Made by a program: the position numbers and the translations under genes. A stretch of 64,000 bases of DNA. Origin: Candidatus Binatia bacterium. Lineage in GTDB: Bacteria; Desulfobacterota; Binatia; Bin18. The stretch spans positions 704,001 to 768,000 of the forward strand of contig OY761159.2 in the NCBI GenBank assembly GCA_963664395.2. The letters are read 5' to 3'. Below the pieces are notes generated by a model. That model made no database searches. It saw only the letters and a list, made by a program, of their open reading frames with translations, and was not told the origin of the DNA. Each line of letters starts with the position of its first letter. Within the stretch, counting starts at the first letter, position 1. Shown here in pieces: positions 1-64,000 of the stretch.

Positions 1-227
1 GCATCGAATAAACCTGGCGGGGCCCCCCGACGTGGGGCCCTGTGCCAAACCTCCCTCCTCGGCTCCTGTGGGCAGCAACCCATTACGGCCCTCCAAGCAG
101 CACGCCCCGCTCATTCACCCCTCCGGCTTTTCAGAGTCATCCCGACCGCTTTGCAGGGTTTCCCCTGACACCGCTCTTCCTCCTGATCCACATCTCCGTA
201 TATCCTGAAGCGCTACGGAGGATATCA

Positions 228-2402
228 TTGCGAAGAAAAAGTTCTCATTTTATATTGCTCCACGCCGTTGTCAGAGTCGTTGCGCTGAGTCTCTTGTCCG
301 CCACGCTGGTCCTGGCCCAATCTTCGCCGCCCATCTCATTACCGAAAATCGAAGTGCGCGGCACAACGCCGTTGATGAGCACCCCCGTAGCGCGTGAGCA
401 AGTACCGGCCAATGTGCAAACCATAACCAGCGAGCAGATTGCGAAACGCGGCGCACTCAATCTGACCGACATCCTGTCACGCGAGTTGGGCGGGGTGAAT
501 CTGAATCATGTCCAAAACAACCCGTTCCAGCCTGATGTCACCTACCGTGGTTTTACCAGCTCCTTTCTCATTGGTACGCCGCCGGGACTGAGTGTCTTTG
601 TCGATGGCGTCCGCGTCAACGAGCCCCTGGCCGATCAAGTCAATTGGGATTTGATTCCGACTGATGCCATTGATCGTCTTGAACTCATCCCCGGCTCAAA
701 TCCGGTCTATGGTCGGAATACGCTTGGCGGGACCATTGTGATGCAAACCAAACGTGGCTTTACGCATCCGGGGACAACCGCAGAGGTGTGGGGCGGGAGT
801 TTTGCCCGCTATCGGACATTGCTTCAGCACGGGGGCAGTCACGACAATTTTGACTATTTTGTGTCGGGCAATCTCTTTCTCGAAGATGGCTATCGAGATT
901 TCTCAAAAAGCCACGTCGGCCAGTTATTCGGCAAGGTCGGCTATCTGGGGACACAAGACGATTTCTCTCTCTCCCTGACCCATGTGAATAACAAGTTGAC
1001 CGGCAACGGCCCGCTACCCGAAGGACGGCTCAAACGTGACCGCTCCGCGGTGTTCACCCATCCCGATATTTTCAAACCCGACCTGTGGTTTCTGAGCAGC
1101 CAATACCAGCGTGACTTCGGCTCTGGCTTCTCGCTATCGACTAATCTGCATGGCCGCCTTTTGGATGTGGACCAGTTCAATCTTGACGTAGAAGAAACCC
1201 TGGATGCTCGGACCAACCAGAAAGGCTGGGGCGGAGCGCTGCAACTGGCGTATCACGGCACGCTGTGGGAACGACCGGTCTCGGTCACGCTTGGCGGAGA
1301 CTATATCGGGGCGCGCCTTGACCATCTGATCGGGGAGCAGGAAGAGCAAGGAGACGGGGACGCCGGCTTTGAGGTTGTCACCAACGTCAAAACCGAAACC
1401 CATGCCGGCGGCCCGTTTTTCACCATCACCGCCCAACCGATTGATAAGCTGACGCTGACCGTGTCCGGGCGCTATGAGGTCACCCATCTCACCATTACAG
1501 ACCGACTCGCCGGACGTGGAGACGATGACGACGAAGAGGCGGGAACGGATGCCAGTGGCAACCACACCTTTGATCGGTTTAATCCCGCAGTGGGGACGAC
1601 TTATGCCTTCACCGAACATCTGAGCCTGTACGCCGGGTATAGTGAGAGCTACCGCGCGCCGACCGCCATTGAACTCACCTGTGCCAATCCCGAAGCGCCC
1701 TGCCCGGTGCCAGCCGCGATTGTGGATGATCCGCCCCTGGACGCGGTGCAGGGAAAGACCTGGGAGACGGGAGTACGCTGGGCCTTTCCCCCGCATATTG
1801 ATGCGACCCTGGCCTTCTTTCGGACGGATCTCAAAGACGACATCTTGTTCCGCAACGAACCGGAAAGTCGAGTGCTGGGATTTTTTCAGAATGTGGATGC
1901 CACTCGTCGCCAGGGTATCGAACTCCTCTTGCGCGGAGTGTGGCGTTGGGGCAACTGGTTTCTGAATTACACCGTAACGGATGCCACGTTTGGGGATGAT
2001 ATCGAACTGTTTACGTTCGCCAATGAAGAGCGCATAGCATTGGTACGCGACGGCGACCGTCTGCCGCTGGTCCCGCCACACCGGGTCAATGGCGGCATCG
2101 AGTTCTTCATCGGCTCTCAGTTACGGCTGAGCCTGGACGGGGCCTATGTGGATGGACAGCGGCTGCGGGGCGATGAGGCCAATCAACGTAGTCGGCTGGA
2201 CCCGTATTTTGTGGCCAATGCCATAGTTGAATATAACTATAAGAATTTCGATATTTTTCTGCGGCTCGAAAACCTGTTTGCCGAAGAATACGAAAGCTAC
2301 GGCGCGTATTTTGAGAATGTCGTGGACGGAACCGGCGTCGAGCGCTTCATGAGCCCAGGCGCACCCTTGGCCGTCTTCAGCGGCGTGCGGGTGAAATTCT
2401 GA
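228..2402 (+). CDS. TonB-dependent outer-membrane receptor (resembles the LutH-like family of methylotroph xoxF/PQQ loci)
   Basis: GGAGG RBS then TTG at 228 (in frame with ORF 42..2402). Signal peptide ending LVLAQ, plug motifs (RGF...VDGVRVN, YGRNTLGG), ENLF..Y box and C-terminal Phe. Confidence 0.9.
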   Translation: MRRKSSHFILLHAVVRVVALSLLSATLVLAQSSPPISLPKIEVRGTTPLMSTPVAREQVPANVQTITSEQIAKRGALNLTDILSRELGGVNLNHVQNNPFQPDVTYRGFTSSFLIGTPPGLSVFVDGVRVNEPLADQVNWDLIPTDAIDRLELIPGSNPVYGRNTLGGTIVMQTKRGFTHPGTTAEVWGGSFARYRTLLQHGGSHDNFDYFVSGNLFLEDGYRDFSKSHVGQLFGKVGYLGTQDDFSLSLTHVNNKLTGNGPLPEGRLKRDRSAVFTHPDIFKPDLWFLSSQYQRDFGSGFSLSTNLHGRLLDVDQFNLDVEETLDARTNQKGWGGALQLAYHGTLWERPVSVTLGGDYIGARLDHLIGEQEEQGDGDAGFEVVTNVKTETHAGGPFFTITAQPIDKLTLTVSGRYEVTHLTITDRLAGRGDDDDEEAGTDASGNHTFDRFNPAVGTTYAFTEHLSLYAGYSESYRAPTAIELTCANPEAPCPVPAAIVDDPPLDAVQGKTWETGVRWAFPPHIDATLAFFRTDLKDDILFRNEPESRVLGFFQNVDATRRQGIELLLRGVWRWGNWFLNYTVTDATFGDDIELFTFANEERIALVRDGDRLPLVPPHRVNGGIEFFIGSQLRLSLDGAYVDGQRLRGDEANQRSRLDPYFVANAIVEYNYKNFDIFLRLENLFAEEYESYGAYFENVVDGTGVERFMSPGAPLAVFSGVRVKF

Positions 2403-2426
2403 GGAAAGGAGCGGCTGCGCCCGTCC

Positions 2427-3587
2427 TCAGATACTGAAATCAAGCAGATTGTAATCCTTCATCCCAGCCTTGGCTTCCTCGTCCCAGCAGCAGTGCTCTC
2501 CCGATTTAACAAAGGGCTTATAGGGAAACGGCGTTTCGGCCGGGAAGCGCTGTCGGCGCGCATCGATGGCATAGCCGATCACACGCGAACGGGTACGGAT
2601 ACGTTCTGCATCGTACACTGCCGGTGCGCTATGAATTCCTCCACCGTTTACCCCAAGTACTGACGCACGGCGATGAAAGCCGAAGTTCACCGTGACGCGC
2701 CAGTCCGGACTGGTATTCGCAAATGAACAATGTAGTAATTGTCGGTTGGAGATGACCACATCACCCGGATTACACACCATGGGAACGGCGTCGGGCAGTC
2801 GCTCCGAGCCTGCCTCGGCAACCCTCTTCGGGATATCTACATGGCCGATTTTATGTGTCCCCGGCACGACCCACACCCCGTTTGCCGGGGTGCAGCCGTA
2901 GAGCTGAGCCATGAAGTTAAAGCCGTGACTTCCCTGGTCCCACGCAGGACTCTCCCAATGCGTCGTACCATCCTGATGCCAGGCGACCGAAGCCCCTTTG
3001 CCCGGCTCTTTGATGAACAGCGCCTCGGTGAACGGAACAAAATCCTCACCGTTGACCGCCTCTGCCACGGCTAACAGGTGCGGATGGGCAGAGGTTCACA
3101 GGCTGGCTTCGGAAAATTGCAGAGAACCGATAATGAGATAGACAATTTCTTGGGGGAGGTCAGCAGCCGGGGTGGGCTCCAGCATCTTTACCGGATGGCG
3201 ACCGTTGGCGAGATCGGTACCACCAAAAGGATCACCGAGCGGTTTGGACCAGAACAGCGTCGTCGCCTCACACTCAGCCGCCAGGGCCGGGCGACCCTGG
3301 GCGTCGAGCGCAGCCCCCCGCTCGGTCGGAAGGCGTTCCAGGATATCGAACAGGTCGGCTTCGATATCGTTCAGTTCCTCTTCCCTGAGCACCCCTTCGA
3401 AGACATAAAAGCCATATTTCCAATAGGCAGCCAAGATGTCGGTGTGGACCCGACCATCGGCTTGAAACCGAATCGGGCCGCGATTATCGAGCGCGTAGGC
3501 CCGTTTCTCCCCTTTACGCAGATACGTCTGCATGGCCGCTTCAGCGCTCCCATAATCGCCCGTTGTCACATCGCTCACTGCCTGCAT
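2427..3587 (-). pseudogene. Phytanoyl-CoA dioxygenase (PhyH) family Fe(II)/2OG oxygenase interrupted by one in-frame TGA at 3096-3098
   Basis: ORFs 3096..3608 and 2427..3068 share a frame and read [25 protein letters not shown] motif and distal His (LLHCS) are present. ATG at 3587 follows GGAGG. Confidence 0.8.
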
Positions 3588-3770
3588 GTCTGCCTCCGTT
3601 CTTTGCATCCGTCACTTAATATGCGCTTCTCAGTCCCCATACAACCTTGGCTAAGCCGCCGGTTGGCTTCCCCGTCCCGATTCCGTTTCGTAGGAACTAT
3701 ACAACGGTTCGGGAAAATCACGCTTTGGTACTACGGAATCGTGAACTGCTCGTGGAGGTTGTGTTGCCGG

Positions 3771-3911
3771 CTGGCCGAGGTGGCGCGGCATTACCTGAGC
3801 CGGGCGCACGGCGAAGCCCGGGGCAACAAGTCCGCGGCGTGCAAACTGGTCGGCCTGCCGAACTATCAGACATTTACGAACTGGATGAAAAAACATGGGG
3901 TCGAGGAGTAA
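3771..3911 (+). pseudogene. Orphan C-terminal Fis-type HTH remnant of a sigma54 enhancer-binding regulator
   Basis: [43 protein letters not shown] matches the GNKxxAAxLLG HTH tail. There is no AAA+ domain or plausible start upstream. Confidence 0.65.
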
Positions 3912-3981
3912 GAGTCATACTTGCTCTTCTGACGTTCAAGCCGTGTGACATCGCTGCCGCGATTATGGTAGCCTGCCGCCC

Positions 3982-4281
3982 ATGAAAGAATCTCCCCTGT
4001 CCGAGACGAACCGTCGGGCCTACTGGCGTCAGAACCTGACTATTGTCGCGGCCTTGCTGAGCGTCTGGTTCGTGGTGTCTTTTGTCGTCTCGATCATCTT
4101 CGTTGACAGCCTGAACGACATCCGCATAGGCAGCTTTCGGCTGGGCTTCTGGATGGCCCAGCAGGGCTCGCTGTACGTCTTCGTGGTGCTGATTTTCGTC
4201 TATGTGTGGCTGATGAATCGTCTGGACCGGGCCTATGGCGTTGAAGAGCCGGAGGCCGAGGACACAGGGGCGGCCCGGTGA
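3982..4281 (+). CDS. DUF4212/DUF485-type small subunit of a solute:Na+ symporter
   Basis: AYWRQNL...LGFWMAQQGS...Y..LMNRLD..YGV, two transmembrane segments. Confidence 0.85.
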   Translation: MKESPLSETNRRAYWRQNLTIVAALLSVWFVVSFVVSIIFVDSLNDIRIGSFRLGFWMAQQGSLYVFVVLIFVYVWLMNRLDRAYGVEEPEAEDTGAAR

Positions 4282-4345
4282 TGGACGTGCTGCCGACCGG
4301 TCCGGTTACAACCCGGACCTTCGTTGGCGTTTGAGACGAGAGAAC

Positions 4346-5344
4346 TTAGTTTGGCACCCAGGCGAGGGCCCGGACTTCACCAAACTCTCGCTCCGATTTG
4401 TTCCACGACGCACCACCGTCCTGACTGGTGTAGACATAGCCGTGCAGGCTGTTGGCCACAATAAAGTCGGGATCTGCCGGATTCGTGGCAAACCAATACA
4501 TGGTTGAGTTTGGCACGACGGGTAGAGGGGCGGCCTGCCATGTTTGCCCGCCATCGGTCGAACGCTGGATGGCCCCGACCTTGCCCGGAACGAAATCTCC
4601 ATTCCCCACAAACATCACGTTTGGATCATCGGCCTTCAGCGCCACGCCACGACAATACGAGATGCCCCGATCAGAGAAACGTGGGAAACCGTGCAGCGAC
4701 CAACTCTGGCCTTCGTCCGTGCTGGTCCAAATACCATCCGGGGTGGTGGCGATGATTTTTCGGTGCGGCTCAGGGCTGATGGTCAGACCGTGGATATCCT
4801 GGTTCAGCTCGCTGTCGCCCAAGGCGGGCAGATGCTCCCAGGTGTCGCCGCCATCGAGACTCCGATGGATACCGTCGATCTCAACACTCGCCCAGACCGT
4901 GCCAGGGTCGCGCGGATCAAAAAGGAGGTTGGTGACCTTGGGCGCTCCGGCGAGGCACCGCTCGGCCGCATTGATGGGCAGTTCTTCCCAGTTCTGACCA
5001 CCGTCCTTGGTGCGGAATACGCACGGCGGTTTGGTCCCGACAAGAATGACGTCCGGATCGTCAGGATGAACGGCAATAGACCAGATTTGTTTTCCATCTG
5101 TGGGAGATTCTACCAGGTCCCAGACCGCGCCTTTGTCCTCGCTCCGATACAGCCCCACCTCAGAGCCGGCATACACCACGTTGGGGTTGTGCGGAGACAC
5201 AACCAGCGCACGAATTTGGATTTCCCCTGGTTCGGCATGGAACGGCAGCTTCATACGACTCCGCCGCCAGCGTGCGCCACTATCCGAGCTATACCACACC
5301 CCAGCGCCAACGGTTCCGACACAAATGGTATGTCCATTGTCCAT
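4346..5344 (-). CDS. BNR/Asp-box repeat beta-propeller protein
   Basis: Repeated SxDxGxxW Asp boxes. AAGGAGG RBS before ATG at 5344. Confidence 0.85.
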   Translation of the reverse strand: MDNGHTICVGTVGAGVWYSSDSGARWRRSRMKLPFHAEPGEIQIRALVVSPHNPNVVYAGSEVGLYRSEDKGAVWDLVESPTDGKQIWSIAVHPDDPDVILVGTKPPCVFRTKDGGQNWEELPINAAERCLAGAPKVTNLLFDPRDPGTVWASVEIDGIHRSLDGGDTWEHLPALGDSELNQDIHGLTISPEPHRKIIATTPDGIWTSTDEGQSWSLHGFPRFSDRGISYCRGVALKADDPNVMFVGNGDFVPGKVGAIQRSTDGGQTWQAAPLPVVPNSTMYWFATNPADPDFIVANSLHGYVYTSQDGGASWNKSEREFGEVRALAWVPN

Positions 5345-5538
5345 GTTTCCCCTCCTTGGAATGCCGCGGATACTTTTCAACAATTACGGCATAGCACTCC
5401 CAGGCCAAAGTGCAAAGATGTGTGTGCTGCAAAGACGTATGGGGGCGGTCTCTTTCCCCGGCGAAGCATACCGGGATATCTTTCCATGCGGCGAACTGGA
5501 TAATGAGGCCGAGGCTATACCAGCCAGAGGAGCGCGCT

Positions 5539-6345
5539 ATGGCAGAAAATAATAGTGGGGATACCCGCGTCGATGTCTATCTCATTTGTAATGCCAAATA
5601 TCATGACACAAACTTTGCTCGACTTGAATTGCTCAAACTCCTCGCCGAACACGAGGACGTGTATGTCCGGGTCGCCGAAGATTACCGGGATCATGAGGCC
5701 ATTCAGCAGTCCACGCTCCTCATCACCTATACCTGCGATGTGTGCCCAACACTGGAGCAACAGGAGGGTCTCAAGCAGTTTCTCAGCAGTGGCGGTCGCT
5801 GGTTTGCCCTGCATGGTACGAGTGCACTGCTGGAGTTTGTCGGAGAAAGCCTGGAGACCGACGGCATTGTGATTCCAGGCAAGGTCGATACGCCCCGGAA
5901 GGCACCAGCGTTGTCTGACATGCTGGGCAACCATTTTGTGTCGCATCCACCCATTCAGCCTATTCACATCACGGTCGCCGACCCCAGCCATCCAATCGTC
6001 CACGGTATTGAACCGTTCGAGGTGACGGATGAGCCGTATTACTGCGAATTTTATGGTGAAATTCATACCCTGCTGGAGTCGCGCTATAGCGCAAAATCGG
6101 AGGGCTATGTACGCGAAGACCTGGGCAATGACGACCCGCGCCCGCAGCTCTATCTGCATCCGTACGGCCAGGGTGAAGTCCTGTACCTGACGCTCGGGCA
6201 CTGTCGCGGTAAATATGACATGCAGCCCCTTATGCCCGTCTGCTCTGTTGAGCGCTGTGCGTGGGAGTCGCCGGTGTACTATGAATTGCTCAGACGCGGC
6301 ATCCGCTGGGGTAGCGGTCAGCTTGGGCACCGAGAGCGGCACTGA
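5539..6345 (+). CDS. ThuA-like (class I glutamine amidotransferase fold) domain protein
   Basis: GGRWFALHG, FVSHPP, DEPY and GEVLYLTLGH motifs. GAGGAG RBS before ATG at 5539. Confidence 0.85.
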   Translation: MAENNSGDTRVDVYLICNAKYHDTNFARLELLKLLAEHEDVYVRVAEDYRDHEAIQQSTLLITYTCDVCPTLEQQEGLKQFLSSGGRWFALHGTSALLEFVGESLETDGIVIPGKVDTPRKAPALSDMLGNHFVSHPPIQPIHITVADPSHPIVHGIEPFEVTDEPYYCEFYGEIHTLLESRYSAKSEGYVREDLGNDDPRPQLYLHPYGQGEVLYLTLGHCRGKYDMQPLMPVCSVERCAWESPVYYELLRRGIRWGSGQLGHRERH

Positions 6346-6389
6346 GAGCGACTAAGGTGGCCTAGTGTTTTTTCAGAGGGTAGATTAGG

Positions 6390-7112
6390 GTGAGGGTAAT
6401 GGCTGCATCAATCGATCACGTTGCTCAGAATTCTCTCATCCGTAAAATCCAAAAACTACTCCAACTCAGCCGTGATGAAGCCGCGACCGAGCACGAAGCT
6501 GCCCTGGCTGCCGCTAAAGTTCATCAGATCCTGGCCACCTACAATCTCTCGTTGACAGAGGTTGAGGCACAAGGCCCACAGAGCGAACACACTATGCGGG
6601 TCGAAGGCTGGAAAACGAGCCGCCTGCCCCCGTGGGAAAGGCTGCTCTGGCTCGCGACCTGCAAACTGTATTTTTGTTGTTCAACCCTATCTGTGGGCCG
6701 GTCGTTTATCATTGGTCGATTTCACAATACCGTTGTCGCTAAAGAAATGCTGATCTATCTCATTCAAACCGTCCAGCGCTTACGCAAGGAGCATTACGGC
6801 AAAGGGCGGCGCTTCTTGGATTCCTTTGCCTATGGCTGTGCCCAGTCCATCACTGCCAAGATCAAAGGATTGATCGCCGAACGAGAGCCAGCCGCAGTCG
6901 AGACAACTTTACCTGCGGTGCGGGAAAACTATCGCGACGAGGTCTACACCTATCTGGCTGACCAAGGGACGCGCCTTCGCAGACTGTCCGGCACCACACG
7001 CTCGCTGAAGGTCGATCCTGAGGGCTATGCGGCCGGACAGGTGGCCGGAGAGACGGTTGGGCTTGACCCGCAGCTCTATAGCAGCCAGGGGTGCAGCCCG
7101 CTGCTCGGGTGA
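6390..7112 (+). CDS. DUF2786 domain protein
   Basis: IRKIQKLLQLS...EHEAALAAAKVHQILATYNLS N-terminus and C-terminal GYAAGQVAG. Confidence 0.8.
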   Translation: MRVMAASIDHVAQNSLIRKIQKLLQLSRDEAATEHEAALAAAKVHQILATYNLSLTEVEAQGPQSEHTMRVEGWKTSRLPPWERLLWLATCKLYFCCSTLSVGRSFIIGRFHNTVVAKEMLIYLIQTVQRLRKEHYGKGRRFLDSFAYGCAQSITAKIKGLIAEREPAAVETTLPAVRENYRDEVYTYLADQGTRLRRLSGTTRSLKVDPEGYAAGQVAGETVGLDPQLYSSQGCSPLLG

Positions 7113-7118
7113 AATAAT

Positions 7119-7150
7119 AAGGGCGGATACGATCTCTCGCATCCGCCCTT
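7119..7150. terminator. Hairpin between convergent genes (putative bidirectional terminator)
   Basis: AAGGGCGGAT-N12-ATCCGCCCTT perfect inverted repeat. Confidence 0.6.
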
Positions 7151-7175
7151 CTCTACAGTCAAAAAGAATTTGCGC

Positions 7176-8888
7176 TTACCGCTGAGCCAACGGCCCGCGC
7201 AACAACTGTCCGGGCAGCGCACCGGTATGCTCGTTTTCACGCAGGACTACTTGGCCATTGACGACCGAAGCCAGAAAACCCGCGGCTTTCTGTTTGAGCC
7301 GCCGCGCGCCGGCGGGCAGATCATAGGTCAGCTCCGGCATCATCGGACCCACCGTTTCCGGGTCGAAGACCACGACGTCCGCGGTCATCCCTTCACGCAG
7401 CAGGCCGCGTCCGTGCAAGCCCCACTGGGAAGCCGGCACGAAGGTGAGCTGCCGGACCGCGGCTTCGAGGGTGATTTCTTGCTTCTCGCGCACCCAATGA
7501 CTCAGCACATGGGTCTGTAAGGACGAGTCCATAATCTGAGAAACGTGGGCACCGGAGTCAGAGAACGTGATCACTGAACGCGGGTGCTTCATCATCTCCA
7601 ACACATGCTCCTGGTTCTCATTGGCCAGCGGTTGCAGGAAGAACTGCTTGAGGTTTTTCTCCAGCGCCAGATCGATGAAGGTCTCGATCGGGTCCTGGTT
7701 CCGCTCTGTGGCAATTTCCGCGATGGAGCGGTGGGGCGGGTTGGGCTGGTCCATTAAGAACAACCATTCGAAATTCGCCGCCCGGGCTTCGGGACCGACT
7801 CCCCGGTTGCCGTCGTCTTCTTGGGTGTGGGCCTCTTCAACCAGTTTGCGCCGGTAGTCGGGATTCCGCAGGGCAGCTTCTTTCTCTTCGAGTGACGCCA
7901 TCTTCTTGAGCGCGCGCCAGGTTGGCAGCCGGTCGAACGGCGTATTGGTCTGGAAGGACAGGACCGCATTCAGCGCGCGGCTGTGCACCTGCAGGAACAT
8001 GCGGCCACCCGCGGCTGCGGTTTCGTCGGTTAAATCAAGATAGGGCTGCCAGCAGTCCGGCGCACGGCGCATGCTGAACATGCCGTAGGTCACCGGGACT
8101 CCGGTATCGACCGCCAGAGCCTTGAGACGATCCATGTATTCACGGATGCGCTCCGGGTTCTGGCCCGTGTCTTCTCCGGCGATTTCAAAGATGCCGGCTC
8201 CCATTTCACCCATAGTGCCGACCAACTGCCGGACCTCATCCCAGGTGGCGAGCCGGCTGGCAACCGGCTGTCGCTGCGGAGTCTGGTGGTTGCGGGTGCG
8301 CGAGGTGGTGAACCCCATCGCGCCGGCCTGAATCGCTTCACGCACCGCCTGTTTCATGCGTTCCAAATCCTGCTCAGTGGCCGGGTCGGTAAAGGCGCGC
8401 TCGCCCATCACATGGGTCCGCAGGGCGGAATGCCCCATATAGGCGGCATAGTTAATGCCTTTGGGCAGACGCTCAACAGAATCCAGATACTCAGGAAAAG
8501 TCTCCCAGGTCCATTTGATACCGGCATTCATGGCCTCGGGCGCAATGTCCTCGGCCCGCTCCAGGTTGCGCATGACCATGTCCTTTTCGCTCTCCTTACA
8601 CGGCGCGAGCGAAAATCCGCAGTTGCCCATCACCACGCTGGTAATGCCGTGCCAGCATGAACACGTTCCGAGCGGGTCCCAGGAGACTTGGGCATCCATA
8701 TGGGTGTGGCCATCGATAAAACCGGGGGTGACGACGTGACCTTCGGCGTCAATCGTCTCTTGTGCACTGTCGCGAATGCGGCCAATCGAAGCGATTTTCC
8801 CATCCACGATACCCACATCGGAGCGGAACCGGGGCATGCCCGAGCCGTCAATGACGGTTCCATTTTTAATAATCAGATCGTACTGCAT
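7176..8888 (-). CDS. N-acyl-D-amino-acid deacylase family amidohydrolase (copy 1)
   Basis: PGFIDGHTHMD, GNCGFSLAP and SDSGAH motifs. AAGGAG RBS before MQYDL. Confidence 0.9.
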   Translation of the reverse strand: MQYDLIIKNGTVIDGSGMPRFRSDVGIVDGKIASIGRIRDSAQETIDAEGHVVTPGFIDGHTHMDAQVSWDPLGTCSCWHGITSVVMGNCGFSLAPCKESEKDMVMRNLERAEDIAPEAMNAGIKWTWETFPEYLDSVERLPKGINYAAYMGHSALRTHVMGERAFTDPATEQDLERMKQAVREAIQAGAMGFTTSRTRNHQTPQRQPVASRLATWDEVRQLVGTMGEMGAGIFEIAGEDTGQNPERIREYMDRLKALAVDTGVPVTYGMFSMRRAPDCWQPYLDLTDETAAAGGRMFLQVHSRALNAVLSFQTNTPFDRLPTWRALKKMASLEEKEAALRNPDYRRKLVEEAHTQEDDGNRGVGPEARAANFEWLFLMDQPNPPHRSIAEIATERNQDPIETFIDLALEKNLKQFFLQPLANENQEHVLEMMKHPRSVITFSDSGAHVSQIMDSSLQTHVLSHWVREKQEITLEAAVRQLTFVPASQWGLHGRGLLREGMTADVVVFDPETVGPMMPELTYDLPAGARRLKQKAAGFLASVVNGQVVLRENEHTGALPGQLLRGPLAQR

Positions 8889-9007
8889 TCTCTCTCCTTC
8901 TTGTGAAACGGCCGTCAAGCTGACGGGGTTTTCTCACTATGACGAGTTATGGGATACTGCTGCCAAGGATTTGTCAACCTGTCGGAGGAATGCTACGAGG
9001 GGTCATC

Positions 9008-11122
9008 ATGAAAACCACACCCATTATCGCACTCTTCGTCACCCTTATCGTGGGCCTCTCTCTCCCCCAATCACTCTGGGCGCAGTCCGTTTTTGAGAAC
9101 CCGCAGCCGGGTTCGTTTCAAAGTGGCGTCGGGGTGATTTCCGGCTGGGCGTGTGAGGCCGAGCGGATTGATGTTGATATTTTCCTTAATGCGGGTGGTG
9201 TTCCTTCTTCCTTTGTGAGTGTCGATATATACGGCGGGGACTACCCTCCTCCTCCAGAGCCGGACCAGACCTATCAGGCCGCATATGGCACTGCCCGCGA
9301 GGACACCAAAGAGATATGTGGCGATATCGATAATGGCTTTGGCCTGCTCTTCAACTGGAACCGCTTGGGTCCGGGAACCCATCTGGTCAAAGCTCGGGCC
9401 GATGGGGAAGTCTTCGGGACTGCCACAGTCACGGTCACGACCCTGGGTGAGGAGTTCTTGACAGGAGCGAGTGGTAATTTCGTCGTTGAAGATTTCCCGA
9501 CAGCAGACGAGGACATCCGGCTCCGTTGGCAACAAACTACTCAGAACTTCGTAATTCAACGTCCCCTTCTGACCACCAGAGGGCTGCCGTGGGGGCCCTA
9601 TCCTCATCCTAACGATGGCACCGTTGGTTACAGTGGTGTACCCCCACACGTGCTGGAGAACCCGCCGCCGGGTTCGTCTCAAAGCGGCGTAGGAATCATT
9701 TCCGGCTGGGTGTGTGAGGCCGAGCGGATTGACGTTGTCTTCAATCCCGGCACCGACAATGAGAGGACCTTTCAGGCTGGCTATGGGACCAGCCGAGAAG
9801 ACACCGAGGGTGTCTGTAATGACATCAATAATGGCTTTGGTCTGCTCTTCAACTGGAACCGGCTGGGCGACGGCCAGCATACGGTCCAAGCCAAGGCCGA
9901 CGGTGAAGTCTTCGGCAGCGCCACGGTCACGGTCACGACCTTTGGTACAGAATTCCTAAGGGACGTTGGCAAACACGCCCGGCTGGAAAATTTTCCCGAC
10001 ACCGGGACGGACCTCATCGTCGCCTGGCAACAGTCTCTCCAGAACTTCACGATTGCGCGGCTCGATAATCTCGCGCCCCGGATTGCCTCCATCGACGCCA
10101 TCGGGGACAGCATCAGCAAGGCCTTTAACGCCCAAGATAAAGCGCCTTGTCCAAATGATGATCAAGAGAGCTTCAACTGGGCAACCAGTATCACCCAGGA
10201 CGGTGTGTTTTGTAGCCACGGTGGGGACAGAGTTTATAGCCAAGCGGAACGGCTTGAGTGTCGGCAGGAAACCATGATTGTGAATACCGATCCCAATACT
10301 GCGGTTTCCGGTGCCGAGATGCTCAAGGATTTTTTCGATCAAGCAGAAAACACAAAGAAATCTCTCGGGACGAAACCGGCTCCACGCTATGTAACGGTCG
10401 AAATGGGTCATAATGATATTTGCAGCGGCACCATTGAACGTATTCAAACCAACTGTGCAGAAGGGGACGATCAGGACCCGATGAACCACTGCCGAACTAC
10501 GGAGGCGGCGTTTGAGCGCGAGTTTCGCAAGGGGCTCGATGTTTTGATTACCGTCCCGGACTTGAAAATCGGCATTGCCGCACCCGTGCGGGTGTCTCAG
10601 TTGTGCAACCACGCCGCTAAAAGAAACTGTTCTCCTCTTCCTGGAACCTGCGGATCCCTGTGGGAACGGGTTATTACACTCGGCCTACGTGAGACCGGCC
10701 TGTGCGGGTCTATCACTATCGACTGCTCTGACGAACGCCTTCAAAGAGGTTACGAAACGGCTCGGGCGTATCGTGACATTATGGCGCGCGTCTCCTCGGA
10801 GTATGCCGCCTTAGCTGAGGGGGAAACCTCCAAGGAAATAGAATTCGGCGACGAGCCAGTTGGGGGGAAAGTCAAAGCAGCCGGAACCTCCCTCAACTTC
10901 AGCAATGCTTCTTGGGTATACAAGTTTAAGAGCGAACAGATTTCGTGCTGTGACTGTTTCCACCCCTCGTTTCTCGGCCAGGATGCAGCCGCCCAAATCT
11001 TGTTTGACGGCTTTACTTGTAGTCCAACGGATGTGTGTTGCGCGGACACTGGAGACCCGGTATCCGACGCACTGTGTACGACCGAAGATACCGGTGGCAC
11101 CTTTCATCCGGGATTATTCTGA
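9008..11122 (+). CDS. Secreted Cys-rich SGNH/GDSL hydrolase with two tandem N-terminal ~140-155-aa repeats
   Basis: Signal peptide. Two repeats ENP.PGS.QSGVG.ISGW.CEA...GFGLLFNWNRLG...WQQ..QNF. SGNH blocks GDSIS, GHNDIC and DCFHPS. Confidence 0.8.
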   Translation: MKTTPIIALFVTLIVGLSLPQSLWAQSVFENPQPGSFQSGVGVISGWACEAERIDVDIFLNAGGVPSSFVSVDIYGGDYPPPPEPDQTYQAAYGTAREDTKEICGDIDNGFGLLFNWNRLGPGTHLVKARADGEVFGTATVTVTTLGEEFLTGASGNFVVEDFPTADEDIRLRWQQTTQNFVIQRPLLTTRGLPWGPYPHPNDGTVGYSGVPPHVLENPPPGSSQSGVGIISGWVCEAERIDVVFNPGTDNERTFQAGYGTSREDTEGVCNDINNGFGLLFNWNRLGDGQHTVQAKADGEVFGSATVTVTTFGTEFLRDVGKHARLENFPDTGTDLIVAWQQSLQNFTIARLDNLAPRIASIDAIGDSISKAFNAQDKAPCPNDDQESFNWATSITQDGVFCSHGGDRVYSQAERLECRQETMIVNTDPNTAVSGAEMLKDFFDQAENTKKSLGTKPAPRYVTVEMGHNDICSGTIERIQTNCAEGDDQDPMNHCRTTEAAFEREFRKGLDVLITVPDLKIGIAAPVRVSQLCNHAAKRNCSPLPGTCGSLWERVITLGLRETGLCGSITIDCSDERLQRGYETARAYRDIMARVSSEYAALAEGETSKEIEFGDEPVGGKVKAAGTSLNFSNASWVYKFKSEQISCCDCFHPSFLGQDAAAQILFDGFTCSPTDVCCADTGDPVSDALCTTEDTGGTFHPGLF
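9092..10060 (+). repeat. Intragenic tandem domain duplication (~9092-9560 and ~9653-10060)
   Basis: Near-identical DNA blocks, e.g. ATTTCCGGCTGGG(C/T)GTGTGAGGCCGAGCGGATTGA and ATAATGGCTTTGG(C/T)CTGCTCTTCAACTGGAACCG. Confidence 0.85.
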
Positions 11123-11140
11123 CCAAACACAGGGGGAGAG

Positions 11141-11356
11141 ATGGAGCCGTTGCGCGTTATTTCTGCTGATTCGCATATGACAGAGCCGCCCGACCTGTGG
11201 ACCGCCCGGCTCGACCAACAGTTCCGGGACCGAGCCCCCCGGGTTGTAGAGGACAAAGAAAAACCTGGACATTTTTTCAGGGCTCCCGGTATCACACCCT
11301 TCCCGGTTGCGGGTGGATTCTCTGCGGGCCGCAGTGGCGAAGAACTCGAAAAATAA
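11141..11356 (+). pseudogene. Truncated amidohydrolase_2 family gene (N-terminal 71 aa only)
   Basis: ISADSHMTEPPDLW..RLD..FRDRAPR aligns with the N-terminus of 46759..47871. It stops early with no continuation. Confidence 0.8.
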
Positions 11357-11416
11357 CTCAGCGACCGACACCCCAGGAACTACCGGAACATCCCAGGTCG
11401 GGGAAACGCTTCAGAA

Positions 11417-12883
11417 CTAGGCGGTATTGCCGTTCACATGCACCCGCGTGAAATAGCCGTTTTCCTCCAGGTGTTGGTGATAGGTAATGGTGCAGTCTTT
11501 GCCGAGACGTGCCTCGGCCTCGCTGAGCGCGGCGTCAATCGTGGGGAACGGCTCGAAGCCCATCCGTCGGGCGACCGCCTCGTTTTCTTTCGGCACGCCG
11601 GCAGCCAGGACGCCACCCAGATGCTTGAGCGCATACAAGCCCTGTCCATACAGAATGCACGGGTGCGCCCCGTGAAAGGCAAAGCCGTGGCGATACTTGT
11701 GGACAAACTCCGGGCGGTGAGCATACTCTTCGGAGTAGGTATCCCACACCTCCAGCGGGTCTTGGATGGCCGGTAACACCTCGTGGTAGAGCGTGTGATA
11801 TGAGGGGTGGTTGAGCAGACTGAATTTGGGGTCAAAGGGATTGGCGGCGATGAGTATCCCGCCTTTTCGGACCAGGGGATTCTCGTGATAGGCGTTGAAC
11901 AACCCGGACAAAGCCTTGTTGCGACAGTGAATGGGATTGAACACCGACAGGCGCGAGTAGCCGTCCCCATCAGCCATCCCCATCAACAGTACATCCGTCT
12001 GCCCTTCAACATCAGTGACGAGCTGCGAGAGCAGCATATCAATGTGCATCTCCCGCACCGGAGTGATCAGCCCGGCGTCAATGGCCGCAAACTGCTGTGG
12101 GCTACTCGTAGTCAGGACGCCCTCTATCTTCATGACGGGCGGGTGACCGCGACGCGCAAGCTCGGCTTCTACCAGGGTCCCCATTTCATTCAGCAGCTTG
12201 TGGAAGGAACTGTTTTTGGGGTCCTGGACCGAGTGACCCGAGGCAAACGGCCAGGGACGGTGATGATAGCGGATGGACTCCCAATTACTCATACCCACCA
12301 GAATGGACTTCCAGCCGCCCTGGAAGAATCCGCCCGGCACGGACATGAAGATGAACAGGTCAGACTCAACGACCGAGCGGTGGACCATGACTTCCATGCC
12401 CCGCCGGGTCATACCCAGATTGACAAACTGATTCGGGTCGGTCGCATCGATACACGCCAGGCGTCCGCCTAAGGTATAGGGCAATCTCGGACCAAGGATG
12501 TGGGTCATCTCCTTACGGGTCCACATGCGGTGGAGCGCGTTGGCAACTTTAATCTGGATATCTTCGGGCCGGACCCCGTACTGGTCCAATAAATCGAGTA
12601 AGATGGGCAGCCCGAGAATGCGCAAATCCTGGTCGTCGGGATGGTAGTGCGTGGCCCGGCCGTCCTGAATGCCGATGGTGACCTTTGCGCCCGGCCTGAC
12701 CAGTTTCTCCAGGGCCGGCATGCCAACCGGCTGGGTGACCGCGGCCCGAAAGGCGGCCGCCGCGTCGGGCAGGGGGGCAACCGAGGGCGGCGGTCCGGGC
12801 GGGATGCGGGTCCGGTCTATCGGCAGATGCGCCGGCGTCTTGGTCGTGCCACAGCTCACCAGATATTCTTGTGTGGATGCCAT
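11417..12883 (-). CDS. Lactate racemase (LarA/DUF2088) family nickel-pincer protein
   Basis: QPVGMPALEKLV, ANALHR, GGWKS and RKGGILI motifs. Confidence 0.8.
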   Translation of the reverse strand: MASTQEYLVSCGTTKTPAHLPIDRTRIPPGPPPSVAPLPDAAAAFRAAVTQPVGMPALEKLVRPGAKVTIGIQDGRATHYHPDDQDLRILGLPILLDLLDQYGVRPEDIQIKVANALHRMWTRKEMTHILGPRLPYTLGGRLACIDATDPNQFVNLGMTRRGMEVMVHRSVVESDLFIFMSVPGGFFQGGWKSILVGMSNWESIRYHHRPWPFASGHSVQDPKNSSFHKLLNEMGTLVEAELARRGHPPVMKIEGVLTTSSPQQFAAIDAGLITPVREMHIDMLLSQLVTDVEGQTDVLLMGMADGDGYSRLSVFNPIHCRNKALSGLFNAYHENPLVRKGGILIAANPFDPKFSLLNHPSYHTLYHEVLPAIQDPLEVWDTYSEEYAHRPEFVHKYRHGFAFHGAHPCILYGQGLYALKHLGGVLAAGVPKENEAVARRMGFEPFPTIDAALSEAEARLGKDCTITYHQHLEENGYFTRVHVNGNTA

Positions 12884-12914
12884 CGTCTTCCCTCCTTATA
12901 CAGCAATATATCCG

Positions 12915-14678
12915 TTACCAGCCTACGGCGTACGACGGCCGGCGCGGGTCGGCGCCACCAGCCAGCACACCGGTTGTCGGCTCGACGTGAATGCAGCATA
13001 CGGCCCCGGCCCGCCACACCCAGTCCGGCCACCAGTGCACCTGATGGCCTCGTTCGGACAACCGCGCCCCGGTCTCCTCGGCGATGCGGCTCTCGATATT
13101 CAGCCGACCGGGATGGTAGGCGTGCGGTTCAAAGGAGTCTGGGAAGCTGTAGCTGGCGAAGCGCGGCGCTTCGACCGCTTCCTGGGCCTCCATGCCGAAG
13201 ACCGCACTGTTGAGCAGGGTCTGCAACATGGCCTGGGGCTGGACGTCACCACCGGGCGAACCCAGCACCAGAAAGGGGCGTCCGTCACGCAGGACCAAGG
13301 CCGGGTTGGGGGTCAGGCGGGGCCGTTTGCCAGGGGCGACACACGACGCATGCTCCGGGTCGGCCCAGGACTGCGAACCGCGTGAAGACGGACACAGCCC
13401 CGTCCCCGGTACGACCGGCATATCAGACGAGGTATCGCTCGGCGTGGCGGAGAAGACGTTGCCCTGCCGGTCTATGACGCAGACATACGAGGTGTCCAGG
13501 CCGGGCTGGGCCGTTTCGTTCGGCAGCGGATTGGTCTCAGCGTCAACAACCGCCTGGCAGCGCTGGGGATCGCCGGCCGGCGGCATCTCGGGCCAGGCTT
13601 CGTGCTCCCGAATCAAGGCCCGGCGTTGCGCAGCATAGTCCTTAGACAACAGCCCTTCGATTGGCACCTCAACGAAGCGCGGGTCGCCGTAGTAGCGCTC
13701 CCGGTCGGCAAACGCCAGCTTGAGCGCTTCGGTCACGGTGTGGATATACTGAGGCGAATTGTGACCCTGGGCCGCAAGATCATAGCCTTCCAAGAGATTC
13801 AACGTTTGCTGTAAGACCGGCCCCTGACACCACGGGCCGCAGGCATAGATTTCGAGGTCCTGGAATGTCGTCCGCGTCGGGGGTTCTACGCCAACCCGAA
13901 ATGCGGCTAGGTCTTGCGCGGTCAGCAGCCCGTCGTTCTCGGCGTGGAACTTGACGATAGCCGCGGCAATATCTCCGTGGTAAAAAGCCGCCCGGGCCGC
14001 CTGGAGTCCGGCTTTTCGTCCCTGACTCCGCGCCTGTGCTTCTTCGTCAGCCATATACTGCAAGGTACCGGCCAGGTCGGTTTGTTTGAAGATATCACCC
14101 GGCTGGGGAGCCTGACCACCGGGAAGATAAATGGCTGCGTTGGATGGCCAGCGCCGATACTTGTCGGCGTTGGCCTTGATGATGCCCGCGGTAAAAGCAT
14201 GGATGGGAAACCCGTCCCGCGCAAAACGGATCGCGGCCGCCGCTACCTCACCAAAGCTCATGCTCCCGTAGCGCTCCAGCGCGGTAATCCAGGCGTCGGG
14301 CGCGCTGGGCACGACGGTGCGGAGAATACCCGCAGGAATATGGCCGGCGTGCTTGTGCTGAAACATCTCCACCGAGGCAGCCTGCGGCCAGTGACCCAGA
14401 CCGCTGATCGTCGTCACCTCACGTCGGTCGGCCAGATACAGGATGATCGGAGCTACCCCGGCCACGTTCACCATATCGCTCTGTAAGACGCCTAGGGCGA
14501 TACCGGCAGCAACACCCGCATCAACCGCATTGCCACCGGCTTCAAGAATATGAAAGCCGGCGTGCGCCGCCAAATAGTGACCGGCCACGACCATGTGGCG
14601 GGTGCCCCGGATGGTCGGGCGGTGGGCAGTTACACTTCGTGTTTCGGTTCCGGCGTCAGACAGACTGTCGAGTGACAT
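12915..14678 (-). CDS. ggt: Gamma-glutamyltransferase family protein
   Basis: GGNAVDA, EALKLAFADR, autocleavage DT(S), PGKRPRLT, GSPGGD.Q and GGADPRR motifs. Confidence 0.9.
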   Translation of the reverse strand: MSLDSLSDAGTETRSVTAHRPTIRGTRHMVVAGHYLAAHAGFHILEAGGNAVDAGVAAGIALGVLQSDMVNVAGVAPIILYLADRREVTTISGLGHWPQAASVEMFQHKHAGHIPAGILRTVVPSAPDAWITALERYGSMSFGEVAAAAIRFARDGFPIHAFTAGIIKANADKYRRWPSNAAIYLPGGQAPQPGDIFKQTDLAGTLQYMADEEAQARSQGRKAGLQAARAAFYHGDIAAAIVKFHAENDGLLTAQDLAAFRVGVEPPTRTTFQDLEIYACGPWCQGPVLQQTLNLLEGYDLAAQGHNSPQYIHTVTEALKLAFADRERYYGDPRFVEVPIEGLLSKDYAAQRRALIREHEAWPEMPPAGDPQRCQAVVDAETNPLPNETAQPGLDTSYVCVIDRQGNVFSATPSDTSSDMPVVPGTGLCPSSRGSQSWADPEHASCVAPGKRPRLTPNPALVLRDGRPFLVLGSPGGDVQPQAMLQTLLNSAVFGMEAQEAVEAPRFASYSFPDSFEPHAYHPGRLNIESRIAEETGARLSERGHQVHWWPDWVWRAGAVCCIHVEPTTGVLAGGADPRRPSYAVGW

Positions 14679-14707
14679 GAGAGCCCTCCTTCTTTAACGG
14701 CGCTTTC

Positions 14708-16162
14708 TCATCCCCACCGCTCTACGATCACCTTCTTCTCCGTGTAAAAATCGATGGCATCGCGCCCCTGGCCGTGCAGGTCGCCAAAGAAGCTGTCTTT
14801 CCAGCCGCTAAAAGGGAAGAAGGCCATGGGCGCGGCAACACCGACGTTGATCCCCAGGTTGCCTACCTGGGCTTCGTATCGAAATTTTCGGGCCGCAGCT
14901 CCACTCCGGGTAAAGAGACAGGCCATATTGCCGTAGCGCTGGCCGTTCACCAGCATAATGGCGTGGTCAATATCTTTTGCCGACATCACACTCAGTACTG
15001 GCCCAAATATCTCGGTGGTCGCGATCCGGCTGCTCGGCTGGACATCGGTCAGCAGTGTCGGCTTTACGAAATAGCCCTGTTCGTATTGGGCGACCTGGGC
15101 CTGGCGGCCGTCTACGATGGCCTGCGCTCCGTCATCGAGGCCGGTTTGGATAAGCTGCTCGATGCGAGCTTTACTCTCTGCTCGAATCACTGGCCCCATT
15201 TCCACTCCGGCGTCCAGGCCGTAGCCGACGTTTCGCCGTATGGCCACGTCGGCCATTGCCTCAATAAATGGCTGTGCGGCGTCACCAACCGTGATGGCCA
15301 ATGAAGCGGCAAGGCAGCGTTGGCCGGCGCAGCCAAAAGCCGACTCGGCCGCGACCTGCGCGACATCCTCAATATTGGCATCGGGCAGAATAATAATGGG
15401 ATTTTTTGCGCCGCCCTGACATTGCGCGCGTTTGCCGTTTGCCGTTGCTCGGGCGTACACCGCCCTGGCAACCGGCGTTGAACCAACCAGACTAATGGCT
15501 CGCACCTCGGGATGATCGACCAATGCATCTACTGTTTCTTTTGCGCCGTTCACCAGGTTGGCCACGCCTTTGGGCAAACCCGTTTGCTCCAATAGGGCAA
15601 ATATCTTTTGAGCAGTGAGGGGCGTTTTGTCCGACGGCTTGAGAATAAAGGTGTTCCCACACGCAATGGCATACGGCAGAAACCACAACGGAATCATGCC
15701 CGGAAAATTAAATGGCGTAATCGCCGCCACCACGCCGACCGGCTGCCGGATCATGGTCTCATCAATACCGCGAGCAATATCCTCGCTATACAGACCCTGG
15801 AGTAAACTTGGGACGCCACAGGCAACCTCGACATTCTCAATGCCGCGCCGCATTTCTCCAGCCGCTTCCGTATAGGTCTTGCCACATTCAGTGGTAATGG
15901 TTTGCGCCAATTCGTCGAGGTGTTCCTCCAACAGAGTCTTGAATTTGAACAAATACTGTATCCGCTCACCCGCCGGTGTGCGCCGCCACTCAGGAAAAGC
16001 ACGAGTGGCCGCCCGGACCGTAGCATCAACATCAGGAGCGGGAGAGACTGGTAGGATGGCGATGCTCTGTGCGGTCGCAGGATTCGGAATGGTCAGCGAT
16101 TCCGTTGCGCTCGAATGACTCCACTCGCCATCCACAAAATTGAGGAGCTGTGTAGTACTCAT
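14708..16162 (-). CDS. mmsA: CoA-acylating methylmalonate/malonate-semialdehyde dehydrogenase
   Basis: [32 protein letters not shown] and [13 protein letters not shown] motifs. Confidence 0.9.
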
Positions 16163-16164
16163 CC

Positions 16165-16380
16165 CTATTCTCCCTCCGCTTTGGCCATGGTGCTCTGAAT
16201 GGCTTGAGCGACTGCCGGCCAGGCAATCATGCTGTAGGTGGAAAAGTGGTGTTCCGCAAACCAAAAGCTGTCATAGCCGAGCTGTTCGGCGTACACGACT
16301 TGTTCCAGGTTTTCCTTGAATAATTGCTGCACACCGCGCTCGGCGGCTTTTGTCACGGTAGAGAAAATTCCGAATTTCAC
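16165..16380 (-). pseudogene. Internally deleted LLM-class oxidoreductase remnant
   Basis: MKFGIF...[16 protein letters not shown] is a typical LLM N-terminus, joined to a short tail; only 71 aa. RBS present. Confidence 0.75.
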
Positions 16381-16485
16381 CGAACCCTCCCTTTTTCAGA
16401 ACCGTTTTTCTCTCTACGCCCTTTTCCCCCGTGTTGGCAAGACATATTTTCGGGTATGGTCTCGCACACCCGAAACACTTTTTCA

Positions 16486-16514
16486 TTGACACCGGGTCTG
16501 AGATAGACTAGAGC
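16486..16514 (+). promoter_or_regulatory. Possible sigma70 promoter of the molybdopterin oxidoreductase
   Basis: TTGACA-N17-TAGAGC, about 35 nt upstream of ATG 16548. Confidence 0.35.
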
Positions 16515-16547
16515 GATTCCATATTCTTTGCATGAAAGGCGTGCGCC

Positions 16548-18818
16548 ATGACTCTCTCCCCGCAAGAGCCGACAGCCGTCAGGCCCGTCATATGTTGTAG
16601 CTGTTCCCAGCAGTGTGGCGTGCTCGCCCATATGGAGCAGGGACGGGTCACCCAGATTAGCGGCGATGCGGCGCATCCGATCAGTCAGGGCTTTATCTGT
16701 ATTAAAGGCCGCCGGGCCGCCGAACTGCACTATCAGGAGGGGCGCGTCCACTGGCCGCTCAAGCGCACCGGCCGGCGGGGCGAGGGCGCCTGGCAGCAGG
16801 TCACCTGGGACGAAGCCCTGGACGATATTGCCGCACGGCTCCAAACCTTTCAGCACCACTACGGCCCCGAAAGTGTTGCCGTCACCTTTGGCACGTTTCA
16901 TGGTGCGGACTGGGGTCTGGGCGAGCGCTTTCTGAATCTCTTCGGCAGCCCCAACAGCGCCGGGCAGGATAAAATCTGTTCCGGCCCAACAGCCATGGCC
17001 GAGGCCCTGACCTATGGCTATGGTCCAACTTCGCACACCTCTCCCGTCCCCGGTCTGACGAAATGCATTGTGCTGTGGGGGATGCGCCCGAGCGCCTCGC
17101 TGCCCCTGCTGTGGAAGCAGATCGTCAAGGCCCACCGCCAGGATGCGACACTCATTGTGGTTGACCCCCATTACACTACCGAGGCAAAGCGGGCCGACCT
17201 GTGGTTGCAGCTCCGGCCTGGGACGGATGCGGCCTTAGCCCTAGGCTGGCTGTCCGTGCTGATTGAAGAAGGTCTGTACGACCGGGAGTTTGTCGAGCAG
17301 TACACCACCGGGTTCGACGCCTTGCGACAGCACGTGGCCGCCTACCCACCGCAGCGGGCCGCCGAACTCAGCTGGGTCCCACAGGAACTCCTGGTCAAAG
17401 CGGCGCGGCTGTTTGCCCGCAGTCGGCCCGGCCTTATCAATAGTGGCAACGGGGTATGCCAGCTCGGCCCAACCAGCCTCCAGAGTACCCGCGCGATTGC
17501 CTGTCTGGTGGCCATTAGCGGCAATCTGGATAAAGAGGGTGGCCACTGCCTGCCCGGCCCTCCCCGTCAGATTGTGGCCAACGGGGACGCCATGCTGATG
17601 GACCGGCTGCCCGAAGAACAGTGGCGCAAACGACTGGGGCTTGATCGGTATCGTCTGCTGGGCGACGGGTATAAACGGCTCGATGCGGCCATGGCGCCGG
17701 CCTGGCACGGCAAACATCACCTGCTGAGTTGGACGGCTTCGGCCCATGAGCCCAGCCTGTGGCAGGCGATTACCCAGGCCGAGCCGTATCCGGTCAAGGG
17801 CCTGATTGTCCAGCACCATAATCCGCTGGGTGGAAGCGGCAATGCCAAACGGGTCGAACAGGCGCTGCGAAGCGCCAACCTGGAACTGCTGGTGGTCCAC
17901 GACCTGTTTCTGTCTCCGACCGCTCAGTTGGCCGACTATGTGCTGCCAGCCAGTCACTGGCTCGAAAAGCCATCCTTCTCCACTGGCCTGGGCTATATGG
18001 GCACTGCCGGCGATTACGCTGCGGCGAGCCACGCGGCCATTGAGCCCGAGCAGGGTCACCGGAACGATTATGAGCTGTGGAGAGACCTCGGGCGGCGGCT
18101 AGGTCAGGAGGCGGATTGGCCGGAGACCGTTGAGGAGTTCTGGGATAGCTGTCTGCGACCGGCCGGCCTCAGTTTTCACACCCTTGCTCAGCAGAGTGGA
18201 CCGTGGATGTCCGCTACGCCACGCTACGGGAAATTCACCGGTCGGTCGGCCCAAGACGCTGGGCTGCGCTTTGGTACCCCATCCGGGAGGGTGGAGTTAC
18301 GCTCAGCCATCCTGGCCGAACTCGACTACCCGGCCCTGCCCGTCTACGAGGAACCGGAAATCTTTACGCGCTGGTCAAGCGACTATCCGCTAGTGCTGAC
18401 AACCGGCGGGCGGGTGATCGAAGGCTTTCACCAAAACAGTCAGCAGATGCCCTGGTTCCGCAAGAAATATCCCCACCCGGTGGTCCAGCTTCACCCGCAC
18501 GCCGCAGCGGAACTCGGCATTGAAGACGGGACGTGGATCAGCATCGAGACCCCAATCGGCAGCGTACGGCACGTCGCCCGTTTGAATGAAACCCTCCATC
18601 CGCGCGTCGTCCAGGCCGACCGCTGGTGGTATCCCGAGCGCCCAGGGCACGATCCGGAGCTGTACGGCCTACGGGAAACAAATATCAATATGTGTACCGA
18701 CGACGACCCGGCGCAGTGCGACCCCATGATGGGCACCTGGCTACTGCGCGGCCTCCCCTGTCGGCTGGTCAAGACGGAGCAGGCACCACCGCCCGGTTCT
18801 TCAACAACGGAACAATAA
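16548..18818 (+). CDS. Bis-MGD molybdopterin oxidoreductase, acetylene-hydratase-like
   Basis: N-terminal 4Fe-4S motif CxxCxxxC...C, RFLNLFGSPN, ICSGPT, LRPGTDAALALG, ADYVLPA and C-terminal molydopterin-binding domain. Confidence 0.85.
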   Translation: MTLSPQEPTAVRPVICCSCSQQCGVLAHMEQGRVTQISGDAAHPISQGFICIKGRRAAELHYQEGRVHWPLKRTGRRGEGAWQQVTWDEALDDIAARLQTFQHHYGPESVAVTFGTFHGADWGLGERFLNLFGSPNSAGQDKICSGPTAMAEALTYGYGPTSHTSPVPGLTKCIVLWGMRPSASLPLLWKQIVKAHRQDATLIVVDPHYTTEAKRADLWLQLRPGTDAALALGWLSVLIEEGLYDREFVEQYTTGFDALRQHVAAYPPQRAAELSWVPQELLVKAARLFARSRPGLINSGNGVCQLGPTSLQSTRAIACLVAISGNLDKEGGHCLPGPPRQIVANGDAMLMDRLPEEQWRKRLGLDRYRLLGDGYKRLDAAMAPAWHGKHHLLSWTASAHEPSLWQAITQAEPYPVKGLIVQHHNPLGGSGNAKRVEQALRSANLELLVVHDLFLSPTAQLADYVLPASHWLEKPSFSTGLGYMGTAGDYAAASHAAIEPEQGHRNDYELWRDLGRRLGQEADWPETVEEFWDSCLRPAGLSFHTLAQQSGPWMSATPRYGKFTGRSAQDAGLRFGTPSGRVELRSAILAELDYPALPVYEEPEIFTRWSSDYPLVLTTGGRVIEGFHQNSQQMPWFRKKYPHPVVQLHPHAAAELGIEDGTWISIETPIGSVRHVARLNETLHPRVVQADRWWYPERPGHDPELYGLRETNINMCTDDDPAQCDPMMGTWLLRGLPCRLVKTEQAPPPGSSTTEQ

Positions 18819-18840
18819 CATCTCACCAAGGAGGGAAGAC

Positions 18841-19311
18841 ATGAACGCTGACGATCTCGCGCAACGCATCCAAACCCTGGAGAGCATTGAAGCCATCAAG
18901 AAACTCAAAGCTCGCTACTGTGCCTTGTGCGACGCGCAATACGACGCGGACGGCATTGCCGAGCTGTTTGCCCAGGACGCAGTCTGGGATGGCGGCGACT
19001 TTGGCCGGCACGAAGGCCGCGAGGCCATCCGGACCTTTTTTCAGGGCGCGGCCGCAATTTTTCCTTTTGCCGTCCACAACGTCATGAACCCCATTATTGA
19101 GGTGGACGCGGATACCGCAACGGGGCAGTGGTATCTGTTTCAGCCGTGCACCTTGGCCGAGGGCAACCAGGCCGCCTGGCTGACCGGTCGATACACAGAG
19201 ACGTATGAGAAGCGTGACGGCGAGTGGAAATTCAAACACCTCAGCGTGACGCCCTTCTTCTTTACTCCATACGGCGACGGCTGGGTGAAAAAGCCATTTC
19301 TCGGACAGTAA
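18841..19311 (+). CDS. NTF2/SnoaL-like protein (BaiE/LinA-like)
   Basis: LESIEAIKKLKARYC..CD, H.VMNPIIEVD.D.ATGQWY and GEWKF motifs. Confidence 0.85.
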   Translation: MNADDLAQRIQTLESIEAIKKLKARYCALCDAQYDADGIAELFAQDAVWDGGDFGRHEGREAIRTFFQGAAAIFPFAVHNVMNPIIEVDADTATGQWYLFQPCTLAEGNQAAWLTGRYTETYEKRDGEWKFKHLSVTPFFFTPYGDGWVKKPFLGQ

Positions 19312-19410
19312 CGGCCTGGTCAATAGCGGAGCGGTTGTAGCCGAACGGGTTCACTTATAAGACAATTTCCTGACAAGAACCGCTACGCTCAGGACGATAG
19401 AGGAGGAAGA

Positions 19411-19875
19411 TTGTACATGGAGTCGATAACGCCTGAATTGATCTGGGTGCTTCTGGGTATCTCGCTTATTCTGGCGGAGTTCGTACTGCCGGGGCTCATT
19501 GCCATTTTCTTCGGTCTCGGTGCACTCGCGGTAGGCCTCTTGCTCTGGGCGGGGATGTCGGGAGAGGGAGCACTGCCCTTTGTCGTGTTCTCCAGTGTTT
19601 CTGTTGGTTCGTTGCTGCTGTTACGCGGCCTCTTCAAACCCTGGTTTACAGGTCGGTCCCTGGGCGTACAGGCCACGGGTGAAGACGAGGATTTTGTCGG
19701 CCACAAGGCCGAGGTAGTGTCCGGGTTCAGTGAATTGCGGAGTTCCACCGGCAGAGTCATCTATCGTGGCACTCAGTGGGATGCCCGCGCTGCGGTTGAT
19801 TGTGTGTTGGAAACCGGCGCTCAGGTAGAGATCGTCGGCCGCAGAGGTCCAGTGTTGATAATAGATAAGGAGTAG
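19411..19875 (+). CDS. NfeD family membrane protein
   Basis: Hydrophobic N-terminus and OB-fold tail GRV.YRGTQWDA. Adjacent to an SPFH gene. Confidence 0.85.
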   Translation: MYMESITPELIWVLLGISLILAEFVLPGLIAIFFGLGALAVGLLLWAGMSGEGALPFVVFSSVSVGSLLLLRGLFKPWFTGRSLGVQATGEDEDFVGHKAEVVSGFSELRSSTGRVIYRGTQWDARAAVDCVLETGAQVEIVGRRGPVLIIDKE

Positions 19876-19879
19876 AAAC

Positions 19880-20818
19880 ATGGACATATCTCTCATTCTC
19901 TCCTTGGGATTGGCAATATTAGTCGTTGTCGCAATCGCCAAGACTGCTCGGATCGTACCCCAGAGAGAACAATTTGTGATTGAGCGGCTTGGCAAATATT
20001 CCCGTACCCTGGATGCCGGCTTCCACATACTCATCCCGTTTATGGACAGGGTGGCATATCGCCACTCTCTGAAGGAACAGGCAGTGGACGTAGCGTCCCA
20101 GACTTGTATTACCCAGGACAATATTTCGGTATCTATCGACGGCATCCTCTACATGCAGGTCGTGGACGCTCGTGCCGCCAGCTACGGCATTGAAAATTAC
20201 GCTTTTGCCGCGTCCCAGTTGGCCCAGACAACGCTGCGTTCCGAAATCGGTAGGATCGAACTGGACCGAACTTTCAAGGAACGCGAATCCATCAACACCC
20301 AGGTGGTGGACGGGGTTGACCGGGCATCTCAGCCCTGGGGTGTGAAAGTCCTTCGGTACGAGATTAAGGACATAGTCCCCCCGGCCTCCGTCAAGGACGC
20401 TCTGGAGAAACAGATGCGGGCAGAACGGGAGCGACGAGCCGTTGTGGCCGAGTCCGAAGGCCAGCGCCAGGCCAAGATCAACGTGTCCGAAGGCGAAATG
20501 CAGGAGGTTATCAACCTGTCGGAAGCGGAGAAACAGAAGCAGATCAACGAGGCAGAAGGTAAGGCCCAGGAGATCACTCTGATTGCTCAAGCTACGGCGA
20601 ACGGCTTACGGAGTATCGCTGGAGCTATCGATCAGCCTGGCGGTATTGACGCGGTGAACCTGCGTGTTGCCGAGCAGTATGTCAAAGAATTCGGTGCACT
20701 AGCTCGGACCAACAATACCCTGATCCTGCCGTCCAACCTCGGGGACATCGGCTCCCTGGTGGGCACGATCATGAAAACCGTTGAAAGCATCAAGACGGGC
20801 ACTGAAGGTCAGGGCTGA
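19880..20818 (+). CDS. SPFH/stomatin-like (paraslipin, QmcA-like) protein
   Basis: VIERLGKY, ITQDNISVSIDG, LAQTTLRSEIG, WGVKVLRYEIKDI and QMRAERERRA motifs. Confidence 0.92.
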   Translation: MDISLILSLGLAILVVVAIAKTARIVPQREQFVIERLGKYSRTLDAGFHILIPFMDRVAYRHSLKEQAVDVASQTCITQDNISVSIDGILYMQVVDARAASYGIENYAFAASQLAQTTLRSEIGRIELDRTFKERESINTQVVDGVDRASQPWGVKVLRYEIKDIVPPASVKDALEKQMRAERERRAVVAESEGQRQAKINVSEGEMQEVINLSEAEKQKQINEAEGKAQEITLIAQATANGLRSIAGAIDQPGGIDAVNLRVAEQYVKEFGALARTNNTLILPSNLGDIGSLVGTIMKTVESIKTGTEGQG

Positions 20819-20923
20819 CATACGACGGCAGACCGGTCAGCCATCCGGATCGTATTTTCTGAATAGCAATACAGAGTGGAGCTCAACTGGATTGATGACT
20901 CTATAGACGGAAAGGAGCAATAC

Positions 20924-21100
20924 ATGGGCACTCTGGTCATCGCCGGTGTGCAGTGGGGCGACGAAGGTAAGGGCAAGATTGTCGATCTGCTAGCGCGCGA
21001 GGCCGACGTCATCGTCCGCTTCCAGGGCAGTATTAATGCCGACCACACCCCGGTCGTCGGCAAAAAGACGATCAAGAGGAGCTGCCATGCCATCCGTTGA
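20924..21100 (+). pseudogene. purA: 5' fragment of adenylosuccinate synthetase
   Basis: [16 protein letters not shown]...[11 protein letters not shown] (canonical RFQGGNNAGHT) after an AAAGGAG RBS. Ends after 58 codons. Confidence 0.85.
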
Positions 21101-21887
21101 AAGAGAACGTGGGGTCTCGGTTCATTACGACGATTACGGGCAGGGTTTGCCTCTGGTTTTTCTGCACGGCTATTCGTGCAACGCCTGGATATGGGCCTAC
21201 CAAGTGCCGCTCTTGGCCCACAAATATCGCTGCATTGTTATTGAAGCCCGGGGCCACGGACGTTCGAGCAAACCGCTGAGCGGGTACTCCATTCAAGCGA
21301 TGGCAGCAGACGATGCCGCGGTGCTGGCCTCTTTGGGAATTGACCGCGCGATTCTGGTTGGCAATTCCATGGGCGGCATGCGGGCCATGCAGATGTGCTT
21401 GGACAACCCCGACCTCGTGGCCGGCAATCTGATTATCAGCAGCGCCACAAATCTGACCCGCTTTGTGGACTCAATCGATCTGCTGAGAGACTTGCGGACC
21501 AAATACGAGGAGATGACCGACGAATTTGTGCGGCGGTGTTTTTCGCAGCGGACGCGACGCGAGCGGCCCGAGATCTGTAGCCTGCTCAAAAACAACCTGC
21601 TCGATAGCGTCGCCTTTCCGCGGCGGGTGGCCTGCGCCCTGGTCGAACACCCGGACGGCGTCTGGAATTGGGATATTACGCCCAGGCTCACGGAGATTAG
21701 CCAGCCCACGCTGATCGTGGTTGGCGAAGAGGATGAAGCCACGCCGGTTGAAGCCAACCGGATTCTGGCCGAACACATGCCCAACGCGGACTTACAGATC
21801 GTCACAGACGTTGCCCATATGTACCAGATCGAGCAGCCGCTGGCGTTCAACCAGGCGCTGGAGAACTTTGTTGCTCGGCTCGGATGA
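21087..21887 (+). CDS. Alpha/beta hydrolase
   Basis: FLHGY, RGHGRS, GNSMGG nucleophile elbow, GEED and AH motifs. Confidence 0.9.
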
Positions 21888-21902
21888 TGGAGGACCGCAC
21901 GC

Positions 21903-22319
21903 ATGCCGACCACGGAACAGGACACACACCAGATCAGGGCCGTTCTTGAGCGCTATTCCAAAAGCTGGGAGGCCATGGACTGGGAAGGGCTCAAGAGCAT
22001 CTGGGACCCGAACTATGAACACATCCTCTATATTCCCGAGGAACGCGCGGAGCCGCTCCAAGGCTGGGCCGAGGTTGAGGCATATTTTCGCCATGCCGCA
22101 CAGTCGGTCATCCGCGTTGGGGCCATGCAACTGAGCGACATCAGCATCGACGTGTTTGGCGATACGGCCTACGCTTTTTGCAATTTCCATTTTGAGGCCG
22201 ATCTCAGGCGGCTGGCCGAGCCCTTTGTGACCGGTGGACGCGACACCTTTATCCTGCGGCGTACAGACGCGGCCTGGAAAGTCATCCACTACCACGAGTC
22301 ACGGCCCCACCTCTCTTAG
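21903..22319 (+). CDS. NTF2/SnoaL-like protein
   Basis: GW..V..YF, GDTAYA and R.T.ILRR....WKVIHYHES motifs. Confidence 0.85.
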   Translation: MPTTEQDTHQIRAVLERYSKSWEAMDWEGLKSIWDPNYEHILYIPEERAEPLQGWAEVEAYFRHAAQSVIRVGAMQLSDISIDVFGDTAYAFCNFHFEADLRRLAEPFVTGGRDTFILRRTDAAWKVIHYHESRPHLS

Positions 22320-22361
22320 TGTTTGCGTAAAATTCGAGACAGCGCAAATAAGGAGGGATTC

Positions 22362-23405
22362 ATGCGCTTTGGGTTTTTCGATCAATTACCGTGCGCTCCC
22401 ACACAGTCAGAGCGTCAGCGTTACCACGATATTCTGGCCCAGATTCGCCTGGGCGATACGGTCGGCTTCGATACCGTCTGGCTGGGCGAACTGCACTTTG
22501 GGCCGAGCACCTCGATTATGGCCTCACCGCTGATGGTGCTGGCAACCGCGGCGCAGCATACCGAGCGCATCCGGCTTGGCACCGCCGTCACGCTCCTGCC
22601 GCTGCACAGCCCAATGAAAATTGCAGAAGAAGCAGCCACCGCCGATATTCTGAGCGGCGGGCGGCTGGAGTTTGGCGTCGGACGCGGCTCCGCGCCGGTT
22701 CATTACCAGGGCTATAACGTGCCCATGGAAGAGAGTCGGGAGCGCTTTGCGGAAGCGCTCGATGTTATTCGCACCGCCTGGACGACTGACCGGCTGTCCT
22801 ATCAGGGAAAGTATTTCCAGGCCGAGGACCTTCCGGTCGTACCGCGCCCCATTCAGAAACCCTATCCGCCGATGCGCATGGCGGCCAACAGCCCGGATAC
22901 TTTTGCCCTGGCAGGTCAGCTCGGCCTGTCCATCTTTGCCTCGCCGCTGATTAACCCGCCCGACAAACTACAGGGCTATATTGCGGACTACCAAGAAAAT
23001 ATGAAACCCGGCGTCCGGCCCGATGTCGCGCTGATGTTTCCCGTCCACGTTGCCGACAGCCGCGCCCAGGCCCGGGCGGAATACGAGCCGAGCCTGATGA
23101 ATTTTTTTCGAGCAGCGGGAGAACGGCTCCGTCCGCTCGGCAATACCACCATCAAAAGCTACGAAGCCTTCAAGCAGGTGGTGGAACGATTAGAGCGGGT
23201 CAATTACGAGGGGCTGGACCAAGAGATGGGCGCGTTCGGTGACCCCGCTCACTGCATTGAGCGCATTCAGCACTTCAAGCAAGAATTTCCCATGGCCGAA
23301 TTTATTGGTTATTTCAACCAGGGCGGGCTGGTCGATCACGCCATTGTCAAGCGCTCCATGGAGCGCTTTGCCAAGGAAGTCATCCCGCACTGTCGGAATG
23401 AGTAA
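22362..23405 (+). CDS. LLM class flavin-dependent oxidoreductase
   Basis: GELHF, IRLGTAV, LSGGRLEFGVGRG and PRPIQKPYPP motifs. Confidence 0.9.
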   Translation: MRFGFFDQLPCAPTQSERQRYHDILAQIRLGDTVGFDTVWLGELHFGPSTSIMASPLMVLATAAQHTERIRLGTAVTLLPLHSPMKIAEEAATADILSGGRLEFGVGRGSAPVHYQGYNVPMEESRERFAEALDVIRTAWTTDRLSYQGKYFQAEDLPVVPRPIQKPYPPMRMAANSPDTFALAGQLGLSIFASPLINPPDKLQGYIADYQENMKPGVRPDVALMFPVHVADSRAQARAEYEPSLMNFFRAAGERLRPLGNTTIKSYEAFKQVVERLERVNYEGLDQEMGAFGDPAHCIERIQHFKQEFPMAEFIGYFNQGGLVDHAIVKRSMERFAKEVIPHCRNE

Positions 23406-23502
23406 ACGTGCTACCATCTGCATGTCTGTTGGAGGGCCGTTTACTCATTGTAGGACCCATTCAGTCTGGCTCGACAGTTTTTTCATTGATAAAAGGAAAC
23501 GT

Positions 23503-23784
23503 ATGAGTCAAATAGTGCAGATCGACTTCACCGCACAAATCTGGAAGGAAGGCGATCAATTTATCGCCCATGCCATGCCGCTTGATGTCATGAGCGCAGG
23601 CCAGACCCCGGATGCAGCCAGACAGGCATTAGACGAGGCAGTCTCCCTCTTTTTAGCAACAGCGACCGATATGGGCACCCTGGAGGAAGTCCTGCTGGAA
23701 ACCGGCTACGAACTGAGACAAGGGTCTTGGGTGAGCCCGCCCTGGATCGCACTGGAGAGGCACTCCGCAGCAATTGGTATTTGA
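23503..23784 (+). CDS. HicB-like antitoxin (no cognate HicA seen)
   Basis: IWKEGDQFIAH...DVMSAGQT..AARQALDEAVSLFL. AAAAGGA RBS. Confidence 0.7.
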   Translation: MSQIVQIDFTAQIWKEGDQFIAHAMPLDVMSAGQTPDAARQALDEAVSLFLATATDMGTLEEVLLETGYELRQGSWVSPPWIALERHSAAIGI

Positions 23785-23895
23785 GGAAGAAGCAATTCTC
23801 AGTCGCTATTTTGCTGCACTACGGTGTAATTTGCTCTGGCTGCGCAACCAATATCCCGGAAGTCCAAAGCGCTCTCGGACTGTCCATTCAGTATC

Positions 23896-25149
23896 GTGAG
23901 GAGGTGGAGCGTGTCCTTCCAATTACACTACAGCATAGACGGCGAAGAGATTACCGTTGTTGCCATTGGGCTGTTTGTCGCCCCGAACAAGATGCTGCTC
24001 GAATTGATGCGACTCGGCGTGCGCGTCATCCTGGTCGAGCCCATTATGGGAGCACATCATGGCCGCGGTCTGCCCGACCGGGAGCGTGGCCCCCTGAATC
24101 GAGCCGGTGTCAGTATTCCCTGGCAGATGCTGCATCGCGGCATGCAGGCGGTGGCCATCGACTTTCGCCAGGAGGCGGGCAGACGACTCGTGCTCGACCT
24201 CATTCGGGAAACCCACGTGCTGGTCAGCAACTGGCCGCCGCGCATGGCGCCCTGGCTCGAATACGCCCATCTGGTCGAGCACTGCGGCCCGTCCGTCATT
24301 AAAATCCAGTTCGACGGCAGGCACGACGGGCGGGCGGCCAACGATTACTCCATGCAGGGGGCGACAGGCTTGGCCCACGCCACCGGCGAGCCGCACGGCA
24401 GACCGCTCACCATTCCGGTGGCGTTCTTTGATATGCTCACCGGGCTGCACGGCCTGAACGCCTTCCACGTCGCCCTGCGTCGCTTGGCGGAAACCGGACG
24501 GGGCGATTGCTATCAAATCTCTCTGGAACAGGTTGCGTTCCAAACCCTGGCGGAGTTGGGCTGGTATGCCCAGGCTGAGACAACCGGCGAGGGTCGGGAA
24601 CCCATTGGAGACAACCTGTTGGACGCCGTCCATGGTCATTACTGCGCTCGGGACGGCAAGTTCGTCACCCTGAATCTGATTGGCGATTCGGTCCTGCGTC
24701 GGCTGCGCGAAGCCACGGGACTGCACCGCCTCGCCCTCGACGAGCAGGGCCACGAGATTCACGGCGACCACGCCCGCTATGAGCAGGTCGATACGATTAA
24801 ACAACAAATTGCCGACTGGATTGCGGCCCGCCCGCAGGAAGAAGTACTCACGACCCTGCGCCAGGCCGGGCTGGTGGTCGAGCCGTGTCGGGACAGTATC
24901 GAAGCGGAACAGTACGCCCGGGGGCTGCCCTGTTTCCATCACTTTGACGACCCCGATCTCGGCTCTATCTGGGTGCCCGGCCCGGTGATCGAAGCCCGCG
25001 ACCTGGAACCCGTCGACCTGCCCAGCGCCCCCCATCCCGGTGAGCACACCCACCTCGTCCTCAAGGAAGTCCTGGGACTGGCTTCAGAGGACATAGCGGA
25101 CTTGGAAAACCAGAAGATTATTGCCGGTCCACCACCGGAGAATTCCTGA
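23896..25149 (+). CDS. CoA-transferase family III (CaiB/BaiF), divergent; start uncertain
   Basis: LGVRVILVEP, DY.MQG.TGL, D..TG, Y.ARDGK and AP..GEHT..VL..VLG motifs. Confidence 0.8.
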   Translation: MRRWSVSFQLHYSIDGEEITVVAIGLFVAPNKMLLELMRLGVRVILVEPIMGAHHGRGLPDRERGPLNRAGVSIPWQMLHRGMQAVAIDFRQEAGRRLVLDLIRETHVLVSNWPPRMAPWLEYAHLVEHCGPSVIKIQFDGRHDGRAANDYSMQGATGLAHATGEPHGRPLTIPVAFFDMLTGLHGLNAFHVALRRLAETGRGDCYQISLEQVAFQTLAELGWYAQAETTGEGREPIGDNLLDAVHGHYCARDGKFVTLNLIGDSVLRRLREATGLHRLALDEQGHEIHGDHARYEQVDTIKQQIADWIAARPQEEVLTTLRQAGLVVEPCRDSIEAEQYARGLPCFHHFDDPDLGSIWVPGPVIEARDLEPVDLPSAPHPGEHTHLVLKEVLGLASEDIADLENQKIIAGPPPENS

Positions 25150-25237
25150 CCTAGGGCCGCGCGTGACTGCGCGTCGTCAATTGTGATCGCGGATTCTCCC
25201 CTCCTTGGAGGGGAGCCCTTCCGACACAGTTCCGTTT

Positions 25238-26340
25238 TCAATCAGCCTCATCCAGCCTCATCATCCGGCCATGGAACGATGCCAAACGGCAGGCGGGTGC
25301 GGCGCAGGGATAGACTCCGTTTGATTTGTCGGACGCGGCGGTTGATCGATGAGAAAAGCGCAGCCGTCTGAGCCCAAGAGAATATGATTCCGGCCCATAC
25401 GCCAGAATACTCTTTGCGTCGAGCAGCTTTTCAAAGGCAGTCAGCCAGCTTTCATAATACGTTGGTCGCGTCTCAGGTGCCTGCCGGTCCGCACTGGCAA
25501 TCTCGGCTATCAATCGCTCTTGAAACTCGGACCATTCATAGAGATGCTGTTCACATAAGGCGACCGCCATGGCAAAGGCTTCCCCTTCCCACGGGTCTTG
25601 GAACTGAAGCTCTCCACTTTTTCGAGGCAGAGCAGCATTACCGTGCATGTCAGATACCTGTCGCTGGGCACGTCGCTGAGAAAAACCGGGCGGCTGTTTT
25701 TTCCCAGGCTCGACCTGGGCCACCCCGATCATTGCATCCCGCGTGACTATGGCCATGAGCTCATCCTGTGTCATCTGCTCCGTACCGAATGGGCGCTCCG
25801 GCAGGACCATATAGCGAGTCTTGAAGTTACTGTTCCAGACCTGAATCCGGATGTCTTCGGCGAGTTCAAGCCCAAATTCCTGGAGCACCTCACGAGGCCG
25901 GCCGGTGACTCTGGAGCGATACGACTGGCTCTTATACCAGAATGGCGGCAGGCCCAGGACCGGCCAGGGTAACACGAGCATAAGGCACAAACGATCACAT
26001 TGTGCGTCTCCGGCGTATTCTCCACCACGGCCAGATGCTCGCCCTGCAAGCCGCCAAAGCCCAGCTCGGCGATGGCGGCGGTGCCATTCTCCAGCAGACG
26101 GGCCTTATAGGCGGGGTCCGTCCAGGCCCGAGCGACAACTCGACAGCCGTTCAATGGACCAATATCGTTTTCGTACGAGTCCAGAACGGTATCGAGCAAT
26201 TCATCGGAAACAAGATTTTTCTCAACAAGTAATGCCTCGATGGCTTTGACCTGAATCTCTCGTTCCCGGTTCTCGGCCACGGTCAGGAGACGTTGTTGAA
26301 ACGTCTCGGCAGGGTCGTGGACGTCGTCGTGGTCGCTCAT
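25238..26340 (-). pseudogene. nthA: Nitrile hydratase alpha subunit fused to an NHase accessory (P14K/NhlE-like) domain; 1-nt frameshift at ~25967-25969
   Basis: 25771..26340 gives VVARAWTDP...[11 protein letters not shown]. 25238..25990 continues [13 protein letters not shown]...RDAMIG, then LPRKSGELQFQDPWE...YYESWL..FEKLL without a stop. Confidence 0.85.
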
Positions 26341-26407
26341 CTTGCACGTCCTCCTTGTATGGGACCGGCGCTTCTCCTACGGGCATCCTACAACCGTTCT
26401 GCGCACA

Positions 26408-26441
26408 GCAAAAAGGGTGGCCTCACGACCACCCTTTTTGC
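26408..26441. terminator. Intrinsic terminator downstream of the LLM gene
   Basis: GCAAAAAGGGTGG-N8-CCACCCTTTTTGC, with a T tract after the stem on both strands. Confidence 0.75.
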
Positions 26442-26491
26442 CTGCAAACAAGAACTGCGACCAGCACTGCGATTTGCTACCTAGCTGCTAT

Positions 26492-27826
26492 CTAGCCGGC
26501 CATGCCCAACGCGGCCAGTGGTTCGCGGTCCACGACCGGGTCGCGCGTCACCCCGTTGCGATAGGCCACCGAGCCTGGGGTGCGTTCAAACGGATCAACC
26601 AGATCAATCTCTTTGGCATATTCCCGCAGTTGCGGGGTCAACTCCTGGGCAATCAGACGCATGCTCGTTTTGCGGTCCTCGTCACCGACCGGTCCCTGGA
26701 TATTGAAGAAGACAAAAATGCTCGGACGCAGCACCCGCAGCAGAGTCTTGGCCTTAGGCAAGACCGACTCCGGGGTGCCGATGAGGAGTTGGAGATTCTT
26801 CTGCGCCTTGCCGTAGCCCTTGAGCAGTTTCTGGCGGACGGTATCAAAGTCGGTGGTGTCGGGCCGATCATCGTCCGACTGAGCCCGCAATTTCTCGGGG
26901 CTGACGCCCAGCCAACTCCCACCCGGATGTTTGGCCAGCATGCGGATCGCGCCCTTGGAATTATAGCCCGGCGGCAGGGTATGCTCGGGACGTGAGAAGG
27001 CGTTCTGGCCGCCGCCGAACACGAAATTCTTGCCGATTTCCTGGGCCTTCTCTTCCGTCTCGGCCAGAAAGGTCGGGATCAGATAGCCAAAGTTTTCCGG
27101 ACCGGCCTGATAGCCGTGCTTGGCAGCTTCATCGGCGTATAAATCCCACAGGTCACAGGTCGGTCCCAAGGCCGTGCCCAGACCCAGATAGGGGTAGCGG
27201 TGTTCCGCACACCAGCGGACCGTCTCCGGACTCAACACACCGGGAATCCACATGGGCGGATGCGGCTTCTGGTAGGGCAACGCCCAGGGGTTCACATGCC
27301 GATAGTGAAAATGCTTGCCCTCGTAACGCCACGGGCCGGGCCGGGTCCAGGCCTGCACGATAAAGTCGTGGGCCTCGTTGAACATCTCCCGATTATAGGC
27401 CGGGTTGGCATTATTAAAGAACTGCTCGCTACCCGCCCCGCGCACCCAGCCGGTGACCAGGCGACCACGCGAGATCAGATCAATCTCGGCCAGCTCTTCG
27501 GCCATGCGGAGCGGATGTTTTAACGTCGGCAACGGATTGCCAATCAGGACAATGCGGACTTTATTGGTAATGCGGGCTAAAATTGAGGCCTCAACATTCA
27601 TGACGCTGCCCATGCAAAAGGGGTTGCCATGATGCTCGTTGAGCGCGACGGCATCAAAACCGAGTTCTTCGGCATAGCAGTATTCGTCAAGATAATAATT
27701 GTAGTCGTTGGCCGCCTGCTCGCGGTCAAACAGGGCGTTGGAAACGGCGAAGTAGCCTTTGTTCTTGAGGATTTCGTCTTCGTTGAGGCCGCGATAGGGC
27801 CGTTCGGTGAAATATGAAATCTGCAT
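26492..27826 (-). CDS. LLM class flavin-dependent oxidoreductase
   Basis: AEELGFD...NEHH, ISRGRLVTGWVRG and PYQKPHPPMW motifs. Confidence 0.9.
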   Translation of the reverse strand: MQISYFTERPYRGLNEDEILKNKGYFAVSNALFDREQAANDYNYYLDEYCYAEELGFDAVALNEHHGNPFCMGSVMNVEASILARITNKVRIVLIGNPLPTLKHPLRMAEELAEIDLISRGRLVTGWVRGAGSEQFFNNANPAYNREMFNEAHDFIVQAWTRPGPWRYEGKHFHYRHVNPWALPYQKPHPPMWIPGVLSPETVRWCAEHRYPYLGLGTALGPTCDLWDLYADEAAKHGYQAGPENFGYLIPTFLAETEEKAQEIGKNFVFGGGQNAFSRPEHTLPPGYNSKGAIRMLAKHPGGSWLGVSPEKLRAQSDDDRPDTTDFDTVRQKLLKGYGKAQKNLQLLIGTPESVLPKAKTLLRVLRPSIFVFFNIQGPVGDEDRKTSMRLIAQELTPQLREYAKEIDLVDPFERTPGSVAYRNGVTRDPVVDREPLAALGMAG

Positions 27827-27863
27827 GGGGAACTTCTCCTTCGTACGAAAACGTCACACGCGA

Positions 27864-28649
27864 TTACGACGCCAGAAAGTCTTGCACGATTTTGACAAAT
27901 TCGGCTGAGTTTTCAATTTCCGGACGATGGCCGACATTGGCGATTTCCACCGCCGTAGCCCCGTCAATCGCCTTGGTGTAGGCGTCGATACAGCCCTGCG
28001 GCACGACTTGATCCTCGGACCCGCGTACCAGCAAAGTTGGTATGTTTTTGGCGCCACGCAGCAGATACGGCAGGCTGGGGTTATGCATATAGGGTTCCCA
28101 GCCGATACGCGCACTTTCCGCGCGGGCATCTTCAAATGCCTCGAATTGCTCCGGCGTCATCTCGCCGCCATAAATTTTTCCGAACTCCGCGGTGTCCGGG
28201 TCCGCCACTGTTCTCCGCAAATGGGTCCGAATCGTCACCGGGAAGATGTCCATAATCTCCCCTGCTTCGGGTTTGAGCCCCATCGGACCCACAAGAATCA
28301 GATGGTTGAATATATGGGGGTCCGCGGCAACCATTTCCGCGGCAGTATATCCTCCGGCTGAAAAGGCGATCACGTCAACCGGGGCCAGTCCCATTTCCCT
28401 GACCACCATATTATAAAACCCACCCAGATCACGGAAATTCCGAATCCACTCCAAGCACGGGGTTTTTCCAAAACCAGGCTGGAGCGGAATCACAAAAGCA
28501 TGCTCCGCCGCAAGTTCGTCATTCCATTTCACCCACCCAGGGAATCCCAGCTCATCATGCAGCATTAACAGGGGTTTACCTGATCCTCCCTTAATGAGCG
28601 TTAATTCAGCTTCGGCTACATGAGCCTTTTGTTCAGTCCAGTTTGCCAA
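27864..28649 (-). CDS. Alpha/beta fold hydrolase paired with the LLM gene
   Basis: LLMLH, PGFG, FSAGG, G.ED and GH.P..E motifs. TTG start after AAGGAGG. Confidence 0.85.
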   Translation of the reverse strand: MANWTEQKAHVAEAELTLIKGGSGKPLLMLHDELGFPGWVKWNDELAAEHAFVIPLQPGFGKTPCLEWIRNFRDLGGFYNMVVREMGLAPVDVIAFSAGGYTAAEMVAADPHIFNHLILVGPMGLKPEAGEIMDIFPVTIRTHLRRTVADPDTAEFGKIYGGEMTPEQFEAFEDARAESARIGWEPYMHNPSLPYLLRGAKNIPTLLVRGSEDQVVPQGCIDAYTKAIDGATAVEIANVGHRPEIENSAEFVKIVQDFLAS

Positions 28650-28773
28650 GGGTCTTTCCTCCTTACTCAGCGTTTTCGCGCGCGGGCGCCTCCACCCTCC
28701 TACTCCCCCTCATGAGCCGATTACTTTAATCAGCCCGACCCAAATTGTCCACACTTCCTTGAGAAAGAACAAT

Positions 28774-28800
28774 CAAGTCTCGCAAGTCTCGCAAGTCTCA
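28774..28800. repeat. 9-bp tandem repeat (CAAGTCTCG)x3 in a divergent promoter region
   Basis: caagtctcg caagtctcg caagtctca read directly. Confidence 0.8.
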
Positions 28801-28887
28801 GACTGGAGCCGGAACTGAGCTTTCTCTTGATCCTTTCCTGCTTCAAGGGATAGGAATACTCTTGTCCAAGAGCAAGAGAAGGAGGGT

Positions 28888-29772
28888 ATGATTGTGGACG
28901 CATTCGAGTACGCTGCTCCGCAGAATTTACAAGAAGCCGTTGCCTTGCTGTCCGAGGCAAATGGTGAGGCGCGCGCCCTGGCCGGTGGGACCGATCTCAT
29001 TGCCCAGATGAAGGAGAACCGCCGGAGTCCGTCTCTGGTCGTTGATGTCAAAAAAATTCCCGAGTTGAATGTTCTCTCTTATACCACCGGACTCCGCATT
29101 GGGGCGGCCGTGTCGTGTACGCAGATCGCAGGTTTTGAGCCAGCCACGGCCCACTACCCGGCCCTGGCCGAGGCCTGCGCCCTGGTCGGGTCGTATCAGA
29201 TACAGAACCGCGCCGCGCTGGGCGGAAACTTTTGTAACGCAGCCCCATCGGCTGATGCCGTTCCGCCGGCTTTATCCTATGGAGCGACGCTGGTGATTGT
29301 CGGGTCGAACGGACAGCGGGAGATTCCGGCAGAGGATTTTTTTGTCGGACCGGGCCAGACCGTGCTTGAAAAAGGCGAAGTCCTGGTCGAGATTGCGCTG
29401 CCCCCTCCCCCCCCGCATTCCGGGGCGGCCTACCTCCGTTTTATCCCCCGCGAAGAGATGGACATTGCGGTTGCCGGGGTTGGCTCGTTTGTCCAACTCC
29501 ACCCGGACGCGCACACCTGTGAGCAGGCCCGCATCTCGCTCGCCGCAGTGGCCCCCACTCCCGTCCGGGCAAAAGAGGCAGAGGCGTTTTTAGCGGGTAG
29601 ACATTTGGATGACACAACGATTGCACACGCCGGAGAGCTGGCGTCCCAGGCCGCCAGCCCGATCTCCGATGTGCGTGGCTCGGCTGCCTATCGTATTGAA
29701 TTGATAAAGGTACTGACACGGCGCACGCTGGGGAAGGCGCTGGCAAGAACACTGGAAAGAGCGAGAGGGTAA
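28888..29772 (+). CDS. Xanthine dehydrogenase family FAD-binding (CoxM-like) subunit
   Basis: AGGTDL, QIQNRAALGGN.CNAAPSAD and PISDVRGSA.YR motifs. Confidence 0.9.
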   Translation: MIVDAFEYAAPQNLQEAVALLSEANGEARALAGGTDLIAQMKENRRSPSLVVDVKKIPELNVLSYTTGLRIGAAVSCTQIAGFEPATAHYPALAEACALVGSYQIQNRAALGGNFCNAAPSADAVPPALSYGATLVIVGSNGQREIPAEDFFVGPGQTVLEKGEVLVEIALPPPPPHSGAAYLRFIPREEMDIAVAGVGSFVQLHPDAHTCEQARISLAAVAPTPVRAKEAEAFLAGRHLDDTTIAHAGELASQAASPISDVRGSAAYRIELIKVLTRRTLGKALARTLERARG

Positions 29773-29777
29773 CCATC

Positions 29778-30254
29778 ATGAAACAGGCGATTGAACTGAA
29801 CGTCAACGGCGAACCGCACGACGCGCTGGTCGATACGCGTGAAACGCTGCTGGACACCCTGCGTTACAAGCTGGGATTCATGGGGCCAAAGGAAGGCTGT
29901 GGCAACGGCAACTGCGGAGCCTGCACGGTCGTCTTGAACGGCGCGGTCGTCAATGCCTGCCTCGTGTTCGCGGTAGAAGCTGCCGGCGCAGACGTGACCA
30001 CGGTCGAGGGCGTTGCGGCTGAGGGCAATCTCCACCCCGTGCAGCAGGCTTTTATTGAACACGGTGGTTTGCAGTGCGGGTTTTGTACGCCGGGTTTTAT
30101 CATGTCGGCCAAGGCATTATTGGAGCGCAACCCCAACCCGAGCGAATCCGAGATTCGTTTGGCGATTTCCGGCAACCTGTGCCGCTGTACAGGCTATGAC
30201 AAAATTGTCCGGGCGATTCAGGCCGCGTCGCAGGCTCTTTCACAAACTGCATGA
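29778..30254 (+). CDS. Xanthine dehydrogenase family (2Fe-2S) (CoxS-like) subunit
   Basis: KEGC..GNCGACTV, QCGFCTPG and GNLCRCTGY motifs. Confidence 0.93.
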   Translation: MKQAIELNVNGEPHDALVDTRETLLDTLRYKLGFMGPKEGCGNGNCGACTVVLNGAVVNACLVFAVEAAGADVTTVEGVAAEGNLHPVQQAFIEHGGLQCGFCTPGFIMSAKALLERNPNPSESEIRLAISGNLCRCTGYDKIVRAIQAASQALSQTA

Positions 30255-30265
30255 GGAGGGACAGC

Positions 30266-32566
30266 ATGGCTCAGTATAGTGTGATTGGAACGTCTCTGGC
30301 CAAAGTTGATGCCCCGGAGCGGGTCACGGGCAAAGCGGCCTATGGTGCGGACCTCAATCTGCCTGGCATGCTGTGGGCGAAGCTCGTCCGTAGCCCGCAT
30401 GCCCACGCCCGCATCAAGAAAATTGATACCAGCCGGGCGAAAGCGCTGCCCGGCGTAAAGGCCGTCATTACCGCCCACGACCTGCCGCCCCTGCCAAAAG
30501 GCGCGACCGCTCCCCTGGTGGGAGAAGTCAGCATCGACATGAGCGCCATCCGAGAGATCGTCATGGCCTCGGATAAAGCCCGCTATCACGGTCAGGTCGT
30601 GGCCGCCGTGGCTGCCACTGATCCGTTTATTGCCGAGGAAGCGGCCGGACTGGTTGACGTCGACTATGAACCCCTGCCGGTCGTGGAAGACGTGCTGCAG
30701 GCCATGCAGCCGGATGCCCCGCTCGTCCATGAAGACCTGCATACCCTCGAAGAGGCGACCCAGGAAAAATCCGGCCAGCCGAGTAATGTTTCCACCCATA
30801 TGGTCTATACACGAGGCGATGTTGAGGCCGGTTTCAGAGAGGCCGATGCGGTTATCGAGAAAACGTATAAGACCCAGATGGTCCACCAGGGCTATCTGGA
30901 ACCCCAGGCCTGCGCCGCGCGAGTCGAGCCCAACGGCAGAGTGACATTGTGGACCTCGGCCCAGGGACATTTCACCGTCCGGACCCAACTCGTTACCCTG
31001 CTCGGTCTTCCCGCCAGCCAGTTGAATGTCGTGCCCATGGAGATCGGGGGCGGATTTGGCGGGAAAGCCCTGGCGCTGTTTGAACCAACCGCTATTGTCC
31101 TGGCCCAAAAGACCAGCCGACCGGTCAAACTCGTTATCTCCCGAGAAGAGGTGCTGCGCGCAACCGGCCCCGGTGCTCCTGCGGTCATCACGGTCAAGGC
31201 CGGCGCGACAAAAGACGGGAAGATTACCGCGCTGACGACGACCATGCGGTACGATGCCGGCGCATTTCCCGGCTCGCCGGTCGCCCGCGGTCTGCTGGTT
31301 GGTTTAGCGCCGTATAAATTGGCCAATATGGTTGCCGAAGGGTTTGACGTACTGACCAACAAGCCCCGCGTTCAAGCCTACCGCGCCCCTGGCGGTACGC
31401 CGGCAGCCTTTGCGGTTGAAGCGCTCATGGATGCACTGGCGGATGAGATCGGCATCGATCCCCTGGCCTTTCGTCAGAAAAATGCAGCCGAAGAAGGCGA
31501 TCTCCTGCCGCTGGGCATGCCGCTCAACCGCGTCGGCTTGACCGAGATGCTGAAACAGATTGAGGCGCATCCGTGCTGGACCACGCCGCTGGAGGGACCC
31601 CACCGCGGACGGGGGTTGGCCTTGGGCTACTGGATCGGTGGCTCCTTCACATCGAGTGCCGAGATCAAGATCAATCCTGACGCGACCGTCTCCATCTTTG
31701 TTGGCACCGTTGATCTGACCGGTACCCGTACAACTATTTTACAGATGGTGGCCGACGAACTTCAGCTTAACCCTAAAGATATTACCATCACGGTTGGTGA
31801 TACCGACACCGCGCCTTTTGCTGACCTGAGTGGCGGCAGTCGGATTACCTACACGATGAGTGTGGCGGCCCATCAGGCCAGTCAGGATGTGTTGGCACAG
31901 CTCAAAGAACGCGCCGCCGAAAAGCTCAAAGTGTCAGCCGCTGAGGTTGAGTATCAAGCAAAACGTTTCTGGGTAAAAAACGATTCCAAGAACGAGGTCG
32001 GCCTCGCAGAACTGGCCCGAGAGAGTGTCTCCTGGGGCAGCGGGCCTATCATCGGCAAAGGCAGTACAACCCGGATGCAGCCGGCCCACGCGTATGCGGC
32101 CCATGTCGCTGATGTCGAGATCGATCCGGATACGGGCAAGGTAACCATCCTGCGCTATACCTGCTTCCAGGATGTCGGCAAAGCCATTAATCCAATCCAG
32201 GTTGAAGGGCAGATCCAGGGTGGAGCCGTGCAGGGCATTGGGTGGGCGCTGAATGAAGAATATATTTTTGATAACGGCGAGCTGCAAAACGCCAGTCTGC
32301 TGGACTATCGTTGTCCGGTGGCGCTTGACCTGCCCATGATCGAAACCGTTCTGATCGAAGTCCCCGCCTCAGAGGGCCCGTATGGGCTGCGCGGAGTCGG
32401 AGAAGTGCCCATCGTTCCACCGGGCGCCGCCCTGGCAAATGCGATCTACCGCGCCACCGGCACCCGGCTGTACGAATTGCCCATGAATCCGGAACGGATT
32501 TTTTGGGCTACGCACGGCAATGGCGCAAACGGGTCGCATAAGCCAAATGGATCAGACGGATCGTAG
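30266..32566 (+). CDS. Xanthine dehydrogenase family molybdopterin-binding large subunit
   Basis: RSPHAHARI, IGGGFGGK, AYRAPG, VEGQIQGG..QGIG and GVGE motifs. Confidence 0.92.
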   Translation: MAQYSVIGTSLAKVDAPERVTGKAAYGADLNLPGMLWAKLVRSPHAHARIKKIDTSRAKALPGVKAVITAHDLPPLPKGATAPLVGEVSIDMSAIREIVMASDKARYHGQVVAAVAATDPFIAEEAAGLVDVDYEPLPVVEDVLQAMQPDAPLVHEDLHTLEEATQEKSGQPSNVSTHMVYTRGDVEAGFREADAVIEKTYKTQMVHQGYLEPQACAARVEPNGRVTLWTSAQGHFTVRTQLVTLLGLPASQLNVVPMEIGGGFGGKALALFEPTAIVLAQKTSRPVKLVISREEVLRATGPGAPAVITVKAGATKDGKITALTTTMRYDAGAFPGSPVARGLLVGLAPYKLANMVAEGFDVLTNKPRVQAYRAPGGTPAAFAVEALMDALADEIGIDPLAFRQKNAAEEGDLLPLGMPLNRVGLTEMLKQIEAHPCWTTPLEGPHRGRGLALGYWIGGSFTSSAEIKINPDATVSIFVGTVDLTGTRTTILQMVADELQLNPKDITITVGDTDTAPFADLSGGSRITYTMSVAAHQASQDVLAQLKERAAEKLKVSAAEVEYQAKRFWVKNDSKNEVGLAELARESVSWGSGPIIGKGSTTRMQPAHAYAAHVADVEIDPDTGKVTILRYTCFQDVGKAINPIQVEGQIQGGAVQGIGWALNEEYIFDNGELQNASLLDYRCPVALDLPMIETVLIEVPASEGPYGLRGVGEVPIVPPGAALANAIYRATGTRLYELPMNPERIFWATHGNGANGSHKPNGSDGS

Positions 32567-32647
32567 AGGTCCGCGGTGTTGCCTTGTAGAGGCGGTCCCG
32601 TTTTCCGCTGCCGCCGCCGAGCATCTTGCGGGCGGGAGCGACCGGCA

Positions 32648-34009
32648 CTACTCCGCGGTACTGTCACTACCCGTGAACACGATGTAGCCGGCCGCCTCTT
32701 GGGCTTTGATCCGCTCCTCAAGTATGTCCGAGAGGAGGATCTTGCGCTCTTGGGGGAATTTATCCCGATAGAGATGGGGGCGCAGAAAAAATTCCTCGGG
32801 AGTCCGAACCCCGGACTGTGTTTTGAGCGGTGCCGGGAACCAGGTGCGGCGCATAAAGTCGGGGTTAAAAAAGACATCCTTGTCTTCCTGTGTCCAGGCC
32901 CGCATTTCCTGCGCATCATGGATTCCGTAGGAATAAAAATCCTGCTGCGGGTCCCACCATAAAGTAATCAGATTGTGATAACCACGTTCTTTGAGGCGCG
33001 GATTCATGAGTGCCGCGAGCCGCTCTTCCAGCAAGACCAGCTCTCCTTTTTTTCCATACAGCTCGGTCCGTAGCGGATAGAAAGCGTGCTGGTCTACCCA
33101 GAACAGGATACGCGGAACGTAGTAATCCGGAATCCAGTCCTGTTTGGCCGTGGCTTCTACCAGGTAGCAGCCTACCCCGCCATCTTCTCTATAGTGAGCA
33201 TACTCATCGCCCATCAGCTTCAACTCATGGGCCGCCACGTCGCGAAAAGACCCGTCCTCATTGCGCAGGGTGATGGACTGCCGTGTTTTCGGAAATCGGG
33301 CGGTCTCATATAAAACGTCAGTGCCCAGCAGCCGCCAGGAAAACTCCCAGGCGTCTCGCCCGAGAAAGTCATCATAGGCCATGGGTTGGTTGGGGAATTT
33401 GTCCTGACGACGGGGTTGGGGGAAACGGCGCACTCTGCGCAGGGTTGGAGAATAGCCGAACACGTCGGCCTTTTTTGTGGTCTGCCGGTCCGTACGGGAC
33501 GTGATGAACAGCAGTTGGTTGCCTCGATTTTCCGGGGGGGCAACATCTTGTGCCAGCCAGCGCGAATAGACCTCGCCCGGTTTGGCGGTGAGTTGTCCGA
33601 CCAGCCCTTCGGGGGCGCGGTGGTGAATCAGGGTGATAATCTGATTGATGAAAAGATAGCCGGTGGGAGTCAGGGTTCCGGAATCCTCAATCTGCACACA
33701 GTCCCAGCGCGGCATGTGAGGGAACTCCATAATCCGATAGCCTATTTCTTCGGCTGTATAGGGTGGCTTGAACGGATAGGGTTCTGCCGGCATATACGGG
33801 AAGCCTGCGTGTCGGGGCGCGTCAGTTGAAAAATCGAGGCGGGCGAGTTCCTCTTCAGAAAGCTCGGCTATTGTTCGCCAGGTCCGACTGTCATTGTCCT
33901 CAGCCGAAACCGCTCTGTCAGGGATACCCCCAAGCCAGACACCCAAGAAGAGTATTCCCCATAGCCAGCGGTGCAGGATGAAGATCGCATCGGTCTTCCC
34001 TCTCGACAT
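32648..34009 (-). CDS. DUF1329/outer-membrane lipoprotein-sorting-like exported protein
   Basis: Signal peptide, Y.PTLRRVRR, DDF.GRD and W.LLG motifs. Confidence 0.7.
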   Translation of the reverse strand: MSRGKTDAIFILHRWLWGILFLGVWLGGIPDRAVSAEDNDSRTWRTIAELSEEELARLDFSTDAPRHAGFPYMPAEPYPFKPPYTAEEIGYRIMEFPHMPRWDCVQIEDSGTLTPTGYLFINQIITLIHHRAPEGLVGQLTAKPGEVYSRWLAQDVAPPENRGNQLLFITSRTDRQTTKKADVFGYSPTLRRVRRFPQPRRQDKFPNQPMAYDDFLGRDAWEFSWRLLGTDVLYETARFPKTRQSITLRNEDGSFRDVAAHELKLMGDEYAHYREDGGVGCYLVEATAKQDWIPDYYVPRILFWVDQHAFYPLRTELYGKKGELVLLEERLAALMNPRLKERGYHNLITLWWDPQQDFYSYGIHDAQEMRAWTQEDKDVFFNPDFMRRTWFPAPLKTQSGVRTPEEFFLRPHLYRDKFPQERKILLSDILEERIKAQEAAGYIVFTGSDSTAE

Positions 34010-34117
34010 ACGTCCCTCCTTTCCAAGGCAGGTAGCCTTACCATACTCAGCATGAGAAGGGGAGAGGTTGAGGAGAATAGTTGTCGAGTTGCGCTCCCCC
34101 GATCTGCAATCTGAGTA

Positions 34118-34711
34118 TTATGCGACAGGAAATGCAGGAAATGCAGGAAATGCAGGAAATATCTGATGCGTAATGAAAATGTCAGCATCCTGCCGAGCAA
34201 AGAAAACCAAATGGATTTCTTTGAGAGAAGCGTTGGCCGCTAAGAGGTCGGCAATTGCCCGCGAGGCAACTGCCGCGGCCTCTTCACGCGGATAGCCGTA
34301 CACGCCGGTGGAGATGGCCGGGAAAGCCAGCGTCGTCAGGGTATGCTGTACGGCCAGCAAGAGCGCATTGCGGTAACAGGCAGCAAGAAGATCAGCCGCC
34401 TGTTCTCCGGCAGCACCATAGACCGGCCCAACCGTATGAATCACATGTTGGGCCGGCATTCGCCCTGCCGTCGTGATGACGGCTTCGCCCGTCGGCAGAC
34501 CATCAGGATAACGAGTCCGCCGCAGTTCCCGACAGGCCGCTACAATATCCGGACCGCCCGCCCGATGAATGGCGCCATCCACACCCCCGCCACCCAGCAA
34601 GGTCGAGTTGGCCGCATTCACCACGGCATCGACCTGCTGTTGGGTAATGTCCCCCACCAGCACGGAAACGCGACCATTAAGAAATGTGGGCAGTATCGAA
34701 TCCTGCGACAT
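34118..34711 (-). CDS. Macro domain O-acetyl-ADP-ribose deacetylase (YmdB-like)
   Basis: GDIT..VDAVVNAAN..LLGGGGVDGAIH.AGG, VIHTVGP and AFPAISTGVYGYP motifs. Confidence 0.93.
   Translation of the reverse strand: MSQDSILPTFLNGRVSVLVGDITQQQVDAVVNAANSTLLGGGGVDGAIHRAGGPDIVAACRELRRTRYPDGLPTGEAVITTAGRMPAQHVIHTVGPVYGAAGEQAADLLAACYRNALLLAVQHTLTTLAFPAISTGVYGYPREEAAAVASRAIADLLAANASLKEIHLVFFARQDADIFITHQIFPAFPAFPAFPVA
34126..34160. repeat. 9-bp tandem repeat (CAGGAAATG)x~4 encoding the FPA repeats at the macro-domain C-terminus
   Basis: caggaaatg x3 + caggaaat read directly. Confidence 0.85.
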
Positions 34712-34744
34712 ACGAGCGGCCTCAAGTAAGGGCCCTCTCTCGAT

Positions 34745-34927
34745 TTAATCTTCCTGAACGGTCAGTGCCCCTGACGGACATTTGGCAACGACTGCCCGGA
34801 CTTCGTCCTCCGGCGCTGCGCTCGGATCGATCACGAACTTCCCGTCTTCGACCTTAAAGACTTGCGGCAGACTCTTCACACAATTCGCCGAATGCGTGCA
34901 GACTTCCTCATCCCAATTCACTTTCAT
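34745..34927 (-). CDS. Small divergent 4Fe-4S protein (YjdI/Fer4_19-like)
   Basis: CTHSANCVK.LP.VF...CPSGAL. GGAGG RBS. Confidence 0.85.
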   Translation of the reverse strand: MKVNWDEEVCTHSANCVKSLPQVFKVEDGKFVIDPSAAPEDEVRAVVAKCPSGALTVQED

Positions 34928-35137
34928 ACTACGCCCTCCCGTATGGTGTTGATTTCCGTACCCTAGCGCTTTCAATAGGCAGTCGGCAAGGCGGCTTTAC
35001 AGCGGCAGGCTGTTTGTGTCACCTCTCACCGCAGGAGCAGATAACAAAAGTCGGCCTTCTGAGGCCCTTGACTGCCTGACTTTTGTGGCATTCCTCGGAC
35101 GAATCTGTTAGAGGAGGGGCAGGAGGGCCAGCACCGT

Positions 35138-35629
35138 ATGAAACAACTCCGCGTGATTACCGATAAATGCACAAGCTGCATGCAGTGCGAGTTGGCTTGT
35201 GCCTTTGTCCAGACCGGGACCTTTCAGCCGTCCCGGTCTGTCATTCGCGTCCACATCTTCGACGAGCAAGCCGTCTACGCGCCCTATACCTGCTTCCAGT
35301 GCGATGAGGCTTGGTGTCTGACGGCCTGTCCGGTGAATGCGATTGCCATTGACCCGGACACAGCAGCGAAAGTCGTGATGGACGATGTGTGTGTCGGCTG
35401 TGCGGTCTGCACGGTTGCCTGCCCCTACGGCACCATGTTCTATAACCCGGATACCCACAAAGCCTTCAAGTGTGACCTGTGTGGCGGCGACCCGGCTTGC
35501 GTCAAGTCCTGCCCGACCGGCGCACTCGAATACGTGGATATGGATCAGCCGGACTGGCTGGCGAGCTGGGCGGACAAAGTCAACCAAGGCTTTCAACATA
35601 TGCAGGACGAAGAAGGAGGCAACGCATGA
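35138..35629 (+). CDS. 4Fe-4S electron-transfer subunit of aldehyde oxidoreductase (AorA-like)
   Basis: Four Cys clusters (CxxCxxC...C, CxxCxxxC..CP). Stop overlaps the AOR start. Confidence 0.9.
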   Translation: MKQLRVITDKCTSCMQCELACAFVQTGTFQPSRSVIRVHIFDEQAVYAPYTCFQCDEAWCLTACPVNAIAIDPDTAAKVVMDDVCVGCAVCTVACPYGTMFYNPDTHKAFKCDLCGGDPACVKSCPTGALEYVDMDQPDWLASWADKVNQGFQHMQDEEGGNA

Positions 35630-37485
35630 GCGCGACGAACATAATGAACGGTTGGGTCGGCACTGTCCTGCGCGTTAATCTGACCACCGGCGCCATCAGC
35701 AAAGAGCCGCTGAATGCCGAATGGGCCAGAGACTATGTCGGCGGCCGCGGGCTCGGCGTCAAATATCTCTACGAAGAGATGGACCCCAGTGTCGATCCGT
35801 TCAGCCCGGATAACAAAATGATCTTTGCCACCGGTCCGCTGACAGGCACCAACGCCTCGTGTGGCGCACGCTATATGGTCGTCACCAAGGGCGCGCTGAC
35901 CAATGCCATTACCACCTCGAATTCCGGCGGCTTCTGGGGACCGGAAATGAAATTCGCCGGCTATGACATGATCATCCTGGAGGGCAAGGCCGAGAAGCCG
36001 TCTTATCTATGGATATATGACGACCGGGTTGAACTGCGTGACGCGACCCACCTGTGGGGCAAGACGGTCTGGCAAACTGAAGAAAAGTTGCGCGTCGAAC
36101 TCGGCGTGCCGGATTCCATCATCGCCAGCATCGGCCCGGCAGGAGAAAATCTAGTCCGCTTTGCCTGCATTATGAACGACCTGCACCGGGCCGCGGGCCG
36201 GTCCGGCGTGGGCGCGGTCATGGGCTCCAAGAATCTCAAGGCGATTGCTCTGCGCGGAACCGGCGGGGTGTCCTTGGCCGACCCGCAAGCCTATATGGAA
36301 GGCCAATGGGCCATGAAGGAGAAGCTGCGGCAGTCGCCCGTGACCGCCGAGGGCCTGCCCATGTACGGTACGGAAGTGCTGGTCAACGTGATTAACGAAC
36401 ACGGCGCACTGCCGACTCGCAATCACCAGGAAACTGTCTTTGCAGAGGCCGAAAACATCAGCGGCGAAACCCTGACCGAGACCCGCCTGGTTGCCAATAA
36501 AGCCTGTTTTGCCTGCACCATCGCCTGTGGCCGGGTCAGTACTCTGCCGGGCGAAGCCGCCTCGAAATACTCGGTCACAACGAATCCGCAGAACTGGAAA
36601 ATCGCCGGGGAAGGCCCCGAATACGAAGCCGCCTGGGCCATGGGCTCCGAATGTGGAATCGGCGACCTGGACGCGCTTATTAAAGCCAACTGGCTGTGTA
36701 ACGATCTGGGTATGGACTCAATCAGCTTTGGGGCCAGCGTGGCCGCGGCCATGGAGTTGTTCGAGAAGGGCGTGATCACACAGAGTGAAACCGAGATTCC
36801 GATTGAGTTCGGCAGTGCGGAAGCCTTGATCGTCATGGCCGAAAAAACGGCCTACCGCCAGGGCTTTGGCGATGCGATTGCCGAAGGCTCCAAACGCATG
36901 ACCGAGACGCTGGGTCGGCCGGAGTTCTTTATGGGCGTTCGCGGGCAGGAGTTTGCCGCGTATGAAGCCCGTGCCATCCAAGGCATGGGACTCGGCTACG
37001 CGACCTCAAACCGCGGCGCGTGTCATCTGAAAGCCTATACCGTTGCTGCCGAGATTCTCGGCCTACCGCGTCAGATGGACCCGCGCGCCACAGAAGAGAA
37101 AGCCGAGATTACCAAAATATTCCAGGACGCGACCTCAACCGTTGACGCCACCGGCCTGTGCCAGTTTCTCACCTTTGGGGTTGGCCTGGAAGAAATGTTG
37201 CCCCAACTGTCAGCCGCCACCGGCGTGCCGTATACGCTTGAAGGACTCATGCAAATCGGCGAACGCATCTGGAACCTGGAGCGGCTGTGGAACGAGCGGG
37301 CGGGCTTCACCGGCAAGGACGATACGTTGCCCAAGCGTATTCTGGAAGAGCCCATCCCGTCCGGCCCGGCCAAGGGCGAGGTCAACCGCCTGGGTGAAAT
37401 GCTGCCCGAGTACTACGAACTGCGAGGCTGGGATAAGGACGGCATCATCTCCGAAGCAAAGAAGAAAGAGTTGGGGCTGGAGTAA
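35626..37485 (+). CDS. aor: Tungsten aldehyde:ferredoxin oxidoreductase (AorB-like)
   Basis: GPLTGT, SNSGG.WG.E.K.AGYD, AAGRSGVGAVMGSKNLKA, CFACTIAC, GPEYE and NRGACH motifs. Confidence 0.93.
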   Translation: MSATNIMNGWVGTVLRVNLTTGAISKEPLNAEWARDYVGGRGLGVKYLYEEMDPSVDPFSPDNKMIFATGPLTGTNASCGARYMVVTKGALTNAITTSNSGGFWGPEMKFAGYDMIILEGKAEKPSYLWIYDDRVELRDATHLWGKTVWQTEEKLRVELGVPDSIIASIGPAGENLVRFACIMNDLHRAAGRSGVGAVMGSKNLKAIALRGTGGVSLADPQAYMEGQWAMKEKLRQSPVTAEGLPMYGTEVLVNVINEHGALPTRNHQETVFAEAENISGETLTETRLVANKACFACTIACGRVSTLPGEAASKYSVTTNPQNWKIAGEGPEYEAAWAMGSECGIGDLDALIKANWLCNDLGMDSISFGASVAAAMELFEKGVITQSETEIPIEFGSAEALIVMAEKTAYRQGFGDAIAEGSKRMTETLGRPEFFMGVRGQEFAAYEARAIQGMGLGYATSNRGACHLKAYTVAAEILGLPRQMDPRATEEKAEITKIFQDATSTVDATGLCQFLTFGVGLEEMLPQLSAATGVPYTLEGLMQIGERIWNLERLWNERAGFTGKDDTLPKRILEEPIPSGPAKGEVNRLGEMLPEYYELRGWDKDGIISEAKKKELGLE

Positions 37486-37495
37486 AATATTCAGG

Positions 37496-37527
37496 CCCCC
37501 TAACCCTCTCCCACCAGGGGAGAGGGA
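37496..37527. repeat. CCCTCTCCC-N5-GGGAGAGGG palindromic intergenic repeat
   Basis: Perfect 9-bp stem. A related purine/pyrimidine palindrome lies at ~25196-25214. Confidence 0.55.
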
Positions 37528-37563
37528 ATAAGAATCGAAGAGGCGACCGTAGAAAGAAGAGCC

Positions 37564-39012
37564 ATGGCACAACATATCATTATTGGTGGGGGACCGGCCG
37601 GAGTGGCGGCGGCGGAGACGCTCCGCGCCACCGCAGGCCCTGAGGCGGAGATTACGCTCATCTCCAACGAGCCGGCCTACTCGCGCATGGTCCTGCCCTA
37701 CTATCTGGCGAACGATATTCCGGAGCGGCATGTGCTGACCGGAGACGCGGCCTATTTTGAAAAGCATGGCATTGCATCCGTGTCCGGTCAGGTTGAGCAC
37801 CTCGATGCCCAAGCCCGCACAGTCACACTCGGTGACGGCTCAAGCCACGCGTTTGATACCTTACTCATCGCCACCGGCTCTTCGGCCCAGCGTCCTCCCA
37901 TTTCCGGCATTGATCAGGAAGGCGTGTACACATTCTGGACGCTCGCAGATGCAAAACAGGTCATGGCCAAAGCGCAAGGCACGCCCAGGGCGGTACTCGT
38001 AGGTGCCGGCTTTATTGGCTTCATTGTCCTGAACGCCATGGCCAAGTTGGGCTGGAATCTCTCAGTGGTCGAAACCGAGCCGCAGGTCCTCCCGCGCATG
38101 CTCGACGCCACCGGCGCGGAAGCGGTCGGAGGCTGGCTGGCGGACCGGGATGTGGCCGTTCATACCGGCGCCCAAGTCCAAAGCATCACCCGTGAGGACG
38201 AGACCCTCAGCCTGTCGCTGAGCAGCGGTGCAAGCCTGAGTGCGGATATTGTCATTTTGGCCACAGGCATTCAGCCCAACCTGGGATTTCTCAACGGCTC
38301 CGGCATTCACATTGACGGCGGCATTGTGGTGGATGACCGCATGCAAACCAATATCCCCGGCATCTACGCGGCAGGTGATGTCGCGGCCGGACCGGAACTG
38401 TTGAACGGCTCGGCCGCGGTTCATGCGATTCAACCAACCGCCGTGGACCACGGCCGGATTGCCGGCGCCAATATGGCCGGCAAAGAGACGCACTATCCGG
38501 GCAGCCTGCTGCTCAACGTATTGGATGTCATCAATCTGCACTGCGCCAGCTTTGGCCAGTGGCGCACAGATGAGACAGATGCGACAGATGGGAATGACTC
38601 GATCACAACAATCTGGAACCCGACACGACCGATTTATCGCAAATACGTCTGGCACGGGGACCGCATGATCGGGGCGCTGTTTGTCGGACCGATTGACGAC
38701 GTCACCATGCTGAACGACGTTGGTATGGTCAAAGGACTCATTCAGACGAAGCTAGCCCTGGGAAACTGGGCGGACTACGTAAAAGAGAACCCGACCGATG
38801 TGCGTCGAGCCTATGTCGCGACCGGCGTAGCGCAGAAACTGGTCGGTCAAACACTCTTAGGCGCACCCGCCACAGCGCGTGCCTACCGGGTAGACGGTAA
38901 AACGCCCCAAGCCTGGCAAAAAGACTCGCACGCACCCCTCATCGGTTCACGGCCAGACACGCTGGATACGCTCCCGCGAACACCGACCCCAGGCATTGGA
39001 AAGGGTGAATAA
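37564..39012 (+). CDS. FAD/NAD-dependent oxidoreductase (AorC-like)
   Basis: GGGPAG, IATGS, GAGFIG and IYAAGDVA motifs. Lies in the AOR operon. Confidence 0.9.
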   Translation: MAQHIIIGGGPAGVAAAETLRATAGPEAEITLISNEPAYSRMVLPYYLANDIPERHVLTGDAAYFEKHGIASVSGQVEHLDAQARTVTLGDGSSHAFDTLLIATGSSAQRPPISGIDQEGVYTFWTLADAKQVMAKAQGTPRAVLVGAGFIGFIVLNAMAKLGWNLSVVETEPQVLPRMLDATGAEAVGGWLADRDVAVHTGAQVQSITREDETLSLSLSSGASLSADIVILATGIQPNLGFLNGSGIHIDGGIVVDDRMQTNIPGIYAAGDVAAGPELLNGSAAVHAIQPTAVDHGRIAGANMAGKETHYPGSLLLNVLDVINLHCASFGQWRTDETDATDGNDSITTIWNPTRPIYRKYVWHGDRMIGALFVGPIDDVTMLNDVGMVKGLIQTKLALGNWADYVKENPTDVRRAYVATGVAQKLVGQTLLGAPATARAYRVDGKTPQAWQKDSHAPLIGSRPDTLDTLPRTPTPGIGKGE

Positions 39013-39015
39013 TCG

Positions 39016-39285
39016 ATGCAGGTCAGTATCAAACTCTTTGCCACTCTTCGGAAAAAACTCCCCAAAGGCTCTATGGGGAAAGCCACGCTTGACCTCGTAG
39101 ATCAGGCAACCATCAACGACCTGATTCAACAACTCGACGTTCCCCTCGACCTGGCCCAGATGGTTCTGGTCAACGGCGAGCAAACCCGGGAGTTCGATCA
39201 GGCGCTTACGGACGGCGACCAGGTCAGCATATTCCCACCGGTGGCGGGGGGAGCGAGTGAAGCCTCTTACGTGAAAAGACGGTAA
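39016..39285 (+). CDS. MoaD/ThiS sulfur carrier (AorD-like) with a C-terminal extension after GG
   Basis: MQVSIKLFATLR...LVNG...DGD.VSIFPPVAGG-ASEASYVKRR. Confidence 0.88.
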   Translation: MQVSIKLFATLRKKLPKGSMGKATLDLVDQATINDLIQQLDVPLDLAQMVLVNGEQTREFDQALTDGDQVSIFPPVAGGASEASYVKRR

Positions 39286-39344
39286 GACCTTATTTCTATA
39301 ACCCGCCTTTTCACTGCCCGCCTTCCTTCAGCCAGTTCACCCAC

Positions 39345-41084
39345 TCAGCGGGGAATAACCGGCAACACCACATGCGAGGGATGCGCGTCATCATGAAAGA
39401 CGCGCTGCAGGGCGGGCTCCAGGCGACTGGCCTCGCCACCGGCCTCGCCGGTTTGCGGGTTGCGATCAAAACGCGGAAAGTTTGAACTGGCGATGTCAAG
39501 ACGAATACGGTGACCTGCTTTGAAAACATTGCTGGTCGCCCACAGGTCTAGGGTAAACTCGTAGACCTCACCTGGCTTGAGGAGCGTGGCCTGAGCTTTC
39601 GAGACTCGATAGCGGCCACGCATGATCCCGTCAGTCAGATTCTGGGCGTATCCTTCGGGATGCACATCGACCAGCTTGGCCGTAAAATCCGTATCCACCG
39701 CGCTGGTGGCCGCATACAGCGTCAGCGTGACAGGTCCGGTGACCTCGACATCCTGCTCAAGTACGGGGGTGGTGTACACCAGGACGTCTTCCCGCTCTTC
39801 CACCGAACGTTGATCGAACGCGCCACCGGGTACGGCCGCCGGCCAGCAGCATAGCCCGCCGCCTTTGGTCGGAACGGGGTGACGCGGATCAGACACAAAC
39901 ACGTCAGCCGGTTCGCTCCGCGGAGCCTCGGGACTTAATGTTCCATCACCGCGCAGGCTGTTCGCGTTGCCGGCACTGTGCAAATAGTAGGGCGTGTAGC
40001 GCGTCCGAGCCAGCGGCCATTCGTTTTCATTCCGCCAGGTATTATGACCCATGACAAAAATACGCACCGGCGGCTCTTCCAACAGGCCGTTCTGTTTGCC
40101 CTTGAGCCAGTAGTCAAACCATTTGAGGTGCAGGCCGTCCAGGTCGGCGGCTAATGAAGTACTCGATAACCCGAAATTCGCTTCGCCGACAATATTGCTC
40201 AGCGGCAACGTATGGTGCCACGGGCCGATAACGAGTTTCTGACCGTTTCGAGCCTCTGCCGTAGCGCCCCGCTCACGCATACCCAGATAGTTCCGAATCG
40301 TGCCGCCCAGGAAGATGTCATACCAGCCGCCAACATTACACGCCGGAATGGGAATCGTGTCATGCCGATTTTCGATATTGAGCTGTGCCCAGTAGTCGTC
40401 ATCGTCCGGATGCGCCAGCCAGTCGTAAAAGTACGGCGCCGACTTGCTCAAGAACGGAAAATCCTTAAGCGGGAGATGACGAAACGCCTCACACATATCA
40501 TCAATCCCGGACAGGAGCTGTCCGACGTCGTCCCGCAGTTCGGGCTGTTCCCTGGCAAGACGCATGGCCGTATCGGGCGCCAGGCCGGTCATGGTCCAGC
40601 TCGCATTAAAGCCAAGCGCAAAGGCTCCGCCCTGATAGGTCCAGCCTTCGTGATAATCGGACGCCGTAATCAGCGGGAAGATGGCTTTCAAATGGGGCGG
40701 CTTGCTCAAGGCGGCCAACCATTGGGTGGCACCAACGTAGGACGCGCCATACATACCCACGTTCCCGTCCGACCAGGGCTGTACGGCACACCACTCAACG
40801 GTGTCGTAGCCATCGGCTATGTCATCCCGAAAGGTGTAGAACTCTCCGTCCGAGGCGTAGCGTCCACGCGAGTCCTGGATGACAACGGCATAGCCCTCAC
40901 TGGCTGTCCGGATGACATCAAGCATGAGCATGGAAATAGTCGTCAGCCCTTTGTCGTACGGGGTCCGCTGCAAGATAACCGGATGCGTTCCCGTAGCCGG
41001 GCGATAGACATCGGCTCGCAACAGCGTGCCGTCCCGCATGGGGACGGCCACATCTTTTTCAACAATCAGTGTGGACTCGCTCAT
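39345..41084 (-). CDS. CocE/NonD family hydrolase
   Basis: VPMRDG, RTPY, DSRGRYASDG, GASYVG, GGWYD, IGPW.H and SSNFPRFDRN motifs. Confidence 0.92.
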   Translation of the reverse strand: MSESTLIVEKDVAVPMRDGTLLRADVYRPATGTHPVILQRTPYDKGLTTISMLMLDVIRTASEGYAVVIQDSRGRYASDGEFYTFRDDIADGYDTVEWCAVQPWSDGNVGMYGASYVGATQWLAALSKPPHLKAIFPLITASDYHEGWTYQGGAFALGFNASWTMTGLAPDTAMRLAREQPELRDDVGQLLSGIDDMCEAFRHLPLKDFPFLSKSAPYFYDWLAHPDDDDYWAQLNIENRHDTIPIPACNVGGWYDIFLGGTIRNYLGMRERGATAEARNGQKLVIGPWHHTLPLSNIVGEANFGLSSTSLAADLDGLHLKWFDYWLKGKQNGLLEEPPVRIFVMGHNTWRNENEWPLARTRYTPYYLHSAGNANSLRGDGTLSPEAPRSEPADVFVSDPRHPVPTKGGGLCCWPAAVPGGAFDQRSVEEREDVLVYTTPVLEQDVEVTGPVTLTLYAATSAVDTDFTAKLVDVHPEGYAQNLTDGIMRGRYRVSKAQATLLKPGEVYEFTLDLWATSNVFKAGHRIRLDIASSNFPRFDRNPQTGEAGGEASRLEPALQRVFHDDAHPSHVVLPVIPR

Positions 41085-41094
41085 ACTCGCCTCC

Positions 41095-42036
41095 TTAATT
41101 TCCAGACACACAATCGACCCGCCCGAACAGGGCGGCCAGTCGCTCGCAGTCTGTCGCGGCCAGCGGCTCTTCGAGCAAAGAGGCAACATTCTCTTTGAGA
41201 TGCCCGACATTGCCGGTTCCGGTCAGGACGCTGTCCATCCCAGGCTCGTGCCGACAGTAGCGGTAGGCCGCCTCGGGAATAGTCCCCGCTTTCCCATTTT
41301 CAGTCAAAAAGCCAAGCAGGTTCTGGGTCTCACACAGGGCTGGATCGATTTGGTTTTTGTCTTTGAGTTCAGCCAGAATCTTTTTCAGGTAATCCGGGCG
41401 GCTGAGCGCGTTCCGCACGGCAAACATGCCCATGGTCCCAATGCGCTTGGCCTGCGTTTTTGGGAACACCCGCTGGCGGGCGGATTGGTTCAAAAAATTA
41501 AACCCGATCATCATCACATCCCAGCAGTCGTCCTGAAGCGCCTGCTCCGCCATCGCGTGCTGCGGGTCGGGAATAAAGGCTTCGGTCACACCGACAAAGC
41601 GTACCTTGCCCTGCTCTTGCAGCCGCAGCAGTACCGGGCAGAGCGTGTCGCGGGCGTATTCATACTGCTCGACCCGGACGCCGTGCAGATAAAAGACATC
41701 CACATAGTCGGTCTGTAAGCGCTTGAGGCTGTGTTCAACCCCGCGCCGGAGTTCACCGCTTGGGTCGTCACTCTCACGGGCCGGACACAGCTTCTTTGTA
41801 GAAATGACGAGGTGATCGCGGACAACGCCCTGTATCGCCTTCCCCACAATGCTCTCAGTCCCATAGGCTTCGGCAGTGTCAATCAGGTTGATTCCCAAAT
41901 CCAATGCCTGGCGAACGACCTCAATAGATTCTTGCTCGGTTCTGCCGGTTTTCTGTCCCAGTCGGCTGTGGCCGCCACAACCCAAGCCGGCCACGCTGAC
42001 ATTGAGACCAGTTCGTCCGAGGGTGGTGTATTGCAT
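41095..42036 (-). CDS. Aldo/keto reductase
   Basis: LGRTGL.VS..GLG, DTA..YG, SLKRLQTDYVD..YLH and GKVRFVG motifs. Confidence 0.9.
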   Translation of the reverse strand: MQYTTLGRTGLNVSVAGLGCGGHSRLGQKTGRTEQESIEVVRQALDLGINLIDTAEAYGTESIVGKAIQGVVRDHLVISTKKLCPARESDDPSGELRRGVEHSLKRLQTDYVDVFYLHGVRVEQYEYARDTLCPVLLRLQEQGKVRFVGVTEAFIPDPQHAMAEQALQDDCWDVMMIGFNFLNQSARQRVFPKTQAKRIGTMGMFAVRNALSRPDYLKKILAELKDKNQIDPALCETQNLLGFLTENGKAGTIPEAAYRYCRHEPGMDSVLTGTGNVGHLKENVASLLEEPLAATDCERLAALFGRVDCVSGN

Positions 42037-42249
42037 ATGTATATATTCCCCGCCCAGTGAAGCCGCGCAGCCTGGAGTCTGGAATCCCCAGACCATATGC
42101 TCCCTCCCCTCTTTTCTGCAAGACCGTTCAATGCAGATGTCCAATCAAGATGTTCAATCGAGGAAAGAGAGCGCCTTGCTTTTCGTACGGTCCGGCGCTA
42201 TGGCCAGAGAGAAGATTGGTACACACTCATCAAAGGAGGGAGTCACACC

Positions 42250-42672
42250 ATGGCGAACAAAGATTTTGAAGTGAAACAAATCCTCAAGGCATATCGGCAG
42301 GGGCTGATCTCAGACGAACTGTTCGCAGAACAGATGCAAGAACTTGGGGCAAACGGCGCGACAGGCGGGCTTGATGTTGCCAACGTCTTTGACCACCGGG
42401 GGAGCCTATTCGCGAAGCTGCAGGAAACCCCTATGAGTCAAACCGTCGCATTCACCCTGCCGGCCGGCTATGGCAACGACACGGAGAATACCCACAAGGG
42501 CGACCAGATTATTTATGCCATCGAAGGCTGCGCAACCGCCAAAGTGTCCGGCACAGAGCAAGACATCAAAGCCGGTGATGTGCTCATGATTCCGGCCGGC
42601 GCTCCCCATACTCTTCGAACCGGGAACGAATCGTTCTTTGGCTTGACCATCCTGGCGCCGCCGGAACTGTAG
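42250..42672 (+). CDS. Cupin domain protein with a short helical N-terminal module
   Basis: NTH.GDQIIY..EG and AGD...IPAG.PH motifs. GGAGGG RBS. Confidence 0.8.
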   Translation: MANKDFEVKQILKAYRQGLISDELFAEQMQELGANGATGGLDVANVFDHRGSLFAKLQETPMSQTVAFTLPAGYGNDTENTHKGDQIIYAIEGCATAKVSGTEQDIKAGDVLMIPAGAPHTLRTGNESFFGLTILAPPEL

Positions 42673-42704
42673 CCACTCTCGGACGACCTCTTCGGCAATA
42701 CCGG

Positions 42705-42730
42705 GGGGCGCAGCCTGCTGCGTCCCCTAC
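42705..42730 (-). repeat. GTAG-type REP-like palindrome
   Basis: Reverse complement GTAGGGGACGCAGCAGGCTGCGCCCC. Overlaps the stop of the isochorismatase-family gene. Confidence 0.5.
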
Positions 42731-43350
42731 GCTAACGCCCGGATCACCTCATCCGACGTACATACCGTTGTCAGCCCTCCCAGGGCTGCGCCTAAAATCA
42801 CCCCATGGGCTTCTTCGGTCGTCGCCGCACAGCAGTCTTCGGGAATGAAGATGTGATAGCCGCGGTCAGTTCCGTCCCGGGCTGTGCCTTCGACCACGCC
42901 ATCTGTGGCGATGCCGGTCAGCACCAGGTGGGTGCGCCCTTGGGAATTGAGAATGGCTTCCAAAGGACTGGCGTAAAAGGAACTCACCCGCGTTTTGGTA
43001 ATCACCAAGTCTTCCGGCTCGGGGGTGAGGTCGGCATGGATGTCAGCTCCCCACGTCCCGTCCTGTAAGGCTTCCATTTGCTTGATCACCTGAAAGACCT
43101 TTACGTGCTCCAGTAAGTCGGAGTAATCCGACCGGTAGGCATGTCGAACATGGATGATCGGTACGTGCGCCGTCCTCCCCGCGGCAGCCAGGGCGCTGAT
43201 ATTTCCCAAGATGTTCTTTTCCTTAATAAGCCTGGGCATGGCCCCGCCAGTCAGGTGCCCGCCAAATTTGCCGTCTTCATGCACAATATCGTTCTGGCAG
43301 TCCATTATCAGAATGACGGTTTTCTCTTTTGGCAACGTTAGCGCACTCAT
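42727..43350 (-). CDS. Isochorismatase/cysteine hydrolase family protein
   Basis: MDCQND, K.R.SSF, G..TD..VE.TARD..DRGY and EDCC motifs. Confidence 0.88.
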   Translation of the reverse strand: MSALTLPKEKTVILIMDCQNDIVHEDGKFGGHLTGGAMPRLIKEKNILGNISALAAAGRTAHVPIIHVRHAYRSDYSDLLEHVKVFQVIKQMEALQDGTWGADIHADLTPEPEDLVITKTRVSSFYASPLEAILNSQGRTHLVLTGIATDGVVEGTARDGTDRGYHIFIPEDCCAATTEEAHGVILGAALGGLTTVCTSDEVIRALA

Positions 43351-43509
43351 GCGACCCTCCTCCTTTTTGTGTCCTCTAGTGTATCCGGCGTATTCACTCT
43401 GATCCTATATCAATAATATTTTGCTCTGTCGCGCCGGCGTGTGGCAGAGCGGATACATCACCTCATTTCAGATTGACAGACCAGAACATCCTCTATCTAA
43501 TCGCGGCTG

Positions 43510-44835
43510 ATGAGAGAGCCAGATTCCTTGGACGACCTCAAGAGCGAGGGCGGGCGAGCAGACCGCGGCGAACGGGTCTTCTATGGCTGGCTGATTGTCG
43601 GCGTCCTGTTCTTTATCTCCATCATCGACGGGGGGTTCACCTATACCTTCTCGACCTTTCTGAAGCCGCTCACCCAGGAGTTCGGCTGGTCACGCGCCGA
43701 GACCGCCACGGCTTTCTCCCTGTATTTGTTCGTTGCCGGCCTCGTCCTGCCCGTGTGGGGATGGCTCATCGACCATGTTGGTGCCCGCTGGGTCTTTCTG
43801 CTGAGCGCACTCATTGACGGCGTCGCCCTGCTCTTGCTCAGCACAGTCCACAGCCTTACCGGCTTCTATGCCTTATACCTGTTTTTAGGTGTCGGACTGG
43901 CAGGGATCGGCCCCATGCCCGTGGGTAAGGTCATTACCCAATGGTTTGTGGCCAAGCGGGGCCTGGCCATGGGCATCGCCCTGGTCGGCGCGAGTGGTGG
44001 CGGGCTGGTGCTCGTACCGCTGTGCGGTTTTTTGATCGCTGAATTTAGTTGGCGGCTGGGCTACCAGGTCCTGGCCGCCTTGTCCCTGTTCGGAATGCTG
44101 CCCCTGGTCTGGTTCTTTGTCATCAATACCCCAGAGGAAAAGGGACTCAAGCCGTTGGGGCAAAATAGTCCGCAAAATAGTCCGACAAAGAATCACACGC
44201 CGGTAACGCCTGAGCAAAAGCAAGAACCAAAACAGGACGCTCGGGACTGGACACTCAGACAAGCGCTGTCCACGCCAACCTTTTGGCTCTTAGGGGTCGC
44301 ATTCTGTCTGGGGCTGATGGCGGCTGGGGCTGTGCATGCCCACCAGGTCGCATTTTTTCAGGATGCCGGTTACAGCCTCGAGTTGGCTTCAACGATTACC
44401 GGCATCTCTTTAGGCATGAGTATGGCCGGGCGGTTTCTGGCCGGCTGGGTCAGCGAACACGTCCGCCACCCGCACGCCCTCCTCGCCGAGTGTCTGTGCA
44501 TGCAGGCGGTCGGCATCGGGGCCTTACTCTATCTGGAGAGCCTCGGGTTCTGGGCGCTGGCGCTGTTCGTGACGCTCTTTGGACTGGGGTATGGCGGCAT
44601 GATTGTGCTGTGGCCTTTGACGGTCGGACATGATTTTGGGCGGCAGTCTTTTGGGGCAATTGCCGGTGTACTGGGTACGTTGGGGCTGAGCCTTGGAGGC
44701 GCGCTGGGACCCATCGTTGCCGGTGCGTTTTATGATAACACCGGCAGTTATGACTGGGCGTTTGTGTCTTGCGTGGGCGTGTTTTTCGTGGGCGCAGGGG
44801 CCGCGGTCATGGCTCCGGAGCCGCGGGCTGTGTAG
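43510..44835 (+). CDS. MFS transporter
   Basis: About 12 transmembrane segments, FYGW, GWLIDHVG.R and WF...RGLAMG motifs. Confidence 0.9.
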   Translation: MREPDSLDDLKSEGGRADRGERVFYGWLIVGVLFFISIIDGGFTYTFSTFLKPLTQEFGWSRAETATAFSLYLFVAGLVLPVWGWLIDHVGARWVFLLSALIDGVALLLLSTVHSLTGFYALYLFLGVGLAGIGPMPVGKVITQWFVAKRGLAMGIALVGASGGGLVLVPLCGFLIAEFSWRLGYQVLAALSLFGMLPLVWFFVINTPEEKGLKPLGQNSPQNSPTKNHTPVTPEQKQEPKQDARDWTLRQALSTPTFWLLGVAFCLGLMAAGAVHAHQVAFFQDAGYSLELASTITGISLGMSMAGRFLAGWVSEHVRHPHALLAECLCMQAVGIGALLYLESLGFWALALFVTLFGLGYGGMIVLWPLTVGHDFGRQSFGAIAGVLGTLGLSLGGALGPIVAGAFYDNTGSYDWAFVSCVGVFFVGAGAAVMAPEPRAV

Positions 44836-44846
44836 GGCAATCTGGC

Positions 44847-44946
44847 TTAGAGCAAATTACGATGCTGTGGAGCCGCCCGCTGGATGCCGGATCACGTCCG
44901 GCATGACGGAAGCTACATGGCTAGAGCCTAGCGTAAAACGCTCTAG
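44847..44946. mobile_element. ~100-bp MITE-like element with TAGAGC...GCTCTA ends enclosing a CGTC-type REP palindrome
   Basis: TTAGAGCAAATTAC / GTAAAACGCTCTAG imperfect terminal inverted repeats. Internal ATGCCGGA-TCACG-TCCGGCAT-GACG at 44880-44908. Confidence 0.45.
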
Positions 44947-46652
44947 CCGGAAGCCCGCGGACCCCGCAGCAGCTGACCGGGCAACGCGCCGGTGTGTTCG
45001 TTGTGACGCAACACAACCTCGCCGTTCACGACTGTGGCCAGAAAGCCCTGAGCCTTTTGCTTGAGTCGCCTCGCGCCAGCCGGCAGATCATACACGACCT
45101 CGGGTAACTGGGGTGCGACGGTCTGGGGATCAAAGATCACCACATCGGCGTTCCAGCCCTCACGCAACAACCCTCGTCCGCTCAGACCCCAGTGAGAGGC
45201 AGGAATGAAACTCAACTGGCGCACCGTCTCTTCCAGCGTCAGCGCCTGCTTCTCCCGAACCCAATGGCCCAGGACATGGGTTTGGAGTGAGGAGTCCATG
45301 ATCTGTGAGACATGCGCGCCGGAGTCTGAAAAAGTGATGACCGAGCGCGGGTGGCGCATCATTTCCAGCACGTGATCTTGATTCTGGTTGACGAGCGGTT
45401 GGAGGAAAAATTGTTTCAAGCCCTTCTCCAACGCCAAGTCAATAAACACCTCGACCGGATCTTGCTGACGCTCCTCAGCAATCTCGGCGATTGAACGATA
45501 CGGTGGAGTGGCGGAGTCCATGACAAACAGCCACTTAAAATTCGCCGCGCGCGGCTCCGCGCCGACCCCACTGTTCGGATTGCGCGGCTTGTGGTGGGCG
45601 GCTTCAACAAGCTTCTGGCGTGTTTGCGGATTACGCAGCGCGGCTTCCTGGGCGGCCAATGGGAGTTTTCTGATATCGCACCACACCGGCAAGGTATCGA
45701 ACGGCGTGGCCGTCTCGAATGACAGCACAACATTCAGCGGACGACTATGCACCTGGATGAACATCCGCCCACCCGCCGCGGCTGTTTCGTCGGCCAGGCT
45801 AAAAAACGGCTGCCACATATTGGGCGCTTGGCGGCTGCTGAACATACCAAACGTGACCGGCACGCCGGTATCAACGGCAAGCGCTTTGAGCCGACCGAGA
45901 TATTCATCAATCCGTTCGGGGTCGAACCGGGCGTCTTCGTTGGCAATTTCAAACACACCGGCGTTCAGCTCACCCATGACGCCCACCAGTTGGCGTACCT
46001 CCTCCCAGGTCGCCAGCCGGCTGGCAACCGGTTGACCGTCCGGCGTCTGATGGTTGTGGGTGCGTGAAGTGCTCAGTCCGATAGCACCAGCCTGAATAGC
46101 GGCCCGCACTTCGCGCTGCATGGCTTCCAGGTCTGTCGCACTCGCTGCTTGGGTAAATGCGCGCTCACCCATGATATAGGTACGCAGCGCCGAGTGACCG
46201 ATATAAGCGGCATAGTTAATGCCCTTCGGTAGCGCCTCAACCGCATCCAGATATTCCGGGTAGGTGGTCCAACTCCACGCAATACCCGCTTCCATTGCTT
46301 CCGGGGCAATATCTTCTGCCCGTTCAAGATTGCGCATCACCAGCAGTTTGTCCTGCTCGGCACACGGCGCGAGAGAAAAACCACAATTCCCCATCACCAC
46401 ACTGGTGACACCGTGCCAGCAGGAACACGTCCCCAGCGGGTCCCAGAACACCTGGGCATCCATATGGGTGTGGGCATCGACAAAGCCCGGAGCGACCACA
46501 TGCCCCTCGGCGTCAATCACCTCGTGCGCACTGTCGCGGATTCTGCCGATAGCCGCGATTTTTCCGTGGCTGATACCGACGTCAGCCTGAAAGCGGGGCA
46601 GTCCCGAACCGTCAATAAGCGTACCGTTTTTGATAAGCAGATCGTATTGCAT
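44943..46652 (-). CDS. N-acyl-D-amino-acid deacylase family amidohydrolase (copy 2)
   Basis: Collinear paralog of 7176..8888. AAGGAGG RBS before MQYDL. Confidence 0.9.
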   Translation of the reverse strand: MQYDLLIKNGTLIDGSGLPRFQADVGISHGKIAAIGRIRDSAHEVIDAEGHVVAPGFVDAHTHMDAQVFWDPLGTCSCWHGVTSVVMGNCGFSLAPCAEQDKLLVMRNLERAEDIAPEAMEAGIAWSWTTYPEYLDAVEALPKGINYAAYIGHSALRTYIMGERAFTQAASATDLEAMQREVRAAIQAGAIGLSTSRTHNHQTPDGQPVASRLATWEEVRQLVGVMGELNAGVFEIANEDARFDPERIDEYLGRLKALAVDTGVPVTFGMFSSRQAPNMWQPFFSLADETAAAGGRMFIQVHSRPLNVVLSFETATPFDTLPVWCDIRKLPLAAQEAALRNPQTRQKLVEAAHHKPRNPNSGVGAEPRAANFKWLFVMDSATPPYRSIAEIAEERQQDPVEVFIDLALEKGLKQFFLQPLVNQNQDHVLEMMRHPRSVITFSDSGAHVSQIMDSSLQTHVLGHWVREKQALTLEETVRQLSFIPASHWGLSGRGLLREGWNADVVIFDPQTVAPQLPEVVYDLPAGARRLKQKAQGFLATVVNGEVVLRHNEHTGALPGQLLRGPRASG

Positions 46653-46758
46653 CCTCCTTCTATAAACGAGGCGGAAGCTCGAAAGCAAGGCATGGAAAAC
46701 CGGCCGAATCTGACGTAGAGTATGCACGACAAATGGTAACCATAAGGAGGGAAATCCC

Positions 46759-47871
46759 ATGTCAGAGTATAAACTCATTTCAGCAGACTCACATTTCGTT
46801 GAGCCACCCAGCATGTGGGCCGAACGTATGGATAAAAAGTTTCGCGACCGCGCCCCCCGCACCGTCAAAGGACTGAACGGCCGCGACGGGGAGTGGTTCG
46901 TGTGTGAGAATATCACCCCGATGTCAGTCGCCGGCTTCTTTGGTGCCGGCGTGCCCTCGCCAGACCTTCCTGAGCACAGCAAAAAGGGCTTTGATGAAGC
47001 GCCCAAGAGTGTCTGGGACGCCGCCTATCGGATCGCGGATCAGGATCGGGACGGCGTACAGGCAGAGGTGATTTATACCTCCATGGGGATGCCGCTGTTC
47101 GGGTTGGACGACGCGGAACTCCGCTATTCCTGCTTTCGGGCCTTTAACGGCTGGGCGACCGAGTATTGCAGCTACGACCCGAAACGTCTCGTCCCACTCG
47201 GCCTTATCACGCTGGAAGACATTCCACTGGCCGTGGACGAACTGCAACGTATTGCCAAACAGGGCATGCGGGGCGCCATGATCTGGGCCGAGCCGCCGGA
47301 CGACCGGCCCTATAGTCATCCCGACTATGAGCCTTTTTGGGCCGCCGCCCAGGACCTCAATATGCCGCTCTCGCTCCACATTCTCACCGCCCGGAGCGGC
47401 ACGGGCGCAAACCAGGCGAGTGGCAAGGGTTTTCTGCTTTCCCTGGCGACCCTGCATCACCAGATTGAACGCTCGATTTCCGAGATGGTCTATGGCGGTG
47501 TGCTTGAGAAGTTTCCCAGCCTCAAGATCGTCTCGGCTGAAAACGATGTCGGCTGGATGGCTTATCTGATGTACCGCCTTGATATCGTGCAGCGGCGGCT
47601 CGGTGCGCTGGGAAACATGGACCTACCGCTACGTGCCAGTGATTATATCAAGCGGCAAGTCTACGCGACCTTTATCGCCGACCCGGTGTTTGTGGATTCT
47701 CTCCATCGCTACGGCCCGGACAACACCATGTGGTCGTCCGACTATCCGCATACGGCCGCAACCTTCCCACGTTCGCAGGAGATCGTGAAAAAACGGCTGG
47801 GCGCACTTCCCGAAGAAGATTTGCACAAGATCGTGTATGGAACGGCCGCACGCGTATACGGCTTGGAGTAA
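46759..47871 (+). CDS. Amidohydrolase_2 family protein
   Basis: ISADSH..EP, P.SLH, E.D.GW and WSSDYPH motifs. Confidence 0.9.
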   Translation: MSEYKLISADSHFVEPPSMWAERMDKKFRDRAPRTVKGLNGRDGEWFVCENITPMSVAGFFGAGVPSPDLPEHSKKGFDEAPKSVWDAAYRIADQDRDGVQAEVIYTSMGMPLFGLDDAELRYSCFRAFNGWATEYCSYDPKRLVPLGLITLEDIPLAVDELQRIAKQGMRGAMIWAEPPDDRPYSHPDYEPFWAAAQDLNMPLSLHILTARSGTGANQASGKGFLLSLATLHHQIERSISEMVYGGVLEKFPSLKIVSAENDVGWMAYLMYRLDIVQRRLGALGNMDLPLRASDYIKRQVYATFIADPVFVDSLHRYGPDNTMWSSDYPHTAATFPRSQEIVKKRLGALPEEDLHKIVYGTAARVYGLE

Positions 47872-47916
47872 AACATATCGTCTCCAGTCCTGTTGACGAC
47901 GCCGTATAAACAAGAC

Positions 47917-47941
47917 AGGGCCGAGGAAAATCCTCGGCCCT
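47917..47941 (+). terminator. GC-rich hairpin after the amidohydrolase gene
   Basis: AGGGCCGAGGA-AAA-TCCTCGGCCCT, with a weak U tail. Confidence 0.45.
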
Positions 47942-47972
47942 CGTTCATACATTTGTTCATAAAGAGGAGTCT

Positions 47973-48524
47973 ATGAAACTCTCACAGCCCCGCATCACAC
48001 CAATCGGAGAAGATGAATGGACGGACGAACAACGCGAGTCACTAGAAGCCCGCTCCCGGGCGGGACATGTCTATAATGTCATTGGCACTATGGCTCGCCA
48101 CTGGGAAGCCTCAAAAAAGTTTCAGGTCTGGGCTTACCACGTCATGGGTGACACCTCGGCCTTGGTCCCGAGAGAGCGGGAGCTGTTAATCCTGCGCATC
48201 GGCTGGCAGTGTCAGGCCGAATATGAATGGGGTCAGCATGTGATTTTCGGTAAAGAAGCCGGCCTGACCGATGAAGAAATCGCACGGATTAAAACCGGCC
48301 CGGACGCCGCCGGCTGGGACCTATTTGATGCCACCCTCCTACGTGCCGCAGACGAACTGCACGCAGACGCGTTTATCAGCGACGCCACCTGGGCAGCCTT
48401 GAGCGAGCGCTATACGACCCAACAACTCATGGACGTGGTCTTTACCGTCGGACAGTACAATATGGTGTCCATGGCGCTCAACTCCTTTGGGGTGCAACTG
48501 GACGACGGCGTCAAAGGCTTCTGA
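47973..48524 (+). CDS. Carboxymuconolactone decarboxylase/AhpD-like protein
   Basis: RERELLILR.G....AEYEWGQH and LLRAADEL...ISDATW motifs. Confidence 0.88.
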   Translation: MKLSQPRITPIGEDEWTDEQRESLEARSRAGHVYNVIGTMARHWEASKKFQVWAYHVMGDTSALVPRERELLILRIGWQCQAEYEWGQHVIFGKEAGLTDEEIARIKTGPDAAGWDLFDATLLRAADELHADAFISDATWAALSERYTTQQLMDVVFTVGQYNMVSMALNSFGVQLDDGVKGF

Positions 48525-48591
48525 CAGTGCCCTGCCCTGGGAAGAATAGGCCAAGTAACAAGACTCTCACCCGGACACCGGTCGCCTTGCC

Positions 48592-51500
48592 GTGGATTTT
48601 CTCGCACTAGACCTCGAAGTCGGACGGCACGACAACCGCATCCATGCCTTTGGCGCAGTGCGGTCGTGGAGCGGCAAGGCCCAAACATTTCAGGGGGGCG
48701 ACCTAAACGCGGCCCTGGAAAACCTGGACACGTTTGCCAAGGGCGCGGATTACCTGCTGGGCCATAATCTGATCGCGTTCGACCTGCCTCATCTGACCGC
48801 GGCAAAACCCGGCCTGCGGCTGTTGCGCCTACCCGCAGTGGATACCTTGCGGCTCAATCCCCTGGCCTTCCCCCGCCATCCCTACCACCATCTGGTCAAG
48901 CACTATCAGGACGGACAACTCAAACGCGGACGTATAAACGACCCGGAGTTGGACGCCCGGCTCTGTCTGGACGTTTTCGGCGATCAGCAAAAAGCGCTGA
49001 GTGAAACGGACCCCGACTTGCTGACCGCCTGGCACTGGCTGACCGGCGCGGACGACGCCGGGGCCGGCTTTGACGCTTTCTTTGCGGCCCTGCGAGGGGC
49101 GGCCCGACCGTCCCACGTGGATGCCTATGGGGCGATCCGCGACCGGCTCGCGGACACGACCTGTCTCACCCAGAGCCGCACGGTGCTGCAAGAAGTCCTG
49201 GCGGATACGGCCGGCAACGGCTGGGGGCTGGCCTATGCGCTGGCTTGGCTGTCGGTAGCCGGCGGGAACTCGGTCATGCCGCCCTGGGTGCGGCATCAGT
49301 TCCCCGAAGCCGGGGTGCTGGTACGCCGGTTGCGCGACACGGCCTGCACCAGTCCCGCCTGCGAGTGGTGTCGGGAACGGCACGACGCCCGCAAGGAACT
49401 GACCCGCTGGTTCGGGTTTGCCGACTTTCGTCCGGAGCCCCACGACAAGGACGGCCAGCCCATGCAGCAGGCCATTGTTGAGGCGATCATGGCCGGACAG
49501 CACGTGCTGGGCATTTTGCCGACCGGCACCGGCAAATCACTGTGCTATCAAATCCCGGCCCTGTCCCGGTACGACAAGACCGGCGCGCTGACCGTGGTCA
49601 TCTCACCGCTGGTGGCGCTCATGGCCGACCAAGTCTCCGGCCTGGAATCCCACGGCGTCGTGTCCGGCGTGACCATCAACGGCATGCTGTCCATGCCCGA
49701 GCGCTCCGCGGCCCTGGAGCGGGTGCGCCTGGGCGATGCCAGCATCCTCATTGTCTCACCCGAGCAACTGCGCAGCCGTACCGTGCGCCGGGTCCTGGAA
49801 CAGCGTGAGATCAGCCTCTGGGTGCTGGACGAGGCGCATTGCCTGTCACGCTGGGGCCACGACTTCCGGCCCGACTACCGCTACGTGGCACGCTTCATCC
49901 GCGAGAAGGCACCCGACGGACAAATAGTCTGCCTGACGGCAACGGCCAAGCCCGAGGTGCGGGAAGACATACTCACCCACTTTCGTGACAAGCTCGGCGT
50001 TGACCTCAGCGTCTTTGACGGCGGCGCTCAACGCACCAATCTGGAATTCGTGGTCGTGCCGACGACGGGCGGTGAGAAGTTCGCTCATATTCACCAAATC
50101 CTGACCGCGGACCTGCCGTCGGGCAGGCCCGGCGGCGCCATCGTCTACTGCGCGACACGCGCCCAAACCGAATACATCGCCCAGTATCTCCGCGCCAAGC
50201 ATATCGACGCGGCTCACTTCCACGCCGGCCTGTCACCGGAGACCAAGAAGAACGTGCAGCAGCGCTTCATCTACGGCGACCTCCGGGTGATCGTCGCCAC
50301 CAACGCCTTCGGCATGGGCATAGACAAACCGGACGTGCGCTTGGTCATTCACGCCGATATCCCCGGCTCGCTGGAGAACTATGTGCAGGAAGCGGGCCGG
50401 GCCGGACGCGACCGGGAAACGGCGCGCTGTGTGCTGCTCTACACGACCGACGATATCGAGCGACAGTTCGGTATGTCGGCCCGCTCGCGGCTGACTCGGC
50501 CAGAAATCCACGCCATCCTGAAGGCGCTGCGCAACCTGGACCGCAAGAAGCGCATGGACGGCCAAGTCGTTGCCACCGTGGGGGAGATACTTGGCGAGGA
50601 CGAAGACGCCGCGTTCGAGCGCGACTCCGCGACCGACGATACGCGCGTGCGCACCGCCATATCCTGGCTGGAGGAAGCGAAATTATTGACCCGCGAGGAG
50701 GACCGCGTGCAGGTATTCCCCTCCTCCCTGCGGGTCGGCTCACTGGAAGAAGCCCGAGCCAAGCTGGCCAAGACCACCGTTACAGCCGACTATCGCCGGC
50801 GGTTGCTAGCTATTACCGAGAGCGTGATCGACGCCGACCCCGACGAGGGCATCTCCACCGACGAGTTGATGACAGTCTCCGGGTTGCCGGCGGAACAGGT
50901 GCGCCGCGCCCTGCACGACCTGGAGCGGCTGGGGATCGCCAACAACGACACTGTGCTGACCGCCTTTGTCCACACCGGGGTCCAGCACGCCTCGCCAAAA
51001 CGCTTGGACGAGGCCGCAGACCTGGAGCACGCCCTCATCGTCGCCCTGCAAGAGGCGGCCCCGGACATGGGGAAAGATGAAACCTCAACGCTACACGTGC
51101 GCCTCGTCACCCAACGGCTCAAGGACACCGGCCATACATCCGCCCTGCCGGAACGCGTAGTGCGCATTCTGCGCGGTCTTGCCCTGGACGGACGCGGCGA
51201 GGAGGGTGGCAAGGGCAGCCTGGGCTTACGCGGCCTGGGCCGCGAGGCCGTACAGATCACGCTTCAGCGCGAGTGGGCCGCGCTGATAGAGACCGCGGAG
51301 CGGCGCCGGGCCGCGGCCCGGGTGCTGCTGAACCACCTGCTCGACAGCCTGCCTTCGGGGAGTCGAGGCACGGACCTGTTAGCCGAAACAACCCTCGGCA
51401 AGCTGTTGAACGCGATCCGGTCTGACCTGGAGTTAAAGACCTCGGTCAGGAATCCCGAACGACTGCTGGACCGTGCCTTGCTGTGGCTGCACGAACAGGA

Positions 51501-53673
51501 AATCATCCGCCTCAATAAGGGACTGGCCATATTCCGCCCCGCCATGTCCATCCGTCTGAGTCAGGAACAGCGCCGCTTCACTAACGCCGACTTCACACCG
51601 CTCAAGCTCCATTACCAGGACCAAGTGCTCCAGATTCACGTCATGGCGGAGTACGTCCAGCGCGGCTTGCAGGCCATGGCCGACGCATTGGCTCTCGTCA
51701 TGGACTATTTCAGCCTGAAGCAGCAGGATTTTTTGCGCCGCTGGCTGCCCACCCGCGACAAGGAAATTACACGCCAGACCACGCCGGAGTCGTGGCGGTC
51801 CATTGTGGAAGACCTGAAGAATCCCGTCCAGCAACGCATTGTCGCCGACGACCGAGAACAGACCAGCGTCCTGGTACTGGCCGGCCCCGGCTCTGGCAAG
51901 ACGCGGGTCCTGGTCCATCGAATCGCCTATTTATTGCGCGTGCGGCGCGAAAACCCGCGTGGCATTCTGGCACTTGCCTATAATCGCCATGCCGCGGTAG
52001 AAATTCGTCGCCGTCTGGCCGAACTGCTCGGCGACGACGCCCGAGGCGTGACCGTGCTCACCTGTCACGGCTTTGCCATGCGGCTGGTGGGTGCCAGCTT
52101 CAGCGGGCGCGCGGAACGCCTGGACAACGACGCCTTCCGAGAGATACTCCGGCAGGCGGTGGACCTGCTGCGGGGCGCCGGGCTGCCGGCGGACGACGCC
52201 GATGAGCAGCGGGCGCGGCTGCTGGCCGGTTTCCGCTGGATACTCGTGGACGAATACCAGGACATCGGTCCGGAGCAGTACGAGTTGATCTCGGCCCTGG
52301 CCGGCCGTACCCTGGCCGACGAGGACGACAAACTCAGCCTGTTTGCCGTGGGTGACGACGACCAGAACATCTACGCTTTCGACGGGGCGTCGGTCGAGTT
52401 TATCAAGCGTTTCGAGGCGGACTATCGGGCCAGACCGGCCTTCCTGACGGACAATTACCGCTCCACGGCCCATATTATTGCCGCGGCCAACACGGTTATT
52501 GAGCCGGCCGCACGGCGCATGAAATCCGACCATTCTATCCATATTGACCGGGCACGCGCCCGGCAGCCGCTCGGCGGAGTCTGGGAGGAGTTGGACCTCG
52601 TGTCGCGCGGACGGGTGCAGATTATCCCCATACGGCGAGACCCGATCGCACAGGCCCAGGCGGCCATAGCGGAATTGCAGCGTCTGTCCGCCCTGTCAGC
52701 GGACTGGGACTGGTCCGGCTGCGCGGTCATTGCCCGCGAGTGGCGACACCTGGAGCCGGTACGGGCCGGCTGCGAAGTCTACGGCATTCCGGTCCAGATG
52801 GGCAACGAGGAAATCCCAGGGTTTTGGCGGCTGCGGGAGACCCAGACATTGCTTGTCTGGCTACGCCGGGGCGAAACCGACCTCGTGGACAGGAGCGTCC
52901 TCAGCGCTTGGTTGGACGCCCAAGTCTCGGGCCGCTGGACCCAACTGCTGCGAGAAGCCATAGACGAATACGCCCTGGAAACCGGCGGGACGGAAACTCC
53001 GCTGGATCACTTCATCGAGTGGCTGGCGGAGTGGGGGCGAGACGTGCGCCGTCGGCAGCGCGGCCTGTTACTGTTGACCGCACATCGCGCCAAAGGGCTG
53101 GAGTTCGACCACGTGGTCGTTCTGGACGGCGGCTGGAACAGCGTCGGCCGCGGCGAAGACGCAGACGCACCACGCCGGCTCTACTACGTGGCCATGACCC
53201 GTGCCCGGCAGACCTTGGCGCTGACCTGCTTTGAAAGACCCCATTCGTTACAGACAATGCTGCACGCTCACCCTTCGGTCCTGCACCGGCCCCCGGTCGC
53301 ACTGCCACCCTACCCCCCGGAGATGACAACCCGCTACCAGCGGCTCAGCCTGCGCGATGTTGATCTAGGCTTCGCGGGACGCCAACCGGCCAGCAACCCG
53401 GTGCAGCGCGCTATTACCGCTCTTTCGCCTGGCGGCCCGCTTCGAGTCCGTACCACGCAGCAGCCGTGGGCCTTGCTGGATCGCGCCGATAACGTGGTGG
53501 GCCGCCTGGCCAAAGGGTATACGCCACCGGACGCAATGCGGCTCCAATCGGCAACGGTTCTGGCCGTTGTGACGCGCAGTCGGGCCGACTCTGAACCACA
53601 ATACCAAGACGCTCTCAAATGCGAGGAGTGGGAGGTGGTCGTGCCGGAACTGGTGTTTCAACGCGCGGGCTAA
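48592..53673 (+). CDS. Giant helicase fusion: DnaQ-like exonuclease + RecQ (SF2) + UvrD/PcrA (SF1)
   Basis: Exonuclease: LDLE, GHN..FD. RecQ: PTGTGKSLCYQ, DEAHC...WGHDFRPDY, ATNAFGMG, QEAGRAGRD. UvrD: GPGSGKT, DEYQD, VGDDDQNIY, NYRS, TAHRAKGLEF, YVAMTRA. Confidence 0.92.
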   Translation: MDFLALDLEVGRHDNRIHAFGAVRSWSGKAQTFQGGDLNAALENLDTFAKGADYLLGHNLIAFDLPHLTAAKPGLRLLRLPAVDTLRLNPLAFPRHPYHHLVKHYQDGQLKRGRINDPELDARLCLDVFGDQQKALSETDPDLLTAWHWLTGADDAGAGFDAFFAALRGAARPSHVDAYGAIRDRLADTTCLTQSRTVLQEVLADTAGNGWGLAYALAWLSVAGGNSVMPPWVRHQFPEAGVLVRRLRDTACTSPACEWCRERHDARKELTRWFGFADFRPEPHDKDGQPMQQAIVEAIMAGQHVLGILPTGTGKSLCYQIPALSRYDKTGALTVVISPLVALMADQVSGLESHGVVSGVTINGMLSMPERSAALERVRLGDASILIVSPEQLRSRTVRRVLEQREISLWVLDEAHCLSRWGHDFRPDYRYVARFIREKAPDGQIVCLTATAKPEVREDILTHFRDKLGVDLSVFDGGAQRTNLEFVVVPTTGGEKFAHIHQILTADLPSGRPGGAIVYCATRAQTEYIAQYLRAKHIDAAHFHAGLSPETKKNVQQRFIYGDLRVIVATNAFGMGIDKPDVRLVIHADIPGSLENYVQEAGRAGRDRETARCVLLYTTDDIERQFGMSARSRLTRPEIHAILKALRNLDRKKRMDGQVVATVGEILGEDEDAAFERDSATDDTRVRTAISWLEEAKLLTREEDRVQVFPSSLRVGSLEEARAKLAKTTVTADYRRRLLAITESVIDADPDEGISTDELMTVSGLPAEQVRRALHDLERLGIANNDTVLTAFVHTGVQHASPKRLDEAADLEHALIVALQEAAPDMGKDETSTLHVRLVTQRLKDTGHTSALPERVVRILRGLALDGRGEEGGKGSLGLRGLGREAVQITLQREWAALIETAERRRAAARVLLNHLLDSLPSGSRGTDLLAETTLGKLLNAIRSDLELKTSVRNPERLLDRALLWLHEQEIIRLNKGLAIFRPAMSIRLSQEQRRFTNADFTPLKLHYQDQVLQIHVMAEYVQRGLQAMADALALVMDYFSLKQQDFLRRWLPTRDKEITRQTTPESWRSIVEDLKNPVQQRIVADDREQTSVLVLAGPGSGKTRVLVHRIAYLLRVRRENPRGILALAYNRHAAVEIRRRLAELLGDDARGVTVLTCHGFAMRLVGASFSGRAERLDNDAFREILRQAVDLLRGAGLPADDADEQRARLLAGFRWILVDEYQDIGPEQYELISALAGRTLADEDDKLSLFAVGDDDQNIYAFDGASVEFIKRFEADYRARPAFLTDNYRSTAHIIAAANTVIEPAARRMKSDHSIHIDRARARQPLGGVWEELDLVSRGRVQIIPIRRDPIAQAQAAIAELQRLSALSADWDWSGCAVIAREWRHLEPVRAGCEVYGIPVQMGNEEIPGFWRLRETQTLLVWLRRGETDLVDRSVLSAWLDAQVSGRWTQLLREAIDEYALETGGTETPLDHFIEWLAEWGRDVRRRQRGLLLLTAHRAKGLEFDHVVVLDGGWNSVGRGEDADAPRRLYYVAMTRARQTLALTCFERPHSLQTMLHAHPSVLHRPPVALPPYPPEMTTRYQRLSLRDVDLGFAGRQPASNPVQRAITALSPGGPLRVRTTQQPWALLDRADNVVGRLAKGYTPPDAMRLQSATVLAVVTRSRADSEPQYQDALKCEEWEVVVPELVFQRAG

Positions 53674-53702
53674 GCCGCCCCGTTGTTTCGTTATGCGGAG
53701 AG

Positions 53703-53751
53703 CAAGCCGATTTGTCAGAGGCCGTGGAGCCTTTCGGCTTTCATCAACATA
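53703..53751. repeat. Direct repeat copy A (pairs with 55500-55549)
   Basis: CAAGCCGATTTGTC(A/G)GAG(G/A)CCG...TC(G/A)GCTTTCATCAACATA occurs at both sites. Confidence 0.8.
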
Positions 53752-53824
53752 AGCCCGCAACGCCGGCAAAATCCGCGTTCCTTAAAAAAGACTATGGCCT
53801 TTAGGCTTTCCTCCTGTCGCCCGT

Positions 53825-54226
53825 TTACGGAGCCGGTTTTCTGATCGACCGCTCTGCGGCTGTATAGTATCGAACATCTTCATTCTTTATTCGGATGATT
53901 TTTCCCATGCGTTGTGCTTTTGTTCGGAACTCATCGTGCCGGACTAACACTCGTAAAGACTGTGGAATTTCGCGGACTCGGCTATCCGGTATGGCAAAGC
54001 ACACGATACAAAAGCGTGGGTCTGCCCGGACCTTTCGCCAAAAATCCTGCTCGTTGATCGTGACAAATGTTGGCTGGGGCTGTTGCCGTAGTAAGTCAGG
54101 AATAGCGTCGTCTTTGATGATGCTGTTCGGACGCAAATCCAGGATGTATTGAACCGCTCCTCGATACCATTTTGCGATGTCTCGCTCAATATCTCGTCCT
54201 AATAACTGTTCGTCCAGAACAATCAT
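53825..54226 (-). CDS. PIN-like (DUF5615/VapC45-type) putative toxin
   Basis: MIVLDEQL...IKDD.I...FVT.N..DF. Translationally coupled to DUF433. Confidence 0.7.
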   Translation of the reverse strand: MIVLDEQLLGRDIERDIAKWYRGAVQYILDLRPNSIIKDDAIPDLLRQQPQPTFVTINEQDFWRKVRADPRFCIVCFAIPDSRVREIPQSLRVLVRHDEFRTKAQRMGKIIRIKNEDVRYYTAAERSIRKPAP

Positions 54227-54507
54227 CAGGCAGATGCTAAGTGGGGGAGGGTCTTGATGAACTGATCTGTTACCAAGCGGACCGCCTCCATTATTGCAGC
54301 CTGGGAGACACGACCGCGATAACCTTCGACGATCTCATCGATATTTTCTCCCGCCGCTAGCCGCTCGAGCGTGCCGGTGATCTCAACACGCGTGTATTTG
54401 AAAGTGGGACGGCCCCCACATACGCCCGCCGCTCGTACGACATAGTCCCCAAGCGGGTAATAGTGGTAGGGTTCTCCAGCAACTATTTCGGTCACGAAAG
54501 CTGACAT
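54226..54507 (-). CDS. DUF433 putative antitoxin
   Basis: GVCGGRPTF..TRV....LE.LAAG..IDEI...Y...I.EA. Confidence 0.85.
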   Translation of the reverse strand: MSAFVTEIVAGEPYHYYPLGDYVVRAAGVCGGRPTFKYTRVEITGTLERLAAGENIDEIVEGYRGRVSQAAIMEAVRLVTDQFIKTLPHLASA

Positions 54508-54611
54508 AAAAGGGACTCCTTACCGGCCAGTTCCGCCGCTATTATGCACCGGGGAAACTGCTGAAAACAAGACAAGGTATTCTAGCGCAATTCACCATTA
54601 TGTGTCGCCTT

Positions 54612-54684
54612 GTAGGTCGGGTGAGCTGCAGGCGTAAGCCGACAGCCCGGACTTGTCGGATTACGCTCCGCTAATCCGACCTAC
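54612..54684. repeat. REPIN-like doublet of inverted GTAG-type REPs
   Basis: GTAGGTCGGGTGAGC...CGTAAGCCGACA and TGTCGGATTACGCTCCGCTAATCCGACCTAC. A related half copy lies at 61662-61689. Confidence 0.7.
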
Positions 54685-54728
54685 TTACTGGTGTTCCAGC
54701 GCGCGGACTGAGCCGCCCCATTGTTCCG

Positions 54729-55157
54729 TTATACGGAGGACAGACGCCGGAAATGCTCCCAGGCGATACGTGGTGACCGGACAGTCACCGGCCCGCGGCA
54801 GTTCGACGGAAAATGTTTCAGGTTACCGCTCACCAGCGTTCGTGGGGTTGTCAGGAGGGCAACCTCCAGGAATACCGAGTCATCCGCGTCAGGCGGGTCC
54901 CGGTGCGACCAGGGCAGCGCGGTGACGTGTTCCTGGAATTGCAAGATAGCAAAAAAGGCATCCTGCCAAGCTCGTACTATGCCAAGCCGTGGTCGGGCTA
55001 AGACCTCCCGGTATTCCAACTCAATACGGTCGTCAAACGCAAGCCGCAACCGACGCGCCAAGAGCATATCAACGAGGCGACCCGGTGGCCCAAGAGGCGA
55101 GAGGAGGCCCGACACAAGGACGTTGGTATCCAGCACCCAGACAGGAGCCTCAGCCAC
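54729..55157 (-). CDS. PIN domain (VapC-like) putative toxin
   Basis: VLDTNVLVSGL...EY.EVL.RP...PD.DD..FLEVA....LVSGN.KHFP. Confidence 0.88.
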   Translation of the reverse strand: MAEAPVWVLDTNVLVSGLLSPLGPPGRLVDMLLARRLRLAFDDRIELEYREVLARPRLGIVRAWQDAFFAILQFQEHVTALPWSHRDPPDADDSVFLEVALLTTPRTLVSGNLKHFPSNCRGPVTVRSPRIAWEHFRRLSSV

Positions 55158-55461
55158 GCCGTACTCTTTTTTTCCGTGCCCGTCGTGCGGCTCTGATCTC
55201 CCGCTCTAGGTCTGCGGGCGTGACGGCCTCCGCGTCGTTTTGGGAGGATCGTGTCCGCATCGCGCGCACTGCCCGGCGGGCACGGGCAAACACGATTTCG
55301 CCGATATCCTCAAATAGTGTGGCGTCACTGGTGGGAATCATGATGCTGCGGGGGACCCCGTCTTTGGTGACTACCAGCGCCCCTTCCCGTTCAAGTTCCG
55401 CCCACACCTTCCCTGGCGCTGCGGTTAACATTCGTGAGGCGATTGTCTTCATGCACGACAT
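55150..55461 (-). CDS. Phd/YefM-like antitoxin (start may be 55452)
   Basis: MKTIASR.L......VW..L......VVTKDG.P. Overlaps the PIN gene start. Confidence 0.75.
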   Translation of the reverse strand: MSCMKTIASRMLTAAPGKVWAELEREGALVVTKDGVPRSIMIPTSDATLFEDIGEIVFARARRAVRAMRTRSSQNDAEAVTPADLEREIRAARRARKKRVRRG

Positions 55462-55482
55462 CTACTCAATGTAATGTCGTGC
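55453..55482 (-). promoter_or_regulatory. Putative autoregulatory operator of the Phd/PIN module
   Basis: GCACGACAT-N12-ATGTCGTGC perfect inverted repeat at the gene start, with TTGACG adjacent on the minus strand. Confidence 0.6.
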
Positions 55483-55499
55483 GTCAAGTCAGCTCAGGA

Positions 55500-55549
55500 C
55501 AAGCCGATTTGTCGGAGACCGCTAAACCCCCTCAGCTTTCATCAACATA
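55500..55549. repeat. Direct repeat copy B, overlapping the 3' end of the LLM gene
   Basis: Contains the last codons (YVDES*) of 55532..56545 and matches 53703-53751. Confidence 0.8.
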
Positions 55550-56545
55550 CTTTCGCAGCGCCGGTAGCACTCGCTCGCCCAATAAACGTAGACCCTGTGC
55601 GGTTGTGAGGCCGTGGGGGGTGCCGAACTCGACCCGTCGGGCGCCAGCTTCGAATAGCGCCGCGGCTTGATTGGCTACTTGGTCCGGCGTTCCGGCAAAA
55701 GCCAGACGCTGGAGCAAGTCGTCGGAAATATAGCTTCCGGCTTGCTCAAAATCGTAGGCGTCGGTCGCTTCCTTAAGTCGGGCCAATAACTCGGGCTCAA
55801 TGGCTAAGCTGTGGTCCAGCGTGGCGATAATCGGCAGATAGAGCGCGGCTTCTCGCCGGGCGAGAGCGCGGGCGGCTTTGCCGTCCGTATCAACCACTGT
55901 GACCGCTCCGACCACTAAGCCAATTTCGTCAGCCTGCCGTCGGACCTGCCCAGCACCCTTGGCTATGGCAGCGCGCATCTGAGACACTGCGGTCGGGTTC
56001 GTTGTCCCGCCGAGTTTAACCTCCGCGATGTCTTCAATACACGCCGCAAGCGTCTTCTGCCCCCACGTTCCCAACAGAAAAGGAAGCTCTGACCGGTGTA
56101 TCTTCCAGCGCAGAGCCTCGCCGCCGGCTAAGGAAAACGCCTCTCCTCGATAGGGTTGGGTCGATTGGCTAAGCAGATGCCGAATGCAACCAAACGCCTC
56201 CCGGAGTGCGGTGATGGGTCGCCGGGGGCGCAGACCGACAAAATCCAGCCAAGCCCCACGCGCCAAGCCCAAATAGGCCCGTCCATGTGACGCTTCATCA
56301 AGAAGAGCGATATTGCCGGCAATATTGATGGGGTGACAGGTAAACGGATTGACCGCCGCGGGGCCGATACGGACGCGGCTCGTGTGTCGCGCGATTTCCA
56401 GCAGCGGCAGCCAGGCCGGCTGATACAGCATGTCATTATAGACGCTCACGCCGGCAAAGCCGAAGTCTTCAACGGTTTTCGCCAGCGGCCCGTAGGCCGA
56501 GAGGGGCTTATCCGTCTGAAAGGCAATGCTGACCGAACGGGTCAT
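55532..56545 (-). CDS. LLM class oxidoreductase, Mer-like (possibly F420-dependent)
   Basis: IGPAAVNPFT.HP, LDEAS.GRA.LG.ARG and C-terminal VEFGTPHG motifs. Confidence 0.85.
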   Translation of the reverse strand: MTRSVSIAFQTDKPLSAYGPLAKTVEDFGFAGVSVYNDMLYQPAWLPLLEIARHTSRVRIGPAAVNPFTCHPINIAGNIALLDEASHGRAYLGLARGAWLDFVGLRPRRPITALREAFGCIRHLLSQSTQPYRGEAFSLAGGEALRWKIHRSELPFLLGTWGQKTLAACIEDIAEVKLGGTTNPTAVSQMRAAIAKGAGQVRRQADEIGLVVGAVTVVDTDGKAARALARREAALYLPIIATLDHSLAIEPELLARLKEATDAYDFEQAGSYISDDLLQRLAFAGTPDQVANQAAALFEAGARRVEFGTPHGLTTAQGLRLLGERVLPALRKYVDES

Positions 56546-56611
56546 GACGAGTCTATGAAAGAGCGACCGGCGCCACGTTGCGACCGGCCGCTCCTGCGCT
56601 TCCTGTTCGAC

Positions 56612-57490
56612 CTACGCACCGGGCGCAAACGCCTCAACCGTGCGCATATCGGGTAAGGACTCATCGTCGGCCTTGACCGGCAGAAAGCAGACATGCGTGG
56701 CGCCGGCTTTGAGATGGGCGTCGATACGGTCCTGAATCTGCTCTTCGCTGCCCCAGGCAACGATGGCGTCCACCAGGGCATCGCTGCAACCGTCCTCAAA
56801 GTCCGCGTCCTGCCAGCCCAGGTTTTTCAGGTTGTTGGTGTAATTGGGCAGCCGAGGAACATAGGTCTTCATATACTGCCGCGCGGCGGCGCGGGCCTTG
56901 GTCGCATCCTTTTCGAGGATGACGGCTTGGGCGGCGCAGATCCAGGCGTCGGGGCCGATCTGCTCGCGCACCTTGGCTGTATGTTCCGGCGGCACGAAAT
57001 AGGTGTGCGTCCCTTGGGTCTGTTCTGCGGACAACGCAAGCATCTTGGGATGCAGAGCCGCAATCACGATGGGGGCCGGCTCTTTGGGTTTCGGCGCCTG
57101 GTAAAAGACGTCTTTCAGTTTCGGCAGGTATTCCTTCATATAGCTATACGGCTTGTTATAGTCGTGACCACGCAGGTTGGACACAATCGGCTTGTGACTG
57201 ACACCAATGCCGAGCACAAACCGACCGCCGGACAGCTCGGCCACCGTATTCGTTGCCGCGGCCATGGTATAGGCGTCACGCGCCCAGATATTGGCAATCC
57301 CGGTCGCGATAGACAACTTCTCGGTATTGTTCAGCAGATACGCAGCATGCGCAAACGGCTCACGTCCGACCGCTTCGGGTATCCACAGCGTCTTATAGCC
57401 GGCCTGCTCAACCGTCTGGGCAAATTGGGCGCTCTGCGGAGCCGTCATACCGTCCAGAAAAAACCATACCCCTACTTTTCCGATATCCAT
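56612..57490 (-). CDS. LLM class F420-dependent oxidoreductase (MSMEG_4141-like)
   Basis: ATGIANIWARD, GRFVLGIGVSH, Y.VPPEHT...R and H..AGA.HVC motifs. Confidence 0.85.
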   Translation of the reverse strand: MDIGKVGVWFFLDGMTAPQSAQFAQTVEQAGYKTLWIPEAVGREPFAHAAYLLNNTEKLSIATGIANIWARDAYTMAAATNTVAELSGGRFVLGIGVSHKPIVSNLRGHDYNKPYSYMKEYLPKLKDVFYQAPKPKEPAPIVIAALHPKMLALSAEQTQGTHTYFVPPEHTAKVREQIGPDAWICAAQAVILEKDATKARAAARQYMKTYVPRLPNYTNNLKNLGWQDADFEDGCSDALVDAIVAWGSEEQIQDRIDAHLKAGATHVCFLPVKADDESLPDMRTVEAFAPGA

Positions 57491-57674
57491 ACAAACCTCC
57501 TCAGACAAAGTCTCGCAAAAATCTGGTATTTGCAACGAACCGCACCATATGCCGGGCGTTATTGGGCTGTCAATCTTGGAGCTGCTTGAGAGCCGCTCTC
57601 CCTCGTCAAGACTCGCTCGGATGTGGTATAGCAGCAGGCAGGAGAAATCTCGCTAGACAAAGAAGGAGGCAGCT

Positions 57675-58547
57675 ATGAAATTCGGCATCCATTATTCTCT
57701 GGGTGTTGGCATGAATCCAAGCATGGACGATTATGTGCGCGTGGCCGTAAAGGCCGAAGAACTCGGCTATCACTCAGCCTGGTTGGGCGACCACGTTGTC
57801 ATCCCGGAAAAAATTGAATCTACCTATCCGTATACGCCCGATGGCTCAGCCAGCTTTCCTCGGCGCTTGCCCTTTCCAGATACCTTTGTCGTCCTGGCTG
57901 CCCTGGGCGCTCATACCAAAACCATCAAACTCGGCACCAGCGTAATCGTCGTCCCGTACCGCAATCCGCTCCCGGTGGCCAAGGCGGTGGCGACGGTCGA
58001 TATGGCGACCAATGGCCGCTATCTTTTTGGCGTTGGGGTGGGCTGGCTGGCGGAAGAGTTTGAGGCGTTGGGAGAGAAATTCTCTGAACGGGGCAGCCGC
58101 ACCAGAGAGTATCTTCAGGTCATGAAAGCCGTCTGGCAGGAAGAGGCCGCCAGCTTTGAGGGCAAATATTTTTCCTTTCCCGACCTGTACGCCCTGCCGC
58201 TGCCGGTCCAAAAGCCTCACCCGCCCATCATCTTTGGTGGCGAGAGTATGCCGGCCCTCAAGCGCGTAGCCGACCTGGGCGACGGCTGGCAGCCCGGTCC
58301 GGTCCCGCTCGAAACCTTGAGAAAACGTATGGGACAACTGAGAGAGCTTATGGCCGAACGTGGCCGGGATTTTTCGCAGTTGTCAATCTCCATGCTGGGC
58401 GATGTCAAAGACCTTCAGGAAAATCCCGATACGCTGGCCGCACTCGGTGAACTCGGCGTCCAAGAGATGGTGTTATTTATGGCAACCCTGGACACGGATA
58501 AGACGCTGGCACAGATGGAAGAAGCTGCGAACGCATTTATGTCCTAG
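57675..58547 (+). CDS. LLM class F420-dependent oxidoreductase (Rv2161c-like)
   Basis: DHVVIP....STYPY, GVGVGWL.EEF.ALG and P.PVQKPHPPI..GG motifs. Confidence 0.85.
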   Translation: MKFGIHYSLGVGMNPSMDDYVRVAVKAEELGYHSAWLGDHVVIPEKIESTYPYTPDGSASFPRRLPFPDTFVVLAALGAHTKTIKLGTSVIVVPYRNPLPVAKAVATVDMATNGRYLFGVGVGWLAEEFEALGEKFSERGSRTREYLQVMKAVWQEEAASFEGKYFSFPDLYALPLPVQKPHPPIIFGGESMPALKRVADLGDGWQPGPVPLETLRKRMGQLRELMAERGRDFSQLSISMLGDVKDLQENPDTLAALGELGVQEMVLFMATLDTDKTLAQMEEAANAFMS

Positions 58548-58573
58548 GCTTCTTTAAGGGAGGACCGCTGCCC

Positions 58574-59467
58574 ATGTCCCTGATATTTCGCAAACTCCAT
58601 CCCCATTTCGTGGCCGAGGTCGGCCCCATTGATCTCCGCCAGGCGACTGACCCTGAGACGCTGCTGGAAATTCGCGCCGGCATGGACGAGCACGCCCTGC
58701 TCGTCTTCCGCAATCAGCACTTCACGGACGAGGAGCAGCTGGCCTTTGCGCAGCGCCTGGACGGCCGCTTGCACACCAAGACCGGTATCAGCGCGTTCCA
58801 AAAGAGCCGCCTGGGCAACGAGGCCCTGGCCGATGTCTCCAACCTCAACGCGAGCGGGCAAGTCTATCAGGCCGACGACCGCAAGCGCATGTACGGCCTG
58901 GGCAATCGGCTGTGGCACACCGACGCGTCTTTCCAGGACCCGCCCGGACGCTACTCCATGCTGTTTGCCCGAGTCGTCCCACCGGTCAGCGCGGACACGG
59001 AATACGCCGACATGCGAGCGGCCTATGACCGCTTATCGGACGAGATGAAAGCCCGGCTTGAGGGGTTGCGCGTGCATCACTCGATTGCCCATTCGCGTGA
59101 AATTCTTGGTTTTGAATTTTCCGAAGAAGAACAGGACATCCTCAAGGGCGCGATTCAGCCGCTGGTCCGCACCCTGCCACGCACGGGCCGCAAGTCGCTG
59201 TACATCGCGGCGCATGCCTCCAAAATCATCGACTGGCCGATTCCCGAAGGGCGGCTGCTGCTGCTCGAACTGATTGAGCACGCCACCCAACCGGAGTTTG
59301 TCTACCGCCACTCCTGGCGCGTCGGCGACCTGGTGATCTATGACAACCGGGCGACCATGCACCGGGCCCGGCCGTATGCAGACACGAGCTACCGGCGCGA
59401 GCTGCGGCGGGTGACGACGCTTGACGTCGACCACGCTATCGAGCAGGCTGGAGCGGCCCATCACTAA
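58574..59467 (+). CDS. TauD/TfdA family Fe(II)/2OG dioxygenase
   Basis: WHTD.SF, T..ADMRAAYD, GRKSLY and H.W..GDL..YDNR.TMHR motifs. Confidence 0.92.
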   Translation: MSLIFRKLHPHFVAEVGPIDLRQATDPETLLEIRAGMDEHALLVFRNQHFTDEEQLAFAQRLDGRLHTKTGISAFQKSRLGNEALADVSNLNASGQVYQADDRKRMYGLGNRLWHTDASFQDPPGRYSMLFARVVPPVSADTEYADMRAAYDRLSDEMKARLEGLRVHHSIAHSREILGFEFSEEEQDILKGAIQPLVRTLPRTGRKSLYIAAHASKIIDWPIPEGRLLLLELIEHATQPEFVYRHSWRVGDLVIYDNRATMHRARPYADTSYRRELRRVTTLDVDHAIEQAGAAHH

Positions 59468-59502
59468 GCAACACACAAGGAGAGAGGAAAGGAGATTCAC
59501 CT

Positions 59503-60474
59503 ATGGCCAATGTCCAGACCGTACTCGGCGACCGTTCCACTGACGATTTGGGATTCACCCTGATCCACGAACATTTAACCGTGGGCTTCCCTGGCTATGA
59601 ATGGGACAACACCAGTTTTGACCGTAAAAAGGAAATCGCCGGCGCCGTGGAAAAGCTCAAAGAGATCAAAGAACTCGGCGTCACCTCGTTTGTTGATCCC
59701 TGTCCGATGGAATTGGGTCGCGACCCGGAATTTGCCGCGGAATGCGCGGACAAATCCGGCCTGAATGTCGTGGTCGCCACCGGCTTATACAACGAAGCCC
59801 TCGGTATTCCGCCCCATTTCCGGAGCCTGCCCGCAGACGATATCGCCGAGATTTATGTGCGGGAGATTACGGACGGGATTGATAAAACGGGCATCAAAGC
59901 CGGTATCATCAAAACGGCTACCGGCGGTATTCCAGGTATGACCGAGACCGCTACAGCGATCGGCCCGCACGAAGAAACCTGTCTGCGTGCTGCGGCTCGA
60001 GCCCACAAAGCTACGGGGATGCCCATTTTATGCCACAATGATGAGCTTGGTCCGTTCGGGCGCGAGACCCTGGACGTGTTTGAAGAGGAAGGCGTGGATT
60101 TCAACCGCGTGCTCATCGGCCACGCCTGTGGTGTGGGAGATATGCGCTATTATTTTGACGTTCTGGAGCGCGGCGCGTGGATTGGTTTTGACCGCTTTGG
60201 CATTGATGTGATTGCCCCGGATAAAATGCGCCTGGCCTCGCTGATTGGTTTACTGGCCGTGGGTTATGATCGGATTATGCTCTCGCACGATGCCGTCCAT
60301 TGCCTAATGGGCCGCCCCAGCAAGGCCTGGGAGAAGTTTGTTGAAGCCTGCCCAAACAACAATTACTCGCATATTCTGAAAAACATCATTCCTACCCTGG
60401 CCAAAGCCGGTGTGAGCGAAGGAACCATTCACACCCTGATGGTCGAAAACCCCAAGAGCTATTTTGGCGGGTAA
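59503..60474 (+). CDS. Phosphotriesterase/PTE-like lactonase family protein
   Basis: TLIHEH, ATG.Y, GIIK, GH, FDR.G, LSHD and NP motifs. Confidence 0.9.
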   Translation: MANVQTVLGDRSTDDLGFTLIHEHLTVGFPGYEWDNTSFDRKKEIAGAVEKLKEIKELGVTSFVDPCPMELGRDPEFAAECADKSGLNVVVATGLYNEALGIPPHFRSLPADDIAEIYVREITDGIDKTGIKAGIIKTATGGIPGMTETATAIGPHEETCLRAAARAHKATGMPILCHNDELGPFGRETLDVFEEEGVDFNRVLIGHACGVGDMRYYFDVLERGAWIGFDRFGIDVIAPDKMRLASLIGLLAVGYDRIMLSHDAVHCLMGRPSKAWEKFVEACPNNNYSHILKNIIPTLAKAGVSEGTIHTLMVENPKSYFGG

Positions 60475-60558
60475 GTCTCGCTCCGAGCGGTTGCGCTGTC
60501 CGAGGCAACCGCTCAGCCCACCGTTCGATACGACAGGCCCGGAGAGTAGCCCTCAGCC

Positions 60559-61671
60559 ATGTCTTCCCAGCCAGCTAGCGACCTCGACCAAGTCCGCACC
60601 TACTTCCGTAACTTCGGCCTGAAACAGGCACCGGAAAACGGCTCGCCCCTCTATCACGCCTTATCGTTAGGCGTGCTGGATGACCCCGACATGCTGCGCC
60701 TTGCCGCAAGCTGTCCGCCCTCGCAACCGTCGGCCAACCTGCTGTTCGGCGCGGTGCATTATCTCCTACTGGGCGGAGTCCAGCATCCCTTGCGTGATTT
60801 CTACCCAGACGTAGTTGCTTCAGAAAAAATGCCGCGCCCACCCGCCCAGGAGACCTATCCACTGTTTCAAGACTTTGTCCGGCAGCACACCCAGACCATC
60901 GGACGGCTCATCACAAGCCGTTTGGTCCAAACCAACGTCGTCCGCCGCACGACCTGTCTCCTGCCGGTCTTTGCTCAGTTGGCGCGAGAGGCCGGGAGTC
61001 AGCCACTCTCGATGATCGAGGTCGGCAGCAGTGCCGGCCTGAACCTGCATTGGGACCGCTATTACCATCGCTATGAGTATCCGTCCGGTACAAGCATAGC
61101 GTGGGGAGCCAGGGACTCAGCCGTTCAGCTCTCAACACAGGTCAGAGGAACAGTCCCCCTCCCTACCCTGCCTGAATATCTCAGAATCGCCTGGCGCGCG
61201 GGGATCGACCTCAACCCTATCGACGTGACTGACGCGGATGCCATGCGCTGGCTGCGGGCGCTTATTTTTCCCGAACATCTGGAACGTCACCAGGAAATTG
61301 AAGCCGCGGCCCGCGTCGCCCGCGCTCATCCGGTTCCGATTGTGACAGGCGATGCCCTGACGCACTTGCCAGACCTGTTGTCCCAAGCCCCCCAGGATTC
61401 ACGCCTGTGTCTGTACGCATCTATGGTACTCTACCAATTCTCCCCTGAAGCCCGCAAAGATTTGTGGAGGATGTTAGCCGCATTCTCAGCAACCCGACCC
61501 GTCTCCGTCGTCATTCTGGACGGCGTCCCCGAAGGCTGGGCCCAACTCCTCATCAGAGACTTCAAAAACGGTCGCTATACCAAACGCCACATGGCCGCTG
61601 CCCATGCCCACGGGCGTTGGCTGGAGTGGCGGGAAAGCGGAGAACAGACCGAGACGCCGGCGGTCGGATGA
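60559..61671 (+). CDS. DUF2332 protein
   Basis: SPLY, GAVHYL, QTN.V.R, E.GSSAGLNL..DRY, GIDLNP.D and H.HG.WLEW motifs. Confidence 0.85.
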   Translation: MSSQPASDLDQVRTYFRNFGLKQAPENGSPLYHALSLGVLDDPDMLRLAASCPPSQPSANLLFGAVHYLLLGGVQHPLRDFYPDVVASEKMPRPPAQETYPLFQDFVRQHTQTIGRLITSRLVQTNVVRRTTCLLPVFAQLAREAGSQPLSMIEVGSSAGLNLHWDRYYHRYEYPSGTSIAWGARDSAVQLSTQVRGTVPLPTLPEYLRIAWRAGIDLNPIDVTDADAMRWLRALIFPEHLERHQEIEAAARVARAHPVPIVTGDALTHLPDLLSQAPQDSRLCLYASMVLYQFSPEARKDLWRMLAAFSATRPVSVVILDGVPEGWAQLLIRDFKNGRYTKRHMAAAHAHGRWLEWRESGEQTETPAVG

Positions 61672-61750
61672 GCGGAACGTAACCCGACAACATCCGGCTT
61701 CATTATACGGTACGCTCACAAGCAATGGGCTCCTTCTACTCTATGAGGCT

Positions 61751-62053
61751 CTACGCTGCCCGAGAGAAGGTCACCTTGGCCCGGTATCCTAAGCTTGCCA
61801 GGACACGCAACATCAAATCCGTAGAAACGTCTTTGGTATTACGGTTAAGAATAGCCGTAATTCGCGAACGAGACGTCCGCGCCAGCTTAGCGACCTGAAC
61901 ATGAGTGAGTCCTGCCTTCCGGACAGCATCAATGATCTTGTCGTTCAGATCACTCCTGAGCTGTATTTCCACGCCAGTGGCTGGAGAAAGACCAAGCACC
62001 CTGGCAAGCTCAGCGGCATCTTTTACGACAATCGGTTTAGACCTTCTCATCAA
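61751..62053 (-). CDS. HigA-like XRE/HTH antitoxin
   Basis: LTH..VAK.ARTSRSRIT.ILN....VSTDL..RVL. Lies downstream of the toxin. Confidence 0.85.
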   Translation of the reverse strand: MMRRSKPIVVKDAAELARVLGLSPATGVEIQLRSDLNDKIIDAVRKAGLTHVQVAKLARTSRSRITAILNRNTKDVSTDLMLRVLASLGYRAKVTFSRAA

Positions 62054-62369
62054 GCATTTCCTTTATCCGCTTCCGGCCAAGTCCGATATCTTGCAACGAT
62101 GTTTTCTGAGTCTTCTTAACGAAAGCGTAAAAGATCAACACACCACGATCTGATTTAGCGTAATAAAGCGTTCTGTAGATTCCAGCACGATCCCTCATTC
62201 TTAATTCCTCTACTCCAGCGGCAATAGACGGCATTGGTCGGGAGAGCGGCAGGCTTAACGCATGACCTTTCTGCAAATCGAGGATAGCCTTCCCTAGCTC
62301 CCTTCTTACCCCTTCTGGAAAAGCTCGGATCTCGTCCCGAGCTTTCGGATGGAAAAGAGCCGGTTTCAC
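62037..62369 (-). CDS. HigB/RelE (Gp49-like) toxin
   Basis: FP..VR..LG....LQ.G...RPM.SI..GV.ELR.RD..G.YR......FVKKTQKT. Likely GTG start at 62369. Confidence 0.88.
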   Translation of the reverse strand: MKPALFHPKARDEIRAFPEGVRRELGKAILDLQKGHALSLPLSRPMPSIAAGVEELRMRDRAGIYRTLYYAKSDRGVLIFYAFVKKTQKTSLQDIGLGRKRIKEMLDEKV

Positions 62370-62377
62370 GGAACTGA

Positions 62378-62397
62378 ATGTCCCATATATGAGACAT
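62378..62397 (-). promoter_or_regulatory. Putative HigA operator
   Basis: Near-perfect palindrome ATGTCCCATATATGAGACAT between a TTGATA -35 and the toxin start. Confidence 0.6.
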
Positions 62398-62527
62398 ATT
62401 ATCAATAACTGTACAGAAACCCAAGAAGTGCAGAGATGACAGTAAAGGAAGGAAGGGTTGGTGGATACTTCTGCATGGCAGCATCGAGGTCCATCAGCTC
62501 AGCGACCTCCCGATCAATCTCAGCCTG

Positions 62528-63022
62528 ATGGTCGTCCATACGAGGCTTATTGCTTTTCCATCGCTCGATTCTCATCAATTAACTGCCCTACGGGCGGAGC
62601 TTCAACCTTCCCGTTTGAGCTTCATCGAGGGCGTACCACCGGCTTCCCACAATCACTGGCGACGTGAAGCAATCGCTAAGGCAAATGGTCTCCATGAGCT
62701 TCAGGCTGATCAGGCTGAAACGCATCAGACCTGTACGCTTGATTATCGGGAAACTCTAGCTGAACTTCTCAGGATTTATGCTGAACATGGTATCTATGAG
62801 CGTTTGGTAATTTCGCCAACAGGCAGTAAAATGCAGGCTGTTGCTGTTGGTCTCTTACGGTCTTTTATGGAGGATATTCAAATTGTATATCCCACCCCGC
62901 GCGATTTTCTTAAGCCAGAAAGATATACGGACGGAGTCGGCAAGATGCATCTCTTAGCACCAGAACCTTTTGCGGTTAATAATTTTTCTGGCAGAGCAGC
63001 TGCACCTACTTCAGCGACATAG
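62528..63022 (+). pseudogene. Probable C-terminal fragment of a larger protein (CARF/DUF6293-like ISPTGSK motif)
   Basis: Protein-like ORF with ISPTGSKMQA...IVYPTP...Y..GVG. No clear RBS. AT-richer than the core genes. Confidence 0.4.
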
Positions 63023-63523
63023 CCGCAGCGAATCTTCGAGGGCAACCCCCGCCCCTCCGCTCCTACTCCTCCAGTTCAAGCCGGGCAGTCATCGGGTGTG
63101 AGAAATATCGTATATACAGGTCAGACCAATGCTTCTCCGCCTCGGCTATCTCAGGGGTTTGGATGACCCGTACATGGTCGAACCGCTGTCCCACTATCTT
63201 GATAGAGAAATCGGGCTTCCAGTGTAGATTCATTGCTAAACCGCCCCCAGCCTTGCCCCTCAGCTGCCGAAGCACTGAGACTCAACCCAACGAGGACTAT
63301 TAAAAACCCCCAAAGCCTTAGCCGCTGATGTGTAAAAAGTCGTATACTCCTTCCCTACAGTGCGTCATATCCGCAACAGTCTTGCCGATTTACATGAAAT
63401 TCAGCACCGTGACTGTATATTTTCACGCATATTGAGGTCGAAGTGATCCCAATCGAAGCTCGTCCTGTTTCCAATGCTGCTACGGCTCATCGCAGGGTGA
63501 GTTGATGACGAGAGAGGTTCGTG

Positions 63524-64000
63524 TCATGGAATTGTCTCAGGTTGTAACATATCGCTAATAGAGAGAAATGGCGTTTCCGCGAAGGTCGTAACATTGATTG
63601 ACTTGTACGTTTCTTGTTCTCCTTCCTCGGGAATGAGAACCCCTTGCTTGGCGAGCATTGCGCTCAGTTGATCTGCTATAAGGACATATCGAAGCGTCAG
63701 ATCAGCCTTCCAGTCGCTAAAATCGCGTTCGGCTTCAATTTCACACACAGAAAACAGGTATTTCAAAATCGGCAGTGAGCGTAATAATTGCTCCCTGGGC
63801 TTTTCCTCTCCTCTCAACGTCTTTTTCAACTCGACAAAGACAGCGTAAGCTTTACCATCTGATCGACCAATCAGCAGATAGTCACAAATTTGCTTCCACC
63901 CCCCGTCTTTCAAAGCAGACAGGTGGCTGAGCTTGTTCAGGCGTATCGCCAGAAAAGGCTTGGAAATCCCTGTGACCTCAACCTTCATCTTTGCCTGTGC
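63524..64000 (-). CDS. PD-(D/E)XK-like hypothetical protein, probably partial (frame open to the window edge)
   Basis: CDYLL......VFVELK......QL pattern. No stop between 63988 and 64000. Confidence 0.55.
   Translation of the reverse strand, partial: AQAKMKVEVTGISKPFLAIRLNKLSHLSALKDGGWKQICDYLLIGRSDGKAYAVFVELKKTLRGEEKPREQLLRSLPILKYLFSVCEIEAERDFSDWKADLTLRYVLIADQLSAMLAKQGVLIPEEGEQETYKSINVTTFAETPFLSISDMLQPETIP

Follow-up and report, generated by a model that had tools for sequence, protein, structure and literature searches.

What a single bacterial polypeptide would do with a DnaQ-like exonuclease domain and two complete helicase motors is the question raised by one gene in the window, a 64,000-nt stretch of DNA from a Candidatus Binatia bacterium (contig OY761159.2, positions 704,001 to 768,000). 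The ORF listing gives this gene as one forward-strand frame with a GTG start codon, and its translation from 48592 to 53673 runs without an internal stop, in agreement with the preliminary description of the locus, whose named motifs are all present where it had placed them. The start region is the same in congeners (protein P0002 opens with MDSLALDLEV), and the gene is real and intact and encodes a 1693-residue multi-domain protein (Table 1). From the N- to the C-terminus, the protein consists of a DnaQ-fold domain, a helical domain with four cysteines, a RecQ-type superfamily 2 (SF2) core, a linker of ~450 aa, a UvrD-type superfamily 1 (SF1) core and a β-barrel tail, and this order of parts is shared by thousands of proteins across many phyla. 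Since the DEAD, Helicase_C and UvrD-helicase families occur together in 120 of 120 homologues among the matches listed (1296–1902 aa), and all five regions aligned in each of 33 divergent full-length cluster representatives, the architecture is more than chance. NCBI names the family members only 'RecQ family ATP-dependent DNA helicase', and our literature search found no paper for a RecQ-UvrD fusion; the family is widespread and all its parts are under selection, yet it is unstudied.

Table 1. Features of the giant helicase gene and of the adjoining toxin-antitoxin block in the window.
Feature	Residues	Coordinates	Strand	Basis or remark
Whole gene	1-1693	48592..53673	+	1693 codons + stop, GTG start
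DnaQ-like (DEDD) exonuclease fold	1-140	48592..49011	+	55-sequence alignment, structure model, Foldseek
Helical domain with four Cys	141-262	49012..49377	+	invariant alignment columns, model
RecQ-type SF2 helicase core	263-625	49378..50466	+	Pfam, NCBIfam, PDB profile matches
Conserved cysteine-free linker	626-1073	50467..51810	+	column identity, dN/dS
UvrD/PcrA-type SF1 helicase	1074-1550	51811..53241	+	Pfam, NCBIfam, motifs
HIRAN-like β-barrel tail	1574-1693	53311..53670	+	structure model, structural matches
Copy of luciferase-like gene 3' end + following bases		53703..53766		true copy at 55500-55564
93-aa DUF433 protein + overlapping 133-aa family-less ORF		53825..54507	-	DUF433 at 54226-54507, E 4.2e-9
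PIN_3 toxin-like gene (54729-55157) + overlapping 103-aa ORF upstream		54729..55461	-	PF13470, E 2.6e-14; context only

In a structure model with a pLDDT of 94, the first 140 residues adopt the RNase H-like exonuclease fold of the DnaQ-like DEDD exonucleases. Foldseek matched this region to the Pol II exonuclease (1.9e-4), the DnaQ domain (2.5e-4) and Staphylococcus aureus DinG (6.8e-4); Pfam gave no family at E ≤ 1 for aa 1–269, RNase_T included. The motifs lie at aa 6–9 (LDLE), 57–64 (GHNLIAFD) and 116–121 (NDPELD), and the four metal-binding carboxylates of ExoI, ExoII and ExoIII (D7, E9, D64 and D121) do not vary among 55 aligned sequences. The fifth catalytic residue, which is the His of DEDDh or the Tyr of DEDDy enzymes 4–5 residues before the last Asp, is absent from the same alignment: position −5 is a nearly invariant asparagine (N116) where DEDDh enzymes have His, and position −4 is D, N or S, which bears out the degenerate third motif noticed earlier. 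Because this general-base residue is missing, the exonuclease activity of the domain is uncertain and the nuclease arm may be dead. The nuclease of the preliminary description thus stands as a fold with its four carboxylates and falls short at the ExoIII His/Tyr. A conserved loop near ExoIII contains invariant Y98 and H99, which might replace the general base. The following domain is all-helical in the model (pLDDT mostly >90) and carries C191, C252, C257 and C260, invariant in the 55-sequence alignment; the last three make up the C-x4-C-x2-C cluster that had been recognized at aa 252–260, and the domain is a probable zinc site immediately N-terminal to the RecQ core.

The first motor is a member of the RecQ subfamily. 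With 316.6 bits it passes the 219.8-bit cut-off of the recQ_fam model TIGR00614, Pfam places DEAD (290–457) and Helicase_C (496–607) above their curated cut-offs, and the PDB profile matches of the region are the RecQ, RECQ5, RECQ1, BLM and WRN cores. Motifs 0 to VI are present, among them Walker A (PTGTGKS, 310–316), DEAH (413–416), an aromatic-rich loop (419–429) and motif VI (QEAGRAGRD, 599–607). The protein is not an equivalog of housekeeping RecQ, since TIGR01389 gives 359.7 bits against 640.2 and covers only profile positions 3–337 of 591, and a Pfam scan of the protein found no RecQ_Zn_bind, RQC or HRDC, as expected from the earlier remark that a RecQ-Ct Cys cluster and HRDC were not evident. 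The second motor belongs to the UvrD/Rep/PcrA SF1 family: Pfam UvrD-helicase PF00580 from aa 1078 (137.9 bits, cut-off 23) and UvrD_C PF13361 at aa 1490–1547 (49.3 bits, cut-off 25.6) pass their gathering cut-offs, AAA_19 and UvrD_C_2 also match, and SF1 motifs I–VI are present, including Walker A (GPGSGKT, 1098–1104), DEYQD (1220–1224), motif III (GDDDQNIY, 1254–1261) and motif VI (VAMTRAR, 1533–1539). The uvrD, pcrA and rep equivalogs give only partial matches of 163–173 bits against cut-offs of 1144, 911 and 951. Both helicase motif sets are therefore as complete as the preliminary description had them, the second with its own Walker A and B. To our knowledge, no characterised enzyme combines complete motors from two different helicase superfamilies, here SF2 RecQ and SF1 UvrD, in a single polypeptide.

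The linker between the two motors is conserved, with a mean column identity of 70% in 32 sequences and a dN/dS of 0.08–0.14. Pfam gave only weak winged-helix hints in it (DprA_WH, RPA_C and DUF4423, E 0.01–0.09), a PDB profile search with the linker found no relative (transaldolase rows were at chance level), and its ESM Atlas scores were ≤0.81. The tail, modeled with a pLDDT of 93.9, has the HIRAN β-barrel fold, and HIRAN domains were its best structural matches (ranks 1–3 of 48,161 chains) in a search independent of Foldseek, the best-named being those of HLTF and Rad5, two enzymes of fork reversal. By itself, Foldseek matched the tail to nothing at E ≤ 0.001. The sequence models do not recognize the tail as HIRAN: Pfam HIRAN PF08797 matched 0 of 32 tails at E ≤ 5, no other Pfam family matched it in the 32 members either, and a PDB profile search returned no HIRAN chain at E ≤ 10, with proteasome rows at chance level. 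The original guess of a HIRAN-like tail is thus upheld by the fold and not by the sequence models. The tail is marked by a nearly invariant G and a W-E-V-x-x-P-E end, and the model suggests a probable DNA-end-binding barrel.

Members of the DnaQ family bind and trim 3' ends, RecQ-type and UvrD-type motors both move 3'→5' on single strands, and the HIRAN domain of HLTF captures a free 3'-OH end. By analogy with these relatives, from which we infer both polarity and end recognition, every recognisable module would point at DNA 3' ends, and our reading of the protein is a solitary enzyme directed at such ends, in which two domains that handle 3' ends are added to a two-motor design. Capture of a free 3' end, or of a junction between single strand and duplex, would fall to the tail, the N-domain or both; such structures are offered by linear or rolling-circle phage and plasmid DNA, incoming conjugative DNA, or forks that have broken or stalled. 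With the rigid conserved linker as a spacer, the two ATP-driven motors would next pull in or unwind the DNA arms, and the 3' end would be trimmed or just held. Because of the location and the mode of inheritance of the gene, we propose interference with foreign DNA as the role of this single-gene defence or exclusion enzyme, a proposal for which we see the scales evenly balanced and which we rank above repair. More tentatively, the family might represent an undescribed single-polypeptide immune or exclusion class, in which the HIRAN-like barrel and a DnaQ domain with altered catalysis would serve as sensors of free 3' ends on replication intermediates of phages or plasmids and the two linker-spaced helicases would then dismantle both arms of the foreign fork, an 'anti-replication' machine from eukaryotic fork-reversal parts (WRN, HLTF, FBH1). 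Should the protein prove to be an immune enzyme, it would add a new single-gene system whose mechanism resembles that of the eukaryotic fork remodellers.

Every module suits fork remodelling as well (WRN, HLTF, FBH1), which speaks against defence, and the strongest alternative, possible although we lean away from it, is a specialised repair or fork-remodelling enzyme, a bacterial counterpart of WRN and HLTF/FBH1 that is carried as an optional stress-tolerance gene. At a stalled fork, its HIRAN-like tail would keep hold of the nascent 3' end, which the exonuclease-like domain would trim or protect, and the two arms would be unwound by the 3'→5' motors; such an enzyme would be a bacterial WRN/HLTF analogue open to genetics. 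The architecture parallels that of WRN, in which an N-terminal DEDD-fold 3'–5' exonuclease domain precedes a RecQ-family SF2 core in one chain and whose helicase cores match the profile of our RecQ region (E about 1.5e-8). The giant helicase is different from WRN as follows: First, RQC and HRDC do not follow the core in the Pfam and PDB profile searches. Second, WRN is of the DEDDy class, whereas ExoIII of the giant helicase lacks the Tyr of that class. Third, WRN has no counterpart of the SF1 motor and the HIRAN-like tail that the giant helicase carries in addition. At last, WRN is eukaryotic, and the giant helicase is bacterial, accessory and horizontally spread. The HLTF and Rad5 matches of the tail favor repair too. 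In both enzymes HIRAN lies N-terminal to an SNF2 double-strand translocase with a RING domain, whereas the barrel of the giant helicase is C-terminal to a UvrD-type helicase and has no sequence similarity to Pfam HIRAN. A further point in favor of repair is that FBH1, of the UvrD family, reverses forks, according to excerpts of PMC12946210 and PMC13252103; that the HLTF HIRAN domain binds 3' ends to drive fork reversal is reported by Kile et al. 2015, a reference cited in PMC8287955.

The distribution of the gene argues against a repair role. A match at E ≤ 1e-150 was found in 6 of the 301 genomes of our phylum sample (5 of 198 genera), which is very patchy for a repair enzyme, and even inside one genus the gene has been lost, replaced or pseudogenised. 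About 13 of 25 genomes of the genus have at least one intact full-length copy, one has the gene split over two contigs (G008), two have pseudogenes (G014 and G022) and nine have none, several of these nine being 97–100% complete. The phylum members searched outside the genus share 34–48% identity with the window protein, and copies in Nitrospirota, Gammaproteobacteria, Chloroflexota and Latescibacterota share 67–71%; in a collection of 185,579 species, ~4500 matching stretches were estimated. Judged from these comparisons, the gene is accessory, patchy and horizontally exchanged, also between phyla, and as a whole does not follow vertical inheritance in conserved core synteny, the pattern that the preliminary description had named as adverse to its reading. 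The same genome keeps a separate RecQ (~735 aa) and three other UvrD-family genes; therefore, the giant helicase is not a housekeeping replacement, which is a further argument against repair. The pattern of selection points the other way. Compared with six close relatives, dN/dS is 0.13–0.16 for the whole gene and 0.08–0.31 per module, and every module is under purifying selection. The cross-phylum identity of 60–70% together with a dN/dS near 0.15 indicates slow protein evolution. Many defence proteins evolve faster, so the strong, even constraint and the slow evolution favor repair and stand against defence.

In the window, the gene has a core gene on either side and occupies a slot whose content varies among congeners. 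In three of them (G004, G016 and G023) the same slot contains an AbiLi + AbiLii pair (E 1e-97 to 5e-100 and 5e-25), known as an anti-phage system of the abortive-infection type, in G004 together with a helicase relic; in G002, all that is left of the helicase in the slot is a relic of the final 50 bp of its ORF, the 3' end. The slot shared with AbiL strengthens the circumstantial case for defence, and a slot common with AbiL and toxin-antitoxin pairs is not what a repair gene would suggest. Most copies in the genus occupy one conserved slot, constant across at least 7 congeners, which indicates vertical inheritance over that range and speaks against defence. Downstream of the gene, direct repeats D4 and D1 (91% and 82% identical, spacing 1797–1798) bracket a 1.8-kb toxin-antitoxin block and mark it as a later insertion beside the helicase; congeners join 53700 directly to ~55117 or 55532. 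The DUF433 gene and the 133-aa ORF form a putative toxin-antitoxin pair, which is context and not a partner of the helicase, and the pair is missing beside the helicase at four other loci (L001, L082, L083 and L084). The PIN_3 gene also scores on TIGR00305 (31.7 bits, cut-off 29.15). Of the 'TA islet' described earlier, the DUF433 gene beside the helicase is borne out, while the overlapping 133-aa ORF has no family and the second, PIN_3 pair had gone unmentioned. The window flanks other than these pairs are metabolic genes, a further observation against defence.

The neighbourhoods at other loci divide between the two readings. No gene family is a neighbour in more than 6 of 81 loci and no small ORF (≥35 aa, within ~0.9 kb) is common to more than 4, in accordance with a gene 'standing alone'; no repair gene recurs, which counts against repair. 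In 13 of 38 other loci, a defence, toxin-antitoxin or restriction gene is among the four nearest ORFs. By our reading of Pfam names, which leaves 4 of the 20 near ORFs ambiguous, defence-type ORFs amount to 20 of 143 near the gene and 11 of 144 at 6.5–10 kb (Fisher p 0.09), and loci with such an ORF to 13 of 38 near and 8 of 38 in the control (p 0.30). The co-location with defence genes, a measurement suggested in the preliminary description, is thus a modest excess that is not significant, and the lack of significant enrichment stands against defence. So does the finding that roughly half of the 38 loci lie among housekeeping genes (aconitase, PEPCK, GreA, ATP synthase delta, MnmA); this, along with one locus that adjoins Fpg, favors repair. 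The three plasmid contexts examined all have type I-D CRISPR-Cas, toxin-antitoxin pairs or a type I restriction system nearby, and plasmid copies near restriction and CRISPR genes argue against repair.

We then compared the giant helicase with known fusions and defence systems. DinG of the Staphylococcus aureus or Bacillus type also has a DnaQ-like exonuclease fused to a helicase, with one motor and no HIRAN-like tail; the DinG helicase is XPD-like, whereas the first motor of the giant helicase is RecQ-type. An excerpt of PMC12525004 describes B. subtilis DinG as an active 3'→5' exonuclease, in contrast to the N-domain here, which lacks the general-base residue. Hna, Nhi, Gabija GajB and Hachiman HamAB, defence systems of one or two genes, share the logic of helicase plus nuclease, and excerpts of PMC12278908 and PMC13381803 describe Hachiman and Hna as acting on DNA that has ends or is damaged. 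The giant helicase differs from these four in that a single polypeptide combines motors from two superfamilies, and from Gabija, Hachiman and PsyrTA in that no GajA, HamA or PsyrA partner is conserved beside it. No system model in PADLOC-DB 2.0.0 covers the protein, which is noted against defence, and no partner family is conserved in the 81 loci. The best PADLOC matches cover one motor each (DpdF aa 262–669, PsyrT 289–650, GajB 1207–1401), and are generic helicase similarity; the UvrD part scores 181 bits on the GajB model.

It is improbable, in our judgement, that the gene serves a mobile element, for example in the replication of plasmids or islands, in their establishment once transferred, or as counter-defence, with the chromosomal copies as left-over cargo. 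Twenty plasmid records with at least 80% cover, including conjugative Nostoc plasmids, would fit such a service, but 18 of them are ~150 kb or more and 12 of these >450 kb, so that most are very large, and no whole copy was found in 50,697 phage records. Transfer between phyla, a G+C of 0.63–0.67 in the ORF against 0.55–0.60 in the flanks, and transposase genes that adjoin some copies are also in its favor; against it, the neighbourhood shows no conserved integrase, transposase, relaxase or replication gene, and none of the 143 nearest ORFs at 38 loci is a mobile-element gene. The homology between two distant copies in one genus ends ~60 bp inside each ORF end and does not reach the flanks, which also speaks for such a service, yet no terminal direct or inverted repeats bracketing the gene were found, and the constant slot in at least 7 congeners is a further objection. 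Interference with foreign DNA remains our preferred reading.

That the fusion is an artefact of assembly or gene calling, with two or three genes joined in error, can be practically dismissed: the same unbroken frame occurs in thousands of proteins and, in cultured strains, on complete chromosomes as well as plasmids; the entire ORF is covered at even depth by contigs from two other studies, with 0–8 differences per piece; and dN/dS is below 0.31 in each module, the motor-joining linker included. The chimeric assembly that the preliminary description had considered is likewise contradicted by the fusion in many independent assemblies. The assembly of the window has 14 contigs and an estimated contamination of 5.4%. 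Metatranscriptome contigs with 0–1 differences came from two runs and covered only 53218–53900, and may stem from the opposite-strand toxin-antitoxin genes or from DNA carry-over; pieces outside this interval have 4–10 differences from the helicase gene and may derive from relatives. Given these sources, the contigs were not counted as proof of helicase transcription. A promoter and terminator scan gave counts equal to those of shuffled sequence and nothing useful at the ends of the helicase gene. Carriers of the gene include the cultured and tractable Cereibacter sphaeroides, Rhizobium leguminosarum, Paracoccus versutus, Allochromatium vinosum DSM 180 and Nostoc punctiforme PCC 73102.

The exonuclease-like domain and the two helicase motors that the preliminary description had claimed for one uninterrupted ORF are indeed encoded together, with every motif found in the translation where it had been placed (see table). 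DEAD, Helicase_C, UvrD-helicase, AAA_19 and UvrD_C scored above their Pfam cut-offs, and the N-terminal 269 residues, the linker and the tail gave no family in the Pfam scan. NCBIfam assigned the first motor to the RecQ family (TIGR00614, 316.6 bits versus a cut-off of 219.8). At the domain level, the sequence thus places the protein in the RecQ family and in the UvrD-like SF1 family; it scored far below the NCBIfam equivalog cut-offs for RecQ, UvrD, PcrA and Rep, which rules out an orthologue of any of these. A chimeric assembly, previously raised as an explanation of the fusion, is contradicted by two results: the full ORF is covered by contigs of two other studies, each piece showing 0-8 differences, and the five regions over which divergent representatives align keep their order in 33/33 full-length representatives, down to 15-40% identity per region, the longer family forms differing by insertions only. 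An artefact is excluded for practical purposes.

The family is real, large and unstudied. Of 8000 candidates scored in a word-indexed search, 6926 were relatives, and both helicase families were present in all 120 relatives among the matches listed (1296-1902 aa). A one-genome-per-species scan confirmed 573 of 584 matched stretches, from which the total for the collection of 185,579 species was estimated at ~4500, and a search with the N-domain only gave 1225 clusters at 50% identity. We kept 80 loci at 58-89% identity, from Binatia, Chloroflexota, Pseudomonadota, Latescibacterota, Actinomycetota, Nitrospirota, Acidobacteriota and others. Our literature search, whose reach stopped short of subscription journals, found no paper on an exonuclease-RecQ-UvrD fusion. 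When the window gene was compared with six relatives that are 85-92% identical, dN/dS (Nei-Gojobori) was 0.13-0.16 over the full length; by module the ranges were: exonuclease fold 0.13-0.19, cysteine domain 0.14-0.31, RecQ 0.11-0.19, linker 0.08-0.14, UvrD 0.13-0.18, tail 0.17-0.23. Every part is being kept, the 'degenerate' exonuclease domain among them.

Features of the helicase gene, its slot and other copies (window positions unless a genome or locus is named; aa, residues of the helicase protein)
Feature	Position	Strand	Remarks
Helicase gene	48592-53673	+	single ORF, 1693 codons, GTG start, no internal stops
N-domain motifs	LDLE aa 6-9; GHNLIAFD aa 57-64; NDPELD aa 116-121
C-x4-C-x2-C	aa 252-260
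RecQ-type SF2 set, complete	Walker A aa 310-316; DEAH 413-416; aromatic-rich loop 419-429; motif VI 599-607
UvrD-type SF1 set, complete	Walker A aa 1098-1104; DEYQD 1220-1224; motif III 1254-1261; motif VI 1533-1539
CMD-family gene	47973-48524		slot border
Luciferase-like monooxygenase gene	55532-56545	-	other slot border
Imperfect direct repeat, 64 bp	53703-53766 and 55500-55564		two blocks, 91% and 82% identity
DUF433 gene + overlapping 133-aa ORF	53825-54507	-	putative toxin-antitoxin pair
PIN_3 gene (TIGR00305) + overlapping 103-aa ORF	54729-55461	-	putative toxin-antitoxin pair
AbiLi/AbiLii (AAA_21 + RloB), congener G004	L090 5007-6979		adjoins helicase relic (last 40-50 bp); PADLOC E 1.3e-97, 5e-25
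AbiLi/AbiLii (AAA_21 + RloB), congeners G023 and G016	L088 1930-3906 (G023); L089 2086-5086 (G016)		E 5e-100; RloB Pfam E 1e-33 to 1e-36
Nostoc punctiforme PCC 73102 pNPUN01 copy	L099 5746-10773		intact, 1675 aa
Nostoc punctiforme PCC 73102 pNPUN02 copy	L098 5800-10818		three consecutive CDS beside ISNCY transposase
Decayed copy	G022:C1:396820-401891		one TGA + break near aa 1306-1328
Decayed copy	G014:C1:2047538-2052611		four pieces, TAG stops

The AlphaFold model of the N-domain was confident (pLDDT 94), and Foldseek matched aa 1-140, a DnaQ exonuclease fold in the model, to the exonuclease domain of E. coli Pol II (1.9e-4), a DnaQ domain (2.5e-4) and S. aureus DinG (6.8e-4). In a 55-sequence alignment, D7, E9, G57, H58, D64, D84, T85, L86, Y98, H99, L101, K103, P118, D121, C191, R248, C252, C257 and C260 are invariant and N116 is nearly so. 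All four DEDD carboxylates are retained, and the fifth catalytic residue, His in DEDDh or Tyr in DEDDy enzymes, is replaced by Asn/Asp; the domain therefore passes the tests of fold and metal ligands but fails that of the fifth residue, and we regard it as a DnaQ-fold protein lacking one catalytic feature, a putative exonuclease. Its ExoII wording, GHNxxxFDLPHL, presumably resembles family-B polymerases more than epsilon, which agrees with the Pol II match and is no test of it. The following segment (aa 141-262) is helical and bears four invariant cysteines, most simply a predicted zinc site. The linker is strongly conserved (70% mean column identity, 32 sequences), and no recognisable relative of it was found in the Pfam scan, the ESM Atlas or a PDB profile search. 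As for the tail (model pLDDT 93.9), the earlier guess of a HIRAN-like domain held for fold but not for sequence. A structure search independent of Foldseek ranked 3k2y (8.6), HLTF HIRAN (5.9) and Rad5 (4.8) first to third among 48,161 chains, all others scoring at most 4.4, and Foldseek returned weak rows with HIRAN entries at the top; 0/32 tails matched Pfam HIRAN at E<=5, and HIRAN chains were absent from the PDB profile search with the tail. The tail is thus predicted to be HIRAN-like by fold only.

The gene lies in a slot between two core genes that are both retained in five congeners without the helicase, four of which were aligned over the slot (G015, whose interval is split over contigs, was left out). 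At least seven congeners carry the helicase there (loci L001 and L082-L086, and genome G019). In G002 the gap is ~570 bp and holds an 88%-identical relic of window 53623-53700, the final 50 bp of the ORF and the bases behind it, which is a deletion scar. AbiL genes occupy the slot in three others, accompanied by a PIN_3 gene and a permease in G004 and by a transposase fragment in G016. The slot is thus a variable site, in which the helicase, toxin-antitoxin pairs and AbiL, a known abortive-infection system, substitute for each other. A 1.8-kb block with the DUF433 and PIN_3 pairs is bracketed in the window by the direct repeat, whose copy at 53703-53766 matches the 3' terminus of the luciferase-like gene plus the bases just past it. 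The pattern is as after insertion with target duplication or inter-cassette recombination, and the block is a later arrival. The 133-aa ORF has no family in Pfam, NCBIfam or PADLOC, and its product may be a toxin, so far undescribed, that pairs with DUF433.

The claim that the gene stands alone was borne out. When all ORFs of the 80 loci and the window were clustered, no neighbour family occurred in more than 6 loci, and no small ORF of at least 35 aa within ~0.9 kb was common to more than 4; between two copies of the genus, those of G013 and G019, likeness is confined to the stretch from ~60 bp inside one gene end to ~60 bp inside the other. The helicase gene is a solitary unit. Co-location with defence genes, proposed earlier as a check, had the expected direction without reaching significance. 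For the first 38 of the 47 loci with at least 9 kb on both sides, we sorted ORFs by their Pfam names and compared up to two per side within 2.5 kb with up to two per side beyond 6.5 kb. Toxin-antitoxin, restriction or defence-type genes made up 20/143 near ORFs (four ambiguous; 13/38 loci) versus 11/144 far ORFs (8/38 loci), with Fisher p of 0.09 for ORFs and 0.30 for loci, a suggestive excess over a baseline that is local and not genome-wide. At least one such gene was present in either set at 18 of the 38 loci, the remainder having ordinary housekeeping surroundings; mobile-element genes numbered none near and four far. Of 237 plasmid records with a match, 20 cover 80% or more of the protein. 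They belong to Thiothrix, Paracoccus, Cereibacter, Rhizobium, Microvirga, Croceicoccus, Sulfitobacter, Allochromatium and, at ~32% identity, to cyanobacteria. None of 26 matching phage records holds the whole protein. Three plasmid contexts were opened: in one the gene lies 4 kb from a type I-D CRISPR-Cas locus, in another there are two toxin-antitoxin pairs, and in the third it adjoins a type I restriction system with an HNH gene. The pNPUN02 CDS, annotated as RecQ family, UvrD-helicase domain and '3'-5' exonuclease', may represent either a copy that has broken up or a form that is naturally split.

Purely vertical inheritance, under which a defence role had been said to fail, does not describe the distribution. 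We sampled 41 genomes of the class, 25 from the window's genus and 16 from other genera. At least one intact full-length copy was present in 13/25 genomes of the genus, ten of them at 85-100% identity (one with an additional copy at 68%) and two more at 71%; G008 has the gene split across two contigs, and G022 and G014 hold pseudogenes. The window query found nothing in 9/25, several of which are 97-100% complete. One of the 16 other genomes has a copy (43% identity), and an even draw across the phylum matched 6/301 genomes and 5/198 genera at E<=1e-150. Copies in the phylum outside the genus reach 34-48% identity only, versus 67-71% for copies from Nitrospirota, Gammaproteobacteria, Chloroflexota and Latescibacterota. 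A FastTree phylogeny of 66 full-length proteins joined the window protein and L001, its relative from Binatia, to one Nitrospirales and one gammaproteobacterial sequence (support 99). Binatota are spread over at least two places, with a Spirochaetota sequence nested among them (99), and a Desulfobulbus sequence is joined to Competibacter (96). Phyla are nevertheless clustered on the tree (15 label changes; minimum possible 10, shuffled mean 34.5), and inheritance combines vertical descent inside lineages with repeated inter-phylum transfer. The window's genome keeps a separate RecQ of ~735 aa, with 43% identity across the core, as well as three other genes of the UvrD family, so the fusion is an addition, not a replacement.

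PADLOC matched the protein to no system. WRN likewise joins an exonuclease to RecQ, and Gram-positive DinG, the best structural match of the N-terminus, joins a DnaQ-like exonuclease to a helicase; HLTF/Rad5 (HIRAN and translocase) and the helicase-nuclease defence proteins Hna, Nhi, Gabija GajB and Hachiman are also among the nearest architectures. The C-terminus of HamB (Hachiman) is described just as a barrel reminiscent of OB folds (PMC12278908).

RecQ and UvrD/PcrA/Rep are 3'->5' translocases of single-stranded DNA, 3' ends are held by DnaQ-type domains, and HLTF HIRAN reportedly binds 3' ends to drive fork reversal (Kile et al. 2015); thus all four recognisable modules point to 3'-ended DNA. 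Two motors that share a polarity cannot move in company on both strands of one duplex; each can act on a different arm of branched DNA, or the two can draw DNA in from opposite sides. The enzyme could dock on a free 3' end or junction and then dismantle branched or linear DNA, its N-domain trimming the 3' end or merely gripping it. We give about an even chance to a role in conflict with foreign DNA, favoured because the gene is accessory and patchy, has moved between phyla, is decaying in some genomes, occurs on plasmids and can be exchanged for AbiL in its slot. Against these traits stand a slowly evolving sequence, the housekeeping genes around many copies and a design that closely parallels WRN/HLTF/FBH1, which make repair or fork remodelling a possible but less probable role. 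A role serving a mobile element itself is improbable, less likely than either foreign-DNA conflict or repair.

Some minor features of the surroundings were also observed. G+C content is 0.63-0.67 across the helicase gene (window 48500-53500) versus 0.55-0.60 in both flanks. Around the 71% copies of G013 and G017 (loci L094 and L095), 15/16 ORFs within 7 kb have no Pfam family at each locus, representing either an island of unknown genes or over-calling by a simple ORF method in G+C-rich DNA. Downstream of the slot border, two more luciferase-like monooxygenase paralogues follow the first (56612-57535, -, and 57675-58547, +). Upstream, the longest ORFs of two amidohydrolase genes (44943-47006, -, and 46759-47871, +) overlap by ~250 bp, so one of the two genes probably begins at an internal start codon.
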